A stretch of 64,000 nucleotides of DNA from a virus (IMGVR_UViG_3300028549_001457:192001-256000); one strand, 5' to 3'. Positions 1 to 64,000 are shown, counted from the stretch's first letter. Notes: generated by a model from the sequence alone, not told the origin. Translations and numbers: made by a program.

Positions 1-30
1 AAGTCTGCAAAATCAGTTAGCTTAATTGAG

Positions 31-375
31 ATGTATTGCCTATTAGCCCAGACAATGCAATCTAATGGTGACGTAAAGACTTTTTGTAAACGGCTTTCTC
101 TTGCATGGGATCGGGAAATGGCGCTGTGGCGTAATATCCACGCCTGCTCTTTTACCTCCCCTAAAGATTTCTTGATGGTGTATAAAGGTGGGCGTCAAGG
201 AAGGCTCCCATTTGATAGTATTTACAGACTTTTAGAGATTAATGGGGATACTTCAAGCCAAACCTCCCTTAAGAAAGCGGTGGCTGCTCTTCAAAATCTA
301 AAGCTCCAAGAGGTCCCACCGTCCGAAATTCCTGCTTTGATGCTTAAAACAGTTTCTTCAGCGTTAGGGATGTGA
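31..375 (+). CDS. hypothetical protein
   Basis: 114-aa ORF abutting the hemerythrin gene; no recognised motif; start uncertain. Confidence 0.45.
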   Translation: MYCLLAQTMQSNGDVKTFCKRLSLAWDREMALWRNIHACSFTSPKDFLMVYKGGRQGRLPFDSIYRLLEINGDTSSQTSLKKAVAALQNLKLQEVPPSEIPALMLKTVSSALGM

Positions 376-376
376 C

Positions 377-772
377 ATGCCCGATTTTAACCTGGGGGTC
401 CCAGATATTGATGAGGACCACCGCAAACTTTTTGAATCGTTTACACATCTAAGTAGCCCTGAGGTTTATCGTGATACTGTTCTTAGGGTTCAAGCCGTGG
501 GGGACTTTATAGACTACGCAACCTCTCATTTAGGTCGTGAGGAACAGCTCATGCGTAAACTAAAATACCCAGGCTATTCAGAACATAGGTCTTCTCACAG
601 AGACTTACAGGACGCTTTCACTGCCCTTGTGCGTGATGTCCTTAAAGGTGTTTTGGAACAACGAGAGGCTATTAATAAGTTGCAGAGTATCTTCCTTGAA
701 CATACTCTTACGGTAGATTCCTTATTTGCCCAGTGGATGCTCACAAAAATACCTAATAGGTCCCGTAGCTGA
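377..772 (+). CDS. bacteriohemerythrin (single-domain di-iron O2-binding protein)
   Basis: GVPDIDEDH, H-x3-EE (HLGREE), H-x3-H (HRSSH) and H-x4-D (HTLTVD) iron ligands all present. Confidence 0.9.
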   Translation: MPDFNLGVPDIDEDHRKLFESFTHLSSPEVYRDTVLRVQAVGDFIDYATSHLGREEQLMRKLKYPGYSEHRSSHRDLQDAFTALVRDVLKGVLEQREAINKLQSIFLEHTLTVDSLFAQWMLTKIPNRSRS

Positions 773-834
773 GTGGATTTAGCACCCGTCTTCTAAACGG
801 GTTTACGTCAGTTCGAATCTGACCGGGACCACCA
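759..834 (+). tRNA. trnR: tRNA-Arg(UCU)
   Basis: acceptor GGTCCCG/CGGGACC, anticodon arm CCCGT-CTTCTAA-ACGGG, TTCGAAT T-loop, encoded CCA. Confidence 0.95.
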
Positions 835-836
835 GT

Positions 837-910
837 GCCGATATAGCTCAATGGTAGAGTTCTGGTTTCGTAAACCAGAGATATGGGTTCAATTCCCTTT
901 ATCGGCTCCA
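837..910 (+). tRNA. trnT: tRNA-Thr(CGU)
   Basis: acceptor GCCGATA/TATCGGC, CTGGT-TTCGTAA-ACCAG, encoded CCA. Confidence 0.92.
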
Positions 911-933
911 CTTTCCTTTAGGTAGGACAGGTT

Positions 934-1401
934 ATGCTAAAAGTATCTAGAATTCTATCTGCCACAGTCTTCTATCATGGGAGGGGCCTAACCCGCCCAT
1001 ATACTGGCAAGTATATATTCTTGACCGCAGATCCGGCCTATGCTTCCGGGTATTCAGATGGTAAGACAATCCAAGTCTATAAGCTTAAAATTCATGAAAA
1101 TGAATTGTTTTCACTGCGAAAGGCTGGGGATCTATCTGCTTTAACCACTGCCATGAACAACCCGGAAGCCACCCAATCTATAATGAAAGCCTCTTCTCAT
1201 GGTGAAATGGACTGGGCAGCTTACTCTAATATAGCTAGTGATGACCATGATGATGGTGAAAGTCTTTTAAAATCTTTAGGGTTTAAAGGGATTTGGTTAA
1301 GCGAACGCACCGGGATTAACTCAATCCTTCTTTTCGACCAAAATGATGCTGATTATGTTAAAGATATTCCTGCAGTTTTTAGAAAGCCAATGGACACATA
1401 G
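934..1401 (+). CDS. ADP-ribosyltransferase-like protein (ART-PolyVal-like) with N-terminal MLKVSRILSA leader
   Basis: YHG...YIFLT..PAYASGY and LKSLGFKGI...ILLFD pattern typical of phage ART-like domains. Confidence 0.55.
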   Translation: MLKVSRILSATVFYHGRGLTRPYTGKYIFLTADPAYASGYSDGKTIQVYKLKIHENELFSLRKAGDLSALTTAMNNPEATQSIMKASSHGEMDWAAYSNIASDDHDDGESLLKSLGFKGIWLSERTGINSILLFDQNDADYVKDIPAVFRKPMDT

Positions 1402-1469
1402 CTCAGTCTGGTATGAGCGCTTGCTCGACACGCAAGAGGTCAGTGGTTCGAATCCACTTGTGTCCACCA
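1392..1469 (+). tRNA. trnV: tRNA-Val(GAC), C at position 33
   Basis: acceptor GGACACA/TGTGTCC, CTTGC-TCGACAC-GCAAG, encoded CCA. Confidence 0.92.
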
Positions 1470-1530
1470 GTAGTTTTCCCTTTTATATACACAGTGCGGT
1501 TCACTCCTACTGGCAATATAAGGGTCTCAA

Positions 1531-1857
1531 ATGCATGCTAAGCGACTTGCACAAATGGATCTGTGGTATTCAGGTGAGTCAGGCATAGCCCCCAGTTATG
1601 ATAGAATTAGAAAGTATCTCATACAGAAACGTGGTCCAGCCTGTTCTGAATGTGATTGGATTGGTCAAAACCCTTTTACTGGTAGGTATATAATTGAGGT
1701 AGATCATATAGATGGTAATCGTAAGAATAACCATCCCAGCAATCTTAGACTTCTTTGCCCAAACTGTCATGCTATGACTCAGAATTATAAGGCCCTTAAT
1801 CGTGCAGGTGAACGTGATTCTTACGGAGTATCTAGAGTGCTTGTTGAGGACTGGTGA
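1531..1857 (+). CDS. HNH endonuclease
   Basis: CxxC...EVDHIDGNRKNN..NLRLLCPNCH motif. Confidence 0.92.
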   Translation: MHAKRLAQMDLWYSGESGIAPSYDRIRKYLIQKRGPACSECDWIGQNPFTGRYIIEVDHIDGNRKNNHPSNLRLLCPNCHAMTQNYKALNRAGERDSYGVSRVLVEDW

Positions 1858-1860
1858 GTT

Positions 1861-2043
1861 ATGCTGAGAGTCTCGCAGATACTTGTAGCGTATATTGCAG
1901 AAGTGCCTGGGCACACAGATAGTAAAGGTGAAGCTGCCCCCTTTGTTATTCGCTCTCACGAGACGGATAAGATTTTAAGTAGCCACCCCACAAGGGAAGA
2001 GGCTAAAAAACATCTCAAGCAGATGCATATATTTGGGGACTGA
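1861..2043 (+). CDS. small hypothetical protein with MLRVSQILVA leader
   Basis: 60-aa ORF; N-terminus matches those of ORFs 934 and 27700. Confidence 0.65.
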   Translation: MLRVSQILVAYIAEVPGHTDSKGEAAPFVIRSHETDKILSSHPTREEAKKHLKQMHIFGD

Positions 2044-2047
2044 TTTT

Positions 2048-2076
2048 TTGGATTTTAAAAAAATCAGTCCGTATCT
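2048..2076 (+). promoter_or_regulatory. bipartite phage promoter motif YTG(G/A/T)A-N17/18-CGTAT(C/T)T, copy 1 of 11
   Basis: TTGGA-N17-CGTATCT; other copies start at 5923, 7234, 10011, 12086, 18466, 54940, 57059, 59623, 61861, 63276. Confidence 0.7.
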
Positions 2077-2102
2077 ATACTGTTGGTCTTCTTCGAGTTC
2101 TC

Positions 2103-2330
2103 ATGTCAAGAATCAAAGCTCCTCTCAGAACCTTAAATGGGTATCTGTGTGTGTATCTGCCAGATCACCCATGTGCTATGACTTCCCTGAATTGGATGGG
2201 GTATATATATGAGCATATTGTAATTGCTGAGGAGTTTCTAAAACGAAAATTAACTCCCACAGAAGTGGTCCATCACCTTGATAGTAAGCCTCCACGAGGC
2301 TATTGGTCTAAGCATTCCTCCGCTGTATAA
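2103..2330 (+). pseudogene. internally deleted HNH endonuclease
   Basis: GY..VYLPDHP...YEH.VIAE..L.R.L...EVVHHLD stops before the N/H residues and jumps to KPPRGYW. Confidence 0.65.
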
Positions 2331-2338
2331 CTCTTATT

Positions 2339-2428
2339 GCTCCTGTAACTCAGCGTTCAGAGTCCCCGGCTCATAACCGGGTCGCCCTAAGAAGGTTTAC
2401 GCAGGTTAGAATCCTGCCGGGAGCACCA
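2339..2428 (+). tRNA. tRNA with CAU anticodon (probably Ile2, possibly Met), 19-nt variable region
   Basis: acceptor GCTCCTG/CGGGAGC + ACCA, CCCGG-CTCATAA-CCGGG, T-arm GCAGG-TTAGAAT-CCTGC. Confidence 0.85.
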
Positions 2429-2458
2429 AATTTTCCTTTAATCTAGGAGCATTCTAAT

Positions 2459-2764
2459 ATGCAAGAAGTTACTACCGCAAACGATTTCACAGCCCTCACA
2501 GCCTCCAGTAAAGTCCTAGTAGACTTCTGGGCTCCCTGGTGTGGACCCTGTAAGGCGCTCTCCCCTACACTGGAAGGGCTCGAAGGAGCCTATCCAGATG
2601 TTAAGTTTGTCAAGGTGAATATTGATACGGAGGAAGGTCAGACTATATCATCTAAGTTTGGTATCCAGAGTATTCCTACGGTAATTTACTTCGAAGGTGG
2701 GCGTAAGGTTGGGCATGTGATGGGAAATGTCCCCTCTGCCAAGATTCGTTCCCTTCTTGATTAA
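2459..2764 (+). CDS. trxA: thioredoxin
   Basis: VDFWAPWCGPC active site, SIPT cis-Pro motif. Confidence 0.95.
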   Translation: MQEVTTANDFTALTASSKVLVDFWAPWCGPCKALSPTLEGLEGAYPDVKFVKVNIDTEEGQTISSKFGIQSIPTVIYFEGGRKVGHVMGNVPSAKIRSLLD

Positions 2765-2782
2765 CCTCTTTCCGGAGAGATC

Positions 2783-3193
2783 GTGATGTATTCTAAAATG
2801 AATGTCCTGGACTTTAATTCTAAGCTATACGAGGACTTCCCTAAATTTTTTAATGATAATTTCTGGGGGGTTGAGTGCAGCCCAGGTTGGTTCAATATAA
2901 TTTACACCATGTGTGAACGCTTGAGTCTGCTAGAGCACTTGCCCGAAGACTTCTCAATTACCCAGATTAAAGAAAAATTTGGTGACTTGAGAGTCTACAC
3001 ATCTGCAAACACAATCTTTATTAATAGTATCATTAGTGATGCTGAGAAGCAGTCCGCAGTAGTGTGCGAGATTTGTGGGGCAACCCCAGCGGGGCATTCG
3101 ACCATTAATGGGTATCTTCGGACTCTTTGTGATACGTGTCATAAAGCCAAGGTGCAGGAGAGACGTACCCAAGAAGAAGCCTGGGCTAGGTAA
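2783..3193 (+). CDS. conserved phage hypothetical protein with Zn-ribbon
   Basis: GW..II...QIKEKFG.LRVY...CEICG...TLCDTC pattern seen in many phage ORFs. Confidence 0.7.
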   Translation: MMYSKMNVLDFNSKLYEDFPKFFNDNFWGVECSPGWFNIIYTMCERLSLLEHLPEDFSITQIKEKFGDLRVYTSANTIFINSIISDAEKQSAVVCEICGATPAGHSTINGYLRTLCDTCHKAKVQERRTQEEAWAR

Positions 3194-3528
3194 TGGCTTT
3201 TAATGTAGTTAAGTCAAAGTGGTCTAAAAAAGATAAGGCCCTAGCTCACCAGTCTCTGCTTGCAATACTGCGTCCAGCCCAATCCGTAGTTTTCGCGCAG
3301 ACTCCAACAAATGAGTATAGTTGGCAGATTCTCCTATTAGACTCTTCTTCTCCAGAAGCTAATGTTATAGATATATCCCACGCTGTGGCCTGTGTTCTAG
3401 GTAGAAGGTTTGGTGGGTCTACCCTTCTGGGTGTTACTTACGACAGTCCCCATATTCTGCTAGCTGAACTCCAAGAAGTTCTGGGTTTTTCCGAACCTTT
3501 TTTATTGGGCACCTTTATATGGCTTTGA
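3193..3528 (+). CDS. hypothetical protein
   Basis: start overlaps the previous stop. Confidence 0.6.
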   Translation: MAFNVVKSKWSKKDKALAHQSLLAILRPAQSVVFAQTPTNEYSWQILLLDSSSPEANVIDISHAVACVLGRRFGGSTLLGVTYDSPHILLAELQEVLGFSEPFLLGTFIWL

Positions 3529-3779
3529 TTGAAAAAGAAACAGCCACTCATCGAATTCAAATTGAATTTAATGAAGAGGGTATGGTTGATAGTAAAGAAT
3601 TTTTAGACTCGATTACTAGCCTTGGTCTACTTATTCGTCCCCGTGAGACTAAAATTAAGGCCGGAAATAACTTTAGGATTGTAATGCAAGCTCACTCAGG
3701 GTATTCCGCCGAAGATTTCTTTGAAGAACACCGGGAATTTATGGACTCGTTTTCTGGTGGTCCTTCTAGCGAGAATTAA
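3519..3779 (+). CDS. hypothetical protein
   Basis: ORF coupled to its neighbours. Confidence 0.6.
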   Translation: MALIEKETATHRIQIEFNEEGMVDSKEFLDSITSLGLLIRPRETKIKAGNNFRIVMQAHSGYSAEDFFEEHREFMDSFSGGPSSEN

Positions 3780-3780
3780 T

Positions 3781-4017
3781 ATGACTAACTCCCCTAGCTA
3801 TAAACATAATTTCCATGATTGTATTTTTCTAGATGAACATGCAAATGAACCTTGCTGGGGCACCGTTCATTTAGTTGATGTTGATGATATCTGTAATGAA
3901 TATGGCGATGTTGTTGATGAAGCCCTTTATTATGCGTGTGAAGGTCACGCAGAGTTTTTTCCAATGAGTCTTCTACACCCACCCCCCGGTAAATATATTC
4001 CTGAGAATTCAGATTGA
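3781..4017 (+). CDS. small acidic Cys/His-containing hypothetical protein
   Basis: ATG at 3781 directly after the previous stop, in the frame of track ORF 3721. Confidence 0.55.
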   Translation: MTNSPSYKHNFHDCIFLDEHANEPCWGTVHLVDVDDICNEYGDVVDEALYYACEGHAEFFPMSLLHPPPGKYIPENSD

Positions 4018-4043
4018 CCTTTGTTACGTGTATCTGTTACAAT
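4014..4043 (+). promoter_or_regulatory. sigma70-like promoter upstream of tRNA-Gly
   Basis: TTGACC-N18-TACAAT, 9 nt before the tRNA. Confidence 0.45.
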
Positions 4044-4052
4044 TATACTTCT

Positions 4053-4134
4053 GCGGGTGTTCCCTAATGGTATGGGATCAGCCTTCCAAGCTGACGCGCA
4101 AGCATTGAGGGTTCGAGTCCCTTCACCCGCTCCA
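4053..4134 (+). tRNA. trnG: tRNA-Gly(UCC) with 12-nt variable region
   Basis: GCGGGTG/CACCCGC + TCCA, TCAGC-CTTCCAA-GCTGA, variable region CGCGCAAGCATT. Confidence 0.9.
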
Positions 4135-4155
4135 ATATTTCCTCTAGGATGACCC

Positions 4156-4770
4156 ATGCGCTTATATACTAGCCAAAGTCTAGAGGTCATAAGTCTTCTC
4201 AAACAATATAAGATTTACTTCCCCACCTATGAGAAAGCCGATATGCTTCAAGGTGACGGGATGGAGTGGTTTGAATACCTCTACCATTGGATGATGGAGC
4301 AATATAATAAGCGGAAGGGTCACGAGTTTTCCTCGGCTCCGGTTTGGTGGTATACTGATAAAAAAGAGGCCCAGCGGAACTTTCTTAGAGAAGATCACCA
4401 ATTAGGGTATGAAGAAAGGGATTCTACCGCTACTGTTTTGATTAAGGCGGAGGTTCCCGATAAATGGGTTCTTTTACATGATTCTGAGCGATGGTATTGC
4501 CCTCTGAATAATGCGTCCTGTGGTTGGGGCGCACACCCCTTGTTCTCATCTAATACTTGGACCCCTGAATTTGACGTTCTTTGGGATAAGCTGCATAATC
4601 TCTATGAGAATAATCAAGAAGCTAAGGAAGAAACCTGGAAAGAAATTTTTAATATCTCAAAAGATGGTCATCAGAATCTTCATGCTGTGACTCCATTTAT
4701 TGATCTTTACTGGATTGAAGCAAAAAAAGTTCCCGATGAAAATTATGCTAGACTTGAGCAGGAAATGTGA
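4156..4770 (+). CDS. DUF3841-like protein
   Basis: LYTSQ...YHWMMEQYNKR...PVWWY...IKAEVP...VLLHD..W pattern. Confidence 0.65.
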   Translation: MRLYTSQSLEVISLLKQYKIYFPTYEKADMLQGDGMEWFEYLYHWMMEQYNKRKGHEFSSAPVWWYTDKKEAQRNFLREDHQLGYEERDSTATVLIKAEVPDKWVLLHDSERWYCPLNNASCGWGAHPLFSSNTWTPEFDVLWDKLHNLYENNQEAKEETWKEIFNISKDGHQNLHAVTPFIDLYWIEAKKVPDENYARLEQEM

Positions 4771-4785
4771 TACACTCTTTTTGTC

Positions 4786-4858
4786 GCCACTTTAGCTCAT
4801 CTGGTAGAGCACAGCTTCGGTAAAGCTGAGGTAGTCAGTTCAAGTCTGACAAGTGGCT
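4786..4858 (+). tRNA. trnT: tRNA-Thr(GGU), C at position 33, no encoded CCA
   Basis: GCCACTT/AAGTGGC, CAGCT-TCGGTAA-AGCTG, T-arm GTCAG-TTCAAGT-CTGAC. Confidence 0.88.
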
Positions 4859-5628
4859 AACTTCCTGATCGCACACCGTTTTGACTGCATTAATACAGCA
4901 CGAACTGCATGTCTACTATTAAATTTGAGGATACTAGCTATTTTTTCATATGTGTATCCCTTTTCCCTAAGGTTTTGAATGGCTTGTTTTTGTTTTGAAC
5001 AAAAGCAAAATAAACAAAGCCCCTCATGTTGCTTCCTGCGTATATTTCCACAGCTAGCGCATCCTGTTTTTTGCGGACTTCGGCTCGGGTATGGTTCTAA
5101 TGGGGTCATACTAGGGTGCTCTTTGTGCCATTTACGTTCTTCCTTCATGTGGCAGGAATTGCAAAGGCATACTAGGTTATCTATTTCATGCGAGTGACTA
5201 TACATCCATGGCGTTTTATGGTGAATCGCGGGAGTCCAGGAGGGGCCTTCCGTGACCCTGGACACTCCACAGCCTTGACACGTATAATTATCTCGTTGCA
5301 GACAGAGCTTACGCTGTGATTTCCAAGTTAAACCGTTTGAGTCAGAACAAAATCGCCCCCTTGAATAATACCTATGCCCACCCTTCCACTGTAAATTTTC
5401 CGATCCAGACTTAAAAGTCGGGTGCCCTTTATGGGATGCTTTCGCACACTTTAGGCATAGATGGGCATTGCAGGCGTTCCATCGCTTGACATATTTTATA
5501 TCTCCACATAAATTGCAAATACGTTGGAAAGATCGCTGTGCAGCGTCATTGCATTTCTTTGAACAATATTTCCTTGCCTTAGTTTTTGCTTCAAATTCTT
5601 TTTCACATGTGATACATACTGTCAACAT
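4840..5628 (-). CDS. HNH homing endonuclease with N-terminal Zn-finger repeats
   Basis: RDNYTCQGCG...IHHKTP...NLVCLCNSCH; inverted relative to the tRNA cluster. Confidence 0.88.
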   Translation of the reverse strand: MLTVCITCEKEFEAKTKARKYCSKKCNDAAQRSFQRICNLCGDIKYVKRWNACNAHLCLKCAKASHKGHPTFKSGSENLQWKGGHRYYSRGRFCSDSNGLTWKSQRKLCLQRDNYTCQGCGVSRVTEGPSWTPAIHHKTPWMYSHSHEIDNLVCLCNSCHMKEERKWHKEHPSMTPLEPYPSRSPQKTGCASCGNIRRKQHEGLCLFCFCSKQKQAIQNLREKGYTYEKIASILKFNSRHAVRAVLMQSKRCAIRKLATCQT

Positions 5629-6029
5629 TTTGGAGCCCCTCTAAAGGGAACTCCATGCTTACCGAAGAATATCTTTGGAATGTAGATGCTTGTATGATAT
5701 ACTCTTTAGTTAGAAGCCCTCAAAGCCTCTACACACCTAATCTCATAATGGAGTAGTTATGAACTACGAAACAGATATTTCCTTTACCTCGGATTCTTTT
5801 TCGAGTGGGCCACCTGGAATGTTTCCAGAAATCCTCCGAACCCCACATAAAATCTATGACATTACGGACCTTTTCAAGGGTTTTGTCGAAATAGATGCTC
5901 CCGAGTTACAATTTTAAGTTTCCTGGATATTTTAGAAATACCATCCGTATCTTACCTTGTTGGCCCCGATGGTTCGACTCCCACTGGGGCCAGTTTCTTT
6001 GAAAATGCTATATTGCATAGAATGATACT

Positions 6030-6331
6030 GCGCTCATGGCGGAATCGGTAGACGCCTTGGACTTCACGTAAGTATTACATGTAGAGCACTTAGTAGGAAA
6101 CTGCTGATGTGAATCCCATCAAATTCGGTGAATACCCCAAGTGGACAACGCCGAGCCAAGCCTGGAGACAGGAAGGTGTAGAGACTAGACGGTGGGGGCC
6201 TAAGGATACTAAATATCTATGGTCAAGGCATAGTCCAGCGCACAACAGGAAACTGGCCATAGCAATATGGAGTGTGATGAAAATCCAATGCCCGTAAGGG
6301 CGTCCCGGTTCGAGTCCGGGTGGGCGCACCA
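6030..6331 (+). tRNA. trnL: tRNA-Leu(UAA) interrupted by a group I intron (exons 6030-6064 and 6280-6331)
   Basis: GCGCTCA/TGGGCGC + ACCA; spliced loop CTT^AAAA in stem TTGGA/TCCAA; Leu-type D-arm and long variable arm; mature length 87 nt. Confidence 0.9.
6065..6279 (+). mobile_element. ORF-less self-splicing group I intron (trnL-UAA/IC3-like), 215 nt
   Basis: P TCAAATTCGGTGAA, Q AACGCCGAGCCAAG, R GGTGTAGAGACTAGACGG, S AAGGCATAGTCC; P3 CCCATC/GGTGGG, P7 GACTA/TAGTC, P1 CTT/GAG with U.G, terminal G at 6279. Confidence 0.9.
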
Positions 6332-6673
6332 AATCTTCCGAGTATTCTCATGAGGGACTAACTATGAAAATCTGGAAAATTATTTTATGTAGTCTCTTGT
6401 CGCTGGGCATTCAAGCCTGCCAGCCAACGTTTATTCTGGAAGATACCTACCAGCAGCAAGAGATTAAAACGGGGAAACGCTAGTCAAACGGGAAGAAAGC
6501 AGTCACCTGAGTCCATTGCAAAGACGGTTGCGTTCCATACGGGAAGAAAACGCTCACCGGAAACAGGTAAACGCATATCTGAGACTAAAATGCGAAAACA
6601 TATGTTTTGGGGGTCTTAACAGTTTACAAACGGTAGATTCCCTGTTAGGATACTTATTGGAAAGGAGACTAAA

Positions 6674-7216
6674 ATGGGACACTCAAAAAGATTTCAGAAC
6701 AGAAACACGGTTTTAGCTTTATCGTGTCATTTCATCCCAATGGCTGAAATTTCACGCAGAAAAGCAATCAAGGCCATCGTCACTCGTAAGGCTGACATCA
6801 TCACTAATCCTAAGACGCTGGAGACTTCTTCTTGGATTGAGCCTGGACAACCTATTAAGATGATTATCTATAAGATGGTTTCCAAGTCTCCCGGAGAGCC
6901 CCGTTTGCACTCAGGCAACAAGGGCCTAAAGGCGATTATTCGTCGTGACGGTCATAGGTGTTGCTATTGTGGGGCTAAGCTAAAGGGTACCAACTGCACC
7001 GTGGACCACATTGTCCCACGAAGTAAGGGCGGTCAAACTAACTGGAAAAACCTCGTGGCTTGTTGTTTCCGATGCAACCAGATGAAGGGCAGCAAGCTTC
7101 TGGAAGAAAGCGGTATGACCTTACTCCGTAGGCCTACCACCCCCACCATGGTTCTCATGGAGCGCTTCCATAAGTTGGTTGATTTTGATATGTTTGAAAA
7201 AACATACGCAGACTGA
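6674..7216 (+). CDS. HNH endonuclease (HNH_5/McrA-like)
   Basis: RRDGHRCCYCG...TVDHIVPRSKGG...WKNLVACCFRCNQMKG. Confidence 0.92.
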   Translation: MGHSKRFQNRNTVLALSCHFIPMAEISRRKAIKAIVTRKADIITNPKTLETSSWIEPGQPIKMIIYKMVSKSPGEPRLHSGNKGLKAIIRRDGHRCCYCGAKLKGTNCTVDHIVPRSKGGQTNWKNLVACCFRCNQMKGSKLLEESGMTLLRRPTTPTMVLMERFHKLVDFDMFEKTYAD

Positions 7217-7331
7217 TTTTACGGCACATTTTTCTGAACCTTTTTGAAATTTGTGCCGTATCTTAAACTAGTCCCCTGAGGGGGCGTTGAATCCTTGAAA
7301 ATTTGGCAACATATTTAAGTAAACTAACTAT

Positions 7332-7670
7332 GGCCTGACTAGGCACTTCGGTGCCGTAGCGCTCCAGCGTTGGTCGGGCCTCCAATCAAAACCCCGTCCT
7401 AGTAGCTTCCTAGGCTGTAATTCAAACGGCCATGAGGGGCAGTAACCCTTCGTGCAGTAAAGAGTCTCCTGGAGGCATTAACCTCTAAGGTCTGAATAGA
7501 ACGCGGCTTTTAGCTGTGAATCCAGTGAGCCAAACTGGTAGAATGAGTAGTTGCGACACTCCGGGGAATCATCAAACCCAAGGGGCAGTAAGTCAAAATG
7601 GGTTACTTCGAGAGCCTTCACAAGCTCACCATATGCAAAGACACCCACTGACGATTCCCTCCCCTTGGTT
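7332..7670 (+). ncRNA. candidate large structured ncRNA A (family unassigned)
   Basis: ORF-free, own promoter at 7234-7263, stems GGCCTGACT/GGTCGGGCC, GGCAC-TTCG-GTGCC, CCTAG/CTAGG, CCAGT/ACTGG; boundaries approximate. Confidence 0.6.
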
Positions 7671-7700
7671 TTTATAACCTAATTAACTTAGGAGGCTTAT

Positions 7701-7808
7701 ATGCCTGACTCAACTGGTTACTGGGGCGATGACGATGACAACAAGGTTCTTGATGCCATCGATGACGAATTTGATCGCTACGAGCGAGAAAATCCTGACG
7801 AAGATTAA
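7701..7808 (+). CDS. 35-aa acidic peptide MPDSTGYWGDDDD...
   Basis: GGAGG RBS, below the ORF-track cutoff. Confidence 0.55.
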   Translation: MPDSTGYWGDDDDNKVLDAIDDEFDRYERENPDED

Positions 7809-7844
7809 TTAGTCTGTATTGTTTTTATATATGATGGAGCAAGC

Positions 7845-8240
7845 ATGAATTTTACTGCAAATACCCTTTCCGAAATCTGCACGATGACTGCAACCTCGCT
7901 AAAGATTGTGTTTCCGGATCAGGATTGGACTGTGCTTCCCGAAATAAGTCCTGATAAGGGGCAAGTGGGTCTTTTCATCGCTACAATGAAGCCAGGGACC
8001 GAAAATGTTGTGGTTTCTCGTCCCATGGTTAGTATTCTGACCCCTTGGGAACTCAACAAGCATGAATTGCTTGTTGAGCTTGTGGGTGCGTTCCAGAAGG
8101 AACTCAGCGCACTAAATACCCCTGCTAGCGAAGAGGCCGCAGGAAGCCCACCCAATCCCCTGGTTCCCAGGGAATTTGTTGAGGGGGCTCCTAAGCGAAA
8201 GGGTAGGCCAGTAGGTTCAAAGAATACCCCAAAATCTTAA
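7845..8240 (+). CDS. hypothetical protein with C-terminal AT-hook-like KRKGRP
   Basis: 131-aa ORF followed by a GC hairpin at 8253-8275. Confidence 0.6.
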   Translation: MNFTANTLSEICTMTATSLKIVFPDQDWTVLPEISPDKGQVGLFIATMKPGTENVVVSRPMVSILTPWELNKHELLVELVGAFQKELSALNTPASEEAAGSPPNPLVPREFVEGAPKRKGRPVGSKNTPKS

Positions 8241-8293
8241 CTCATCAAACCGTGGGGGGAGTCATGACCCCCCCAGCCTCTTACCTGTAGTAT

Positions 8294-8669
8294 GGGGGTG
8301 CCATGGTTTTGACAGGTTGTTTATTTGAAGAGTAGTGCAGGTAGGGGTGGGCTGGCCCCTTTAATAAGCCCAAAAGCTATAACTGCCGAAGACACAATGC
8401 TTCTTCAGGCTGCGTAAGCAGCAACCTCTTAGTGAGCGTTTGGTAACTAAGTTGTATGTTCTTCAGAGGGTGGATTCGTCCTACTGATGGGGGATAACAG
8501 ACTGGACTCCGGTGACGCTTTCCTAGCCTGAGTTAAGAGCGTAGAGAGCAAGTCCTTGAATAGGGTTAGCCCAACTCCCTATAGAGGTCACGAAAAATGG
8601 GCTAAACCTGTGAATGAATTACCTTTAGAGGCTTCTTGGACATCGGTTCGATTCCGATCACCTCCACCA
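8294..8669 (+). ncRNA. ssrA: tmRNA, tag AEDTMLLQAA* (8385-8417)
   Basis: GGGGGTG/CACCTCC + ACCA with G3.U70, GGTTTTGAC, resume context ATAACT-GCC, T-arm TCGGTTCGATTCCGA. Confidence 0.93.
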
Positions 8670-8694
8670 TTTGGGTTTAACCGCCCACGGGGAA

Positions 8695-8851
8695 TGCTAG
8701 TGCCCCGCCGTAGTCACGATGTACCCCTAACAGTGGAAACACTGGGCCTGGAAGCGAGTCCCTTCGGAAAAGCTACTAACTGAGAATAAATCCTACTGTA
8801 ACCAATCAGGTGGACGAAAACAGTCACCCTGTAGCACTAGCAACCTTTTTT
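8695..8851 (+). ncRNA. candidate ~150-nt structured RNA C
   Basis: 9-bp closing stem TGCTAGTGC/GCACTAGCA, internal CAGTG-GAAA-CACTG and GGTGGAC/GTCACC hairpins, T-tract. Confidence 0.45.
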
Positions 8852-8853
8852 AT

Positions 8854-8881
8854 GTCTCCCGTAAAGGGAGTGGATTGAAAC
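8854..8881 (+). repeat. solitary CRISPR-repeat-like unit 1
   Basis: GTCTCCCGTAAAGGGAGTGGATTGAAAC: hairpin plus the type I 3' handle TGGATTGAAAC; no array. Confidence 0.6.
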
Positions 8882-8981
8882 AAGCACGTTTCTTCGTGTT
8901 ACCCTATATGTGGGTTTCGGGGGATTGCCGTGGGCGGCACAGCACCGCAACGAGTAAGGCTGCGTTAGTGCCTTTTATTAA

Positions 8982-9056
8982 GCCGTAGTAGCTCAGGGGT
9001 AGAGCCCTGGTTTTGTAAACCAGTTGTCGGGGGTTCAAATCCCTCCTACGGCTCCA
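8982..9056 (+). tRNA. trnT: tRNA-Thr(UGU)
   Basis: GCCGTAG/CTACGGC + TCCA, CTGGT-TTTGTAA-ACCAG. Confidence 0.95.
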
Positions 9057-9071
9057 AGTTTAAGGACACAA

Positions 9072-9509
9072 ATGAAAACCATCATAGCAGGGTCCAGGGA
9101 AATTGAAGATTACTCTCTAGTAGAAGCCGCTGTCGCTCAATCTGGTTTTACCATTACAGAAGTAGTTTCTGGAACCGCTAGGGGTGTAGATAGATTAGGT
9201 GAAGAGTGGGCTGCGCGACACGGGGTTCCAGTCAAGCGTTTCCCAGCTAACTGGGATGCTTACAAGAAAGAGGCTGGTTTTATTCGTAATGAAGAAATGG
9301 GTCTTTATGCGGAAGCTCTTGTAGCGGTTACAAATGGTTCCAGAGGAACCCAGCATATGATCGACTATGCAACAAAACGTGGGCTAAAGGTTTTTATTTT
9401 TGAAGATCCCACACCGTCATTAATCGCTGCTTTTAACGCAAGTCCAGAAGCGAAAAAATCGTTGCTAAATGCTAACATACACATCCGAAGATCGTCTGAC
9501 TTTGAATGA
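9072..9509 (+). CDS. SLOG-family (DUF2493/YspA-like) protein
   Basis: MKTIIAGSR...VVSGTARGVDRLGEEWA...AGFIRNEEM...GSRGTQHMI; ATG 9072 lies after the tRNA. Confidence 0.85.
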   Translation: MKTIIAGSREIEDYSLVEAAVAQSGFTITEVVSGTARGVDRLGEEWAARHGVPVKRFPANWDAYKKEAGFIRNEEMGLYAEALVAVTNGSRGTQHMIDYATKRGLKVFIFEDPTPSLIAAFNASPEAKKSLLNANIHIRRSSDFE

Positions 9510-9577
9510 GGCTGTCATGAACGCACCCACTGAAAGTCCTCCTGCTTAGGTCAAATTGACCAAGTTGGAGGTGCCAA

Positions 9578-9721
9578 ATGGCGCTAAGTGCAAAGCACAG
9601 TAAGTCTGTGCAGAAGATGTCCACCGAGCAGTTGCAGTCGGTGGTCCAGGCTGGGACCCTTCTTTCCGCAGCGGCGAAGGCCGAGTTGCAGAAGCGGGGG
9701 GTGTCAGTCAGGAAAAAGTAG
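9578..9721 (+). CDS. 47-aa basic protein MALSAKHSKS...
   Basis: GGAGGT RBS; followed by a GCCGGGG/CCCCGGC hairpin. Confidence 0.6.
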   Translation: MALSAKHSKSVQKMSTEQLQSVVQAGTLLSAAAKAELQKRGVSVRKK

Positions 9722-9788
9722 GTCTGGATCGGTAAGCCGGGGGCCGAGTAATTCCCCGGCAGTTTTACGGATGGAGGATTAATTTCCT

Positions 9789-9998
9789 ATGAAGTGCGTA
9801 CAGAATACCGTTACAAAGGAAATCCGGCGCGTGAGTGAAGATCGCGCCCTTGAATTGACCCAGAAGGATTGGGCCTTTGTTTCCAAGGAAACTTGGAAGA
9901 AGGGGGAAGGGACTTCCTGGGTGAAGAACACCACCCCTGCTAATCCGATGTCGGAGAGCAAGAAGCATCGAATTTCCAAAAAGAATGCTAGGGGGTAA
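9789..9998 (+). CDS. small basic hypothetical protein
   Basis: GGAGG RBS, 69 aa. Confidence 0.65.
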   Translation: MKCVQNTVTKEIRRVSEDRALELTQKDWAFVSKETWKKGEGTSWVKNTTPANPMSESKKHRISKKNARG

Positions 9999-10058
9999 TA
10001 GTTACTAGGGCTGGATTTATCGGGAATTTCTACCGTATCTTTCATTGAGGAGACTCGC

Positions 10059-10226
10059 ATGAAAAACGGTAGTCATTCACGCCATACTTATCCCTACGAT
10101 AAGTCGCTTCCTGTTGAACTGGCGCATCAAACAGCAGGGCATCCAGCGCAAAAGCAGACCATGAAAAAGCTGCAAAAGCGTAAGGCAAGGCAGCATACTA
10201 AATTGGTCTGTAAGGAAGTTGAGTAA
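10059..10226 (+). CDS. 55-aa hypothetical protein
   Basis: GAGGAG RBS, downstream of the promoter copy at 10011-10040. Confidence 0.55.
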   Translation: MKNGSHSRHTYPYDKSLPVELAHQTAGHPAQKQTMKKLQKRKARQHTKLVCKEVE

Positions 10227-10227
10227 T

Positions 10228-10301
10228 GCGGGTGTAACTCAGTGGTAGAGTGCTAGCTTCCAAGCTGGAAGTCGAGGGTTCAAATCCCTTCACCCGCTCC
10301 A
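10228..10301 (+). tRNA. trnG: tRNA-Gly(UCC)-like gene with 6-nt anticodon loop
   Basis: GCGGGTG/CACCCGC + TCCA; CTAGC-TTCCAA-GCTGG; total 74 nt. Confidence 0.8.
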
Positions 10302-10322
10302 TAACCTCTTTCACGGTGCAAG

Positions 10323-10586
10323 ATGTCTACGTGTTCCTACAATTATGTTTGTTTCTCTTGCCGCACACACTATCGTCGGAAGGCGTGGGGGGGTGGGACT
10401 GCAATTTGTGGGATATGCCAGAAGCCCTGTGTTTGTGTGGGTCATAAGTGGCGTGTGCCACCTAAGACAGACCTGAAAGCTTGGGATATCATGCTTGAAA
10501 AGTTCAGGCATTGCCTTCCAGCCGAGATCCTAGTAGGTAAATTAGAGCAAAACACACCCGGTACGCCTCTGGTTCGTAAGAATTAA
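10323..10586 (+). CDS. Zn-ribbon hypothetical protein
   Basis: CFSC...CGIC...VGHKWRVPPK.D.KAW. Confidence 0.65.
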   Translation: MSTCSYNYVCFSCRTHYRRKAWGGGTAICGICQKPCVCVGHKWRVPPKTDLKAWDIMLEKFRHCLPAEILVGKLEQNTPGTPLVRKN

Positions 10587-10731
10587 GCGCACCATCTGAC
10601 CTGGATTTACAGGCCCCCTCGGGATGCGGGTGATAGGCTGGGACAACCGGAAAGGGGTAGGTAGGCAAGTGGCTTAAGACGCTTGTTTATTGCGGCCCTC
10701 CAATGGAGTAGATAACGTAGGGCTCCTCAAT

Positions 10732-10818
10732 GCGAATGTGGCGTAACTGGTAGCCGCCCAGGTCTTAGAAGCCTGTGTCCGAAAGGGCGTGTCGGTTCGA
10801 TTCCGACCATTCGCACCA
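10732..10818 (+). tRNA. trnL: tRNA-Leu(UAG)
   Basis: GCGAATG/CATTCGC + ACCA, CAGGT-CTTAGAA-GCCTG, long variable arm. Confidence 0.95.
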
Positions 10819-10856
10819 ATCTTGTTTAGGAGATATCCTTTTAGGTAGAGGATATC

Positions 10857-11159
10857 ATGATTCACACTACTTCCCTAACAATCCATCATGATGCAGCGGG
10901 TCTGGTAAAACCTGTGCAGTCAAAATATGTTCTCATTCAGGTTATGCTGAAAGGTGCCAATATAGACCTGACGGGCTTGATCGAGCGTGAGAATGGTGGT
11001 TATGTAGGTAAAGTTAGCGTTATGGGTAAGACTATTGAATCTGAGTGGGAAGTTAGTCTTAAGTCAGCTCATAGCGGTCTTCAAAAAAGTGCTCAAAAAT
11101 TCATTGATAAACTGGGTTTGCGTGAGAAGCAGCACGAACATGAGTTTGCTCACGCTTAA
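10857..11159 (+). CDS. hypothetical protein
   Basis: GAGG RBS, 100 aa. Confidence 0.65.
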   Translation: MIHTTSLTIHHDAAGLVKPVQSKYVLIQVMLKGANIDLTGLIERENGGYVGKVSVMGKTIESEWEVSLKSAHSGLQKSAQKFIDKLGLREKQHEHEFAHA

Positions 11160-11161
11160 AT

Positions 11162-11300
11162 AAAACACACGGGAATGCGTAGCTACGATGCGGTAATACC
11201 CCGTTGATCTGCATAACCTGTATCAGGGAATCTCACCTCAAGCGTGACTGATCTGTGTGCCTCGGGAGAGGCCAACATGAGGAAGGTGGGAGTGTGTTTT
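11162..11300 (+). ncRNA. candidate ~140-nt structured RNA D
   Basis: closing stem AAAACACAC/GTGTGTTTT, CTCACCT/AGGTGGG, GCCTC-GGGA-GAGGC. Confidence 0.45.
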
Positions 11301-11331
11301 TATTAGTTGTATCTGTAGCATGGGAGGCCTT

Positions 11332-11499
11332 ATGGCTAAGGTTGATTATAGACTGGCATTGGAAAATGCTCATAAATCTCTCGCCCAGGATGAGTTTTTT
11401 AGGAGACTGAGCAAGATGGGTCCCGAGGAGCAGTCCGAGTTTCTGAAGAAATTGTCGGTTCCCGATGACGCAGTTATTGAAGTTGGAGAAGAATCCTAA
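11332..11499 (+). CDS. 55-aa acidic hypothetical protein
   Basis: GGGAGG RBS, MAKVDYRLALEN... Confidence 0.6.
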   Translation: MAKVDYRLALENAHKSLAQDEFFRRLSKMGPEEQSEFLKKLSVPDDAVIEVGEES

Positions 11500-11610
11500 T
11501 TTTTTCTTTTAATGAAATTAATTCCTGGTATCTCTCTTAGGTAAGATCCTTGACAATTTGTCCAGTAGCGAGTATCCGGTTACTTCGTTAATATGACTCA
11601 GTGTTATATT

Positions 11611-11876
11611 TACCTTGGATGTAAGGTCCCGAAGGAACCACCTGAAGGTAGGGGGGTTAGCGTAAAAACTAACCTTGAGATACATGAGTAACTTCCCTCA
11701 TGGCATCTCTTATCGGGTGGGCATCCCACAGATGCTTAAAAAGTGAACCCCGTATACGTTAATCTCTGGACAGCACTTTCACGGTAGCAAGTAAAGAGTT
11801 CCTTCGGCTATGAAACTCTATACAACAAACCTCCGTGTTCTTTCCGGCCCCTCCTACTCCGAGGGGCTTTTTCTTT
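11611..11876 (+). ncRNA. candidate large structured ncRNA B
   Basis: serial hairpins (TACCTT/AAGGTA, GGTTAG/CTAACC, CATGAG/CTCATG, GCATC/GATGC) ending in the terminator GCCCCTC/GAGGGGC-TTTTT. Confidence 0.55.
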
Positions 11877-11891
11877 AGGTGAGGAACTGTC

Positions 11892-12077
11892 ATGTACATA
11901 ACATCTACACAGTATTCAACTTATTTGGATTCTTACGAAAAGCAGGGCCACCTAATACAAGGCAACCCTTTGGGGAGACTCTTCTGTTCTGATTTTAATA
12001 TATCAGATCCTGACCTCTTTCGAGAAAACGATAATAAGGTGGCCGCAGCCTTAATCAGAAAAAGATATGTAGCCTAA
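11892..12077 (+). CDS. hypothetical protein
   Basis: GAGGA RBS, 61 aa. Confidence 0.5.
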   Translation: MYITSTQYSTYLDSYEKQGHLIQGNPLGRLFCSDFNISDPDLFRENDNKVAAALIRKRYVA

Positions 12078-12190
12078 AAAATTTTCTGGACTTTTGAATA
12101 ACTTTCTGCGTATTATATCTATGGCGACCAAATAGATGGTCCCCGCATCTCCCTGGCGCACTAGGGTAGCACATAGAAGGACGGTGCCCC

Positions 12191-13657
12191 ATGGCTCGTT
12201 TCGCTAAGACGGAAGTCTCTACTGTTAACACTCCTACTACTGTTAACTTGGCTGGAGGGGAAGCTTTTGCTATGTCCCCTAAGCTTGAGTTTGCTTCGGC
12301 GCTGTTGACTTGCTTCACCACGGATACTTATTACAAGTCCGGTGAGGGTCAGGTTAGTCGCATTGCCGATTTGTCCAAGACTGTTGACCCTTTGTTTGCA
12401 GCAAAGGCAGCTATCTTTACTCGTAAGAAGAATGGCCTCCGGTCTGTAAGCCACATTGTGGCCGGGGAACTCTCTCAGCGTGTGGATATCAAGGGCTTGG
12501 AGTGGACTCGTAAGTTCTACGAGCGGGTTGTCAATCGTCCTGATGACATCACCGAGACTCTTGCATATATCAAGTCCACGAGTGGTCAGAACCTCCGTAA
12601 GTTGAGCAACGCTATGAAGAAGGGTTTCGGCGCGGCTCTCGGTAAGTTTGATTCTTATCAGCTTGCCAAGTATCGTGGAGAGGGTAAGGATCTGAATCTG
12701 TATGATGCGGTCAATTTGCTGCACCCTAAGGCTACTGCTGCATTGACCGAGCTGATGACCGGGACTCTTAAGCCAGCCGAAACTTGGGAGACCAAGCTTA
12801 CTCAGGCTGGTCAGAAGGCATCTTCGGATACCGAGAAGGCCGAAATGAAGGGTCAGGCATGGCGTGAGCTTTTGACTGCTAACAAGCTGGGCTTCATGGC
12901 TTGCATCCGCAATCTTCGCAACATTGCGGAACAGGCTCCTGATGTAATGCCTTTGGCTCTGGAGTTCATTACGGACCCTCATCAGGTTAAGAAGTCCCTG
13001 ATGTTCCCCTTCCAGATTTATACTGCTACCGAAGCAATTCGTGGCACTAAGGCTGATACCCGTGAGGTTAAGCTGGCTCTGGAAAAGGCGATGGAGTTGA
13101 GCCTTGTCAATGTTCCCAAGTTTTCAGGTAAGACCCTGATTGCTGTTGATACCAGTGGATCTATGGCTGGTCGCCCCGTTCAGATTGCTGCGTTGTTTGC
13201 GGCTGTGCTGTTTAAGTCTAACGATGCAGACGTTCTGCGTTTTGCTTCGGGCGCTACCTACCTGGACCTCCACCCAGCGGATAGTCTTACCACGCTCACC
13301 GAGAAGATTCACCGCGCTTCCGGGGGTGGGACCGATTTCCACAGTATCTTCGAAACTGCTAATAAGGTCTATGACCGAATTATCATCCTTTCGGACATGC
13401 AAGCTTGGGTAACTCGTCAGGTTAGTTCTTATTGCGCTGGGACCCCTCATGCCGCACATAAGGCTTACAAGCAGAAATTTGGAGCGGATCCTCGGATCTT
13501 CTCTTTCGATCTGACGGGTCAGGGGACCCTCCAGTTCCCCGAGAGCAAGGTTTTCGCTTTGGCGGGTTTTAGTGACGCCGTTTTGAAGACCATGCAGAAC
13601 CTCGAAATGGACCCTAATGCCCTCGTGCATGAAATCGAGTCTATTAGCTTGACCTGA
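12191..13657 (+). CDS. rsr: Ro60-related TROVE-domain RNA-binding protein
   Basis: N.AGG.AF, TROVE core (KFDSYQLAKY, TWET, LRN..N), vWA MIDAS DTSGSM, GGGTD, DRIIILSD. Confidence 0.93.
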   Translation: MARFAKTEVSTVNTPTTVNLAGGEAFAMSPKLEFASALLTCFTTDTYYKSGEGQVSRIADLSKTVDPLFAAKAAIFTRKKNGLRSVSHIVAGELSQRVDIKGLEWTRKFYERVVNRPDDITETLAYIKSTSGQNLRKLSNAMKKGFGAALGKFDSYQLAKYRGEGKDLNLYDAVNLLHPKATAALTELMTGTLKPAETWETKLTQAGQKASSDTEKAEMKGQAWRELLTANKLGFMACIRNLRNIAEQAPDVMPLALEFITDPHQVKKSLMFPFQIYTATEAIRGTKADTREVKLALEKAMELSLVNVPKFSGKTLIAVDTSGSMAGRPVQIAALFAAVLFKSNDADVLRFASGATYLDLHPADSLTTLTEKIHRASGGGTDFHSIFETANKVYDRIIILSDMQAWVTRQVSSYCAGTPHAAHKAYKQKFGADPRIFSFDLTGQGTLQFPESKVFALAGFSDAVLKTMQNLEMDPNALVHEIESISLT

Positions 13658-13674
13658 CAACTCAGGTCATTCCC

Positions 13675-13704
13675 AAAAAGCCCCTTTCATCGGGGGCTTT
13701 TTTA
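13675..13704 (+). terminator. intrinsic terminator after Ro60
   Basis: AAAAAGCCCC-TTTCATC-GGGGGCTTTTTT. Confidence 0.85.
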
Positions 13705-13761
13705 TTGCTTTTATTTAGAGGGGTTCTTATCTAACGATACTTAAATACATGAGACCTAAAT

Positions 13762-14253
13762 ATGCTTCTTAAATGGTTTTTCCTCTTGCACATAGTATTT
13801 CTACTCCCTATGTATAGCCAAGAGCTAACTGATCCCGAGGCCAAGGTCGCGGCAGTTAGTATCATATCTACCTTTACAACATGGCCCACGTATAAATGTG
13901 GGGAGCTTAGGGTTGGTTTTGTAGGGTCACCCTCTAAGTATTTTATGGATGCAATTGGTTCTAGATCTAAAAAGTATCCCGTAAAGTGGATACCGCTTCG
14001 ATGGAGTGAGGTTGATGCTGCAAAAATTGATGTTTTATATGTTTGTGATGATATTTTCTTTCCACAGGTAGTTCCACCGGGTGTCTTAACTATTTCGGAT
14101 GCACCCCTGTTTGCTGAACGTGGGGGTATGGTTCATATTTTTCTAAACGAACATCAACACCTTAGGTTATCTATTAATCTACGAGTAGTCTTAAAGAGTG
14201 GGCTTAAAATTGACTCAAAAGTCCTTAAACTGGCTAAAATTGTTGAGATATAA
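13762..14253 (+). CDS. yfiR: YfiR/HmsC-family (DUF4154) periplasmic regulator
   Basis: signal-like N-terminus; VLTISD...FAERGGMV...LRLSINL...GLKIDSKVLKLA C-terminal signature. Confidence 0.85.
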   Translation: MLLKWFFLLHIVFLLPMYSQELTDPEAKVAAVSIISTFTTWPTYKCGELRVGFVGSPSKYFMDAIGSRSKKYPVKWIPLRWSEVDAAKIDVLYVCDDIFFPQVVPPGVLTISDAPLFAERGGMVHIFLNEHQHLRLSINLRVVLKSGLKIDSKVLKLAKIVEI

Positions 14254-14258
14254 CCTAT

Positions 14259-15740
14259 ATGGCAATTAAGATTAGAAGTATCAAATATCAAGTTACTGCT
14301 GCGGTGGCTACGTCAGCTATTGCCTCAGCCTGCGTAACTCTCCTGTCATTTTATGGGTATACCTATTATACGGTTCGAAAGAATCTAATCCAAGATACCC
14401 AGTCTCAAGCCTCCGTTACAGTTAAAAACTTAGAGGCCTCGCTTATCTTTAACGATACTAAAGATGCCACGGACACACTATCCGCACTAAGTGAAAACCC
14501 AAGTATAAAGAGAGCTATTATTTATAAGAATGGGGCCGTATTTGCTAAGTTCCCTGAAGATCTTCATGTTCAGGATGGCCTCATAAACCACAAACCATAC
14601 TATTTTGACAAACACCTTGAAACTTGCACAAGTATACGTTTAGGTGAACGAGATAAAGCTGAACTACATCTTTCAGTATCCCTAGATACACTTAATTCAC
14701 GCCTAAACCTAGCGATGTTAACCCTGTTAAGTTTATCCGTAGTCTCCACTTTTATAGCTAGCTATTTGGCATACAGAGCTGCTAAAGCTATGATCACACC
14801 TATTCTTGTTTTAGCGGAGACTGCAAACTACGTTAAAACTACACAAGATTATAGTATTAGAGTTCCTGAGTCCAGGCACTCCCACGAAGTTACCCTTCTT
14901 GAGGTATCTTGCAATAATCTATTTGAAGAACTCCAAAGAAGAGAGACACATATTTCTAGTCAAAGAGGTCTTCTAGAGACGCTTGTGCAAGAGAGGACCG
15001 TTGAGTTAGAAGCTGCCAAACTAAAAGCTGAATTTGCGTCTAAAACTAAGTCATCCTTCCTTGCAAATATGAGTCATGAACTAAGAACCCCATTAACATC
15101 TATTATGATGTATTCTGAAATTGTTAAAGAAGACCTTGAATCTGGTAGTATTACACAGTCAAGTATTAAGGACGTAGATAAGGTCATTGCAGCTAGTGAG
15201 CACCTGCTTAGTCTAATTGATGATATTTTAGATCTAGCTAAAGTGGAGACAGGTAAGTTTGAACTTTACCTTGAAGATACCACCTTAGGGGATCTTCTGG
15301 AAGAAGTTACGAGTCAGGCTACTGTTTTAATGGAAGTAAATGATAACACGTTTACAGTTCATAATAACGCAACACCAAATTTGAGTTTATATACAGATGG
15401 TAAGCGAGTTAAGCAAATACTGTTAAATTTATTAAGCAATGCTGCAAAGTTTACTCATTCTGGATCAGTATCGCTGGTAATCCAAGATGTTGATAGTTCA
15501 ATACTCTTTACAGTATTGGATACAGGGATAGGGATGAGTGAAGAACAAGCTATACGTGTATGGGGTGAATTTGAGCAGGCTGACCAAGCTACTTCAAAGA
15601 AATTTGGGGGGACTGGGTTAGGGCTCTCTTTAACTAAAAAATTCACAGAAATGCTTGGTGGATCCATTGTTTTACAATCTACTTTAACGGTAGGCTCCTC
15701 GTTTACCGTGGCGCTCCCTCTCAGGAGTGCTTATGTGTAA
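14259..15740 (+). CDS. membrane sensor histidine kinase (CHASE8-like/HAMP/HisKA/HATPase)
   Basis: 2 TM segments, FLANMSHELRTPL H-box, NLLSNAAKFT N-box, DTGIGM, FEQAD, GGTGLGL. Confidence 0.95.
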   Translation: MAIKIRSIKYQVTAAVATSAIASACVTLLSFYGYTYYTVRKNLIQDTQSQASVTVKNLEASLIFNDTKDATDTLSALSENPSIKRAIIYKNGAVFAKFPEDLHVQDGLINHKPYYFDKHLETCTSIRLGERDKAELHLSVSLDTLNSRLNLAMLTLLSLSVVSTFIASYLAYRAAKAMITPILVLAETANYVKTTQDYSIRVPESRHSHEVTLLEVSCNNLFEELQRRETHISSQRGLLETLVQERTVELEAAKLKAEFASKTKSSFLANMSHELRTPLTSIMMYSEIVKEDLESGSITQSSIKDVDKVIAASEHLLSLIDDILDLAKVETGKFELYLEDTTLGDLLEEVTSQATVLMEVNDNTFTVHNNATPNLSLYTDGKRVKQILLNLLSNAAKFTHSGSVSLVIQDVDSSILFTVLDTGIGMSEEQAIRVWGEFEQADQATSKKFGGTGLGLSLTKKFTEMLGGSIVLQSTLTVGSSFTVALPLRSAYV

Positions 15741-16089
15741 TGTATTACTAGTTGAAGATAACGCGGTTAATACCGAGTGTTTTGAGCGGGTGTTAACGCA
15801 AGATGGGCATAAAGTTCAATCAGCTCAATCTGGTGAAGAGGCGCTAGATAAATTTGTTAGGGACACGTTTGATTTAATCCTAATGGATATTGGGCTCCCT
15901 GGGATTGATGGCTTTGAGACTACACAACGAATAAGATCTATGGGGTTTTTAGGTCCAGTGATAGCAATAACTGCATATACTTCGAATGAAGTTAGAGCTA
16001 AAGCCACCCATGTAGGGTGTACATGTTTCAGATCTAAACCGATTTCCCTCAAGGATCTCCGGGCAATCGTTAAGAATTACTTTCAATGA
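15733..16089 (+). CDS. single-domain response regulator (CheY/DivK-like receiver)
   Basis: VLLVEDN, LILMDIGLPGIDG (phospho-Asp), AITAY, SKP; AGGAG RBS before ATG 15733. Confidence 0.93.
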   Translation: MCNVLLVEDNAVNTECFERVLTQDGHKVQSAQSGEEALDKFVRDTFDLILMDIGLPGIDGFETTQRIRSMGFLGPVIAITAYTSNEVRAKATHVGCTCFRSKPISLKDLRAIVKNYFQ

Positions 16090-16116
16090 AGCTTGTCTTT
16101 TTGAAGAGGTCCTACC

Positions 16117-17751
16117 TTGGCTACAAATGAGAATGCGCTCTCGTCCCCATCTGGTTTGATTGCTTTTACAGTCCACCAGCCAATTCCATCTGGGTATCTA
16201 AATTCTGTAAATACATGTATTACTACATTAGATACGGCGAAGCATAATCGTGGGACCGCTTTATTGGCTGCGGATGAACTTCACTATGGTAAATTCACGG
16301 CAACGGATTCATTTTCAGTATCACATCCAACATCTACCTCTACCGTTATTATTAATAGTATAGCTGGGCAGGTATCTTCGTTAGACTTAACAAAAGATGG
16401 TGCTGTCCGTGGGGCTATTCAAGTTGATTCATTAGGGGACTCCACTAACTGGGCTTCCTATGCTGCATTTACGGGGTCTTTTATTGATTTCCCTATCTCA
16501 GTGGCTAACACTTCCGGAGGGGCCATCACTTTAGTTAGACCCCTAAGTGGGTCATCCGCCTCTTTTACGGGCAACCTAGCAGCAGGCTCATTTGATGCCG
16601 CCACGCTGAATCTAGGGACATCTTTAGCTTCAACCATTAATATGGGGACTGCCGCAGGTACCCAGATTATCAATATAGGCACTGGTTCTGGCGTTACCTC
16701 CATTAACCTTGGGGGTGCCGGGGATACTGTCAACGTGGCGGGGACTCTAACCTACATCAATACCACTAACTTAACGGTTACAGATAAACTAATAACCCTC
16801 AATAAGGGTGGCTTGGTATCATCTGGGGACGCCTGTGGCCTTGAAGTTGAAGAGAATAACTTACCAGAGGGTTTCTTAAAAGTAGGGAATGTAAGGAATT
16901 CGTGGCTTCTTAAAGCTCCTGGGAGACCTGGGACGTTCTCGTTTACTCCTGGGGACTCTGCATTTAACTCAGAAATACGTTCGACAGCAACCGCTGCAAG
17001 ATCTTTTACGTTGCCAGATACATCCGGAACTCTTGCTCTTACGTCTGATATTGCTTCTGCGGTGGGTGGTTTGTCTCTGAATGGTATTAATGACGTCACT
17101 ATAGCCTCCCCTGCCACGGGTGAACTACTGATGAAGAGTTCTGGTGATTGGGTTAATGCTAATATATCCGAGATTCCACTTACAGGATACTCAGTAGGGT
17201 CGAACACCCTCCTGGCAGCTACAGATACCTTTGGGTCAGCTTTTGGTAAACTCCAGGGGCAGATAACGGCCCGTATGACATCCGTATCCGTAACCGCCCC
17301 CCTTGTTAGGAGTGTGTCTGCGGGAGAGGCTGCGGGAGGTTCATATCTAACCTACAGTTTATCTATGCCTGCTGCAACCGTGGCAGGTGCTGGGCATATG
17401 ACAGCAACCCAAGTAACTGATTTGTCTAACTGTGTGTCTAAACTGGCAGGTATTTCCGCTGGGGCCTCGGTTTCAACGGTTACTGGGACCGCTCCTATCT
17501 CAGTTGTAAACAATACAACTACCCCAGCTATCTCGATTGCCAAGGCAACATCAACCACTGCCGGGTATTTATCCGCTGCTGACTGGAACACGTTTAATAA
17601 CAAACAAAATGCATTAGGTGGCAACTCATATGTCCCCATTGATGCAAATAGTCGTGCGGATCTTCCTGCCAATGGTTTAAGATTTGGTGTAGCGGGATCT
17701 TATTACAGTCTTAACATTGTAAATGGTATCTTAATTCAGACAGCCCTTTAA
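16117..17751 (+). CDS. putative tail-fibre/virion structural protein
   Basis: Gly/Ser/Thr-rich; LTVTDKLITLNKGG and FTLPDTSGTLALTSD motifs common in phage fibres. Confidence 0.6.
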   Translation: MATNENALSSPSGLIAFTVHQPIPSGYLNSVNTCITTLDTAKHNRGTALLAADELHYGKFTATDSFSVSHPTSTSTVIINSIAGQVSSLDLTKDGAVRGAIQVDSLGDSTNWASYAAFTGSFIDFPISVANTSGGAITLVRPLSGSSASFTGNLAAGSFDAATLNLGTSLASTINMGTAAGTQIINIGTGSGVTSINLGGAGDTVNVAGTLTYINTTNLTVTDKLITLNKGGLVSSGDACGLEVEENNLPEGFLKVGNVRNSWLLKAPGRPGTFSFTPGDSAFNSEIRSTATAARSFTLPDTSGTLALTSDIASAVGGLSLNGINDVTIASPATGELLMKSSGDWVNANISEIPLTGYSVGSNTLLAATDTFGSAFGKLQGQITARMTSVSVTAPLVRSVSAGEAAGGSYLTYSLSMPAATVAGAGHMTATQVTDLSNCVSKLAGISAGASVSTVTGTAPISVVNNTTTPAISIAKATSTTAGYLSAADWNTFNNKQNALGGNSYVPIDANSRADLPANGLRFGVAGSYYSLNIVNGILIQTAL

Positions 17752-17771
17752 GGTCTGAGCCATAAGGTCCC

Positions 17772-18422
17772 ATGGATACCCACACCCACAAATTTATATC
17801 AAACTTGGCACTGGATCTAACTTTATTTGAAACAATGGAGTTAGCCCCATCCCCTGTGGTGTGGGAATCCATAAGTGTTGATGAAGACCTGGAAACTGAG
17901 ACTGAGAGAGTTTTTCATTTTCAGGCTCAGGGACATGCCAGCCTGGGGGCTTGGCTTACAAAAGCCTACCTGGGGGTCCCGTCTAAAAGTCTTAAAACAC
18001 CCCCAGATGGTCAGCTAGAGCTGGCCTGGGAGGGGATAGGGAGACTCCTAACATCTTTTACTAGGTCAATTCTAGTTCCAACGGCTGAGCTAGAAGTATC
18101 CATAAATTCGTCAATCACATCAGCCTATTCTGCGAGGAGGCTCGTAGCCTATATTGGATCTGACGCAGATTTGTTAAATAAAATGAGGTTTAGGGTGGCA
18201 TTAAATACCTATATGTATGTGTATTCTATGATGCTTATGTATCGTAATCACCCCACTTTTGCAGATAAAGTCGCATCCCATCGACTTGACAAAATTGCAA
18301 TCCAGACAAAACGTGTAATTGAAGCGTCTTTCCTGAGAGGGGCCGCTTTTGATATACTTGAACAGGCTATGACACTAGCTGGGGCTAGCTTCAATCAACT
18401 TTTACAGCGAACTCAAAAGTGA
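17772..18422 (+). CDS. hypothetical protein
   Basis: 216-aa ORF. Confidence 0.65.
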   Translation: MDTHTHKFISNLALDLTLFETMELAPSPVVWESISVDEDLETETERVFHFQAQGHASLGAWLTKAYLGVPSKSLKTPPDGQLELAWEGIGRLLTSFTRSILVPTAELEVSINSSITSAYSARRLVAYIGSDADLLNKMRFRVALNTYMYVYSMMLMYRNHPTFADKVASHRLDKIAIQTKRVIEASFLRGAAFDILEQAMTLAGASFNQLLQRTQK

Positions 18423-18533
18423 CTTTTAAACTTTTCTTTTAAGAGTGGGGTCTTGAGGGACCCCACTGAATTTTTGACAGATGCATAGCGTATTTAAATT
18501 TACGGCCAAGCGCCACTAACCAAAGGAGGACTC

Positions 18534-19136
18534 GTGCTATTTAGATCTCGCACGACCATCGAGGCTAACCACGCCCAAACCGCACGACAACCAAGGCTGG
18601 GGATTAGGAGGAACCAGCTAATCAAGAAAGCTTTCTCACTTAGAAAGTGGGTCATCAGAAGTTGTTCTACCCTGGGGGTTCTCAGTGTATTGGGGGGAAT
18701 CCTGATGGTAGGTCTGTATATCCATCACCTAAAAGCAGAGAGCCAAAGGCTCCGGGGGCACATTTCATATCTTCAACAGGTAGGGGATGATAATGCAAAA
18801 ATTGCAAACTGGTTCAACAAGGCGTTTTCAAAGACCCGAATTACCGCGTATGTCCCCTATCTAGGTGGAATTAATGGCGGCGGGAAAAATTACGCAAATG
18901 GCGAACCCGTATTACCGCTGGCAGCTTCAAGACAAGCACTTAAAAATGGGTCTGTTGCCATGGGGGACTATGTTATTTTGATTGGGCAAATCAAGGACAA
19001 AAAAGGTCCTTCTATTGAGAACCATTCATTTGACATCCATGTCCCAGATGCTGAAACAGCAGCACTAATTGGAAATAGACCATATTTCTATTCAAAGGTT
19101 GCACCAGGGGGATTCCCAATACATAGAACCCCCTAA
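18534..19136 (+). CDS. membrane-anchored 3D-domain-like cell-wall hydrolase
   Basis: TM helix, coiled coil, then TRITAY...NYANG...LAAS...IKD...SFDIHV resembling 3D/RlpA-type domains. Confidence 0.6.
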   Translation: MLFRSRTTIEANHAQTARQPRLGIRRNQLIKKAFSLRKWVIRSCSTLGVLSVLGGILMVGLYIHHLKAESQRLRGHISYLQQVGDDNAKIANWFNKAFSKTRITAYVPYLGGINGGGKNYANGEPVLPLAASRQALKNGSVAMGDYVILIGQIKDKKGPSIENHSFDIHVPDAETAALIGNRPYFYSKVAPGGFPIHRTP

Positions 19137-19172
19137 TAAAAATAGGCCGCTCTCGCGGCCTATTTTTATTTT
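19137..19172 (+). terminator. intrinsic terminator
   Basis: AAAAATAGGCCGC-TCTC-GCGGCCTATTTTT. Confidence 0.85.
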
Positions 19173-19189
19173 TATATAGGGGAACTATT

Positions 19190-20311
19190 GTGGCTAAAAT
19201 ATCTGCAGACCAAGTTGAGTTTAACCAACTGTATAACTCGGTAGGACAGCCTGGAACGGTGTTCGGAACGTCTATGGACCATAGCATTAAGAGTCCATTT
19301 GCTCGTATTAACTCGCTAACTGGAGGCCCCTCTGATGCGTCCTCTGTAGGTGCTTCTTATTCTTTACAGGCTTTCTGCAACAGAAGTTCTTGCTATGCTA
19401 ATGAATATGTCACTGTATCGCTTATCGCAACCAGCAAGGTTGTAGTACCCTTTGACGTAGACTTATCTTCTGATCTAATTATGACTCTAAATGGGGTCCC
19501 TTGGGGGTTCTCATATACTAAATCATGGGTAAACAACAGTGCCACCATACAGTTTAGATCGCCAGATACTGCGGGTCTTTACAAGATTGCTTTTACAACC
19601 GCATTTGAAATACAGACTTCAACTGCGGTTGCAACTATACGAGTCTCATCCTCACTTCTAAATGACTTTGTGTTAACCTCGTTAACTAAACTGTTTCTTG
19701 ATAGTCAGGACGTAACTGTTATTTGTGTTACAGCCCAGAGTCGTGGAACTGGTCTCCCCATAACAACTTTTGGGAATAATTCTTCGTTGACCACAGCCCA
19801 AGTGGTTAACATAGTTCCCCCAGTATCTAATGATATGCAGGTTGTCTCACTTGCAGGCCCTACCCCTCCATCGCTTCCTCTGGTAGACCCCTGGTTCTCT
19901 TTCTCACTTGACGCATCCTGCACAAACTTTGAGGGAATTACCGCTGAAGTGGCCTTTAAGGATGCTTTGGGGGTGCCTCAATGGAGAATGCCTGTCAGTC
20001 TCCCAGCTAATCAGACTTCCATATCCATGACGTTCCCCTTCCCGGATTGGGAGGATCAATATACTTTGCTCCTTGGACTCATTAAGGACGTTGGCTGGGT
20101 AGAAGGCACATTTGAGTTAACGTTTGACCATTCACATGGCCTAGGATTTCCTGTTACAGTATCTAAGTTTAGTGTATCTGCAGCAGACTCATCAAACCAA
20201 CCCATTTCGTTCACTAATTTAGATACAAATACTCCTATTGACGCTCTATTTCCAATTGTATGGGTTCAGGGCTCAACCTACTTAGTGTTCTGGGCTGATG
20301 AGGATATTTAA
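19190..20311 (+). CDS. putative virion structural protein
   Basis: beta-rich 373-aa ORF in the structural block. Confidence 0.55.
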   Translation: MAKISADQVEFNQLYNSVGQPGTVFGTSMDHSIKSPFARINSLTGGPSDASSVGASYSLQAFCNRSSCYANEYVTVSLIATSKVVVPFDVDLSSDLIMTLNGVPWGFSYTKSWVNNSATIQFRSPDTAGLYKIAFTTAFEIQTSTAVATIRVSSSLLNDFVLTSLTKLFLDSQDVTVICVTAQSRGTGLPITTFGNNSSLTTAQVVNIVPPVSNDMQVVSLAGPTPPSLPLVDPWFSFSLDASCTNFEGITAEVAFKDALGVPQWRMPVSLPANQTSISMTFPFPDWEDQYTLLLGLIKDVGWVEGTFELTFDHSHGLGFPVTVSKFSVSAADSSNQPISFTNLDTNTPIDALFPIVWVQGSTYLVFWADEDI

Positions 20312-21238
20312 ATGGCAACTTATAGATTAGGTGCAAGTATCTCTGGTACCGCTATTCCCTTCATTACTGGAACCGAGTTTCAGTTTGAGTCGAACCATAC
20401 TCTTCAATTGCAAGTAGCCTGCACCCCTACGCACCCTGGGACAATTGGATGGTTCCCAGGGATTACTGCTTCTGGGTATTGTCTTCCGGGGGCAGCGCTA
20501 CCTACCTGCAGTTTGACAATCCTAAATAATAATCTTGAACCTATCCCTAATTTACCCCTCCCAGAAGTTTCTCTTATTGAGGATCCTCTATATGGGCGCT
20601 TTACACTCGGGTATGCCGACACCACGTTGAGAACGCTGTCAGTAGCGTCTCTAGGCTCTGGGGTATACCAAATCACGGGGACTCTTCCACAAGCTCCTAC
20701 ATGGGTTAGACTAAGGGTTACGGTGTATGAGAATACGTTTGAGCTACCTCTCTGGCCAGTGGGTTGCCCGGTATACCTTCTAGAATCTCTGCCAACTTTA
20801 ACGGGTGCTCCCTATAGCTCTGATTCATTTATATCCAACCTTGTATTAACTCCATATTTATCCAAGTTCCCTCACACTCAATCCTGTGTTAAAAGTGCTG
20901 GATGCACCCCTAGTTTTATGGACTTGAGTGATCCCGTTGACCCAGCTTCATTTTTTATTCAAACGGCGATTCCTAGATCCCGTTATAATGCCATAACCCT
21001 GAAGGAAGGGGGGGCTACAAAGTGCTTCCTGGAGCCAGTGTGGGACCCAGCTACTTCATCGTATGCTCTGTCAGTGCTCTCAGGCCTCCAAGAAACTATT
21101 GGAGACGATACTCTGTCTCTAGGGATAACTGCCTCAGCTCCTATCTTATATATCCAGGGTTCCGCTATATCAAATGCGTTTGATACAACCCCTGATGCTA
21201 CCCATTTGGGTTGGTCTTCGAATATTTTCTTTGGATAA
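20312..21238 (+). CDS. putative virion structural protein
   Basis: 308 aa, directly coupled to the previous ORF. Confidence 0.55.
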   Translation: MATYRLGASISGTAIPFITGTEFQFESNHTLQLQVACTPTHPGTIGWFPGITASGYCLPGAALPTCSLTILNNNLEPIPNLPLPEVSLIEDPLYGRFTLGYADTTLRTLSVASLGSGVYQITGTLPQAPTWVRLRVTVYENTFELPLWPVGCPVYLLESLPTLTGAPYSSDSFISNLVLTPYLSKFPHTQSCVKSAGCTPSFMDLSDPVDPASFFIQTAIPRSRYNAITLKEGGATKCFLEPVWDPATSSYALSVLSGLQETIGDDTLSLGITASAPILYIQGSAISNAFDTTPDATHLGWSSNIFFG

Positions 21239-21260
21239 TATATAGACTTGGTATATTATA

Positions 21261-21443
21261 ATGAACTCGCAGCGGCAGTTGGTTCACGACCTACGAAATG
21301 CGCTCACTACATCGTCTTTTGCGATAGATTTTTTATTATCCGTGGATTTCTCAGACGCTAAGAATGTTGAACAGGCAATTAAAGCTCTTGATAGGTCTAC
21401 CCAAGAGGCTATTGGGTTAGTTAAAAAATTACGCATTGAATAA
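21261..21443 (+). CDS. stand-alone HisKA/DHp-like helical hairpin
   Basis: LVHDLRNALT H-box motif in a 60-aa protein with no ATPase domain. Confidence 0.6.
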   Translation: MNSQRQLVHDLRNALTTSSFAIDFLLSVDFSDAKNVEQAIKALDRSTQEAIGLVKKLRIE

Positions 21444-21497
21444 TGTTGTGTAATAGTTTTATTGCTGTATTATCATATACATGAGTGGAGTTCGACT

Positions 21498-22490
21498 ATG
21501 GCGGATGCTATTTCTTTTGACGAGAGTTTCTGGGTTGAAGAAATAGACCCCACAGACCCCGAATCGCTAAGTTCAGTTTCTGTGGATTATACACCAGCTT
21601 TCAATTTAGGGGTGTGTTTTAAAGACAACTTTGAGGTTTACTTAAAGTATCTAGCATTGTTGGATCCCCTTGAGGCAGACCTCCTTATCCTTTATTACTA
21701 TTGTGATAAGAAGGTTAAGGAAATAGCCAAGATTCTGAAGACTACACCTGTTAAAGTGTCAGGACTCATTAGTCAGGCTGAACAGCGTCTAGCTCTGTTA
21801 TTGCACATTAATTTACTCCTTACAACATCTGTTTTACAAGAGATAAACAAAGTAATAACTGCTGAGTATGATAGAGTTATCTTCAGGACCTTTCTGCGTG
21901 AGGTATCCCGCAGGCGCACCTCCCATGTTTTGGGATTGACATTTCACCAAGTTAGTTCCTCAATTAAACGTATCGTGGAAACTCTCTCTAAGAGTGAGTT
22001 GTCGCTTGAATTAAGGGATCTTATTAAGATTATATCCCCTAGTGTGGCATCCCCCCGAGAAACTCGCCAATTAGACCCTTCGGAGCGGGTTTGTGTTTTT
22101 GATGTTATCAGTTGCCCTCAACAAGTCTACGCTATTAGCACCCTCGCAAATCCTAAATTATCCTTGGGTAACTTTGGGGATTCCAGCACATCTCTTCTCC
22201 AAGAGTTCTCTGAGTTAGCTAACCAAGCATCCTATTTTTCAGTTAATCAAGCTATCCTGGCGCATCAACTTGGGGACTCTTCCGTAGATCTATGGGATTA
22301 CCTAGTGCCATCATTCATATCTAGACTTATTAGTGCCGATCAATTTGCGTATGTAACGCTCACAGAATCCGTTGAAATCCCTATTAATCCAGCTAAAACT
22401 GTTGTTTCTATCGTTAAGAAATCCCCTCCTCAAAAGGCCAGAAAAATAACCGTATCAAGACACTCCAAGGAAGTTTCCGCAGTAGTATAG
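21498..22490 (+). CDS. protein with sigma-region-4-like tandem HTH (putative transcription factor)
   Basis: LDPLEADLLILYYYCDKKVKEIAKILKTTPVKVSGLISQA, second HTH-like SRRRTSHVLGLTFHQV; GGAG RBS before ATG 21498. Confidence 0.55.
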   Translation: MADAISFDESFWVEEIDPTDPESLSSVSVDYTPAFNLGVCFKDNFEVYLKYLALLDPLEADLLILYYYCDKKVKEIAKILKTTPVKVSGLISQAEQRLALLLHINLLLTTSVLQEINKVITAEYDRVIFRTFLREVSRRRTSHVLGLTFHQVSSSIKRIVETLSKSELSLELRDLIKIISPSVASPRETRQLDPSERVCVFDVISCPQQVYAISTLANPKLSLGNFGDSSTSLLQEFSELANQASYFSVNQAILAHQLGDSSVDLWDYLVPSFISRLISADQFAYVTLTESVEIPINPAKTVVSIVKKSPPQKARKITVSRHSKEVSAVV

Positions 22491-22587
22491 ATTTCTTTTT
22501 AGTGAAGGCTTTAAATCCTTCCAACTGCCTAAATTTCCTTATCTAGAGTGTGGTCCTGAGTACCAGGAGTCTTGACACGAGGCCTTT

Positions 22588-22989
22588 ATGAAATTCTCTA
22601 ATGACATTATTGAGATCCCTAAGACTAGTCTCAGCCCAAATTTACGGGCAGAGATTATGTGCAATCCAGATTCCATCAATGGATTAGTGTCAGCTCATAC
22701 ATCTTCTGCGGTGGCTCAGGAGTTAGGTAATTTTGCTAGACACCTATCCAGTAAGGCAAAGTCATTTTTATCTAGAATGGGGCTCCGACGAATCACCGCG
22801 TCACTTTTTGTGAGTGCCGCTACAAACGAATATTGGGGCTTCAACAACGAGGGGAACCTCTGTCGTATGGTTGGCGATGGTGCAGATGGCGCATTTGCTG
22901 ATGGTACTATTGATGCTTTTGACCCTAAGATCCACTCCGACCTTGCAAGTGCCTACAGCATGGGTCGCCTTGAAGCTTCTCTATACTAA
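22588..22989 (+). CDS. hypothetical (probable head-associated) protein
   Basis: 133-aa ORF with GAGG RBS. Confidence 0.6.
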   Translation: MKFSNDIIEIPKTSLSPNLRAEIMCNPDSINGLVSAHTSSAVAQELGNFARHLSSKAKSFLSRMGLRRITASLFVSAATNEYWGFNNEGNLCRMVGDGADGAFADGTIDAFDPKIHSDLASAYSMGRLEASLY

Positions 22990-23022
22990 TCCTTTAAATA
23001 GACACTTTAGGAAGGTCCCCCC

Positions 23023-26000
23023 ATGAGTAAAACAGAAGTAGTTCTCGCTTTTTCCCAACTTCCTGAGGACTGCCAGAACCCATTCAAGAGCCTCTACCCT
23101 GAGATTGTCCCTGAGACCCCTGTAGCTATTGTTATAGACCCAGAAGGTCGATCTCTTGACTTTACCGTGGGTGCTCGTGAAATGACCTTCGGCCCTTCAA
23201 ATGAGAACTACTCAGTATTCTTACAGGGTTGCTATAGGATGCTATTTTCAGCAGCCCAAAAACAGGGTTGGATGAATCAGTTTCCCACAGACGGTCCAGC
23301 AGCTACGGTTGCTGAAGAGGCCGCTCCCGTGGTAGCGTCCTCCCCTGCTCCACCAGCCCCTAAGCAGGCTTCTAATGTCGATATGGAAGCTAGGGTTGCC
23401 GCTCTGACAGCCAAACTTGCGAGTCTACCTAAGAGTCCCGAGGTAGAATCTATGAAGGCTAAACTAGCCTCTGTGTCAGGTAAGGTTAAAACTGCCTCCT
23501 CTGACCCCAGCCCCAAACCAGAGGACAAACTGTATGTTCGCCCTCTTGATTTTGTTAATACGCTACGAGATGACTGGAACTCCTGGGCCGATGAGCATGG
23601 TGGGCAGGAGTCTATGAATAAGCAGGGGGGAATTGATATCCTCGCAAAACATCAGGCTTCCAAGGAAGCCTCTGAGCAATTTGGGTTTACCCATGAAGCT
23701 TCTGCCCCTTGGGTAAACCCTAAGGGTCTACTAGTAGCTGATGATAGCAAGCTGGTAGCACAACTTCGAGTCAGGACCGCTGGCCTTACCACAGACTCCA
23801 ACGTTAACGGTGAGGCTCAGCTAATGGGGACTACCGAAAATCCCGTGCAAGATGTCGCAAACGGGTCCGTAAAGGAGGTGGCTACCGCGAAGTCTGCGAG
23901 TAGCCTGGACTTTCGACCTGACGTCACTACTTCTTCGGTAAAAAAAGCATACTCACCCGTAATAGCTCAGGCTGTCAATAAGTATGTTGCTGAACATGCT
24001 GGGTCCGAGGTTACTCTCCCCGAGTTAAAACAGCAGGTTAAAAGCATTACGTCCTCCTGGAAGGAAATGCTACACTACATGCAGGATTTCAGTCTCTTAA
24101 AGGCTGTTGGAACTGATAGGGTTGTTATTCTTAATCGTGACTTGGTGGCCGACTTACAAGTTCTTCCCACTAAAATGGCCGCTGCCAAGACCGCAGAGAG
24201 TTTTTATGCTAGAGTTTGGGTCAAACCGGATGGATCTCTTGTTGAAGTTAAAGGTTCTGTTAATGATGGGGTTTATCATTCCACCGTTGCCTTAGAACAG
24301 GGGTTTAATACTCAGGAAGATGCTTTTCTGGCTGGCTGGGTTAGGGCTGGATTCGTGTTTGGAACCAATGGATACATGGAGTTTAATGCAGATAAACTGC
24401 GTGATGCTCAAGTTCATGCGCTTCAAACTCATTTTAGTTTGAATGGTGCCACTGAGGTGACATTAGAAGACTACAGAGGTGGGACTTCTAGTGTATACAT
24501 TAAGGATTTCTATGAAATGAATGCACAAGCCTGTGTTAAGGAAGTTACCCGAAGAAATGCGTATGCGTCCGTGAAAAAAGCCCGTAACTGTAATGCCGAG
24601 CCTGTCACGACTACATTTGGAACTTTCCCAATTCGTATAGATTGTCCCGCTGGGTGCAAGGTCTCAGGGGTAGACCCCCAGGGGAATGCCTGGGAGAGCA
24701 TTCAGAGTGTTGATTATGGTGAGATCATCGATACCGTTGGTGGAGACGGTGAAGCCATTGACGTCTTCCTAGGGCCTGATACTAACGCACCATGGGTATT
24801 TATTGTAAACCAGACTAAATATGATGATTCCCAGGATAAGGTTGTCCCCGATGAAATTAAAGTTGGGTTAGGCTTCTGGTCATTAGAAGATGCTAGGGAT
24901 GCCTATTTAAGCATGTTTGAGAATGGATGGACTAACTATGACTCAAACATAGTCACTACCTCCACTGATTCACTGCGTGAGTGGCTTGAGTCTACCCATG
25001 GGGCTAAGAATGTAACTGCGGATGACTTTACGCTTACCACAGGAACCCCTGAAGTAGTTCAACCAACTCCTGTTGTGGCTCCGGAAGTTTTCAGAAGTAT
25101 CAGCAATGCCCCTATTACTTCTTACGTGGCCTCCGTTGATCATGACATCCCTGCACCTCATCAGGCTGATGTTCTCACCATGTTCCAAGACCCCTCTGTT
25201 AGGCCCATGGATGCTACTTCGGCTAAGGTTGCCACCTTGTTTGCTAAACAGACTGTGGATCATACCAGAGGTCATCAGGCCAGTTTTGATGCCCATACTC
25301 GCGCCTCAATTGAATCTGCTGTTAAGGTTTCCGTGGAGTCTCATAAGGCTAATTTGACTCCTGCTCGGACTTCTTCTAGTCGGATTGCTGAGATTATTAC
25401 CGCTGAACTCAATCTAGGGTATAGCCCTGAAGAGTGCGATCATAGGGCTTCTTTGGTGAGCTACTTTGGGTCCGATCAAAAGACCTTTAGGCGCACCCTG
25501 GCTAAATTGGCTGGTATTGCAGGGAATCTGGTGTTGCAGCCTAACTTCATTAAGAATTCCTGCACGGTTACCCATGCCGCTTTAAATGGTCAGCATAAAG
25601 CTACTAGGTCCAAGACCCCCTATCATGCAGTGGCTTCTACATCTGCTTGCGCTGGATGCACCAATTATAAGTGCAATTCACAAGGTGTTAAACATTGTGC
25701 TCTTTACAGTAAGCCCATAGTTGCGTCTGTTGAAGAAATGCATAAATTAGCCAATTCTGTCTGGGGTGTTTCCCAGGAAGCTATGACTCCTACTGGATTG
25801 AGTAAGAGGGCCGCTGCACACCTTGCGTCAAAGAATTCTACGGCTTCCAAGTCTCCACTCCCCACTATAACGGCTGCAGTTGATTTTGGGGATGGGGCAG
25901 AGAGTCGCCCAAGCCCTTCTTTGAAGGCATCGATTCCAACAGCTTCAGTAGCACCCAAGACATATATTGTAGCGGCTTTATCACAGGGTCAGACCCCCGC

Positions 26001-26952
26001 TAGAATTGCCGAAATCCTAGACAGATCTACTGTCCATAGTGCTTCGTTTAAGGAAGCTGCCATGGCTGAGTTGAACGCTCAGAAGGGTCTAATGGGCTTC
26101 CTAACTGTTATGCCTCATTTTGCTGGGTCGTGCAGTGTCACTCATGGGAAACATTTTGCGGCAAATGCTAAGGATAAACGCAAGTTTCCATTCCATTCTG
26201 TAACCAAGATTGCTGCTTGCTCAAAGTGTCAGAATTGCGTTAAGAATGTCTCCGGTGGGGAGCGTTGCTCTCTTTATGGAAAACCTTTGGTATCCACCCT
26301 AGCTGATATGAAGCTGGTTGCAGCGACTGCCTTCCCTGCAATGATTCCCAAGTTGGCCGCTGCCACTAAGGAAGATTTAGCCAAGGAAGCTCTTCCGTAT
26401 CTAGCTCAGAGTATTGGTGTCTCCGAGGATCACCCCTCCCTCAAGGCTTTTAACATGCCTTCTGAAAAGGTTGAACCAGAGGAAACGGAACTAGAGAATG
26501 CTGCGGTAGAAACTGAGAAGGATGTTGTTGAGGGCACTTCCAAGAATGTAATGGATATTGCAATGGAAGCCTCCAAACCTAAGACTCAGGATCTCGAAGC
26601 CATTACAACCAAGATTAAGGAAGCTTTCGTAGCTAAGAAGACCCCACAGCAAGTCTATGACAGTATGAAGATAGCTTTCAGAGCTGCCGATAGGCCTCAA
26701 CTGCAACGTTTAGTTAGTAGAATTGCTGGGCAGACCAATCTAACTCAGAGTCAATCATCTGCAAATGGTGAAGTCTATACCGAAATAACTACAAATGACA
26801 ATGTTTTTGGTGATACCCTTAAGCAATTAGCCGAAGAGCAAATAGCTAAAGAACAGCCCACCTTGACTGATGGGATCGTAGATATCAATGAAATGTCGGT
26901 TCAGTCAGATACCCCTGAAGAATTCGGCATCCTGCAAGATTACATTAGGTAG
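23023..26952 (+). CDS. large polyvalent protein with inorganic-pyrophosphatase-like (InPase) domain and two Cys-rich repeats
   Basis: G.DPQGNAW.....DYGEI.DTVGGDGEAIDVFLGP...DEIKVGLGF..LEDARDAYLS; repeats SC.VTH...(Y/F)H.V...AC..C.N...C.LY.KP.V. Confidence 0.7.
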   Translation: MSKTEVVLAFSQLPEDCQNPFKSLYPEIVPETPVAIVIDPEGRSLDFTVGAREMTFGPSNENYSVFLQGCYRMLFSAAQKQGWMNQFPTDGPAATVAEEAAPVVASSPAPPAPKQASNVDMEARVAALTAKLASLPKSPEVESMKAKLASVSGKVKTASSDPSPKPEDKLYVRPLDFVNTLRDDWNSWADEHGGQESMNKQGGIDILAKHQASKEASEQFGFTHEASAPWVNPKGLLVADDSKLVAQLRVRTAGLTTDSNVNGEAQLMGTTENPVQDVANGSVKEVATAKSASSLDFRPDVTTSSVKKAYSPVIAQAVNKYVAEHAGSEVTLPELKQQVKSITSSWKEMLHYMQDFSLLKAVGTDRVVILNRDLVADLQVLPTKMAAAKTAESFYARVWVKPDGSLVEVKGSVNDGVYHSTVALEQGFNTQEDAFLAGWVRAGFVFGTNGYMEFNADKLRDAQVHALQTHFSLNGATEVTLEDYRGGTSSVYIKDFYEMNAQACVKEVTRRNAYASVKKARNCNAEPVTTTFGTFPIRIDCPAGCKVSGVDPQGNAWESIQSVDYGEIIDTVGGDGEAIDVFLGPDTNAPWVFIVNQTKYDDSQDKVVPDEIKVGLGFWSLEDARDAYLSMFENGWTNYDSNIVTTSTDSLREWLESTHGAKNVTADDFTLTTGTPEVVQPTPVVAPEVFRSISNAPITSYVASVDHDIPAPHQADVLTMFQDPSVRPMDATSAKVATLFAKQTVDHTRGHQASFDAHTRASIESAVKVSVESHKANLTPARTSSSRIAEIITAELNLGYSPEECDHRASLVSYFGSDQKTFRRTLAKLAGIAGNLVLQPNFIKNSCTVTHAALNGQHKATRSKTPYHAVASTSACAGCTNYKCNSQGVKHCALYSKPIVASVEEMHKLANSVWGVSQEAMTPTGLSKRAAAHLASKNSTASKSPLPTITAAVDFGDGAESRPSPSLKASIPTASVAPKTYIVAALSQGQTPARIAEILDRSTVHSASFKEAAMAELNAQKGLMGFLTVMPHFAGSCSVTHGKHFAANAKDKRKFPFHSVTKIAACSKCQNCVKNVSGGERCSLYGKPLVSTLADMKLVAATAFPAMIPKLAAATKEDLAKEALPYLAQSIGVSEDHPSLKAFNMPSEKVEPEETELENAAVETEKDVVEGTSKNVMDIAMEASKPKTQDLEAITTKIKEAFVAKKTPQQVYDSMKIAFRAADRPQLQRLVSRIAGQTNLTQSQSSANGEVYTEITTNDNVFGDTLKQLAEEQIAKEQPTLTDGIVDINEMSVQSDTPEEFGILQDYIR

Positions 26953-26970
26953 CCCTCCGTAAGGACTCAA

Positions 26971-27690
26971 ATGGATGACCCGGCTCTTCCTCAATCGTCT
27001 CTCTCTAGAGTGCTGCCATTAGCTTTAAACGGCCCCTCTAGAGAGAGCTATTCTTCTGCCCCAGGAGTTTCTTTATCTGGGATACCCCCAGCTTCCTCAC
27101 AACCCCCCGAGGTTCATACAAAGTATGCCCTTCCGGATATTGTTGGGTTCCAAGCGTTATTAGATGACCCGAGTGCTGATATCAAGGATCTCCATGCTCA
27201 GTTAACTCGAATGATGGGGGTAATGGCCCTCATTCTAATGCAAGAAGCTGCTGCTAAGGCCCCGTCTTTTAATAGAGCCCAGACGGGATCCAGAGCGGTG
27301 GAAGCTCTTCGCGCTCTATCCATGACGCTGCAAGAGCGTGAAAAATCCCTCTATAAAGATCGGCTCGACTTTGATAGCCCTCGCTTGCAAGCCTTTATTG
27401 ATGCTCTTTGGGACCTCATTGAGAATGTCATGAAGGATTGTGGTTTCTCGGAAGATCAAGTTAATAATTTCTTTCTCGTTCTGCAAAGTAGACTACCTGC
27501 ATTTGAAGAGAAACAAAAGAAGTTTGTTAACTCAGTTTCTTTTAATGCTTCAAAACACGGTGCGGGTATTGAGCGTTCGGAAGATGCAAATCTCATGAAT
27601 AAAAAACGCGAAAAGGCTATTAAGCATGAAGACCTTGAAGGCGTTGCCATTAAGATTCCGCCCCTCCCCACCGCCGATGATCACGCCTAG
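26971..27690 (+). CDS. hypothetical helical protein (possible terminase small subunit by position)
   Basis: upstream of terL; no motif proof. Confidence 0.45.
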   Translation: MDDPALPQSSLSRVLPLALNGPSRESYSSAPGVSLSGIPPASSQPPEVHTKYALPDIVGFQALLDDPSADIKDLHAQLTRMMGVMALILMQEAAAKAPSFNRAQTGSRAVEALRALSMTLQEREKSLYKDRLDFDSPRLQAFIDALWDLIENVMKDCGFSEDQVNNFFLVLQSRLPAFEEKQKKFVNSVSFNASKHGAGIERSEDANLMNKKREKAIKHEDLEGVAIKIPPLPTADDHA

Positions 27691-27699
27691 GTAAAGTGT

Positions 27700-28377
27700 A
27701 TGTTAAGAGTGTCTCGCCTGTTTTTAGCTGATTCTAACCCAAGATATAAGTATCCTAGAACGTTTCATATTCCGGGGAGCCCTGGGGCTACCTCAGATGA
27801 TAAAATATTAAGTAGTATGGATCATTTTAAAGGACAAGAGGTCGTAATAACTGAGAAAATGGATGGGGAAAATACAACCATTTACCCTGACTATTTGCAT
27901 TCTCGATCACTAGATAGTAATAACCATCCCTCAAGGAATTGGGTGAAACGACTCCAGAGTGAGATTGGTTATAAGATACCTGATGGAATGCGGATCTGTG
28001 GGGAGAATGTTTTCGCCCAGCATTCACTCGGGTATGATAAGCTTCCCAGTTATTTCTTAGTGTTTAGTGTATGGGAGGGAGATACGTGTTTGTCCTGGGA
28101 TGACACGGTTCTAATTTGCAATGAACTCAATTTAAAAACAGTTCCAATTCTCTATAAAGGACCCTTTGTGGAGGATAACCTAGAGAAGAAATTTTTCTCG
28201 GGGACCTCTTCTTTTGGGGGTGGGCAGGAGGGTTTTGTAGTTAGGTTGGCTAGGGCGTTTAACCGTGCGGAATTCTCAAAAGCACTCGCTAAATGGGTGC
28301 GGCCAAATCATGTCCAAACTGAGACACACTGGACACAACAGCCAATAGTTCCTAATAAGCTAGAAGAGGGGGACTAG
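27700..28377 (+). CDS. ATP-dependent RNA ligase (nucleotidyltransferase domain) with MLRVSRLFLA leader
   Basis: KYPRTFH, ITEKMDGEN (motif I), ICGEN, FLVF, EGFVVR, AKWVR. Confidence 0.88.
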   Translation: MLRVSRLFLADSNPRYKYPRTFHIPGSPGATSDDKILSSMDHFKGQEVVITEKMDGENTTIYPDYLHSRSLDSNNHPSRNWVKRLQSEIGYKIPDGMRICGENVFAQHSLGYDKLPSYFLVFSVWEGDTCLSWDDTVLICNELNLKTVPILYKGPFVEDNLEKKFFSGTSSFGGGQEGFVVRLARAFNRAEFSKALAKWVRPNHVQTETHWTQQPIVPNKLEEGD

Positions 28378-28424
28378 GTTTTCCTTTTAGTGATGCCCCT
28401 GGAGCATCCAAATGGAGTTCATAA

Positions 28425-31400
28425 ATGTCTTTACTTGCTAATTCACTAAATAAGCGTGTTAAGCGTAATCTGGTTTCAATTTTAGACTTTGCAGAAGCAG
28501 CGTGGGGGCCTCAAATTGAGCTAACCCCGGCACAAAGATTCTCGGTCAAGTTAATTTATAAGATACCCTTGGATGACAAGGCAAAAGTCATCCGAGTATG
28601 GGATAAGTTCAAAGAGAACTTGCTCTACACCCTTACTGAGACTGAATATCGAAAATATTTAAACGAAGAAGTTGGTAGATTAAATCTCACCCATGATATG
28701 GCTCACATAGAGGGTAACTTCAGCACTTTCATTCGCTGTTGGGGCAGGAGGTCGGGCAAAACGTGCCTACATTCCACGCTAATTAATACACACGATAATG
28801 GACTAGTTAAAATAAGTGATCTTTGGCCTCTAGAGGATAAGGTTAAGGATAACTATATGCCTCTAATTTCCCCGACTTTTGTCATGACTGATCGAGGATG
28901 GAAACAGGCTACTGAGATTTACTACGGAGGGGTTAAGAAACTCTTAAAACTGAAGCTAAGCAACGGAATCTCAGTGGAGCCTTCCCCAGAACATAAATTC
29001 AGGACCCTTGATCTTGAAGGGGCCTATGTCTGGAAATTGGCTGGGGATTTCGTGGTGGGGGATACGTTTTGTTTACTGGCTGAAACACCTATAAGTGAAG
29101 CTCCCACTTCTAAGGACACACTAGAATCAGCTCTTTTCCTTGGGATGCTCTATGGGGATGGTTGGTGGGGTGATGAGTATTCCCTGGGTTTATGCAGTCA
29201 TAAATCTGAGTGGGGGTTGGTTAACTTTGTGGATAGTTTTTTAACAACGCATGAACTTTCTCACCGTAAAAGTGTCTACACAACAAATAGCAACGTATGG
29301 GCTTGGACTATCCATGCATCTTCAGGAAGACCCTTCAAAAGGACGTGGGGTCTCACGTCATACCAGGAGAGTCAAAAAAGAGTTTCTGAAAAAATATTGG
29401 CCTTTCCCCCTGAAGCCCGTAAAGCCTTCCTCTCAGGATTGCTTGCAACAGATGGGCATGTAACTAAAGATTTAGGTCATTTTGAAATTACCCTAAAGCC
29501 TAAAGGCCTCATCGAGGATATTCAGCAGTTATTTCTCTCATTAGGTGTGCATTCAACCATCCACCAGAAAGTTGTAAAGCCTAAGCCAGGGAACCAGGGT
29601 GGAACCTATTGGAAACTTACCACGGTAGGCGCAAACACAAATAAGCTTCTGGACATCTTTAAGTATTGCCCACTAAAGCGTAAGACAGAAGAGCTATTGA
29701 CCAAGCAAGCCAAGCATTCTTATAAGTCTTCTTTCGGCGCTTACGACAATCTGCTGCCTAGATTCGAACGTATTTTCTCACAGCATTCCTTCGGCTATCA
29801 CACTGATCGCACCAAGTCATTTAAAATCACCCCTAAGGGCTTCAATGATTACTATGCCTATTATCAAAAATATCTTGAAGTCTATGCTCATGCACATACA
29901 CTGAGTGCTAGTGACCTCCTTCATTTCCAAAAAGCTAATAACCGCAGAACTACAGGGCTTGAGATTGGCAGAGCTATTTCTAAGGCTATTGCTGATTATA
30001 GGAAGGATTCTCAAGACTCTCAGATTGGACAATCACTTCCTTCACCGGAGTTTACTAAAGAACTGGAAGAACTTAAGTGGATTTTTGATACAATAATCCC
30101 GCTTGAGATTGTCTCCATTGAAGAGTCCGAGGGAGAAGTTTACGACTTACATGTTCCTGATGGGAACACCTACCTAGCAAATGGTATAGTTTCTCATAAT
30201 TCTGAGATCACCGCATTGGATATGGCATATGGGATCTACTTACTCCTTGAGAAGTATAACCCCCATGATTATTACCATATGCCACCCAACACCGAAATCT
30301 TTATCCCTGTGCTGGGAACCTCTCAGGATTCATCTAAACGAACTTTCCGCAAAGTTCGCAATATGTTGTCAAGCTCTGGATACTTCACAAACTACTGCAA
30401 CAAAGAAGATCTGCAGGAACTATTCTGTAAAATATACACACCGTTCCAGCGTGAGCAAAATGCACAGTTCCCGTCTATTATTGTTCAAGCGTTCCCTCTA
30501 TCTGAATCCCAGGTTCGTGGCCCTGCATCTTACAGGTCTGTTTGCGATGAGATCGCTCACTGGCCGCATAGGGGTGCGGTATCAGATCTAGAGGTGCTGA
30601 AGGCTATTGAACCTTCGTTAGCCACATTTAAAACTTCAGAAGACTCCCACTCTGAAGCTATGATTTTCCTGATCTCTAACGCGGGGGTGCGCTCGGGCCA
30701 GTTCTTTGAAATGATTGAAAAGGCTAAAAAAGAGGGGGATAATGCATCAGCCATTGTGTATCAGGCACCTACCTGCGAATTAAACCCTACACGAATTAGT
30801 TCTCATGAACTTTTAGCTTACTTCAATAGGTATGGTGACACCGCTTACCGTACCGAGTATCAGTCTGAATTTGTGGATTCGATCTCTCAGTGGCTCTCCA
30901 TGGAAGAGTTAAATGAGATGTTCAATCAATCCAGATCCAATAATACTATTAGACAGAATAACCCCACACTTGCATACCAGTATTTCCCTAAAGCTATCTG
31001 GCCTCAATACTTTTATGGTTTCGACTTGGGGTTGAAGAATGACGCTGCTGCGGTAGCTATTTGCCATTGGGAAACTAATGAGTTGCTGGCAACCCGTAAA
31101 TTGGTCTTTGATTATGTAGATCGTAGAAAAGCTGGAGAAGGCCAGTATGCACATAAGAAAGAGCTAACCGGGGATGATATCGTTGAATGGCTCTACCAGT
31201 TATCTCAAGTATACCCCATTGCAGATGGTGTTTATGACCAATGGTCTGGGACTCTTTTTGGGCAAATGTTAGCCAAAAAGGGCATTAAGGGCCTTAGAAT
31301 GGAATCTTTCACTGAGTCAACCAATTCCCTCGTATACCTATCCTTTCGTGCATTATCATTAAATCAAGAGCTAAATATCCCCACGCTTAACAATAAAGAT

Positions 31401-31718
31401 CTTGAGAACGAAATTCAGCTTCTGCAATGTGAGTTGCGTCCTGGGAATCGAATTAAGGTTGAGGCCCCCCACGGAGACGAATACCACGATGATAGAGCTG
31501 ACGCTATCGCAAGAGCTTGCTGGGTGGCCATGGGCTTCCTAGAGTCACGAGGGTCAGGAAAGGCTCCAGCTCAGCAGGTAACTCGTATGGGGACCGTCTC
31601 GGGTAACCCTGGGTATATGACCGACAGGGGTGCAGTTTCTCGCTACCGAGCAAGTGCCGCTAGTGACCCTAGATCCTTTGCTCGGATGATGGCTATCAAG
31701 CAGAGTAAGAAGAGATAA
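28425..31718 (+). CDS. terL: terminase large subunit containing an intein
   Basis: Walker A GRRSGKT|S interrupted by the intein, Walker B VCDEIAH, C-terminal nuclease GFDLGLKND...DDRADA. Confidence 0.92.
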   Translation: MSLLANSLNKRVKRNLVSILDFAEAAWGPQIELTPAQRFSVKLIYKIPLDDKAKVIRVWDKFKENLLYTLTETEYRKYLNEEVGRLNLTHDMAHIEGNFSTFIRCWGRRSGKTCLHSTLINTHDNGLVKISDLWPLEDKVKDNYMPLISPTFVMTDRGWKQATEIYYGGVKKLLKLKLSNGISVEPSPEHKFRTLDLEGAYVWKLAGDFVVGDTFCLLAETPISEAPTSKDTLESALFLGMLYGDGWWGDEYSLGLCSHKSEWGLVNFVDSFLTTHELSHRKSVYTTNSNVWAWTIHASSGRPFKRTWGLTSYQESQKRVSEKILAFPPEARKAFLSGLLATDGHVTKDLGHFEITLKPKGLIEDIQQLFLSLGVHSTIHQKVVKPKPGNQGGTYWKLTTVGANTNKLLDIFKYCPLKRKTEELLTKQAKHSYKSSFGAYDNLLPRFERIFSQHSFGYHTDRTKSFKITPKGFNDYYAYYQKYLEVYAHAHTLSASDLLHFQKANNRRTTGLEIGRAISKAIADYRKDSQDSQIGQSLPSPEFTKELEELKWIFDTIIPLEIVSIEESEGEVYDLHVPDGNTYLANGIVSHNSEITALDMAYGIYLLLEKYNPHDYYHMPPNTEIFIPVLGTSQDSSKRTFRKVRNMLSSSGYFTNYCNKEDLQELFCKIYTPFQREQNAQFPSIIVQAFPLSESQVRGPASYRSVCDEIAHWPHRGAVSDLEVLKAIEPSLATFKTSEDSHSEAMIFLISNAGVRSGQFFEMIEKAKKEGDNASAIVYQAPTCELNPTRISSHELLAYFNRYGDTAYRTEYQSEFVDSISQWLSMEELNEMFNQSRSNNTIRQNNPTLAYQYFPKAIWPQYFYGFDLGLKNDAAAVAICHWETNELLATRKLVFDYVDRRKAGEGQYAHKKELTGDDIVEWLYQLSQVYPIADGVYDQWSGTLFGQMLAKKGIKGLRMESFTESTNSLVYLSFRALSLNQELNIPTLNNKDLENEIQLLQCELRPGNRIKVEAPHGDEYHDDRADAIARACWVAMGFLESRGSGKAPAQQVTRMGTVSGNPGYMTDRGAVSRYRASAASDPRSFARMMAIKQSKKR
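28764..30200 (+). mobile_element. 479-aa intein with LAGLIDADG homing endonuclease, in terL
   Basis: C1 after GKT, block B SPEH, LGMLYGDG and FLSGLLATDG motifs, VYDLHV...VSHN|S. Confidence 0.93.
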
Positions 31719-31720
31719 TC

Positions 31721-32218
31721 ATGGCGAACTGTGTGGCTGGGGGCACGTATATCATAACAGAGTCAGGATTCCATAAATTGAAGGATCTTTGGCCAGAGGA
31801 ACTTCCGCTTATTCCTGACACACTCCACACATTTCCCAAGCCTGTTAAAATAGCGACTGATTTGGGGCCTGGGGACGCTACCGAAATGTACTATGGAGGT
31901 CCCAGAAAAGTTCTTGTTATAAGCTTTTCAAGTGGGATAACTCTGTCCATGACGCCAGAGCACATCCTGAAAGTACCTTCTATTACAGAGGACCTCCATG
32001 AGGTTGCTGTCTGGAAGTATGGGTGTGACTTAAGGGAGGGCGATCAGGTTTACTGGGTTGGGTTGTATGATCTTAGCCAGGAAAATACTGATGAAATGTA
32101 TCTTGTTGACCATACTTCAATTGTATCTATTTCAGATGGCCTAGAGGATGTTTACGACATTAGAGTCCCAATAATTTGCACATATATAACCAATGGGGTT
32201 GTCTCTCATAACAGCTAA
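31721..32218 (+). CDS. free-standing mini-intein (Hint domain) flanked only by MAN and S
   Basis: MAN|CVAGGT...TPEH...VYDIRV...VVSHN|S*; clear paralog of the terL intein splicing domain. Confidence 0.88.
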   Translation: MANCVAGGTYIITESGFHKLKDLWPEELPLIPDTLHTFPKPVKIATDLGPGDATEMYYGGPRKVLVISFSSGITLSMTPEHILKVPSITEDLHEVAVWKYGCDLREGDQVYWVGLYDLSQENTDEMYLVDHTSIVSISDGLEDVYDIRVPIICTYITNGVVSHNS

Positions 32219-32268
32219 CCCCCAAAGTCACTTTAATTGGACTCTGATATATTTTAGAGGTAGCATAC

Positions 32269-34965
32269 ATGACAAAGAAAAAAGTTGCCGCAGCAAAGCC
32301 CACAAGTATCCCAGCTTCATTTAGTGGGAGTTCTGTGACTACCTCCGTTTCTCTAGGTGTCCCTAAGTATTCTCAATCCATGTCTTCTGTGGAGAGAATG
32401 GATAATCTGCGTCAGATGCGTAGCCAAAAAACAGCCTCGTCCCACACGGCTCTTTTTGGGGTTGGTGGTGGTATGGGTGGGGCTACTGGATCTCTCAATC
32501 CTTCAAATTACACTAACCCTTATACCCATAACTTCCCGGTAGATATTCTTGAACGTCCGCAAAGTAGGCAGGAGCAGATCGAGTGGAACGTCAGATGGTA
32601 CCGTGAGAACCCCATTGTTAGGCGGGTAATTGATCTTCATTCTCAGCTACCGCTGTCTAAAATGACTATCACAAAACCTGCTTCGTCTTCACAGGCATTT
32701 AGCAATTATGTCCATAAATTCTTCTTGGACATGGCTAAGAATATGAAGCTGATACCTAAATTGAGAAGCAACCTGGGGAAGGCATATTGGCTTCATGGGG
32801 ATGATTTCATCTTCCTAGAAGACCAGAAATTAGACCCTAATGCTACGAATGATAGTGAGTATCAAACAGTTCCAAGTGAATACGATAACCAAGCTAGAAC
32901 AAACTTCTTTGACGTCCACCGGCATATACATACGTCATCCCAAAAAGATTGGGACGTCAAATACGCGAAAATGCTAGCAAATCCCCTGTTTGCACTGGTC
33001 CCCCAATTGCGAGAGCAGGCCCTTCAGGGGTCAACCCCTCGTCCCTCGGGGCCTTTCTTAGATGAGTGTGAATTTAAAGATGTTTTTGGTAATGACGCAA
33101 ACTCGTTTCTACAAGTAATCCATACACTTAAAAATGCGGCTTACGAGTTGAAGAAATTTGCTGATACCATTAATGGTAAGCGTAAAGCGGATATTTCTCG
33201 TCTAAATCCCTTGGTGCTTGCTAAGTTAGGTCCTGAGTTTTTATCGTATAAACATCACAGTGCGTATGTAGCCTACAAAAGTGGATCTGTTAAGACTGCA
33301 GAAGTTAAGGTTGCGGCTGAGGATTCTGAGGGTCCCAATGATGTAGATATGGCACTTGATCCATCCAAACGTCCGGTGTTTAAGCTCATCGGGTTGGACC
33401 CCATTAATGTCCAGAATATCCCAAGAAATGAACGCTCTGTTAGCCCCACGCCAAACCTTGATTTTCAGAAGTTCTTGCAGGATAACCCGACTATTCAGAA
33501 GGCGCTTTCGGAGCTACCTAATCCAAATGAGCCCGTTCAAATCAATAAAACTGAGGAGGATGTCAGTGTAATGGTGTATGGACCCGATGGGGTTACGCCG
33601 TTGCGAGAGGATGATACTTTTGCGAAAACCCCAGAGGAAGATTCAGACATGGGTATGGGGGATATAGCCGACTTAGACATGGGGCCACTCCCAGATGACA
33701 TTATGGCCTCCCCCGAAAATGACCCTGAATATATTGAAAATCTTGAAATCTATAATAAAAACTTAGTTCGCAAGAAGGAGCTTCTTGAAAAACTAATAGA
33801 TGAATTAACGTCTAAAGCAACCGACTATAGATGCTTTGCTAATATTAAATATCCTAAATATAAGGGTTGGCAAGCTATGCGGTCCTTGCCTCCCCATCAA
33901 ATTGAGGTGGCAAGAAAATCCAATTCAGATGTTAAAGAAATATTTTATATCCCATCTGAAGAAGAAGCCGCAACTATCCAAGCCAATTTTGATGATTTAT
34001 CTGAGGAGGCTCAAGGCTACTGGAAGGCTAAAAAGCGGCTGTTGTTATCGTCTGAAACATCAAATGAGCCCAGTCTAACCAATAAGGACCTTCCCGCAGA
34101 CGGGTCTTACTGTGTCCAAGTATCTAACGCCCGTTCTGACTTTGAGTTGTATGGGCATGGATTAGTAGAGCCCTGTTTACGTGACTTGATTCACGATGAT
34201 AAAATTGGGCAGGTAAAGAGCCAAACTTTCGCTAGGAATATGCAGCCTAAGAGACTCGTGGTGGCGGAGGGAGTCGATGACGCTACGTTGGCCAAACTAC
34301 AGGATATGGTGGATGCTTCCACGGTAGACCCAGACGTCTCTATTATTACTAATTATCCAGTTACTTGGCAAGAAATGGGTGTTGGAGACCGCATTCAGAG
34401 TTTTGAAGGTGAGTATTCTCATATTCTTACCAATTTAACTGCTGGATTAGCGTTCTTCCAGGAGTTTATTACTGGACAGATCTCCTATGGTGGGTCTAAG
34501 ACTCCACAGGAAATCATGAACACTATGTATTTAGCCTTCAGAGAAGACATTTCATTTTTTATCCAGGAGTGCATCTTTAGACCTGTTGCAGAACGTAAAG
34601 GTTTTTATGATGTGGATGAATTTGGGCAGAAAATCCTTATATACCCAAATATATCATTCTCCAGATTGGCTATCCGTGATGCCGGTGATACCTATGACAT
34701 GCTAATAAATCTCTACCTTAAGGGTTCCGTATCTATTTCTAGAATTTATGAGATCCTGAATATTGATGAAGAAGAGGAAACCCAGAAACTTGAGGATGAA
34801 CTCTTTACTATTAAGGACCCCAAATTCACAGAGCTTCTTGCGGGTATCTACCAGAATGTTGCACAGACCCTCGTTGAACGAACTAACATAACTGAAATGT
34901 TAGCCAAGAATATGGGTTTGACATATGAAGAACCCTCAGATGATGGTGGAGGCCCTCCTCTATAA
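32269..34965 (+). CDS. portal protein with large central insertion
   Basis: follows terL; ENPIVRRVIDLH..LPLS, YW..GD.F, YGHGLV, terminal helical region typical of jumbo-phage portals. Confidence 0.72.
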   Translation: MTKKKVAAAKPTSIPASFSGSSVTTSVSLGVPKYSQSMSSVERMDNLRQMRSQKTASSHTALFGVGGGMGGATGSLNPSNYTNPYTHNFPVDILERPQSRQEQIEWNVRWYRENPIVRRVIDLHSQLPLSKMTITKPASSSQAFSNYVHKFFLDMAKNMKLIPKLRSNLGKAYWLHGDDFIFLEDQKLDPNATNDSEYQTVPSEYDNQARTNFFDVHRHIHTSSQKDWDVKYAKMLANPLFALVPQLREQALQGSTPRPSGPFLDECEFKDVFGNDANSFLQVIHTLKNAAYELKKFADTINGKRKADISRLNPLVLAKLGPEFLSYKHHSAYVAYKSGSVKTAEVKVAAEDSEGPNDVDMALDPSKRPVFKLIGLDPINVQNIPRNERSVSPTPNLDFQKFLQDNPTIQKALSELPNPNEPVQINKTEEDVSVMVYGPDGVTPLREDDTFAKTPEEDSDMGMGDIADLDMGPLPDDIMASPENDPEYIENLEIYNKNLVRKKELLEKLIDELTSKATDYRCFANIKYPKYKGWQAMRSLPPHQIEVARKSNSDVKEIFYIPSEEEAATIQANFDDLSEEAQGYWKAKKRLLLSSETSNEPSLTNKDLPADGSYCVQVSNARSDFELYGHGLVEPCLRDLIHDDKIGQVKSQTFARNMQPKRLVVAEGVDDATLAKLQDMVDASTVDPDVSIITNYPVTWQEMGVGDRIQSFEGEYSHILTNLTAGLAFFQEFITGQISYGGSKTPQEIMNTMYLAFREDISFFIQECIFRPVAERKGFYDVDEFGQKILIYPNISFSRLAIRDAGDTYDMLINLYLKGSVSISRIYEILNIDEEEETQKLEDELFTIKDPKFTELLAGIYQNVAQTLVERTNITEMLAKNMGLTYEEPSDDGGGPPL

Positions 34966-36365
34966 TGACCAAGTCTTGCCTTGATCTATTAAGGGATAAT
35001 TTTGAGACCCTCCGTAAGGGTGGGACCATCCCACTTGAGGGTCTTTCACCTGAGTGTAGTGAATTTGTCTCTATGCTAAATGATCTCGCAAAACCTTGGG
35101 ATTCTGAGCGTAAAAGACTAGCTAAAGATCGTCTTTTTATTAGCAGTATCCTGGATTCAATCCCCCAGGGGGTGTTTTGGAAGGACACAGATAGTGTGTT
35201 CCTGGGGTGCAACCGCCCTTTCGCGGATATGAATAAACTATCTATGGATAAAGTTATAGGAAAAACTGACTACGAACTGGTGGATAGTAGTTTAGCGCTA
35301 CACTTCAGATCAGAGGATCTTGAGGTGTTGACAACTTTGAAAAGAGTCTACTCCTTGAGTCCACCCTCGGATAGTAAACAACGCTACACACTTACCACAA
35401 AATGTCCTTTAATAGTTAATGATGTTCCTACTGGAGTTATCGGAGTTTCAGAAGATATCACGGATAGAAAAATTGCGGAGCTTCAGCTCAGCTTAAGTGA
35501 GGTTAAGTTTAGAACGCTAACAGAATCTCTAACTGACATTGTATGGATGATGGACCAATCTTTTAATATGTCTTATGTAAACCCTGCTGTGACTAGGTAT
35601 ACCGGGTTTACCGTGGATGAGATTTTAAAGCTACCTTTAGAAAAACGATACGCCCCTGGAACGGTTAAAACTATCCAAAAACGCCTTCGCTTTTTAGATG
35701 ACCCTACGTATATAGGGGACTCAGTAGAGGCAGAGGTCTACCGTAAGGATGGGTCTACGATTTGGATGCTGACTAGATATACTGTGCTGAGGGGTGCTAA
35801 GGGGGAGGTATTTGGGTTTGTCGGCGTGTCTACAGATATCACTGCTCAGAAGAAAAAAGAGTCTATCCTCACGGATTTTGCAACTCTGGATGGGCTTACT
35901 GGTGTGATTAACCGTAGATATTTTATGGAACGGTTGAATGATGAGATGGATCGAGCTTTTAAATATAAAATACCTCTATCCGTGGCTATGCTAGACATAG
36001 ATTACTTCAAGAAAATTAATGATACATATGGGCACCCAGCCGGGGACTCAGCTCTGCTCCAATTTGTGGGTGTCATTCAGGGGTGTCTACGCCAATCAGA
36101 TTTCCTAGGTAGATTGGGAGGTGAGGAGTTTGCAGTGGTTCTTCAGGGAACTTCTGTAGATGCCACAAAGATTCTCGTGGAGAGAATTAGACAATCTGTG
36201 TCTGAAACAGTTGTTTCACATGGGGCACTTTCGTTTAACATGACTGTCTCATCCGGTATTACTGGATTAAAAATGACTGATACGGCAGAGGCTATTATGG
36301 CTCGGGTAGATCAGGCCCTTTACGATGCTAAGGGATCCGGGCGAAATTGCTACCGAGTTATTTGA
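34965..36365 (+). CDS. PAS-PAS-GGDEF diguanylate cyclase
   Basis: two PAS/PAC domains, DGLTGVINRR, LDIDYFKKINDTYGHPAGD, I-site RQSD, GGEEF; TAATG overlap with the portal stop. Confidence 0.95.
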   Translation: MTKSCLDLLRDNFETLRKGGTIPLEGLSPECSEFVSMLNDLAKPWDSERKRLAKDRLFISSILDSIPQGVFWKDTDSVFLGCNRPFADMNKLSMDKVIGKTDYELVDSSLALHFRSEDLEVLTTLKRVYSLSPPSDSKQRYTLTTKCPLIVNDVPTGVIGVSEDITDRKIAELQLSLSEVKFRTLTESLTDIVWMMDQSFNMSYVNPAVTRYTGFTVDEILKLPLEKRYAPGTVKTIQKRLRFLDDPTYIGDSVEAEVYRKDGSTIWMLTRYTVLRGAKGEVFGFVGVSTDITAQKKKESILTDFATLDGLTGVINRRYFMERLNDEMDRAFKYKIPLSVAMLDIDYFKKINDTYGHPAGDSALLQFVGVIQGCLRQSDFLGRLGGEEFAVVLQGTSVDATKILVERIRQSVSETVVSHGALSFNMTVSSGITGLKMTDTAEAIMARVDQALYDAKGSGRNCYRVI

Positions 36366-36448
36366 ATTAAGTGCAATATCCATCTAGACTCTCACGCTAA
36401 GTTAGAGGTACTATTATAGGAATTCTCTTTCTATGAAGGAGTCTTGCA

Positions 36449-37276
36449 ATGGGCATATCTGATCGTATTAGGCGTCAACTTTTTGACGGGGTAAACTTCA
36501 CTCCGCAGTCTGAAATTATTGATACACCCTCGCATCTGTATATGGATTCAGATCAGCAGCTCCGCATGGGTTTAGACAGCGGTGTTGGTGTTGTCCCCAA
36601 TGTGGTGGCACCTCAGGATTCCCAGGTTCCTCTTTATGATGCTACCCTTAAACTTTGGAAGGCAACTGCCATCTCCAAGGCTAATGTTCTTTCCGGGTCG
36701 TTTCTAGCAGATGACTGGACGGTTGATGGTGACATCGCCTCTTTTACCATCTCGCATACTCTGAGCACACAGTCTGTTGATGTGACCGTTTTTGACATAT
36801 CCTCTGGAACCCCTACAGAAACATATGTAGAAGTTCAGCCCATTAACAATGGGACGGTAAAACTCAACGTAGCTGCCTCCGCTACTTTTCCAGGCATATT
36901 CCTTCTAACCTCCATTACAGGGGTGGGTGCCGTTGGATCTTTTGGTGGGAGCACTGCAGTTCTGATTACTACTATGGGCAATGTCTTTGGAGCAACCACA
37001 ATTAATTGGGGTCCTACGCGCTTTGCTTCAGTTATTCTCACGGGTGAAACTGTGTTATCCCTATCAGACCTAGGTAGCACGGTCTGTGATAAGGTTGTCG
37101 TTAAGGTATCTCAGGATGCCACTGGGGGCCGATACTTATACTGGGGGTCTAATGTAGCGTGGCCAAATGGTTATCAACCTGAGGGTTCTTTAACAGCAAA
37201 TGCTACTGACTACTTTGAGTTCCTGTGGGACGGGTCTATATATACCTGCACCAATCTCATTCAGAATGCCAGCTAA
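36449..37276 (+). CDS. putative tail/virion structural protein
   Basis: QDATGGR...WGSNV.WP.G..P..S.TANA.D C-terminal module seen in tail-fibre-associated proteins. Confidence 0.6.
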   Translation: MGISDRIRRQLFDGVNFTPQSEIIDTPSHLYMDSDQQLRMGLDSGVGVVPNVVAPQDSQVPLYDATLKLWKATAISKANVLSGSFLADDWTVDGDIASFTISHTLSTQSVDVTVFDISSGTPTETYVEVQPINNGTVKLNVAASATFPGIFLLTSITGVGAVGSFGGSTAVLITTMGNVFGATTINWGPTRFASVILTGETVLSLSDLGSTVCDKVVVKVSQDATGGRYLYWGSNVAWPNGYQPEGSLTANATDYFEFLWDGSIYTCTNLIQNAS

Positions 37277-37293
37277 CACCCGTTATTTAGGGT

Positions 37294-37554
37294 CCTTTCT
37301 TGTGAGAACTATATATGGCTAGTCCACTCATACCTACTACGGTTGATTCCCGTGCTTACAAAGCACCCATTTCAAATCCTACCAGACAATCCAAACTAAT
37401 TATTGCTGCAACAGCAGTAGGTCTCTGGGAAGGTAAAGACCATCACATCGCCACCTGGACAGGGTCCTCCTGGAAGTTTATTAAGCCTATCCAGGGGGTC
37501 TCTACCTGGATTGTTGATGAGGGAGTTGAGGCTACTTGGGATGGATCTGCATGG
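37294..37554 (+). repeat. 261-bp direct repeat, copy 1 (copy 2 at 38433-38693)
   Basis: nearly identical upstream region plus first ~80 codons of ORFs 37315 and 38454. Confidence 0.95.
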
Positions 37555-38352
37555 GTGGTTCCTTCTGGTGGAAGCGGCGGAGGTGAATCTCGTGAAATCC
37601 TTCATGCTGATCGGATCTATTACGTCAGGACAGACGGTAATGACAGCAATACCGGCCTAGTCAATGATGCTAGTGGAGCTTTCCTCACTATCCAGAAAGC
37701 AGTCAATGTTGTTAGCTTAGACATAGACATGAATATATTCCAGGTGACCATCAAGGTCGCAGATGGAACTTACAACACGAGCGGGACCAATTTGTTATTG
37801 GGTGAATATGTCGGGAACTGGAAGCCCCCAATCATTGAGGGGAACATCACAACACCATCAAACTGTATAATATCGAATACGTCCAGCCCGTTGGTTAATT
37901 GCATGAGATCACAGTGGACTATTCGAGGGTTTAGGGTTATCGCAAATGGCTCGCTAGCTTTGTTCGCGCAACTGGGAGCATACCTTACTATTTCGGATAT
38001 CTCTTTTGGATATGCACACGATCAGCATATGTGGGCTAGAAGCTCTGTAATCCAGATCATTGGGAATTACTCTATTGATGGCCCCGCTATCCATCACATT
38101 ATCGCGGAAGACGGGGGATACGTTGGCACCATGGGGTATTCGATAGCAGTATTTATTGCATCAGCCTATACGATAAGCATCATGGCCTATGCAATAAATG
38201 GGTCTACGATTAGGCTCAAACCAGCCACGTTCACTGGGGCACAGCCTGTTGGTATCAGGTATGTCGGTGAGGCTCTATCGGTGATTATTGCGAACAACGC
38301 AATACCCGGAACCGTTGGGGGTAATGTAACTGGCGGAAGTGTGAAACTATAA
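37315..38352 (+). CDS. DUF2793-type tail fibre/receptor-binding protein with beta-helix-like C-terminus
   Basis: A.G.WEGKDHHIA.W.GSSWKFI.P..G; YYVRTDGNDSN.G...AFLTIQKAV. Confidence 0.75.
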   Translation: MASPLIPTTVDSRAYKAPISNPTRQSKLIIAATAVGLWEGKDHHIATWTGSSWKFIKPIQGVSTWIVDEGVEATWDGSAWVVPSGGSGGGESREILHADRIYYVRTDGNDSNTGLVNDASGAFLTIQKAVNVVSLDIDMNIFQVTIKVADGTYNTSGTNLLLGEYVGNWKPPIIEGNITTPSNCIISNTSSPLVNCMRSQWTIRGFRVIANGSLALFAQLGAYLTISDISFGYAHDQHMWARSSVIQIIGNYSIDGPAIHHIIAEDGGYVGTMGYSIAVFIASAYTISIMAYAINGSTIRLKPATFTGAQPVGIRYVGEALSVIIANNAIPGTVGGNVTGGSVKL

Positions 38353-38453
38353 GGTGGTTTAGTTCCTAACAGCTCAAGAGCCCAAGATCATATCATAACA
38401 ACATACCCATCTACTACACTCCTCATGGACCCCCTTTCTTGTGAGAACTATAT

Positions 38454-39155
38454 ATGGCTAGCCCCCTCATTCCTACTACGGTTGATTCCCGTGCTTACAA
38501 AGCACCCGTTTCAAATCCTACCAGACAATCCAAACTGATTATTGCTGCAACAGCAGTAGGTCTCTGGGAAGGTAAAGACCATCACATCGCCACCTGGACA
38601 GGGTCCTCCTGGAAGTTTATTAAGCCCATCCAGGGGGTCTCTACCTGGATTGTTGACGAGGGAGTTGAGGTTACTTGGGATGGATCTGCATGGAATACCC
38701 CTGTTGTTACAGCTACCTACATTGGATTAGACAATGTAAATAATACTTCTGACATGGATAAACCCGTGTCAACAGCTACGCAGATTGCTCTGACGTCATT
38801 GGCACTACGGGCACCTTTTCGCTGGTTTTATGAAACTCCTCTTAATATCCTAGATCGCCAGCCTGTGTATCGCGTGGAAACACTATCGAATTTAAAGGCA
38901 ATTCGCTGGTTTAGAAATACCCTTACTGCTGTGTCCGGAGTGGCTTCCATAGCTATTTATAAAAATAGTAGCTCAACAGCACTCTACACAGTTACGATCC
39001 CAGATAATGCCTCCGGTAAATTGTGGGTTGATGCCCTTACGGGATTAAGTTCCCCTCTTGTAGTCGGTGATTATCTTGAGGTGGTTGTGACCGCAGGCAA
39101 CGCCACCCTAGATAATCTTACTGTTCAATTAGATATTGAGCAGGCTGTCTACTAG
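38454..39155 (+). CDS. DUF2793-type short tail-fibre protein
   Basis: same N-terminus as 37315; C-terminal domain shared with ORF 45936 (W(F/Y)(Y/F)ETPL...DRQPVY). Confidence 0.75.
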   Translation: MASPLIPTTVDSRAYKAPVSNPTRQSKLIIAATAVGLWEGKDHHIATWTGSSWKFIKPIQGVSTWIVDEGVEVTWDGSAWNTPVVTATYIGLDNVNNTSDMDKPVSTATQIALTSLALRAPFRWFYETPLNILDRQPVYRVETLSNLKAIRWFRNTLTAVSGVASIAIYKNSSSTALYTVTIPDNASGKLWVDALTGLSSPLVVGDYLEVVVTAGNATLDNLTVQLDIEQAVY

Positions 39156-39163
39156 GATCTTAA

Positions 39164-40435
39164 ATGGCCTTCAAAAGTCCGCATGTGTTAGTTGAACTCG
39201 ATGGAGTCGCATATAGATACTTCCCTTTACATCTTTGTCTTGTAGATGCTGGGGAGAGTCTTGTTGAGTTTGAAAGGCCCCCAAAAACACCTAGAGATTT
39301 CCAGGAATTTGACCCTAAGGATCTAAGGTCTATTAACATATCTTTAACATCCAAGTGTAACTTTGCCTGTAAATACTGTTATGCAGCAGACGCACACGCT
39401 AATAATGAGCCGGATATGTCCCCTGAGATGGTGTCCGCCATTATATCACTTGTATCCCAAGTTAATGGGACCGTAAAGGTCTCCTTCCTACCTCAGGGGG
39501 AGTCCCTCACAACTGAGAGTTCTCTCTTTGAACTCTGTGAAAAGCTTCTCGCTACGGGGAAGGTGCATTCATTCTCATTAACCACCAATTTATCTTTAAT
39601 AACTAATAGAAATATCCATCTTATTAAGAAGTATTTCTCTAGGGTTTCCGCATCATTTGATGGAAGTGAATATATCCAGAATTTCCAGAGACCTTTCTTA
39701 GGGGGACAGGATACCTTTGACATAGTTAAACAAGCTTTGTTGCTACTCATTGAGAATAGGATTCCCTTTGGGATTCGAGGGACTATTACTGATCCAATGC
39801 TAGATTATATAACAACAATTGCTGACTTTTTAGATACCCTCCAAGAACATCCGGGTTATACGGATATGTTTAAAGAACCTATTCGAGTTGTTTTACAGCC
39901 TTATGTAGGAAGTGTGTCCGACCCGTTAACATGTCAAGATCATCTGCGTTTTTTGGGAGCGTTTGAAAGGCTTAAACAACGACAGATGGGTAAGCTATGG
40001 CATGTTTCCTATGGGGATATGGAAGAGTCTGAATATCTTCCTATTAAGTTTGTTGGGTGTGGATTAACCAACCCACATACCTCTTTAACCTTCATGAATA
40101 ACGGGCTAGTGGCAACTTGCCATAGAAAGTCAACCCCAGAGAGTTCCGCGTTAGATCCTCTTTTTGTGGGTAGGTTTGATTCAACACAGGGCAACTATGT
40201 ATTTAACTTTGACAAGCTATCCAAATTTACTTCAGTTGTTGGAGATTGCGTTTCTTGTGTAGCTAGATTTTCTTGTGCTGGAGGTTGTTTTATAACTAAT
40301 CAGGATGCAGATGCCAAGAGATTTAGATGCAACTTGGTTAGACACGATCTTTTAAGTCACCTGAGAAAATCTAAGATAGCTTTACTTCAGCGAGGCTCCA
40401 CAATACCTTTTTTAGGAGTAGAAAATGGCGATTGA
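39164..40435 (+). CDS. radical SAM enzyme with SPASM domain
   Basis: CNFACKYC (CxxxCxxC), LTTNLSL, SASFDG, SPASM C...G...C...CVSCVARFSCAGGC...C. Confidence 0.92.
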   Translation: MAFKSPHVLVELDGVAYRYFPLHLCLVDAGESLVEFERPPKTPRDFQEFDPKDLRSINISLTSKCNFACKYCYAADAHANNEPDMSPEMVSAIISLVSQVNGTVKVSFLPQGESLTTESSLFELCEKLLATGKVHSFSLTTNLSLITNRNIHLIKKYFSRVSASFDGSEYIQNFQRPFLGGQDTFDIVKQALLLLIENRIPFGIRGTITDPMLDYITTIADFLDTLQEHPGYTDMFKEPIRVVLQPYVGSVSDPLTCQDHLRFLGAFERLKQRQMGKLWHVSYGDMEESEYLPIKFVGCGLTNPHTSLTFMNNGLVATCHRKSTPESSALDPLFVGRFDSTQGNYVFNFDKLSKFTSVVGDCVSCVARFSCAGGCFITNQDADAKRFRCNLVRHDLLSHLRKSKIALLQRGSTIPFLGVENGD

Positions 40436-40889
40436 TATATTAAGACCATCTTCATGGGACACTACCGCTAGCATATCCACCCCAGCATATGCTTATGATG
40501 GCAATACCACGACAGTAGCAACTGTAACCAACAATACTACGGGGCTTTCCATAACAAGGAATCTACAAGGATTCTCTGCGGCTCAACATACGTATACTAC
40601 GCTAACGCTAAAGATAGATCTGATGCCCGATGTCTTTACAGAGCAAGCTGGGTCCAGGGTTACTGTCCAAGTAAGCACCGATGCTACGAATTATGCCACC
40701 ATATTTATAGGAGACGATAGTAATAAAATGCTTCGTCAGACAATCTCCTATGCACTCCCTGTAGGTACTAACATGGCTAATGTTCGTGTTAAATTTATTC
40801 TTCTAGCTGACGAGTCTTTTGTGTGTAATGTAAAGGATGGAGTGTTGTGTTCCTTTGGTGACTGTATTTACCCTGATGCACCTGTGTAA
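40425..40889 (+). CDS. beta-sandwich virion-protein fragment ending in a C-x7-C-x4-C tail
   Basis: overlaps the rSAM stop; paralogous to an internal domain of ORF 41578 but lacks its last strand. Confidence 0.75.
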   Translation: MAIDILRPSSWDTTASISTPAYAYDGNTTTVATVTNNTTGLSITRNLQGFSAAQHTYTTLTLKIDLMPDVFTEQAGSRVTVQVSTDATNYATIFIGDDSNKMLRQTISYALPVGTNMANVRVKFILLADESFVCNVKDGVLCSFGDCIYPDAPV

Positions 40890-40938
40890 TACCTAATAAA
40901 TTGATATGTAATGACAAATATATAAATTGAGGTGATAC

Positions 40939-41565
40939 ATGAGTTATGCTATTGCATATGTATATGATGCGTGGATAGAGGGTAACTGGACCACCCCTCC
41001 CCCTACAGTTTCTTCATGGTCTGGGTCAGCCACAATTGGATCAACTATAACCGTAACAGGCGCTAATTTTACGGGAGCAACTGCGGTTAAGATAGGTTCT
41101 AATTCGGTATCCTCATACACCGTTGTATCTGCATCTTCCATTACATTTACGCTTACCACGGCTCACCAAGGGTGGTCGGGGGTTCTTTCAGTTACAACTG
41201 CTAGTGGGACTGGATCTGGGGGTTCAACGTTAACCGTCCCAACAATCTCCGTTGGGGCTCCTACTCCTGGTGGTCAGTATACTTCTGTGGGGTATACACG
41301 ACAGTTCACAAGCGGGGGGGTTTCGGGGGCTGTTAACACCTCCGTAACATGGTCAACCAACGGCGGGTCCATTACCGGATCTGGACTCTACACCGCCCCT
41401 GGTACCTCAGGCACATACACTATTTGGAATACTTCAGTTGCGGATTCTTCCAAGAGTAATAGCTGCACTGTGTATATAGTTGCTCTCCCAACAGCTAGCC
41501 TTTCCGCCACTAGGGGAACCATCACCGCTGGTCAATCCACTACAATAACACCAATATTTACTTAA
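40939..41565 (+). CDS. IPT/Ig-like repeat protein, second piece of the split adhesin
   Basis: starts with strand AYVYDAWIEG; IPT-like (GSTITVTGANFTGATAVKIG) and Ig repeats; GAGGTG RBS. Confidence 0.8.
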   Translation: MSYAIAYVYDAWIEGNWTTPPPTVSSWSGSATIGSTITVTGANFTGATAVKIGSNSVSSYTVVSASSITFTLTTAHQGWSGVLSVTTASGTGSGGSTLTVPTISVGAPTPGGQYTSVGYTRQFTSGGVSGAVNTSVTWSTNGGSITGSGLYTAPGTSGTYTIWNTSVADSSKSNSCTVYIVALPTASLSATRGTITAGQSTTITPIFT

Positions 41566-41577
41566 AGGGGACATGGA

Positions 41578-44500
41578 ATGAGCGGTTCAATTGATCAAGG
41601 TATTGGTGTAGTAACTAGCGGTCAAGCTTATAGCACTGGGGCACTCTCCGCCTCCAGAACGTATACCCTTACATCTACTAACGCTGCAGGGCAGAGTGCA
41701 ACTTCCCAGGTAACTGTGAATGTTGTCGCGGCTACCATTATTAATAGTTTTGTGGGGGCTACAACTGTAACTGCTGGAACTAGCACCACGCTATCCTGGA
41801 ATGTTTCTAATGCTACTTCTGTAAATATCTCCCCTACAGTAGGTGGGGTGATGGCGTCTGGTAGCACCTCAGTAACTCCCTCGGCTTCTCAGACATACAC
41901 TCTTACAGCAACAAATGCAGCGGGGGATTCCACCACCTCTTCCCAAACAGTTACTGTAGTCCCAGCGCCAATCATCTCAAGTTTTACTGGCCAGAAGACA
42001 ATCACTGCTGGACTCTCGACAACTTTATCTTGGGTAGCTTCTAATGGAACTAGTTATTCTATTTCACCTACCGTTGGGTCTGTAGCTGCTTCTGGAACAA
42101 CTGGGGCACTGTCTCCAGGGGCCTCTCAGACGTATACATTAACAGTAACTAACGCTGCAGGAACTTCCGTAACGGCTACGCAAACGATCTATGTAGTAGC
42201 GGCACCTTCTATTACATCGTTCACGGCTTCTAATACAAATCCGTTATATGGTGCATCCGTTACAATTACACCAACGTTCTCAAATGGATCCGGTAGTATT
42301 ACCGGAGTGGGAGCTGTTGCAAGTGGCACCGCTTATGGGACGGGAGCTGTCACCTCTACGCTAGCGTATACTTTAACGGTGTCCAATGGGGCCACAACCC
42401 CTGCGACTACAACCGCAGGGGTCTCAATCACACCCCAGACTGTATCGGTTTCAGCGATTTCTCCCGCAGCGCCTACAAAGTCTGTAAATACCCAGACTAC
42501 ATTTAGTTCCTCTGTAAGTGGAGCGATTAATTCCACAATCAACTGGACTTGCACAGGTGGATCTATCACATCCGGGGGTATATGGACTGCACCAGCAACT
42601 CCTGGTAATTACACCATTACAGCAACATCTGCCGCTGATGGGTCTAAATTTACATCTACTGCAGTTAACTTAGTTGCCCTTCCAATTGCTACTAGTTTAG
42701 TTCCAGCCACTTCTAATCCTCTATACGGAGCTACGGTAGACATTACTGCCACCTTCTCAGATGGGTCTGCTATCGTTGATAATGGCGTGGGCGGTATCGG
42801 TTCTTCACCCAAAGCTTTTACTACTTCAGCTATTACTTCAGCTCAAACCTATACTTTGACCGTAACAAATTTGGCTGGGGCTACGGCCACTACTTCTACA
42901 ACTGTGATTCCCCAGACTGTGTCTGTTTCGGCTATTTCTCCAGCGGCTCCTACAAAGTCTATAAATACCCAGACTACATTTAGTTCCTCTGTAAGTGGAG
43001 CGCTTAATTCCACAATTAATTGGACTTGCACAGGAGGGTCCATTACCGCAGGAGGGGTTTGGACTGCTCCTGCAACTCCTGGAAATTACACCATTACAGC
43101 AACATCTGCCGCTGATGCAACAAAGGTGGCAACTACATCTGTAACGTTAGTAGCTTTACCAACCATTTCTAATTTTGTAACTGCGCTAGCAAATATCACC
43201 ACTGGGGATTCTACAACAATTACCCCCACATTTACAGGCACTTCTGCCAGGATTGGCACCACTGGGTCGGGTTCTTCGGATATTAACCCTTCCGTGTCTA
43301 GTGGAACTGGTGTTCTAGTAACACCTAACTCCAATAAAACATACACATTAACCGTGTATAACACTGCGGGGGATTTTACTACTGCTAGTGTTGGTGTAAA
43401 TGTATACGCCGTTCCCACAATTTCCCTAGTTCTAACGGAAGCTAGTGGAACTTCCAATGATGGTATTATTACAGAGGGTGCCTCGGTAACACTTACCCCC
43501 ACGTTCACGGGTGGGACCGCTACCTTAGGAACTACCGGGTCCGGTTCATCTAATACGTCTGCAAGCTGCACTAGCGGTGTGGGGGTGGTCTCTACATTAG
43601 GTTCCTCACAGACTTATACCGCCACAGTTACAAATCCAGCGGGTAGGGTTGTAACAGCTACGGCCTCTGTCATTAGTTATGCCGCTCCTAGTATCTCCAG
43701 CTTTACAGTAGCTAGTAATCCCATTGATAGAGGCGCTATAGGGACACTGTCGTATGTGTTTGCAAACGGTGTCGGGGTCATTAACAACGGGATTGGTTCG
43801 GTTGCCAGTGGCCTCACTTCGGATACTCCAGCTCTTACCGTGGGCACTACTTACACACTTACCGTCACCAACCCCGCTGGGACATCAGCCCAGGCTACTG
43901 CAACGGTTAACGTAAATGCTGTTGCAGTCTCTCTAGCATCCCCAGGAAGTCCTGGCAACCAAACAACTTCTCGCTACAGAGCAACAAGCTACGCAGTTCC
44001 CCACACGGGGGGTTCCTTATTAGGGACTCCAGGTAATCTCATAGATGCAAACCCTAGCTCATATACCACCGGGACTGCCAATCCCGCTGGACTGTATGGG
44101 ATGCAGATTTATAATTTCCCCAGCATTTCAGATATAACCTCCTTATCAATCCCTTCTATAGCTTTTGCTGGTGGGTCTGGAGCACTCTCTACCTCATGTT
44201 GGATTAGCCTAGATAATGGTGCAAGTTGGATATCGTCTCCTACCCTTGTCCCCAATGGGGCAGGGTTAACTTTGACCCCTGCTCAAGTCCAAACTCTCGG
44301 GAACTTGAGTAATCTACGCCTATCAATTCAATTTAACATATCGGCCAATGGGTTCTTTTGGGTTTCTGATTTCCCCGTGGACGTAACCTACTTAAATGCT
44401 GCTAGCATTACGAAATCAGTTGGAAGTCAGGTTCAATACTACGCTACCGTTACAGGGGCTGTAAATACTGCAGTTACTTGGACATGCTCAGGTGGCTCCA

Positions 44501-45864
44501 TAACTTCTAGCGGGTTATATACCGCCCCAGCAACTATTGGGACATACACAGTTACTGCAACTAGCCAGTCAGATAATACCAAGTCACGTACACATACCGT
44601 AACAACTGTTGCGATGCCAACTGCTTCACTAACTGCTTCTTCGAATCCAGTCCCCTATGGATCTGCAGCATTTCTAACTCCAACCTTTACTAATGGAGTG
44701 GGGGTTCTCAGTGGGTTTGGGACCGTTACGTCAGGCCAAGCTAACTTGAGCACGGGGGCTATGGTAGGGACTCCAAAATCCTATACGCTAACAGTTACGA
44801 ACGCTGCAGGCGACTCCGCTATAGCTTCTATTACCATTACTAATACTGAAGTAACACTTACCCCCATTACGGTTTCAAACGCTATTACAACTGTAGGGAC
44901 TATTGAACAATTCTATGCAACTGCGGCTGGGGCGGCTTTCAATCTCATTACTTGGACAGCATCTGGCCCAGGTGGGGGTGGGTCCTGGACGGGGAGTTCC
45001 TGGACGTCCCCTGGGACCCCCGGAACCTATACTATTACAGCAACTGCTCAAGCTGATGGGGTCACCTCTCGGAGCTTTACGGAAACTGTGGTAGCTGCCG
45101 CCACCGCAAATCTAGTAGCTGATACCACAAACCCTCTTGTTGGAGCCACTGTAGCCCTAACTCCAACGTTCACGGGTGGGACTGCGATACTTGGGACTTC
45201 TGCAGGGTCCAATAATGTATCTGCGAGTGCTATCTCTGGTCAGGAGATCTTGGTATCCAGTGCTGCTAATACATACACGCTACGTGTGACCAATGCGGCG
45301 AGTGACTTTGTGGATAGCTCTGTTTTGGTAGCTCCACAGATAGTTGTAGTGAATACTCCATCGCAGGAGTTGGGATTTACATATCAGACCATTAACACCA
45401 GTAGAGCATATACCGCAGAAGTTACTGGGGCGGTAGACACCTCAGTTGCGTGGTCTACCACGGGGTCTGGTATTGGTATTTGGGATTCTAACTATTGGAC
45501 TTCTGAGGCAACAGGTGCCTTTACAATAACAGCAACGTCTGTGGTAGATCCCGCTAAGTCCAATTCAAGAGTTATACAAGTCTTAGCGGCCCCAAGCTTA
45601 AGTATTGAAGGGGACTCATCAGTACTTCATGGTGGCACTGTAGCTATCACTCCTACTTTCTCGGTAGACGGGGGTGCTGCTTCTGTGAGTTTAGATCACG
45701 GTATTGGGTTTGTAACTAATGGGCAGGCAATCCAAGTAACCCCCTCCGAAGACATTACTTATACATTAACGATAACCAATCTAGCAGGGGACACCTTTAC
45801 CGTAAGTAAGCTTATTACTGTTGATATCCCTAAGTCGGGTAAAAAATCTGCAGCAGCAAGTTAA
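41578..45864 (+). CDS. giant Ser/Thr/Gly-rich Ig-like repeat protein (fibre/adhesin)
   Basis: many TYTLT.TN.AG and V.W...GG.ITS.G.YTAP repeats; in frame with ORF 40939 across a TAA. Confidence 0.85.
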   Translation: MSGSIDQGIGVVTSGQAYSTGALSASRTYTLTSTNAAGQSATSQVTVNVVAATIINSFVGATTVTAGTSTTLSWNVSNATSVNISPTVGGVMASGSTSVTPSASQTYTLTATNAAGDSTTSSQTVTVVPAPIISSFTGQKTITAGLSTTLSWVASNGTSYSISPTVGSVAASGTTGALSPGASQTYTLTVTNAAGTSVTATQTIYVVAAPSITSFTASNTNPLYGASVTITPTFSNGSGSITGVGAVASGTAYGTGAVTSTLAYTLTVSNGATTPATTTAGVSITPQTVSVSAISPAAPTKSVNTQTTFSSSVSGAINSTINWTCTGGSITSGGIWTAPATPGNYTITATSAADGSKFTSTAVNLVALPIATSLVPATSNPLYGATVDITATFSDGSAIVDNGVGGIGSSPKAFTTSAITSAQTYTLTVTNLAGATATTSTTVIPQTVSVSAISPAAPTKSINTQTTFSSSVSGALNSTINWTCTGGSITAGGVWTAPATPGNYTITATSAADATKVATTSVTLVALPTISNFVTALANITTGDSTTITPTFTGTSARIGTTGSGSSDINPSVSSGTGVLVTPNSNKTYTLTVYNTAGDFTTASVGVNVYAVPTISLVLTEASGTSNDGIITEGASVTLTPTFTGGTATLGTTGSGSSNTSASCTSGVGVVSTLGSSQTYTATVTNPAGRVVTATASVISYAAPSISSFTVASNPIDRGAIGTLSYVFANGVGVINNGIGSVASGLTSDTPALTVGTTYTLTVTNPAGTSAQATATVNVNAVAVSLASPGSPGNQTTSRYRATSYAVPHTGGSLLGTPGNLIDANPSSYTTGTANPAGLYGMQIYNFPSISDITSLSIPSIAFAGGSGALSTSCWISLDNGASWISSPTLVPNGAGLTLTPAQVQTLGNLSNLRLSIQFNISANGFFWVSDFPVDVTYLNAASITKSVGSQVQYYATVTGAVNTAVTWTCSGGSITSSGLYTAPATIGTYTVTATSQSDNTKSRTHTVTTVAMPTASLTASSNPVPYGSAAFLTPTFTNGVGVLSGFGTVTSGQANLSTGAMVGTPKSYTLTVTNAAGDSAIASITITNTEVTLTPITVSNAITTVGTIEQFYATAAGAAFNLITWTASGPGGGGSWTGSSWTSPGTPGTYTITATAQADGVTSRSFTETVVAAATANLVADTTNPLVGATVALTPTFTGGTAILGTSAGSNNVSASAISGQEILVSSAANTYTLRVTNAASDFVDSSVLVAPQIVVVNTPSQELGFTYQTINTSRAYTAEVTGAVDTSVAWSTTGSGIGIWDSNYWTSEATGAFTITATSVVDPAKSNSRVIQVLAAPSLSIEGDSSVLHGGTVAITPTFSVDGGAASVSLDHGIGFVTNGQAIQVTPSEDITYTLTITNLAGDTFTVSKLITVDIPKSGKKSAAAS
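42433..43117 (+). repeat. recent intragenic duplication (42433-42640 vs 42910-43117)
   Basis: about 208 bp at offset 477, mostly synonymous differences. Confidence 0.9.
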
Positions 45865-45884
45865 TCATAGAAATAGCATAGTCT

Positions 45885-45918
45885 AAAAGAAAGAGGTCTT
45901 CTATGGCCTCTTTCTTTT
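45885..45918 (+). terminator. intrinsic (possibly bidirectional) terminator
   Basis: AAAAGAAAGAGG-TCTTCTATGG-CCTCTTTCTTTT. Confidence 0.75.
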
Positions 45919-45935
45919 AGTAGGTGGTCTAACCT

Positions 45936-48416
45936 ATGGCAACAATATATATCCCAACCACAGTTAACTCACGCAGTATCTCTGCCCCTCCAGAGACTCC
46001 TGTTCGTGGCTCTAGATACATCGTTGCTGAAAACCCTAGTGGGGTTTGGGCATCCCACGCCATGCAAATAACCACCTGGGATGGCAGTAGGTGGAAATTT
46101 ATCATCCCAACAATAGGTGTCTCAACTTGGGTGCTTGATGAGGCTCTTGAAGTCACGTTTGATGGATCTTTATGGAAAACCTCTGCGGATATAAACTCTG
46201 CTATATTTGACGAATCTTCTATAACTACCACATGCTTCCCCACATGGGTGCTTGGGAGTGGTCCCCAGGCGATTAGTATATCATCGTCAAAGTTGTCCTT
46301 TACCCCAAATACGGGCAACTTAGCCTCTAGTGTCTTTACAGGATCGGGGGCTGGGCTCACTGAGATCCCCAATGGTGCGCTAGTGAACTCATCCTTGCGC
46401 CTAGGGACGTCCATAGTAGCGTTGGGAGAAGAAACTCTCTCGCTGGCAGGCTTGGTGTCTATTGCAGCTACAACTTTTTTAGGGGCACTTTCCGGGAATG
46501 CTTCATCAGCCACGGTAGCTACTAACCTAGCGGGGGGCAACTCGGGGTATATCCCATATCAAACTGGGGTGGGAGGGACTAGTTTTATCCCGTCAGGGGT
46601 TGGGGTGCTAGTTGGGGGTGCGGTTCCAAGCTTCACACAAACCCCCTCTTTACAGGGGTTGCATTTCTCAGGGATTCCAGGGTCCGCTATTTCTAGTAGC
46701 GTAAGCTCTGCCATTGCCACAGGTATTACTGATTCTAATGAGTCATTCAATACGGTTTACCCAACATGGGTTTCTGAGGCTAATGGGGAATCCTCCCATA
46801 AGGTATCTAGCTCCAAACTTACATTTATCCCTGCTACTGGAGTGTTATACGCAACAGGTTTTAGTGGCTCAGGGGCGCTTCTAACAGATTTGCCGAATGG
46901 GTCCCTAAGCAACTCAAGTATTATGATAGGCTCTACCAGTATTTCTTTAGGTGAATCCACGAGTAGCCTGTCTAATTTAACCTCTGTTAGTGCGTCTACA
47001 TTTGTTGGAAATTTATCGGGAACGGCTTCTGCTGCTACCTCCACTATTAACTTAAGTGGGGGTAGCCCTGGAGCTGTTCCATTCCAAAGTTCCGAGGGGA
47101 TTACTTCATTTGCATCAGGCGCAGGGGTCCTAGTAGGTGGACTTGCCCCTAGTTTTTCAACGTCTCCAGCTATTCAAGGGTTCCACATTACGGATATTCC
47201 CGGTTCAGCTATTTCTAGCGCAGTTGCTTCTGCGGATACTGCCACTAAGTTAGTTATCTCCAGCGATACTTGGACGAGCACTCCTGTTTACCCTATCTGG
47301 GCGGGGGCTATTGGGGAGGCTCCTTTACGAGCAACCGAGTCATCTTTATCGTTTATACCTTCAACAGGGGTGCTCTCAGCTATACAATTTGAGGGGTCAG
47401 GGGCTGGTTTATCGGGTATCCCTAATAGTTCTCTTGTGAATTCCACTGTTAGTATTGGAACCACTACGTTATCTCTTGGGGGCTCCGTAGATACTCTTGA
47501 AGGATTGACGTCTGTGGCTGCTACCACCTTCGTTGGGGATCTTACCGGGAATGCCGCTACTGTATCTACAAACGCTAATTTATTAGGTGATGTATCCTCA
47601 CTGGGTAATGTCACACAGATAGGGGTTAATAAAGTCACCCTGCCTCATTTAGCTTTGGTGGGAAGTGCTACATTTTTGGGGAGGTCTTCTGAGTCTACTG
47701 GAAATGTTGAAGAGCTATCCGCAACTCAAGCAACTTCTCTATTAAACGTTTTTGGGACTTCAAAGGGCCTCGTTCCGGGGGTCACACCTAATGCGTCTCA
47801 ATTTTTATGTGCGGATGGGACTTTCTCAACTCCAACGGGGACGGGTGTTGCATCTATTTCAGCTACGCTCCCGATTCTTTCAAGTGGCGGGACTTCCCCT
47901 GTAATCTCAATACCCGCCGCAATAAGTGGGGTGGATGGGTATATGTCAGGGGACCAAGCAAGTAAGCTTGCCCTTTTAGAGGCCCACCCTTTAACGCACC
48001 CACCCTCCATAATTGAGCAGGACTCTCTAAATAGGTTTGTGACTGATGCTGAAAAGACTTCCTGGAATACCCAACAGTTTAGATTTAAATGGTTTTTTGA
48101 AACACCCCTAACTGTTGTAGATCGTCAGCCTGTCTATTTAATAGAAGTCGCATCTACGCTTAAAACTATTAAGTTATTTAGAAATAGTCTAACTATATTA
48201 TCTGGTGTAGCTCAGTTAGCTATCTATAAGAATAGCGAAACCACAGCTTTGTATACCTTAAACTTGGATGACACCCTTCCAGGCAACTCCTGGGTTACAC
48301 TTTTCTCAAATCTATCAGAGACTCTTCAGGCAGATGACTTTCTTCAAATAAAAGTTATCGAGGGGAACCCAACATTTGAAAACCTAACTTTTCAACTTAA
48401 TATTGACTCAAATTGA
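45936..48416 (+). CDS. long DUF2793-type tail-fibre protein
   Basis: DUF2793-like N-terminus, three YP/FPTWV...SKL.F.P.TG.L repeats, C-terminal domain shared with 38454. Confidence 0.8.
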   Translation: MATIYIPTTVNSRSISAPPETPVRGSRYIVAENPSGVWASHAMQITTWDGSRWKFIIPTIGVSTWVLDEALEVTFDGSLWKTSADINSAIFDESSITTTCFPTWVLGSGPQAISISSSKLSFTPNTGNLASSVFTGSGAGLTEIPNGALVNSSLRLGTSIVALGEETLSLAGLVSIAATTFLGALSGNASSATVATNLAGGNSGYIPYQTGVGGTSFIPSGVGVLVGGAVPSFTQTPSLQGLHFSGIPGSAISSSVSSAIATGITDSNESFNTVYPTWVSEANGESSHKVSSSKLTFIPATGVLYATGFSGSGALLTDLPNGSLSNSSIMIGSTSISLGESTSSLSNLTSVSASTFVGNLSGTASAATSTINLSGGSPGAVPFQSSEGITSFASGAGVLVGGLAPSFSTSPAIQGFHITDIPGSAISSAVASADTATKLVISSDTWTSTPVYPIWAGAIGEAPLRATESSLSFIPSTGVLSAIQFEGSGAGLSGIPNSSLVNSTVSIGTTTLSLGGSVDTLEGLTSVAATTFVGDLTGNAATVSTNANLLGDVSSLGNVTQIGVNKVTLPHLALVGSATFLGRSSESTGNVEELSATQATSLLNVFGTSKGLVPGVTPNASQFLCADGTFSTPTGTGVASISATLPILSSGGTSPVISIPAAISGVDGYMSGDQASKLALLEAHPLTHPPSIIEQDSLNRFVTDAEKTSWNTQQFRFKWFFETPLTVVDRQPVYLIEVASTLKTIKLFRNSLTILSGVAQLAIYKNSETTALYTLNLDDTLPGNSWVTLFSNLSETLQADDFLQIKVIEGNPTFENLTFQLNIDSN

Positions 48417-48512
48417 TGTAAACCGCATAATAACGTAGATACACGCAGTTCATACCAGAAAACATGGTTGTATTCCTTTTGGTGAGATGTAGTTCTTAGC
48501 TGAGGATTCGTT

Positions 48513-50813
48513 TTGATATATTCCGCTGGGCTTTTTAGACATACTGCGGCATCTACTAAGGTTTATGATCGCACAAGACCCAACCTAGATTTGGTTAGGA
48601 AACTTTTAGACCAAATTGAGCATACGTCCCTACACCCTCAGGTAGGGGCTCTAAAGGCTACCCTACAGGATTTCGTATCCGGTGCTCCAGCTAGGATGCT
48701 TGTTTTAGCTAAGGATTCTGGGGGTAAACTTCTTGGTGCGTTAACATATGTTGATGCCAAAGATGAGCAAGAAATAAAAAGCTTGGGGGTAGTTTCTGGG
48801 GATGCTACGGCCCGGTCTTTGATCAGGACCCTCAACCACCAAAAGACTCTCACGGTGTCCGCGCAAACGGCTGACCATGAATTATATGACCAAATGGGGT
48901 TCCAACATAGCGAGGAGCTTGAGGATGGAGAACCTTCCTTGATGGTAAAATTACCCCCAGGGCATCAAGCCTCCACGATTCTATCAAAGGCGAGGGAATT
49001 CGCAGCAAAAGCTCATGAAAATGCTGGACAACTACGGAAATATACGAATGAACCCTATATTATACATCCTGAGGGGGTTGTAAAGATTCTTCAGGAAAAT
49101 GGGGTGCTCTCTCCTAATGTATTGGCTGCTGCCTATCTACATGATACCGTTGAGGATACAGCGGTTACTTTGGAAGACATTAAGCAGGAATTCGGGGATG
49201 AGATTGCCGGGTTAGTTGCCATGCTTACGGATGTGGCAAAACCTGAGGATGGGAACCGTGCCGTTAGGATGTCTATTAATAAAGACCATGCTGCTCAGGC
49301 ATCTCCAGATGGTCAAAATATTAAACTAGCAGATTTAATCCATAATGTTCGAGACATAGCTACGAATGACCCGAAGTTTGCAGCCAGGGTCTACTTACCC
49401 GAAAAAGAGGCTGTCTTAAATGTATTAACCAATGCAGACCCAAAGTTGATAGCCCTGGCTTGGGAAGAACTCAATAAGGCAAAAGAAATGTCTTCGCATA
49501 AAAAAGCATTTAAATTAACCGAGTCCCACGCCTCAACTATTTTTTTTCATGGGACTGACTCAGAATCTTCCGCTCAGAGCATCATTCAAAATGGTATCCA
49601 ACCCAGGGATGTTGTGAACCCAGAGTATCGTGGACGCGGGTGGATGGCCCCTCCTAAGGGTAGGGTCTACATTACGCCAAGTCTTGGGTATGCAGCTATC
49701 TATGCTCTAGGTGGGGATATATTCGGGTCCTCAAGCATTACTAATTTTGTGGCTAACAAAGACCCCCATGGGTTCATATTTGAAGTGTCGGGGAAGGATC
49801 TTGCCGGGGATGTCCAGCCAGATGAGGATTATATTGGGAGAACCCTTTGGGTTGCTTGGACATATTCAGATGCATTGAAAAGATTAGCTAATATTGAAAA
49901 TGGGTCCCAACCAAGGTCTGGGAGTGAGTTGGATAATCTTAAAGATCGTGTGGATGAAATGGGTAGGGAACCCATTAATAACCCAGTTAATGAGTCGATT
50001 CGTCTTGAACTACTCGCCCTAGCCAAGAATAAGTTGACGGATGGGCAAATCAAACGAGTGAGGCATGGTGAATATGCTGAATGGGCGAGATCCGGTAAGA
50101 AACTACAAAAAGTCTTGCCAGATTCAATCACTCAAGCAATGCTAGCCTGGGGTGCCCACGTAAGCCATTCAGGGACCGTTATGCCTACAAGGGCTTGGAA
50201 ATTTAAGAAAGAAGATGCAATGTCAATAAAATCCGGGGCTGAGATCATGCAAATTTGCACTGAGGTATCGTTAAAACCTAAGATGAATGTGGCATCCAGA
50301 ATCCTCACTGCTCATTTTAAGCGTAAGGTAGCTACGGATATGTCCCAACTTTTTTGTCCAAACCCAGATTGTGCTGACTTTGAAAAGGTTGACCATGGTA
50401 ATCTCTCGCAGGAGTTTGCCTATGGAGTCAATTCAGATAGACATATGATTTACTGTTCAACCTGTAAAACTCGCTTTTCCGAGACCAAATGCACTGAATT
50501 CTTTGGGGCCAAGCTATCTGGAGAAGAAATTGGAGATATCTTAGATAAGACAGTTGAAGGCAAAAGTATTCGGGATATTGCTGACGAGCTTGACCTAAAT
50601 AAGGATTCTGTTAACAATGTTCTACTTAAGGCTAAGGAAATCTGTGAAGACTACATTGGGAATAAAGAAAATACCAAGGTGACCACGGAGATAATGACTG
50701 ATATGAAGCTTCCCAAGAGCCAGAAAAGCAGTGTGAGAGAGTTCATTGATGAGATTGTTATTCCTGGTATTCATGACGAAAAATCCGACGATAAAAAAGA
50801 CTCCGAAGCATAG
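48513..50813 (+). CDS. polyvalent protein: GNAT-like + RelA/SpoT-type HD hydrolase + ART-like + IS1-InsA-like Zn ribbon/HTH
   Basis: EPYIIHP...AAYLHDTVED...IKLADLIHN; FFHGT...VYITPSLGYAAIYA; CPNPDC...CSTCKTRFSE + SIRDIADEL; TTG start uncertain. Confidence 0.8.
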   Translation: MIYSAGLFRHTAASTKVYDRTRPNLDLVRKLLDQIEHTSLHPQVGALKATLQDFVSGAPARMLVLAKDSGGKLLGALTYVDAKDEQEIKSLGVVSGDATARSLIRTLNHQKTLTVSAQTADHELYDQMGFQHSEELEDGEPSLMVKLPPGHQASTILSKAREFAAKAHENAGQLRKYTNEPYIIHPEGVVKILQENGVLSPNVLAAAYLHDTVEDTAVTLEDIKQEFGDEIAGLVAMLTDVAKPEDGNRAVRMSINKDHAAQASPDGQNIKLADLIHNVRDIATNDPKFAARVYLPEKEAVLNVLTNADPKLIALAWEELNKAKEMSSHKKAFKLTESHASTIFFHGTDSESSAQSIIQNGIQPRDVVNPEYRGRGWMAPPKGRVYITPSLGYAAIYALGGDIFGSSSITNFVANKDPHGFIFEVSGKDLAGDVQPDEDYIGRTLWVAWTYSDALKRLANIENGSQPRSGSELDNLKDRVDEMGREPINNPVNESIRLELLALAKNKLTDGQIKRVRHGEYAEWARSGKKLQKVLPDSITQAMLAWGAHVSHSGTVMPTRAWKFKKEDAMSIKSGAEIMQICTEVSLKPKMNVASRILTAHFKRKVATDMSQLFCPNPDCADFEKVDHGNLSQEFAYGVNSDRHMIYCSTCKTRFSETKCTEFFGAKLSGEEIGDILDKTVEGKSIRDIADELDLNKDSVNNVLLKAKEICEDYIGNKENTKVTTEIMTDMKLPKSQKSSVREFIDEIVIPGIHDEKSDDKKDSEA

Positions 50814-50855
50814 CTTCATGTATCTAGTTTGCAACCTTTTGGTAAGGTTCCACCC

Positions 50856-51428
50856 ATGCGAGTTATGACCCCCTCTCAGCATAAAACTGCCCTCCGCCAT
50901 TTTGCGGATAGGGATTCCTCACGAGTTTTGTTTGATACGGAGTGGTTGCAACTCAAAGAAGTTGATGGGTATGTGTATAGCCACGAAATTAGGTGTAATG
51001 GGAGTATTGTAGTAGTGCTTCCATACCGTAGAGTTGGGAAGGACGCATGGGAGTTTCTTTTACGAGACGAAGTTACCCCTTGTTGGGGGGGTGATAAACC
51101 AACCAGAAGTGCTATCACAGGTGGCGTAGAAAACGGAGAACCCCTTGAGGATGCTGTTAGAGAACTAAAAGAGGAGGCTGGGTATACCATAGCTCCAGAT
51201 AAGTTCGAATTTTTAGGGAAATGTCGAGGGACAAAATCTTCAGATACATACTACTTCTTGTATGCGGTTGATCTTGCAGGGCAGACCCCTACGAAGGCTC
51301 TTGGAGATGGGTCAAAGGGAGATCTAGCCCCCGCTGTTTGGGTGTATGGGTCTGATGTTTGTGCCCTTGAGGATGCTCAGGCCATTACCGCATATAGTAA
51401 AGCTCGGCTTAAACTAGGGATCTACTGA
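50856..51428 (+). CDS. NUDIX hydrolase
   Basis: GGVENGEPLEDAVRELKEEAGY Nudix box. Confidence 0.9.
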   Translation: MRVMTPSQHKTALRHFADRDSSRVLFDTEWLQLKEVDGYVYSHEIRCNGSIVVVLPYRRVGKDAWEFLLRDEVTPCWGGDKPTRSAITGGVENGEPLEDAVRELKEEAGYTIAPDKFEFLGKCRGTKSSDTYYFLYAVDLAGQTPTKALGDGSKGDLAPAVWVYGSDVCALEDAQAITAYSKARLKLGIY

Positions 51429-52252
51429 TGGATTTAATTTTAACCAACGCACATCCTGGTGGGTTGAGCTTTACAATTGCTACGTTTAGTAGCACTGGGC
51501 TTAATGCAACCATATCCATTGGACTCATGCATTCCGTAAAAACTGGTGAGTTTTTTAAGGAACTCCCGTCTGAGACAGCTTCTGAAATAGAAGCGAGACG
51601 CAAGTATGGGTGGACTAGGGCGGAGGTAGCCCTCCTTGGAGATTATAGAGCTACCATGGCCGCGTTAACTCAAACGCATTTGGCCACTCTAGGACAACAA
51701 GGTCGCACCACAAATCTAACAAGTCAAAATTTATTTAACTGGCTTGTGTCTATCTGGCCATCTATTCGTACCTACTTTGTAAATAGTGTTAGACGAGGCG
51801 TTCCATACACGATATCTCTGGCCTGCCCAAACTTAGCCCCACCATCATTAGTAGCTGAGTTCTCGGATCTAACCGTCCCAGAGATTGCCCCTGCGTATAT
51901 ACCAGCGCTGCAGGTTCATGTACCCCCATCGATTCCGTTCTCTGAGTTAGAAATAGTTGACCTAAATCAGTTCCATAAAACACATGCTAAGGCAGCAATT
52001 CTTTACCCGACTCCTGGGACCCAGGTTTTATCTGGGAGCCCCGTAATGTTGAGTGCAGACCAGGGGCTTCAAGCCACAACTACGCACAGGTTCACTTGGT
52101 ATATACCTGATAATCCAGTGTTATCGGGTATCCAGGTTGTGACCACGTTTACCTCTACCGTTAGTATGGTTGTCCCGGTTACCTTAATGGTAACCAATAT
52201 TGCTACGGGTATCTCTGATGCTATTGTTACTTACGTAAATGTAGAGCCTTAA
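51428..52252 (+). CDS. hypothetical protein with C-terminal Ig/PKD-like segment
   Basis: coupled ORF, 274 aa. Confidence 0.6.
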   Translation: MDLILTNAHPGGLSFTIATFSSTGLNATISIGLMHSVKTGEFFKELPSETASEIEARRKYGWTRAEVALLGDYRATMAALTQTHLATLGQQGRTTNLTSQNLFNWLVSIWPSIRTYFVNSVRRGVPYTISLACPNLAPPSLVAEFSDLTVPEIAPAYIPALQVHVPPSIPFSELEIVDLNQFHKTHAKAAILYPTPGTQVLSGSPVMLSADQGLQATTTHRFTWYIPDNPVLSGIQVVTTFTSTVSMVVPVTLMVTNIATGISDAIVTYVNVEP

Positions 52253-54103
52253 ATGACACACACATTTGGATCAACTCATTCAACCCCTCTTTGGGTCACT
52301 ACTCGTGAGACTAACGGGACCTTGATGGGGGCACCATCCTTTGAGGTGGATCTGTCTCTAAAAATAGGCGGTGGGCCATCTGTGTCGGTTGTCTGGGATG
52401 AAGGCCCTGGATTGGGTGTGTGTAGCTACCCTCTTACCACTGAAATTTGCGGTATGCCCATGTCCTTAAGTATCGAGGCAGATGGGTTCGTATCCCCAGA
52501 GGGCCTCCCCCTATCCCCAGCTTCAACACACCCTTCATCTATTCTAGGGATCCTACCTAATACCATAGTCCCCCTGAGCAATTTTGTGACTAGTCAAACA
52601 TGTTTCCATTTTATTAGCTTGCATCCTATCACGAAGCTATTAGCTCTGGGATCATATGCTCCTATGGACCCATCACTCCTAACATGGTCTATGTTGCCTT
52701 CGGTGGTCGCAGACGCATTGAGTTTCCAAATAACCTTGGCAGAGAATAAACTCCTTGTAAATGCTCGACTTGAATCCGATATCCTGTCGTTTGTATGCCC
52801 CATCCCTGATGTTACCAATAGCTCTTTAGCATCTGTTAGTTTTACTCAGTTTGCAGGGGGGACACCAGGGTACTCCAGGGATATTTTAGCTTCCTCGCTA
52901 TTAAACGGGAGGCCTTTGCTTGTATGCAAAGAGCTTTATGGTGCGTCCGTGTGGCTCCCATCCCAAGGTTCTCTCCTAGGTGTCAATGAGGTCATTAACG
53001 GATTAGAGAGTGATGTTGATATTTCAAAAGCAGTAGTAATTGGGAACCCAACAACTATATGGCTTTTAGGCATTACAAGTGGACTCCCAGAATTAATAAA
53101 ATATGACCTTTTAGACACCCCTCACTATTATGGATGCGCCAATTATTCTGATCTAGAGTGGTCAGATATATCTGTAACCCCCAGTGGCGTGTTTCTAACC
53201 TCGCAATCTGGCTTGTGGAAGTTTAACGGAAGTGGATCTGATGGGGGTAGCACCTGGGAAGGTTTCGGGGGGCCTCCTGCACTGGGGGTGTTGCCTGTTG
53301 TTTGGTCGGATGGTGACCCTCTCGACCCCTCAACCAATACGTCTATTATTGGGGTCCATGTTCTTACAAATACTCAGTATCCCCTAGAAGCTTCTTCAGA
53401 GACTCTCAGCCTAATTACAACTGAGTTCTTTAGGTTTGCTAGTCTAGAAGAAACTCCTTCGTGGGCTTCTTCTATTAATATCCAACCCGTGGCCTTAGAT
53501 ACCCCTAGGTGGGATGATAGAATTGTATATAATGCCCCGGAGGTTGTGAAACCCACCCCCGGAAACACTAACCTAAGGTTGTTAGCAACCCCCCCATTCA
53601 CTACGTCAGGTCCTTTGAACAGACTAGACCCCACCGGGTCCTACATTGTTAGTCAGAATGTTCCCCCCACCCCCAACCCAGTATCGGTCCAGGGGCTCTT
53701 AGTTGCTACCTCATCTCAGATATATCAGGCCCCTCACCCTGATGTTAAATTGGGGTATTCTTTATTGAAAATATCAGCCCCCGAACCTGCCTTGGCTAAG
53801 TTGGAAGCTACCTACTTCCCTTTGCAGCTACCTCAGTCAGAGCTAGGAGTCATAATAGATCCCGCGTTAGTTACTACTTTTAAGGCTATTCTAACCACAT
53901 CCAATACTCTCAAAGTAAGCCTGATTGCGCTAAACACTGCATTTATTCATTTGGGTTCTGACAAGACTGAGCTGCCCCCCGTTCTAATTGACTATGAAAT
54001 CCCCTACCCCAGTGGTCTCGAAGAACTCTCAGCAACCCTACATAATACTGACCATGTAACGACTGTTTTTACATCTGTTTACAATAGTTTAGGTGCCTTT
54101 TAA
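52253..54103 (+). CDS. putative virion structural protein
   Basis: 616-aa beta/Pro-rich ORF followed by the hairpin AATCCTAGG/CCTAGGATT-T. Confidence 0.6.
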   Translation: MTHTFGSTHSTPLWVTTRETNGTLMGAPSFEVDLSLKIGGGPSVSVVWDEGPGLGVCSYPLTTEICGMPMSLSIEADGFVSPEGLPLSPASTHPSSILGILPNTIVPLSNFVTSQTCFHFISLHPITKLLALGSYAPMDPSLLTWSMLPSVVADALSFQITLAENKLLVNARLESDILSFVCPIPDVTNSSLASVSFTQFAGGTPGYSRDILASSLLNGRPLLVCKELYGASVWLPSQGSLLGVNEVINGLESDVDISKAVVIGNPTTIWLLGITSGLPELIKYDLLDTPHYYGCANYSDLEWSDISVTPSGVFLTSQSGLWKFNGSGSDGGSTWEGFGGPPALGVLPVVWSDGDPLDPSTNTSIIGVHVLTNTQYPLEASSETLSLITTEFFRFASLEETPSWASSINIQPVALDTPRWDDRIVYNAPEVVKPTPGNTNLRLLATPPFTTSGPLNRLDPTGSYIVSQNVPPTPNPVSVQGLLVATSSQIYQAPHPDVKLGYSLLKISAPEPALAKLEATYFPLQLPQSELGVIIDPALVTTFKAILTTSNTLKVSLIALNTAFIHLGSDKTELPPVLIDYEIPYPSGLEELSATLHNTDHVTTVFTSVYNSLGAF

Positions 54104-54267
54104 GGCTAGATCTATTGTATAGCTTCACCTAATCCTAGGGACGTTCTTAATTGAGCCGACCTAGGATTTTTTCTATAGGTGAACTGACTTAAGGTAGACC
54201 TCTGATTAATACTCTCTTTTAGTAGTGTAGGACTTCTGATTAGACTTGCACACTCCCAGGCCATATT

Positions 54268-54939
54268 ATGGAGCAACTCATGCCACAAAACCTATGGACT
54301 TCCGACATTTTAAAGCGTTCTGGCCACCAAATGAATCAGGACATTTTACGAGCCTTTCATGAATACTGTTCTGGGGGTAAAAAACCCCTCCCTATAAACC
54401 TCTTATCAGCGGCAACCTTCTCTGCATTAGTGTTAGCCAACTTAAATCCAGACACGAAGAAGAGGGATCTTATGTATTATCTTCTTCAGCAAGCCGCCCA
54501 TCCCAAAACGTATAAGAAACTTAAAGTTTTTAAATGGACCCCGGTTCAGTCTATTCTGGGTGCCTACGCCGATTTGAAAACTAAGGACTATAACCCATCT
54601 TTGTCTAGACTAGTGGATCTTCAAAAAGAGCGCCTATCTTTAGTTAGCCCATCATGGGGGTCTCTGGTTCCGGATAAAATTTATGCCCTAGCTCAGTTTG
54701 GAGGACTACCTACAGCACATCTAGACAAGCTTATTCTACCGTTTAGTCGCCAAACTCAGCTTGCATTTGCTGTGTATACAGGTGTTGAGATTAAGGGTCA
54801 GCCCAAGCTTATACATCATGAGTATCTCCGTCAGTTCTGTGCTTCGTGGGGCCATAATACGGGAACGCCAGATGCCAGCCCTCTCGACGTCAATTCAGGC
54901 CTGCATATCTATGGGGAGTCCGAGTTACGGGAAGAATAG
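54268..54939 (+). CDS. hypothetical protein
   Basis: 223-aa ORF. Confidence 0.6.
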   Translation: MEQLMPQNLWTSDILKRSGHQMNQDILRAFHEYCSGGKKPLPINLLSAATFSALVLANLNPDTKKRDLMYYLLQQAAHPKTYKKLKVFKWTPVQSILGAYADLKTKDYNPSLSRLVDLQKERLSLVSPSWGSLVPDKIYALAQFGGLPTAHLDKLILPFSRQTQLAFAVYTGVEIKGQPKLIHHEYLRQFCASWGHNTGTPDASPLDVNSGLHIYGESELREE

Positions 54940-54996
54940 TTAGATTTTTCCATTAAACCCAACGTATCTTGGGTGTCCACAGTTTTGGAGATTCCA

Positions 54997-55256
54997 TGAA
55001 GCATCATCCTGATTGTTTTTCTACTGATGAAGATGGTCCACCCTGCACCTGTGGGTTGGATAGCCTCCACCTCCGTATTGCAGAACTTGAGGCGGCTGGG
55101 ACACAAACCGCAATCAACCTGATCTCCCAACTTGAAACCAATAACCAGGAACTCATCGCTCACAACGCTAAGTTGGAGTCTTTGCTTCTTACTATTCAGC
55201 GAAATTGTGCGCTACCTTCACCACTTTCGGCTCAAATCTACAAGCTAATACCTTAA
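54997..55256 (+). CDS. coiled-coil hypothetical protein (MKHHPDC...CTCG)
   Basis: GGAG RBS; downstream of the promoter copy at 54940; start approximate. Confidence 0.55.
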
Positions 55257-55421
55257 GTCCTAAATTTATAATATCTACCCGGTGACGAACCGCATGTCAT
55301 CCATAGCCGCAGAGCCGGGGTCGAACAGATTGAGCGGGGGGTGTGACGGGCGGGAACAGACCGCCGAACGTTTCTGGGCAAAAGCCAGAGTCCCCACCAT
55401 TTTCATAAGTTTGGAGTTCTC

Positions 55422-56090
55422 ATGAGTGTAATCTGTCCAGTTTGCCTAGGCAACATTGATTCTCCAGGGGTAGATCTCCCCCAAGATCGCTGCACCTGTG
55501 GCCCTAAAGTAGTCGCCCTGATTAGGGAGAAGGACGCAGCCATTAAGAGGCATGATGAACTAGTTGAAATTATGCAGAAAACACATAATAAAAATGAATC
55601 AATTCGTAGAAAACTCATGGAACTGCAAGCATACACACCCATCCAAAAGTTTAATATTGGTATAATTAGACAGGGAGCCCCTATAGTCAATACGAATAAT
55701 GTTGATATTATCCGCCAAGGGGCTGGGTTCATTGCCGTAGAAATTGATATGCATACCAAGTGGTGTTTTATAGACTCGACTTTTTCAGGCAGCGAAGGTC
55801 AATTGGGGTTTTCTATCAGTGCAACAGATAGAAGCTGCCATCTTCAAGAAAATACAGATAAAGAGGATTGGACTGAAGTGGTCATTGAAGACTTCAAATC
55901 CAGTGAATGGGCCATCTTCACTGTAGATTGTTGTAGGTATACTGTTAGATTGGTCCTTCTCCAATACCCTCAAGTGGTGAAACCAGAACTAGAAGACATT
56001 CGCAAAATATTCAATACATCAATGGATTCGGCTGTTGATTCAGTCCGAAGAATATTCGATATTATCCATCAACCAGAGGGGGAACTGTGA
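55422..56090 (+). CDS. hypothetical protein
   Basis: 222 aa with CPVC...CTCG N-terminus. Confidence 0.65.
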   Translation: MSVICPVCLGNIDSPGVDLPQDRCTCGPKVVALIREKDAAIKRHDELVEIMQKTHNKNESIRRKLMELQAYTPIQKFNIGIIRQGAPIVNTNNVDIIRQGAGFIAVEIDMHTKWCFIDSTFSGSEGQLGFSISATDRSCHLQENTDKEDWTEVVIEDFKSSEWAIFTVDCCRYTVRLVLLQYPQVVKPELEDIRKIFNTSMDSAVDSVRRIFDIIHQPEGEL

Positions 56091-56422
56091 GTATCTCAAG
56101 TTCTAGTTATGCAAGTTACTCAGAGAGCGTCCGTGTTAAATGGGCTAAAGAATTGCGTGATGCATACATTTTGCGAGATTGGGCTGCTGTTGAAGCGCTC
56201 CTCACCAAACTTGAAACCCCGACATTTAGTGAATAAATACCCATAGTAGGGACTTATAATGAAACGCATCTGGCAATGGATTCTGTTCGGGACGATCACG
56301 GAACACATCACAGCCCACGTAGCTGATCACGTTGTCTCTGAAATCGAATACCGAGGACGCGGAGGGAAGGTGGTGGGCTATTGGGCTTACGGATCTTTCG
56401 ATCCTAATTATCCGTATCAAGG

Positions 56423-56719
56423 ATGACCATGACTACGAAACGATATAGACCCCACCCATTTAAACCCGGCGTCCTGGAGGTCTATTGGGGCGTGATGAAA
56501 TATGAACCTGAGCCCACCATCATATACCATCGGGGGGATGGGTGTGCAAGACCAGACGGGCACCTTCTAGCTTCTGTGTTTGGGTGCAAGCGAGAGCGCA
56601 TGGATTGGGGGCTTGGGCATACCGTCCATGATCCCAGCTTCCTGGAGGAACTAGAAGCGAGGGGCTATGACTTGACTACACTTAAATTCAGCATTAAGAA
56701 GAAGCAATCCCCCGAGTGA
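56423..56719 (+). CDS. conserved phage hypothetical protein
   Basis: 98 aa, ELEARGYDLTTLKFSI. Confidence 0.65.
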   Translation: MTMTTKRYRPHPFKPGVLEVYWGVMKYEPEPTIIYHRGDGCARPDGHLLASVFGCKRERMDWGLGHTVHDPSFLEELEARGYDLTTLKFSIKKKQSPE

Positions 56720-56896
56720 GGCCATGATAGCTGCATATATCTACCAGACCACTGTGCCAATTCGGATCACTCCAGAGGATGCCTTCCGCGCAGGTAAACT
56801 ATTGGGGAAATCCCCTCTATATTTCTTACACTTACTTGAACATTACCCCATCACCACGACACCCTTACCCTATTATGGTGCCTAGGGAGGTAGCTA

Positions 56897-57112
56897 ATGA
56901 TTGCTAAAGAGTCCTGTCCAAATGAATCCTGTAGAGGAACTTTGCACAAGTTCCATACTACTGATTGGTGGGAGTGTGATCACTGTCATTGGAAGGGGAC
57001 CACTTCCGAAATTTTGGTTGTGAAAGCTCCCCCAATTTCTAAGCAGAAGCCATTGTCATTGGATTTTTTGGATAGCCCACCCGTATCTAGGGCATGGGGG
57101 ACCAGTGACTAA
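56897..57112 (+). CDS. small Zn-ribbon protein
   Basis: CPNESC...CDHC, GGAGGT RBS. Confidence 0.6.
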   Translation: MIAKESCPNESCRGTLHKFHTTDWWECDHCHWKGTTSEILVVKAPPISKQKPLSLDFLDSPPVSRAWGTSD

Positions 57113-59654
57113 CTCCGTAGAACGTATCCTGGCTGTGACCGATATGATGGCATCAGTTCAGGCGGCTTCCCCTGGGGAGAAGGATGCAACGGGTTTCAGT
57201 AATGCTGATTTTCCGCTTGGAATGGTTCTATCCGTGACAGGGGACGTAGAGAAATCTGCGGCCCTGCTTTGGCTCTACACGGGTCAGGCTGAGGGGCACG
57301 GGATCTTGAAAGCGGATCTTTTGGAGCATTTGCCGGAAGATTTCGATGGGAGTAGGGCTTCCGCTAGAACCATTCTCAATGATGCCCGAACTAATCTTGA
57401 GGGCAAGCTAGGCTTCGTTGCTACTGAGTCTGGGGTGATTTTTAATGGGGTTCGTCTTGGCCTTGAGACCACTCGTTCCTTGAAACGGCTGGGTGCTACC
57501 AGAACCTCTACGGGATGGTTGCTAGCTAACTCTCGGGTGCAGGAGGCTACCCGTGTCCTTGGTGCAACCATTCTCCATGCTGAAGCTCTGGAATCAATTA
57601 TTGAGTCTTGCCCTCAGATGGTTATCCCTACTGGATCTCTTCCAGAAAAACAGAAGAATGGTATCACCTTTACTGTCTCAGAGAATACTGTCAGTTGGAC
57701 GTATTCTAGTGCCAACCCCCTGTTTGGACAGATTAAGGATATCGTGAAGAGTATTGGAGCGCGATACAATGGTGCGGGGGGTTGGGAAATGAAACCCGAG
57801 AATCTTTCCGTGCTAGCTCTGACCATGCTTGACCTCAACCTGGATAAGGTGGACACCTCTGCTCTGGAACCTTTTGTCACTTCGGACCCTGAAATTCAGG
57901 CTCTGAAAGAAGAAATTGCAACTAACTCTTTGCGCGTCAAGCTTACCAAGGTTGGTGAGAACAAGGTTAAGCTCTCCATTCGTAAGTATCAGGAGAATTT
58001 CATCAGCGTTTGTCGCAACGCACAGGGACGTTATGATGGTGCGGGTGGATGGGTGGTTGATCAAACCTCTATCCCAGCTATTGCGGCGTCTCTCGCAACC
58101 AATCCTCAGTTTGATACCTCTGCGCTGGATGCTTTCCTGCCTTCGGAAGCTGATCTTGAGCATCGCCTTGCTTCGGATTCTGCCATCCCCACCAAGACTC
58201 CCACAGGGTTTAGTCTTTTCCCCCATCAGGTTGATGATGTGGCCTTTTTGATCAAACCTGCGGCTGATGCCAAGGGCTGTTCCAAGTTGCTTGGCAATGA
58301 CATGGGGACGGGCAAGACCCTGTCAAGTCTAGTGGCTGCAAACTTTAAATGCCCAACCGGGCGTTTCCTGGTGGTCGTTCCTGCTGTAGCCAAGCTTAAC
58401 TGGGCTAAGGAAATCAAGAAGTGGATTGGTGCAGAGGAGAAGATTCAGGTGGTCGTTGGTCGCAGTGCGACACTGGACCCTGCGGCTCGTTGGACCATCA
58501 TCAATTATGACATCATCAGCTATTACAAAGACGCTCTTATGAGCGCAAAGTTTGATATCGCTATCCTTGATGAGTGCCATCAGATTAAGACCTATTCAAC
58601 CCAGAGAGCGGCTGCACTGATTCCTACGTTTAATCGCACCACGCAGACCATGGATAAGGCAATTCTTTCGAATATTCCTAATGTCTGGACGATGACCGGA
58701 ACCTTCATTATGAATAGAATGAAGGAACTCTTTACCACCCTTCGTGCTGTTGACCACCGATTGGGTCGGTCTAAGCGTCAATTTGAAGAACGCTACTGTG
58801 GCGGTGAGTCTCGCTATGTTGGTCATGGGCGCACGGTTTGGATGGCTAATGGTGCCTCCAACCTTCCCGAGTTGGCTTCTAAGTTGGCCCCCATCTATCG
58901 TAAAGTTATGAAGGTGGATGTTCTTAAGGACCTCCCCAATAAAATGCGTGATGACTTCCAGGTCGAAGTTTCCAACAAGGATTTGATGGAAATCCGTAGA
59001 CTGGAACGGGCTATTGAACTGGCCTTGGAAGGTGCTGACGAAGAGGACGAGGCTCCCTGCATCCTGCCTTACATTACGGAAATGAAGATTGCTACAGCTA
59101 GAATGAAGGTGGAAGCTACTCTGGCTGAGGCTGATGCTGTAGTTGACGCTGGGAACAAGGTGATTATTTTCACTGAGTATACTGATGTTTTGCAGAGTAT
59201 CCTTGAGCACTTCGGTGAAAAAGCTGTATATATTGATGGCTCCATCACGGGGGCTAAGCGGGAAGCTTCGGTAGAAGCCTTCCAAGACAACCCGGAAATC
59301 CGTGTTCTAGTAGGTAATATCAAGGCTTGCGGTGTGGCTATTACTCTGACTGCTGCCAGCCATGTTATCTTCAATGATAAGCCTTGGAACCCTGCTTTGG
59401 CTGCTCAGGCTGAAGATAGGGCCTACCGCATTGGTCAAACTAAGAGTGTTAACATCATTTATATGACCGCTCCTGGAACCTACGATGAGCAACTCTCTGC
59501 CAAACTCCTCGAAAAGTCCACTCTAGTCACTAACTGGGAGTCCATGACCGAGGCGGAAGTTCAAGCTTTGAACCCTCGCTCTGAAATGGAAGAGATTATT
59601 ACTTATATTCGTAGTAAGAGAGTTGGACTTCCTATATATTCTCACCGTATCTAG
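57105..59654 (+). CDS. SNF2/SWI2-family (HARP-like) helicase/translocase
   Basis: DMGTGKT, ILDECH, MTGT, KVIIF, HVIFND.PWNP...QAEDRAYRIGQ; three N-terminal G(A/Q)R(Y/T)..GGW repeats. Confidence 0.93.
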   Translation: MTNSVERILAVTDMMASVQAASPGEKDATGFSNADFPLGMVLSVTGDVEKSAALLWLYTGQAEGHGILKADLLEHLPEDFDGSRASARTILNDARTNLEGKLGFVATESGVIFNGVRLGLETTRSLKRLGATRTSTGWLLANSRVQEATRVLGATILHAEALESIIESCPQMVIPTGSLPEKQKNGITFTVSENTVSWTYSSANPLFGQIKDIVKSIGARYNGAGGWEMKPENLSVLALTMLDLNLDKVDTSALEPFVTSDPEIQALKEEIATNSLRVKLTKVGENKVKLSIRKYQENFISVCRNAQGRYDGAGGWVVDQTSIPAIAASLATNPQFDTSALDAFLPSEADLEHRLASDSAIPTKTPTGFSLFPHQVDDVAFLIKPAADAKGCSKLLGNDMGTGKTLSSLVAANFKCPTGRFLVVVPAVAKLNWAKEIKKWIGAEEKIQVVVGRSATLDPAARWTIINYDIISYYKDALMSAKFDIAILDECHQIKTYSTQRAAALIPTFNRTTQTMDKAILSNIPNVWTMTGTFIMNRMKELFTTLRAVDHRLGRSKRQFEERYCGGESRYVGHGRTVWMANGASNLPELASKLAPIYRKVMKVDVLKDLPNKMRDDFQVEVSNKDLMEIRRLERAIELALEGADEEDEAPCILPYITEMKIATARMKVEATLAEADAVVDAGNKVIIFTEYTDVLQSILEHFGEKAVYIDGSITGAKREASVEAFQDNPEIRVLVGNIKACGVAITLTAASHVIFNDKPWNPALAAQAEDRAYRIGQTKSVNIIYMTAPGTYDEQLSAKLLEKSTLVTNWESMTEAEVQALNPRSEMEEIITYIRSKRVGLPIYSHRI

Positions 59655-59688
59655 GTTAACGTAGAATTTGGCGGTAAAAGGAACTAGG

Positions 59689-60048
59689 ATGAAACTTAGG
59701 TATGTATCAAAATTCAAAAATATGCGCCGACCTTACTATGGGGTGGTTAGGCTGAATGGTCCTAGTGCCACCCTCTTCCTATTCAGTCTGCGGGTATCTC
59801 GACAATTGGATCGCGGAAAGATTGATCCCTCTACCCTCATGAACTTTCGCCGGGCTCTCATGCGAATTGTGGGTGCTGAAAAAGAATATGACGGGTATAT
59901 CTATTATCCTCTAGATTCTTTCAAGACTCTTGAGGATCTCGCGGGTCAGATCCATTATTGTTCTGACAGATGGTGCGCGGGGAGGGCTGCTTCGGTTATT
60001 GCAGCCATCAACCACCTTCTCGAAAAGGGGGCGTTTAGTGCTAATTGA
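59689..60048 (+). CDS. hypothetical protein
   Basis: ATG 59689 downstream of the promoter copy at 59623. Confidence 0.55.
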   Translation: MKLRYVSKFKNMRRPYYGVVRLNGPSATLFLFSLRVSRQLDRGKIDPSTLMNFRRALMRIVGAEKEYDGYIYYPLDSFKTLEDLAGQIHYCSDRWCAGRAASVIAAINHLLEKGAFSAN

Positions 60049-60161
60049 GGGTCTATGTCCTTCCGTGGAGATTTTTGGGGGTGGATCTATTCAAAGTGGT
60101 CGGGTAGACCCCTGGAGATTCCCCCCGCAAACCCACTTCCGCACACTCACCCTGTGCGCGG

Positions 60162-60197
60162 GTCTCACCACCTAAACAGTGGTGAGTGGATTGAAAC
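60162..60197 (+). repeat. solitary CRISPR-repeat-like unit 2, followed by (AAAC)5
   Basis: GTCTCACCACCTAAACAGTGGTGAGTGGATTGAAAC, 36 nt, 8-bp stem CTCACCAC/GTGGTGAG. Confidence 0.65.
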
Positions 60198-60253
60198 AAA
60201 CAAACAAACAAACAAACAAGCATCTTGAAACTACCCTCTAACAGGGAGGATCT

Positions 60254-60571
60254 GTGAATTCAATTACAACTCCAACGCTCAAGGATCTACCCCCACCTCC
60301 TGAAAAGAAACACCTCAGACAGTTCTCGATCTGGTCTGAAGGGTATATGGCTTCAGGGGATAGAGCCACCGCTCAATACCTTGGCACCTCCTGGGGAGAA
60401 ACTTTTGAGGAAGCTTGTCAAAATTTTGCAACTCCAGAAGTCCAAAAACACTATGGGAGCTTCACCCCAAATCCCCCTGCACTTTGGGGGTGTAGGCTCT
60501 ATGATAATGAAGTAGATGCTAGGCGATTTGAGCATCGGTATGGGTTCTCAGAAGATAAATCTGGCTGGTAG
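60254..60571 (+). CDS. conserved phage hypothetical protein
   Basis: GGGAGG RBS; IWSEGY.ASG...WGCRLYDNE.DAR. Confidence 0.7.
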   Translation: MNSITTPTLKDLPPPPEKKHLRQFSIWSEGYMASGDRATAQYLGTSWGETFEEACQNFATPEVQKHYGSFTPNPPALWGCRLYDNEVDARRFEHRYGFSEDKSGW

Positions 60572-60594
60572 GTGGCTCAAAAAAAGGAGACCTG

Positions 60595-60921
60595 ATGACA
60601 CTGTTTATTAGAGATTCCAAGAACAAAACTCTAATAGAGTTCGAAGCTATCAAGAGGGAAGGAGAACTCGAACCCTCTGCCTGTTTGGACGTTACAGGTT
60701 ATTCCCGCTTCCTAATCCTCCATTCTCCTAGGGAGCAAGATAAGATTATAGAAATATTTAATAACCTAGATGAAATTCGAGGATGGTATTACGAATGGTA
60801 TCTTACAAATAGATCCAGACCGAGACCAGAAAACAAAGACGAAATGAAAATCCTTATTAGTTCTTTCCTCCTAGATTCTGGAGTATATGAACTAGACGGT
60901 GTACACTTAGTAGAAGATTAG
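60595..60921 (+). CDS. hypothetical protein flanked by 22-bp direct repeats
   Basis: GATAAATCTGGCTGGTAGGTGG at 60554-60575 and 60922-60943; AAGGAG RBS. Confidence 0.7.
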   Translation: MTLFIRDSKNKTLIEFEAIKREGELEPSACLDVTGYSRFLILHSPREQDKIIEIFNNLDEIRGWYYEWYLTNRSRPRPENKDEMKILISSFLLDSGVYELDGVHLVED

Positions 60922-60956
60922 GATAAATCTGGCTGGTAGGTGGATCTTTTTCTGAG

Positions 60957-61829
60957 TTAGGTAGAATGCTTTTGTGTGCATCCTAGGGACCAACCCTCTT
61001 GTATGGCTTTTTTACTTTCGGAAATAGTTACCATCCTGTTCTGGATCCCGTTAGTGACCCATACCCTCCCTTTACTATGAACATTTGTAATAAAATTCCC
61101 TTTAAGCCTTCCGGGGGACCATCCCAGAGTCACCATTTCCTCAACTTGATCAGGCGGTATTAATTTATCTTTTCCATTAAAGTTCATCCATTGATGACCT
61201 TTAGAAGAACTAAACTTAAAAATACGGCCAAGGGACCATCCTAAACTTAAATACTTGGGGACATCCCCCTCAGGGACCCCTTTCTCAACCCCGTCCTTAT
61301 TAATTCTAACTTTATTCACCATATTTTTTGGCCCTGCACCCACAGGTTTAAGCTCTTTCCGGAGTAACCTAGGATCATTACTTTGGACTCTCATACAGTT
61401 ATTAGTAGCATCACGGACCACTAGTGTGCCTTTTATACTAGGATTCGGGCTACCCACTGATTTTTTGAGAATCTCAGTTCTTATATCCGCATACTTACTT
61501 GAAAAAATACGCGCTTCTGCTTCGGATAACGTAACTGAGTGTCGGGATAACATAAACCATAATCCATATGCGACTCCTCTATTAGTCGGGAATGCCCTGT
61601 AAAGATAGTAATGTGCCATGAAATGATTTTGTAGAGATAAACAAACCCTATTCCAAGGATTCTTACTTAATTTAGAAAACTCGGGCCACATACATCGTGG
61701 GAGAATATGGTGTTGTTCCCCCCCAGTTTCATAGTGTAGTTGAGTGGTAACTAAATTAATATATTTAGCCACCCAAACTACCTCATCTGAAGTATTAAGC
61801 AATAAGGCCTCTAATTCCTGATTTGTCAT
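60957..61829 (-). CDS. free-standing HNH homing endonuclease (MobE-like) with C-terminal W.(T/N)NG...GW..GR repeats
   Basis: EQHHILPR...NRVCLSLQNHFMAHYYL; inverted orientation. Confidence 0.75.
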   Translation of the reverse strand: MTNQELEALLLNTSDEVVWVAKYINLVTTQLHYETGGEQHHILPRCMWPEFSKLSKNPWNRVCLSLQNHFMAHYYLYRAFPTNRGVAYGLWFMLSRHSVTLSEAEARIFSSKYADIRTEILKKSVGSPNPSIKGTLVVRDATNNCMRVQSNDPRLLRKELKPVGAGPKNMVNKVRINKDGVEKGVPEGDVPKYLSLGWSLGRIFKFSSSKGHQWMNFNGKDKLIPPDQVEEMVTLGWSPGRLKGNFITNVHSKGRVWVTNGIQNRMVTISESKKAIQEGWSLGCTQKHST

Positions 61830-61907
61830 GAAGCACCCCCTAAAGGGAAAATGGGACTTGCTGTATCTTTGTGGGGATCTGATCGTATCTTAACTTTGGA
61901 GGTTACT

Positions 61908-62564
61908 ATGAACCCTACGATCAAGATTCCTTATGAATCCTGGCAATTTTTGTATCCCCCTCGTCCAGAAACAGCCGTATCTCCCGATGTTTTAACTGAT
62001 ATGGAACTCAAGGGTTGGATTGGGACCTATAAGATGAACGGAACTTGTAGTTTGATTGGGGTTAGCCCAACGGGTACTGTTCATACGCTCACGCGACATA
62101 ACACTCCCCATAAGATGTGGAGCCTTGGGAACAAGACCAAGGCTATTGCTGAGTTTGGGACCAGGGGCAAGTGGACCGTTTTTCTGGCTGAACTCCTGAA
62201 TGACAAGACCCCGCTTATCAAGGATACTCTGTATATTTTTGATATCCTGGTCAGTGATTCCATTCAACTCATCGGGACTACGTTTGATGAACGGCAGGAG
62301 TTCCTTAGGTCTATTCTCCCCCCTATGGAGAATAACGCACCCTCTCATACTGTGGTGGCCCCTGGGATCTGGCTTGCTAAAACTCTTAATGAAGGGTTCG
62401 CGGAGACATTTAGAGGCATCAAAGAGGCTGGGGATAAAGCTGTTGAGGGCCTCGTTTTGAAAAATCCCAAGGGCGCTCTTGACCTAATGTTTAGGACAGG
62501 GAATAATCAAGGTTGGAATCTTAAGGTGAGGGTTCCCTTACCACATAGCCATCAAGGTTTCTAA
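61908..62564 (+). CDS. minimal ATP-dependent ligase (adenylation domain only)
   Basis: YKMNG (I), AEL (III), YIFDIL (IIIa), EGLVLK (IV), LKVR (V); no OB-fold; GGAGGT RBS. Confidence 0.8.
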   Translation: MNPTIKIPYESWQFLYPPRPETAVSPDVLTDMELKGWIGTYKMNGTCSLIGVSPTGTVHTLTRHNTPHKMWSLGNKTKAIAEFGTRGKWTVFLAELLNDKTPLIKDTLYIFDILVSDSIQLIGTTFDERQEFLRSILPPMENNAPSHTVVAPGIWLAKTLNEGFAETFRGIKEAGDKAVEGLVLKNPKGALDLMFRTGNNQGWNLKVRVPLPHSHQGF

Positions 62565-62597
62565 AATTTAGTTTGTATATATTATCTGAGGAAGTAA

Positions 62598-62855
62598 ATG
62601 TGTAGCGTAAAAAAAGAATCGTGGGTAATCGTTCCGTCTGAGTGGGTCATTGCTAAGCCCACTAGAGGGCCTGATTTTGACACTGGGGATGAAGTTATTT
62701 TCCCATATACCCGAGAGCGTGGATACTTCTTGTGTGGATTCAGTGATGCAACTAAGGCTAAGTTGCATGAATATGGCCCCTTTAACTCTCTAAAAGACGT
62801 TGAAATTTTTGCAAGTTCCCATAATATATCTATCCAGGCAACTAGATGTTATTAA
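62598..62855 (+). CDS. hypothetical protein
   Basis: GAGG RBS, 85 aa. Confidence 0.55.
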   Translation: MCSVKKESWVIVPSEWVIAKPTRGPDFDTGDEVIFPYTRERGYFLCGFSDATKAKLHEYGPFNSLKDVEIFASSHNISIQATRCY

Positions 62856-63045
62856 CCCACAAATGGTAGCAGGAGTCCCTATGTTTCTTTGGGTCATCGA
62901 AATGTTTAATGCAGACAAGGCGCAATGGGAGCCCACTAACTGGGTTCATTGTAGTAGGACCCTGGCTAGGGAAGATAAGATAACTATTGATAACGAGAAC
63001 CCAAGATTTAAGTTCCGTATTCGAAAGTATATCGCAGAGTAGCCT

Positions 63046-63270
63046 ATGGACCCCCAGGAAAAAGCCATTTTTACTGAGTATTTCCTTACACATCCCTATG
63101 ACTGTGCCTTTGATTGCCAATATGAGGGCAGGCATCCTAGTTGTAAAGAATGCCAATTAATGGATAAAATCGTCCAAATTTTGGAGTTGCCACCTGAAGT
63201 GGTGCATGGGTATAAGTATCCCAACGTTTCAAGTGGAACTCCCGTTATCACAAAACTACACAAAATTTAA
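63046..63270 (+). CDS. hypothetical protein
   Basis: 74-aa Cys-containing ORF. Confidence 0.5.
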   Translation: MDPQEKAIFTEYFLTHPYDCAFDCQYEGRHPSCKECQLMDKIVQILELPPEVVHGYKYPNVSSGTPVITKLHKI

Positions 63271-63338
63271 GAGTCCTGTATTTTTATCTTTGAGGGGCCG
63301 TATTTAGATTAGGCCAATTGCCTGATCTTGGAGCCCCG

Positions 63339-64000
63339 ATGATTATTAACACCCATCTGCATAAGGTTGAGTCTGCTGGAGTTCTTGATAAGTCTAGTTT
63401 TAGCATGGCTAATAATGCACATGCTTTCCAGACTATGTCTGATAGGCTCTACAGCGATAAGGTTACGGCTGTAATCAGGGAAGTTACCATTAATGCAGTG
63501 GACGCTCATATTGAATCAGGTGAGCCTGACCGCCCGGTAGAACTGCACCTTCCAACTGCCCTTGAACCCTATTTTCATGTCCGTGACTTTGGCCCTGGCC
63601 TTTGTCATGAGGATATGATGTATCTATATACAACGTATTTTGCGTCCACCAAGACTGGGGATAACTCTAATACGGGTGGATTTGGCTTGGGGTGTAAAGC
63701 ACCTTTTGCGTATACTTCAACCTTTTCAGTTGAGTCTACGCATCTAGGTGTCACTAGGGTTTATAGCGCCCTTAAAGGTGAAGATGGTAAACCTGAAATG
63801 AACCTTCTTCTGGAAGAAGACCTTGGGAATGCAGATGGCCTTCTTGTTTCTTTGCCTGTAAGGTCTTGGGACCATTCGGAATTTTATCGAAAAGCTGCTA
63901 AAGTTCTTGAGTTGATTCCAGCCTTCACGACTAACCTTTCTGAGTTTACTGCCGCCAAAACTACATATGTGTCTAAGAATTCTACGTGGGGTCTGCGGGA
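63339..64000 (+). CDS. rIIA: rIIA-like GHKL-ATPase protein (5' part; runs off the window)
   Basis: not in the track; MIINT...LYSDKVTAVIREVTINAVDAH...VRDFGPGL...YTTYFASTK...GGFGLGCKAPFAY. Confidence 0.88.
   Translation, partial: MIINTHLHKVESAGVLDKSSFSMANNAHAFQTMSDRLYSDKVTAVIREVTINAVDAHIESGEPDRPVELHLPTALEPYFHVRDFGPGLCHEDMMYLYTTYFASTKTGDNSNTGGFGLGCKAPFAYTSTFSVESTHLGVTRVYSALKGEDGKPEMNLLLEEDLGNADGLLVSLPVRSWDHSEFYRKAAKVLELIPAFTTNLSEFTAAKTTYVSKNSTWGLR

Follow-up and report, generated by a model that had tools for sequence, protein, structure and literature searches.

The window analysed here, 64,000 nt long, comprises bases 192001-256000 of a 278,785-bp (279-kb) virus record that is 95% complete and has 45.5% G+C. 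The DNA runs containing the phage are labelled microbial mat metagenomes. Near the end of the window, a 205-nt gap (60049-60253) between two plus-strand ORFs carries a 36-nt element that we call unit B, and a SNF2-type helicase gene also lies upstream on the plus strand. The features of the locus, in window coordinates, are:

59668-60048, plus strand: upstream ORF without a family; 126 aa from the first in-frame start (public gene calls begin later, giving 119 aa)
60140-60158, plus strand: upstream hairpin CGCACA-CTCACCC-TGTGCG, predicted by folding
60162-60197, plus strand: unit B, a type I-C CRISPR repeat mimic by sequence, uniqueness, fold, I-C array ends and Cas5c substrate anatomy
60198-60217, plus strand: (AAAC)5 tract adjoining the 3' end of the repeat; counting the terminal AAAC of the repeat, there are 6.5 tandem units
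60218-60253, plus strand: remaining 5' UTR ahead of the downstream ORF, with AAGCATC (60218-24), TTGAAAC (60225-31) and the RBS GGGAGG (60244-49)
60254-60571, plus strand: downstream ORF of 105 aa, phrog_26055, a widespread small phage protein family of unassigned function with no known anti-CRISPR link

The original prediction described a 36-nt hairpin repeat mimic followed by (AAAC)5, AAGCATC and TTGAAAC, and exactly this sequence is present at 60162-60231. Unit B has a 2-nt 5' overhang, GT (60162-63), an 8-bp stem formed by CTCACCAC (60164-71) and GTGGTGAG (60179-86), a 7-nt loop, CTAAACA (60172-78), and an 11-nt 3' overhang, TGGATTGAAAC (60187-97). The 36-mer occurs once in the window at up to 3 mismatches, with 0 matches in 100 shuffles. 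Its hairpin alone folds at -12.1 kcal/mol (z -2.4) and is also predicted within its 131-nt and 205-nt context. Local alignment found no second repeat in the 120-nt flanks of unit B or of its relatives A and C, described below (p >= 0.39). Two candidates for such a repeat were rejected. The TTGAAAC at 60225-31 has no significant alignment to the repeat, which rules it out as a remnant and leaves a chance occurrence; a mini-array with a degenerate second repeat 3' of the AAAC tract likewise gave no significant alignment.

The downstream ORF starts with GTG at 60254, 56 nt from unit B. Directly upstream of unit B there is no recognisable promoter, and no terminator was found 3' of any unit. Since the upstream ORF is on the same strand, unit B is probably co-transcribed with its neighbours. 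No RNA run is listed among those that contain the locus; one run labelled RNA-Seq, which is probably DNA, contains a 222-nt contig identical to 60244-60464, outside unit B. No known acr or aca gene lies near unit B; the flanking small ORFs have no Pfam family and could be novel Acrs. One flanking ORF matches a PHROGs family without known function, and the weak PDB sequence matches of these ORFs include no anti-CRISPR. An Atlas search with the 105-aa ORF only returned clusters of unnamed phage proteins.

To find the source of the repeat, we searched prokaryotic genomes, one per species, for its end, GAGTGGATTGAAAC, occurring twice at array spacing. The original prediction would have failed had no host repeat shared the unit's end; instead at least 120 bacterial array loci carry it, and the four examined adjoin I-C cas genes. 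Among the matches listed, the array hosts are Thiothrix, Thiofilum, Methylococcaceae, Acidobacteriota, Myxococcota, Leptospiraceae, Elusimicrobia and others, and the consensus repeats are 32-37 nt long with the form GT(N)CTC-stem-loop-stem-GAG-TGGATTGAAAC. Arrays L113, L019 and L073 adjoin Cas5c, Cas8c, Cas7c, Cas4 and Cas1c, all far above curated cut-offs. A metagenome scan for CTCACC...GGTGAGTGGATTGAAAC led to a further array, L136, whose repeat shares the outer 8 and the last 17 nt of unit B and which is flanked by Cas7c, Cas4, Cas1c and Cas2 (above curated cut-offs). It is the closest array repeat among the matches listed, with the outer 25 of 36-37 nt in common (~70% identity). The L136 contig is present in one run only, and this run is unrelated to the phage samples. 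None of the 120 + 20 array loci listed has the full stem of unit B, and against the array repeats found, unit B falls below the SRUFinder rule, which asks for identity and coverage of 90% or more relative to a known repeat.

The likeness is closest in the parts of the repeat that are read by Cas5c. [quoted passage not shown] Repeats processed in this way are known from B. halodurans, S. mutans and D. vulgaris (PMC8524198). Units A, B and C each fold into a stem-loop with a 2-nt 5' overhang and 11 unpaired 3' nt, and in all three UGG stands directly 3' of the stem and the handle ends in AUUGAAAC/U. The handle is TGGATTGAAAC in units A and B and TGGATTGAAAT in unit C. For unit B, this anatomy predicts a Cas5c cut between 60186 and 60187 and hence a processed 5' end at 60187, 11 nt before the repeat end.

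Like Cas5c-processed I-C repeats, then, the phage units are stem-loops flanked by a 5' overhang of 2 nt and a 3' overhang of 11 nt, UGGAUUGAAAC, with UGG after the predicted cut site, and unit B in particular resembles a GAG-ended sub-family of 36-37 nt found in Thiotrichales, Methylococcales, Acidobacteriota, Myxococcota and others. Unlike them, the units are borne by a virus, lie outside arrays and have no spacers or leader. Their stem and loop lengths also depart from the canonical 7 bp and 5 nt (8/7 in B, 5/5 in A and 6/6 in C). The sampled array repeats mostly have 7-10-bp stems, and the comparison of hairpin lengths between solitary units and arrays is biased by the differing search patterns and thus indicative only.

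Rfam CRISPR-DR models respond weakly. CRISPR-DR9 gives 13.4 bits for unit B and 16.6 for unit A, and DR53 gives 15.0 bits for unit B when the opposite strand is read, against a gathering score of 45 that no CRISPR-DR model reaches anywhere in the window. The 14-mer end of the repeat is expected about 0.002 times per phage genome and was seen as two exact copies and a third with one change, all immediately 3' of a perfect stem, which excludes chance. By array ends, cas context and Cas5c anatomy, unit B is a type I-C CRISPR repeat mimic, since it retains exactly the parts that Cas5c reads. The original prediction had left the subtype at I-C, I-B or I-D-like; I-C stands and the other two fall away. 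The 6 exact matches to the 19-mer GTGGTGAGTGGATTGAAAC among viral contigs are all coding (peptide GGEWIET) and lack a hairpin, and we rejected them as relatives.

A script run over the whole phage genome found three intact units (A, B and C) and two decayed copies (D and E), all on the plus strand. The original prediction of a solitary unit is therefore right locally, within the 120-nt flanks, and wrong genome-wide; its author had also noticed unit A. Besides unit B, the copies are:

Window 8854-8881, plus strand: unit A, intact I-C mimic of 28 nt by sequence, with GT, stem CTCCC/GGGAG, loop GTAAA and handle TGGATTGAAAC
Genome 174756-174786, plus strand: unit C, intact I-C mimic of 31 nt by sequence, with stem CTCCCA/TGGGAG, loop CTAAAC and a handle ending in T
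Genome 22385-22421, plus strand: copy D, decayed, 5' arm lost; ends 11 nt before an ATG
Genome 266193-266211, plus strand: copy E, decayed, 5' arm lost; its handle abuts the ATG of a gene beginning MIKVSRIL

All five copies are on the same strand as the surrounding genes and tRNAs, and copies D and E resemble the 3' half of unit B (loop and 3' arm). At pairs 4 and 6 the stems of A, B and C vary but remain paired, and GT, the stem base CTC/GAG and the handle are constant. In a pair count made by script, pairs 1-5 are canonical by our own filter and carry no weight. Unit B is thus, on sequence grounds, one member of a small dispersed family of I-C repeat mimics in a cas-less jumbo phage.

Two of the intact units lie among RNA genes. 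Unit A is between the phage tmRNA (8294-8669) and a tRNA-Thr (8982-9056), 100 nt from that tRNA. The last base of unit C is position -1 of a tRNA-Ala(UGC) called by ARAGORN (L222 2788-2863), which as read from the sequence has a G3:U70 pair and an encoded CCA. The phage RNase P RNA begins 6 nt past the end of this tRNA, inside the tRNA cluster; it is a full-length RNA of bacterial class A on the plus strand (genome 174868-175209, L222 2869-3210; 268.5 bits, E 2e-87). The ncRNA island around unit A also holds a group I intron (6066-6259, 51 bits) and, at window 10228-10301, a tRNA-like gene with a 2-base anticodon call; the tag of the tmRNA reads AEDTMLLQAA. Small hairpins with a TCACC(C) loop precede both unit A and unit B (window 8800-8850 and 60135-60160) and have TCACCCTGT in common. 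The upstream 60 nt of the two units align with p 0.008, which is marginal after three comparisons.

Neither an array nor a cas gene had been seen in the window, and the same is true of the whole 279-kb record. Models of cas5c, cas7c, cas8c and cas6 found nothing at E <= 1 in this 95% complete sequence; as a positive control, the search recovered Cas5c in two array-bearing genomes. An array requires at least two repeats with spacers, and here the intact units are 26-51 kb apart.

The AAAC tract behind unit B is the only one in the phage genome. Tandem Repeats Finder (TRF) reports period 4, 6.5 copies and 100% match at 60194-60219, and the tract is predicted to be unpaired. The gap that includes it is identical base for base in 7 further assemblies from at least 6 samples, so that the tract is without visible hypervariability among 8 assemblies of a nearly clonal population. 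A single extra AAAC after GAAAC occurs in lone units elsewhere, two on metagenome contigs (L142, L152) and two in the related phages (L226, L225). By our own count, about 3 of the 17 viral units ending in GAAAC have the extra AAAC, against 0.07 expected, so duplication of the last four bases of the repeat seems to recur. The tract of unit B probably arose through such a duplication and is now fixed. The original prediction had argued for slippage from the AAGCA that follows both the tract and unit A. The sequences 3' of A and B (AAGCA...TACCCT) show no significant homology (p 0.25), and the tract is invariant in the 8 assemblies. Its view of the tract as a blank spacer, an ideal decoy guide, found no support either. 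A possible role of the tract is that of a structure-free track.

Comparable units occur in other phages. Scanning viral contigs with the pattern GTCTC, 10-26 nt, GAGTGGATTGAAA gave 67 loci, which include arrays and coding chance matches with 3-4-bp 'stems'. With added loci included, a script counted 36 distinct solitary hairpin units in viral contigs, with stems of at least 5 bp and many different sequences. The portal protein of our phage has 35% identity to its counterpart in a 485-kb uncultured phage and 37% to the one in an acidobacterium jumbo phage. The 485-kb virus record (G001) is probably a distant relative and has at least 5 units. In three of these (L225, L234 and L236), the ATG or GTG of an open frame follows 0-4 nt after the unit, and the 3' stem arm (GGGAG, GGAAG) is at the Shine-Dalgarno position, 11-15 nt before the start. 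A 147-kb relative (G002), two of whose proteins are 36-46% identical to those of our phage, has 4-5 units. Neither relative has Cas5c or Cas7c. The positions in our genome that correspond to the units of the 147-kb phage have none, so the units turn over. In a further phage, of 149 kb, a unit lies within a tRNA cluster; our pattern search of other viral contigs found no unit that abuts a tRNA as unit C does. Searches with the SNF2 helicase or the 126-aa ORF found no relatives, and homologues of the 105-aa ORF (39-45% identity) in other phages have no unit upstream.

Our preferred reading, with a probability of about 55%, is that the units are Racr-like decoys for the Cas5c and Cascade of the host. 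This reading draws on analogy with published viral solitary repeat units, of which 2,103 have been reported (PMC10651486). One of these, RacrIC1, inhibits type I-C and restores infection under I-C targeting; 11 nt separate it from the upstream gene acrIC5, with which it is co-transcribed (PMC10651486). Another, RacrIF1, forms aberrant complexes of Cas6f and Cas7f (PMC10651486). By analogy, the phage units would be transcribed together with their neighbours inside operons and tRNA clusters, and the Cas5c of the host would bind and cut their RNAs. The products would tie up Cas5c in complexes without a useful guide, and at unit B Cas7 might also polymerise on the unstructured AAAC-rich RNA downstream. 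Such sequestration would lower type I-C interference as it does for RacrIC1 and RacrIF1. As unit C ends exactly at +1 of the tRNA-Ala, RNase P acting on the joint precursor would release a repeat-only leader with a precise 3' end, ...UGGAUUGAAAU. The differing stems may broaden the range of Cas5c variants bound, or may block recombination between copies.

Several properties of unit B agree with those of RacrIC1 and other viral SRUs (Faure et al., 2019; Camara-Wilpert et al., 2023, PMC10651486). It is a single, intergenic repeat look-alike on a viral element, with no other repeat within 100 bp and no cas genes (in a 95% complete record). Like RacrIC1, it is of the type I-C kind, lies downstream of a gene on the same strand and preserves the hairpin and handle. 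Unlike RacrIC1, the phage units are putative Racrs, and they have ~70% identity to the array repeats found, compared with the >=90% of SRUFinder. They form a set of three intact and two decayed copies with differing stems, spread across 230 kb of one genome; two of them lie in tRNA/tmRNA clusters, and one of these two is precisely the 5' leader of a tRNA. At 28 and 31 nt, units A and C are shortened, and no recognisable acr is nearby. Such acr or aca neighbours of Racrs are frequent, not obligatory (PMC10651486).

The decoy reading has weak points. The 5- and 6-bp stems of A and C are shorter than the published 7-bp substrates and than nearly all sampled array repeats. Copies D and E are decayed, so not every copy is maintained, and the positions of the SRUs are not conserved between related phages. 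The low identity to arrays (~70%), the sub-threshold Rfam scores and the lack of a promoter or a recognisable acr/aca neighbour also weigh against it. We compared 2,618 spacers from the fetched arrays with the phage, and the matches, at most 18 nt long and at chance level, identified no host.

Of the alternatives, the one that survives best, though we still consider it unlikely, is that the units are neutral relics of past recombination with I-C arrays of the host or of copying within the genome, inactive and tolerated in intergenic DNA. The loss of the 5' arm in D and E, the non-orthologous positions between related phages and the failure to find a promoter, an acr neighbour or an RNA run with the locus all speak for this reading, and in a near-clonal population the identity across assemblies says little about selection. 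Against this, three units combine perfect stems of differing sequence with an intact 14-nt end, and A and C are shortened yet paired, unlike raw captured repeats. All five copies are on the transcribed strand, one unit ends exactly at the +1 of a tRNA, and related phages each keep several intact units.

Next comes the doubtful proposal that the repeats are signals in cis, positioned just ahead of RNA or ORF starts, and that the 5' end downstream is defined by host Cas5c or, at unit C, by RNase P. In a variant of it, cleavage frees or removes the RBS and couples expression of the downstream gene to an active I-C system. Much of the placement points this way: unit C ends at -1 of the tRNA-Ala, the handle of copy E abuts an ATG, copy D ends 11 nt before another, and three units of the 485-kb relative precede an ATG or GTG by 0-4 nt with a Shine-Dalgarno-like 3' arm. 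At our locus, the fold of the 205-nt gap pairs its 5' end with the GGGAGG of the ORF at 60254 and encloses unit B, but support for this long-range pairing is weak (z -2.2; ensemble frequency 0.004). The distances also speak against such a role, with 56 nt separating unit B from its start codon and 100 nt separating unit A from the next tRNA, and homologues of the 105-aa gene in other phages do without a unit. Relying on a defence enzyme of the host for normal expression would also be risky for a phage. For unit B itself, the case for a signal in cis is weak.

With the same low probability, the decoy and cis ideas might be joined: in a lineage of huge phages, I-C repeats could have become portable 5'-leader modules that sit immediately ahead of tRNA or ORF starts and are processed by host Cas5c and RNase P, whose RNA the phage itself encodes next to unit C. 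Such modules would yield precisely trimmed, repeat-only decoys from highly expressed tRNA precursors. Alternatively, they would turn on the gene behind them only where an I-C system is active, as a defence-sensing RNA switch rather than a simple sponge.

Ranking below these, and improbable in our view, is a role as guide-like RNAs (Cracr/crlRNA or anti-competitor), in which the host Cascade would load a repeat with its pseudo-spacer and, by partial pairing, silence a host cas or toxin promoter or a rival phage. Viral crlRNAs that reprogram Cas proteins are known, with some predicted for I-C, and a crlRNA may be one repeat-like unit plus a pseudo-spacer (bioRxiv 10.1101/2024.10.29.618823). In this respect the phage units are like Cracrs, being phage-borne and repeat-like, with non-repeat sequence downstream that could be loaded by Cas proteins. 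The 34 nt that follow the repeat, up to and including the second TTGAAAC, also have the length of a typical I-C spacer (33 nt in PMC8524198). The units are unlike Cracrs in that the fetched I-C loci gave no pseudo-spacer match to a cas or toxin promoter, none of the units is followed by a terminator, and neither a degenerate second repeat nor a pseudo-repeat was found. The spacer position of unit B is simple repeat, the first 20 'guide' bases being AAAC units, and the 'guide' of unit C is a tRNA. In 0.88 Mb of fetched I-C loci, which may not be those of the host, there was neither a seed of at least 12 nt nor a TTC-flanked seed of 9-11 nt, and the viral contigs contained no TTC + 16-nt match to the sequence downstream of unit A.

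Very improbable, finally, is that the units are handles for a phage-encoded RNA-binding protein (a RAMP-family Vipr or another phage RNase) rather than for host Cas proteins: published vrRNAs consist of 9-16 YNNGG repeats and a 3' tail, whereas no YNNGG tract flanks any unit on either side, a vrRNA-like tract lies separately at genome 180630-180684, and, in the segments that Cas5c reads, the units are base-for-base matches to host I-C repeats.

That phages carry lone type I-C repeats, and that such repeats act as anti-CRISPRs, has been published. In the literature searched, we found no description of several diversified, shortened copies in one cas-less jumbo phage, nor of a repeat copy serving precisely as the 5' leader of a tRNA next to the RNase P RNA of a phage. 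If the units are decoys, cas-less jumbo phages of environmental mats use RNA anti-CRISPRs, with several diversified copies per genome. RNA anti-CRISPRs could then diverge far beyond the 90% cut-off (to ~70% identity and 5-6-bp stems), and published censuses may undercount them for that reason. The three natural variants would mark what Cas5c may need, namely the stem base, UGG and handle, and the tRNA-leader copy would suggest a maturation route through RNase P that could be used for precisely ended decoy RNAs. If the units are relics, the finding is ordinary.

Two further observations concern the surroundings. A 108-aa ORF downstream of the locus (60595-60921) is missing from one metagenome variant (window 60576-60956 compared with L239), in which the repeat region is identical; the missing ORF adjoins a homing-endonuclease-like gene on the minus strand (60957-61829). 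The vrRNA-like tract is on the minus strand, ~11.3 kb before the window start, and 8 of its 9 consecutive 5-mers fit YNNGG (CACGG CGTGG TGCGG TAATG CAAGG CGTGG CGTGG TAAGG TAGGG); a terminator-like hairpin follows. It is the only such tract in the phage genome, and 10 shuffled genomes contained none. Its layout fits the published design of vrRNAs, and it may be a candidate guide for a phage Vipr.
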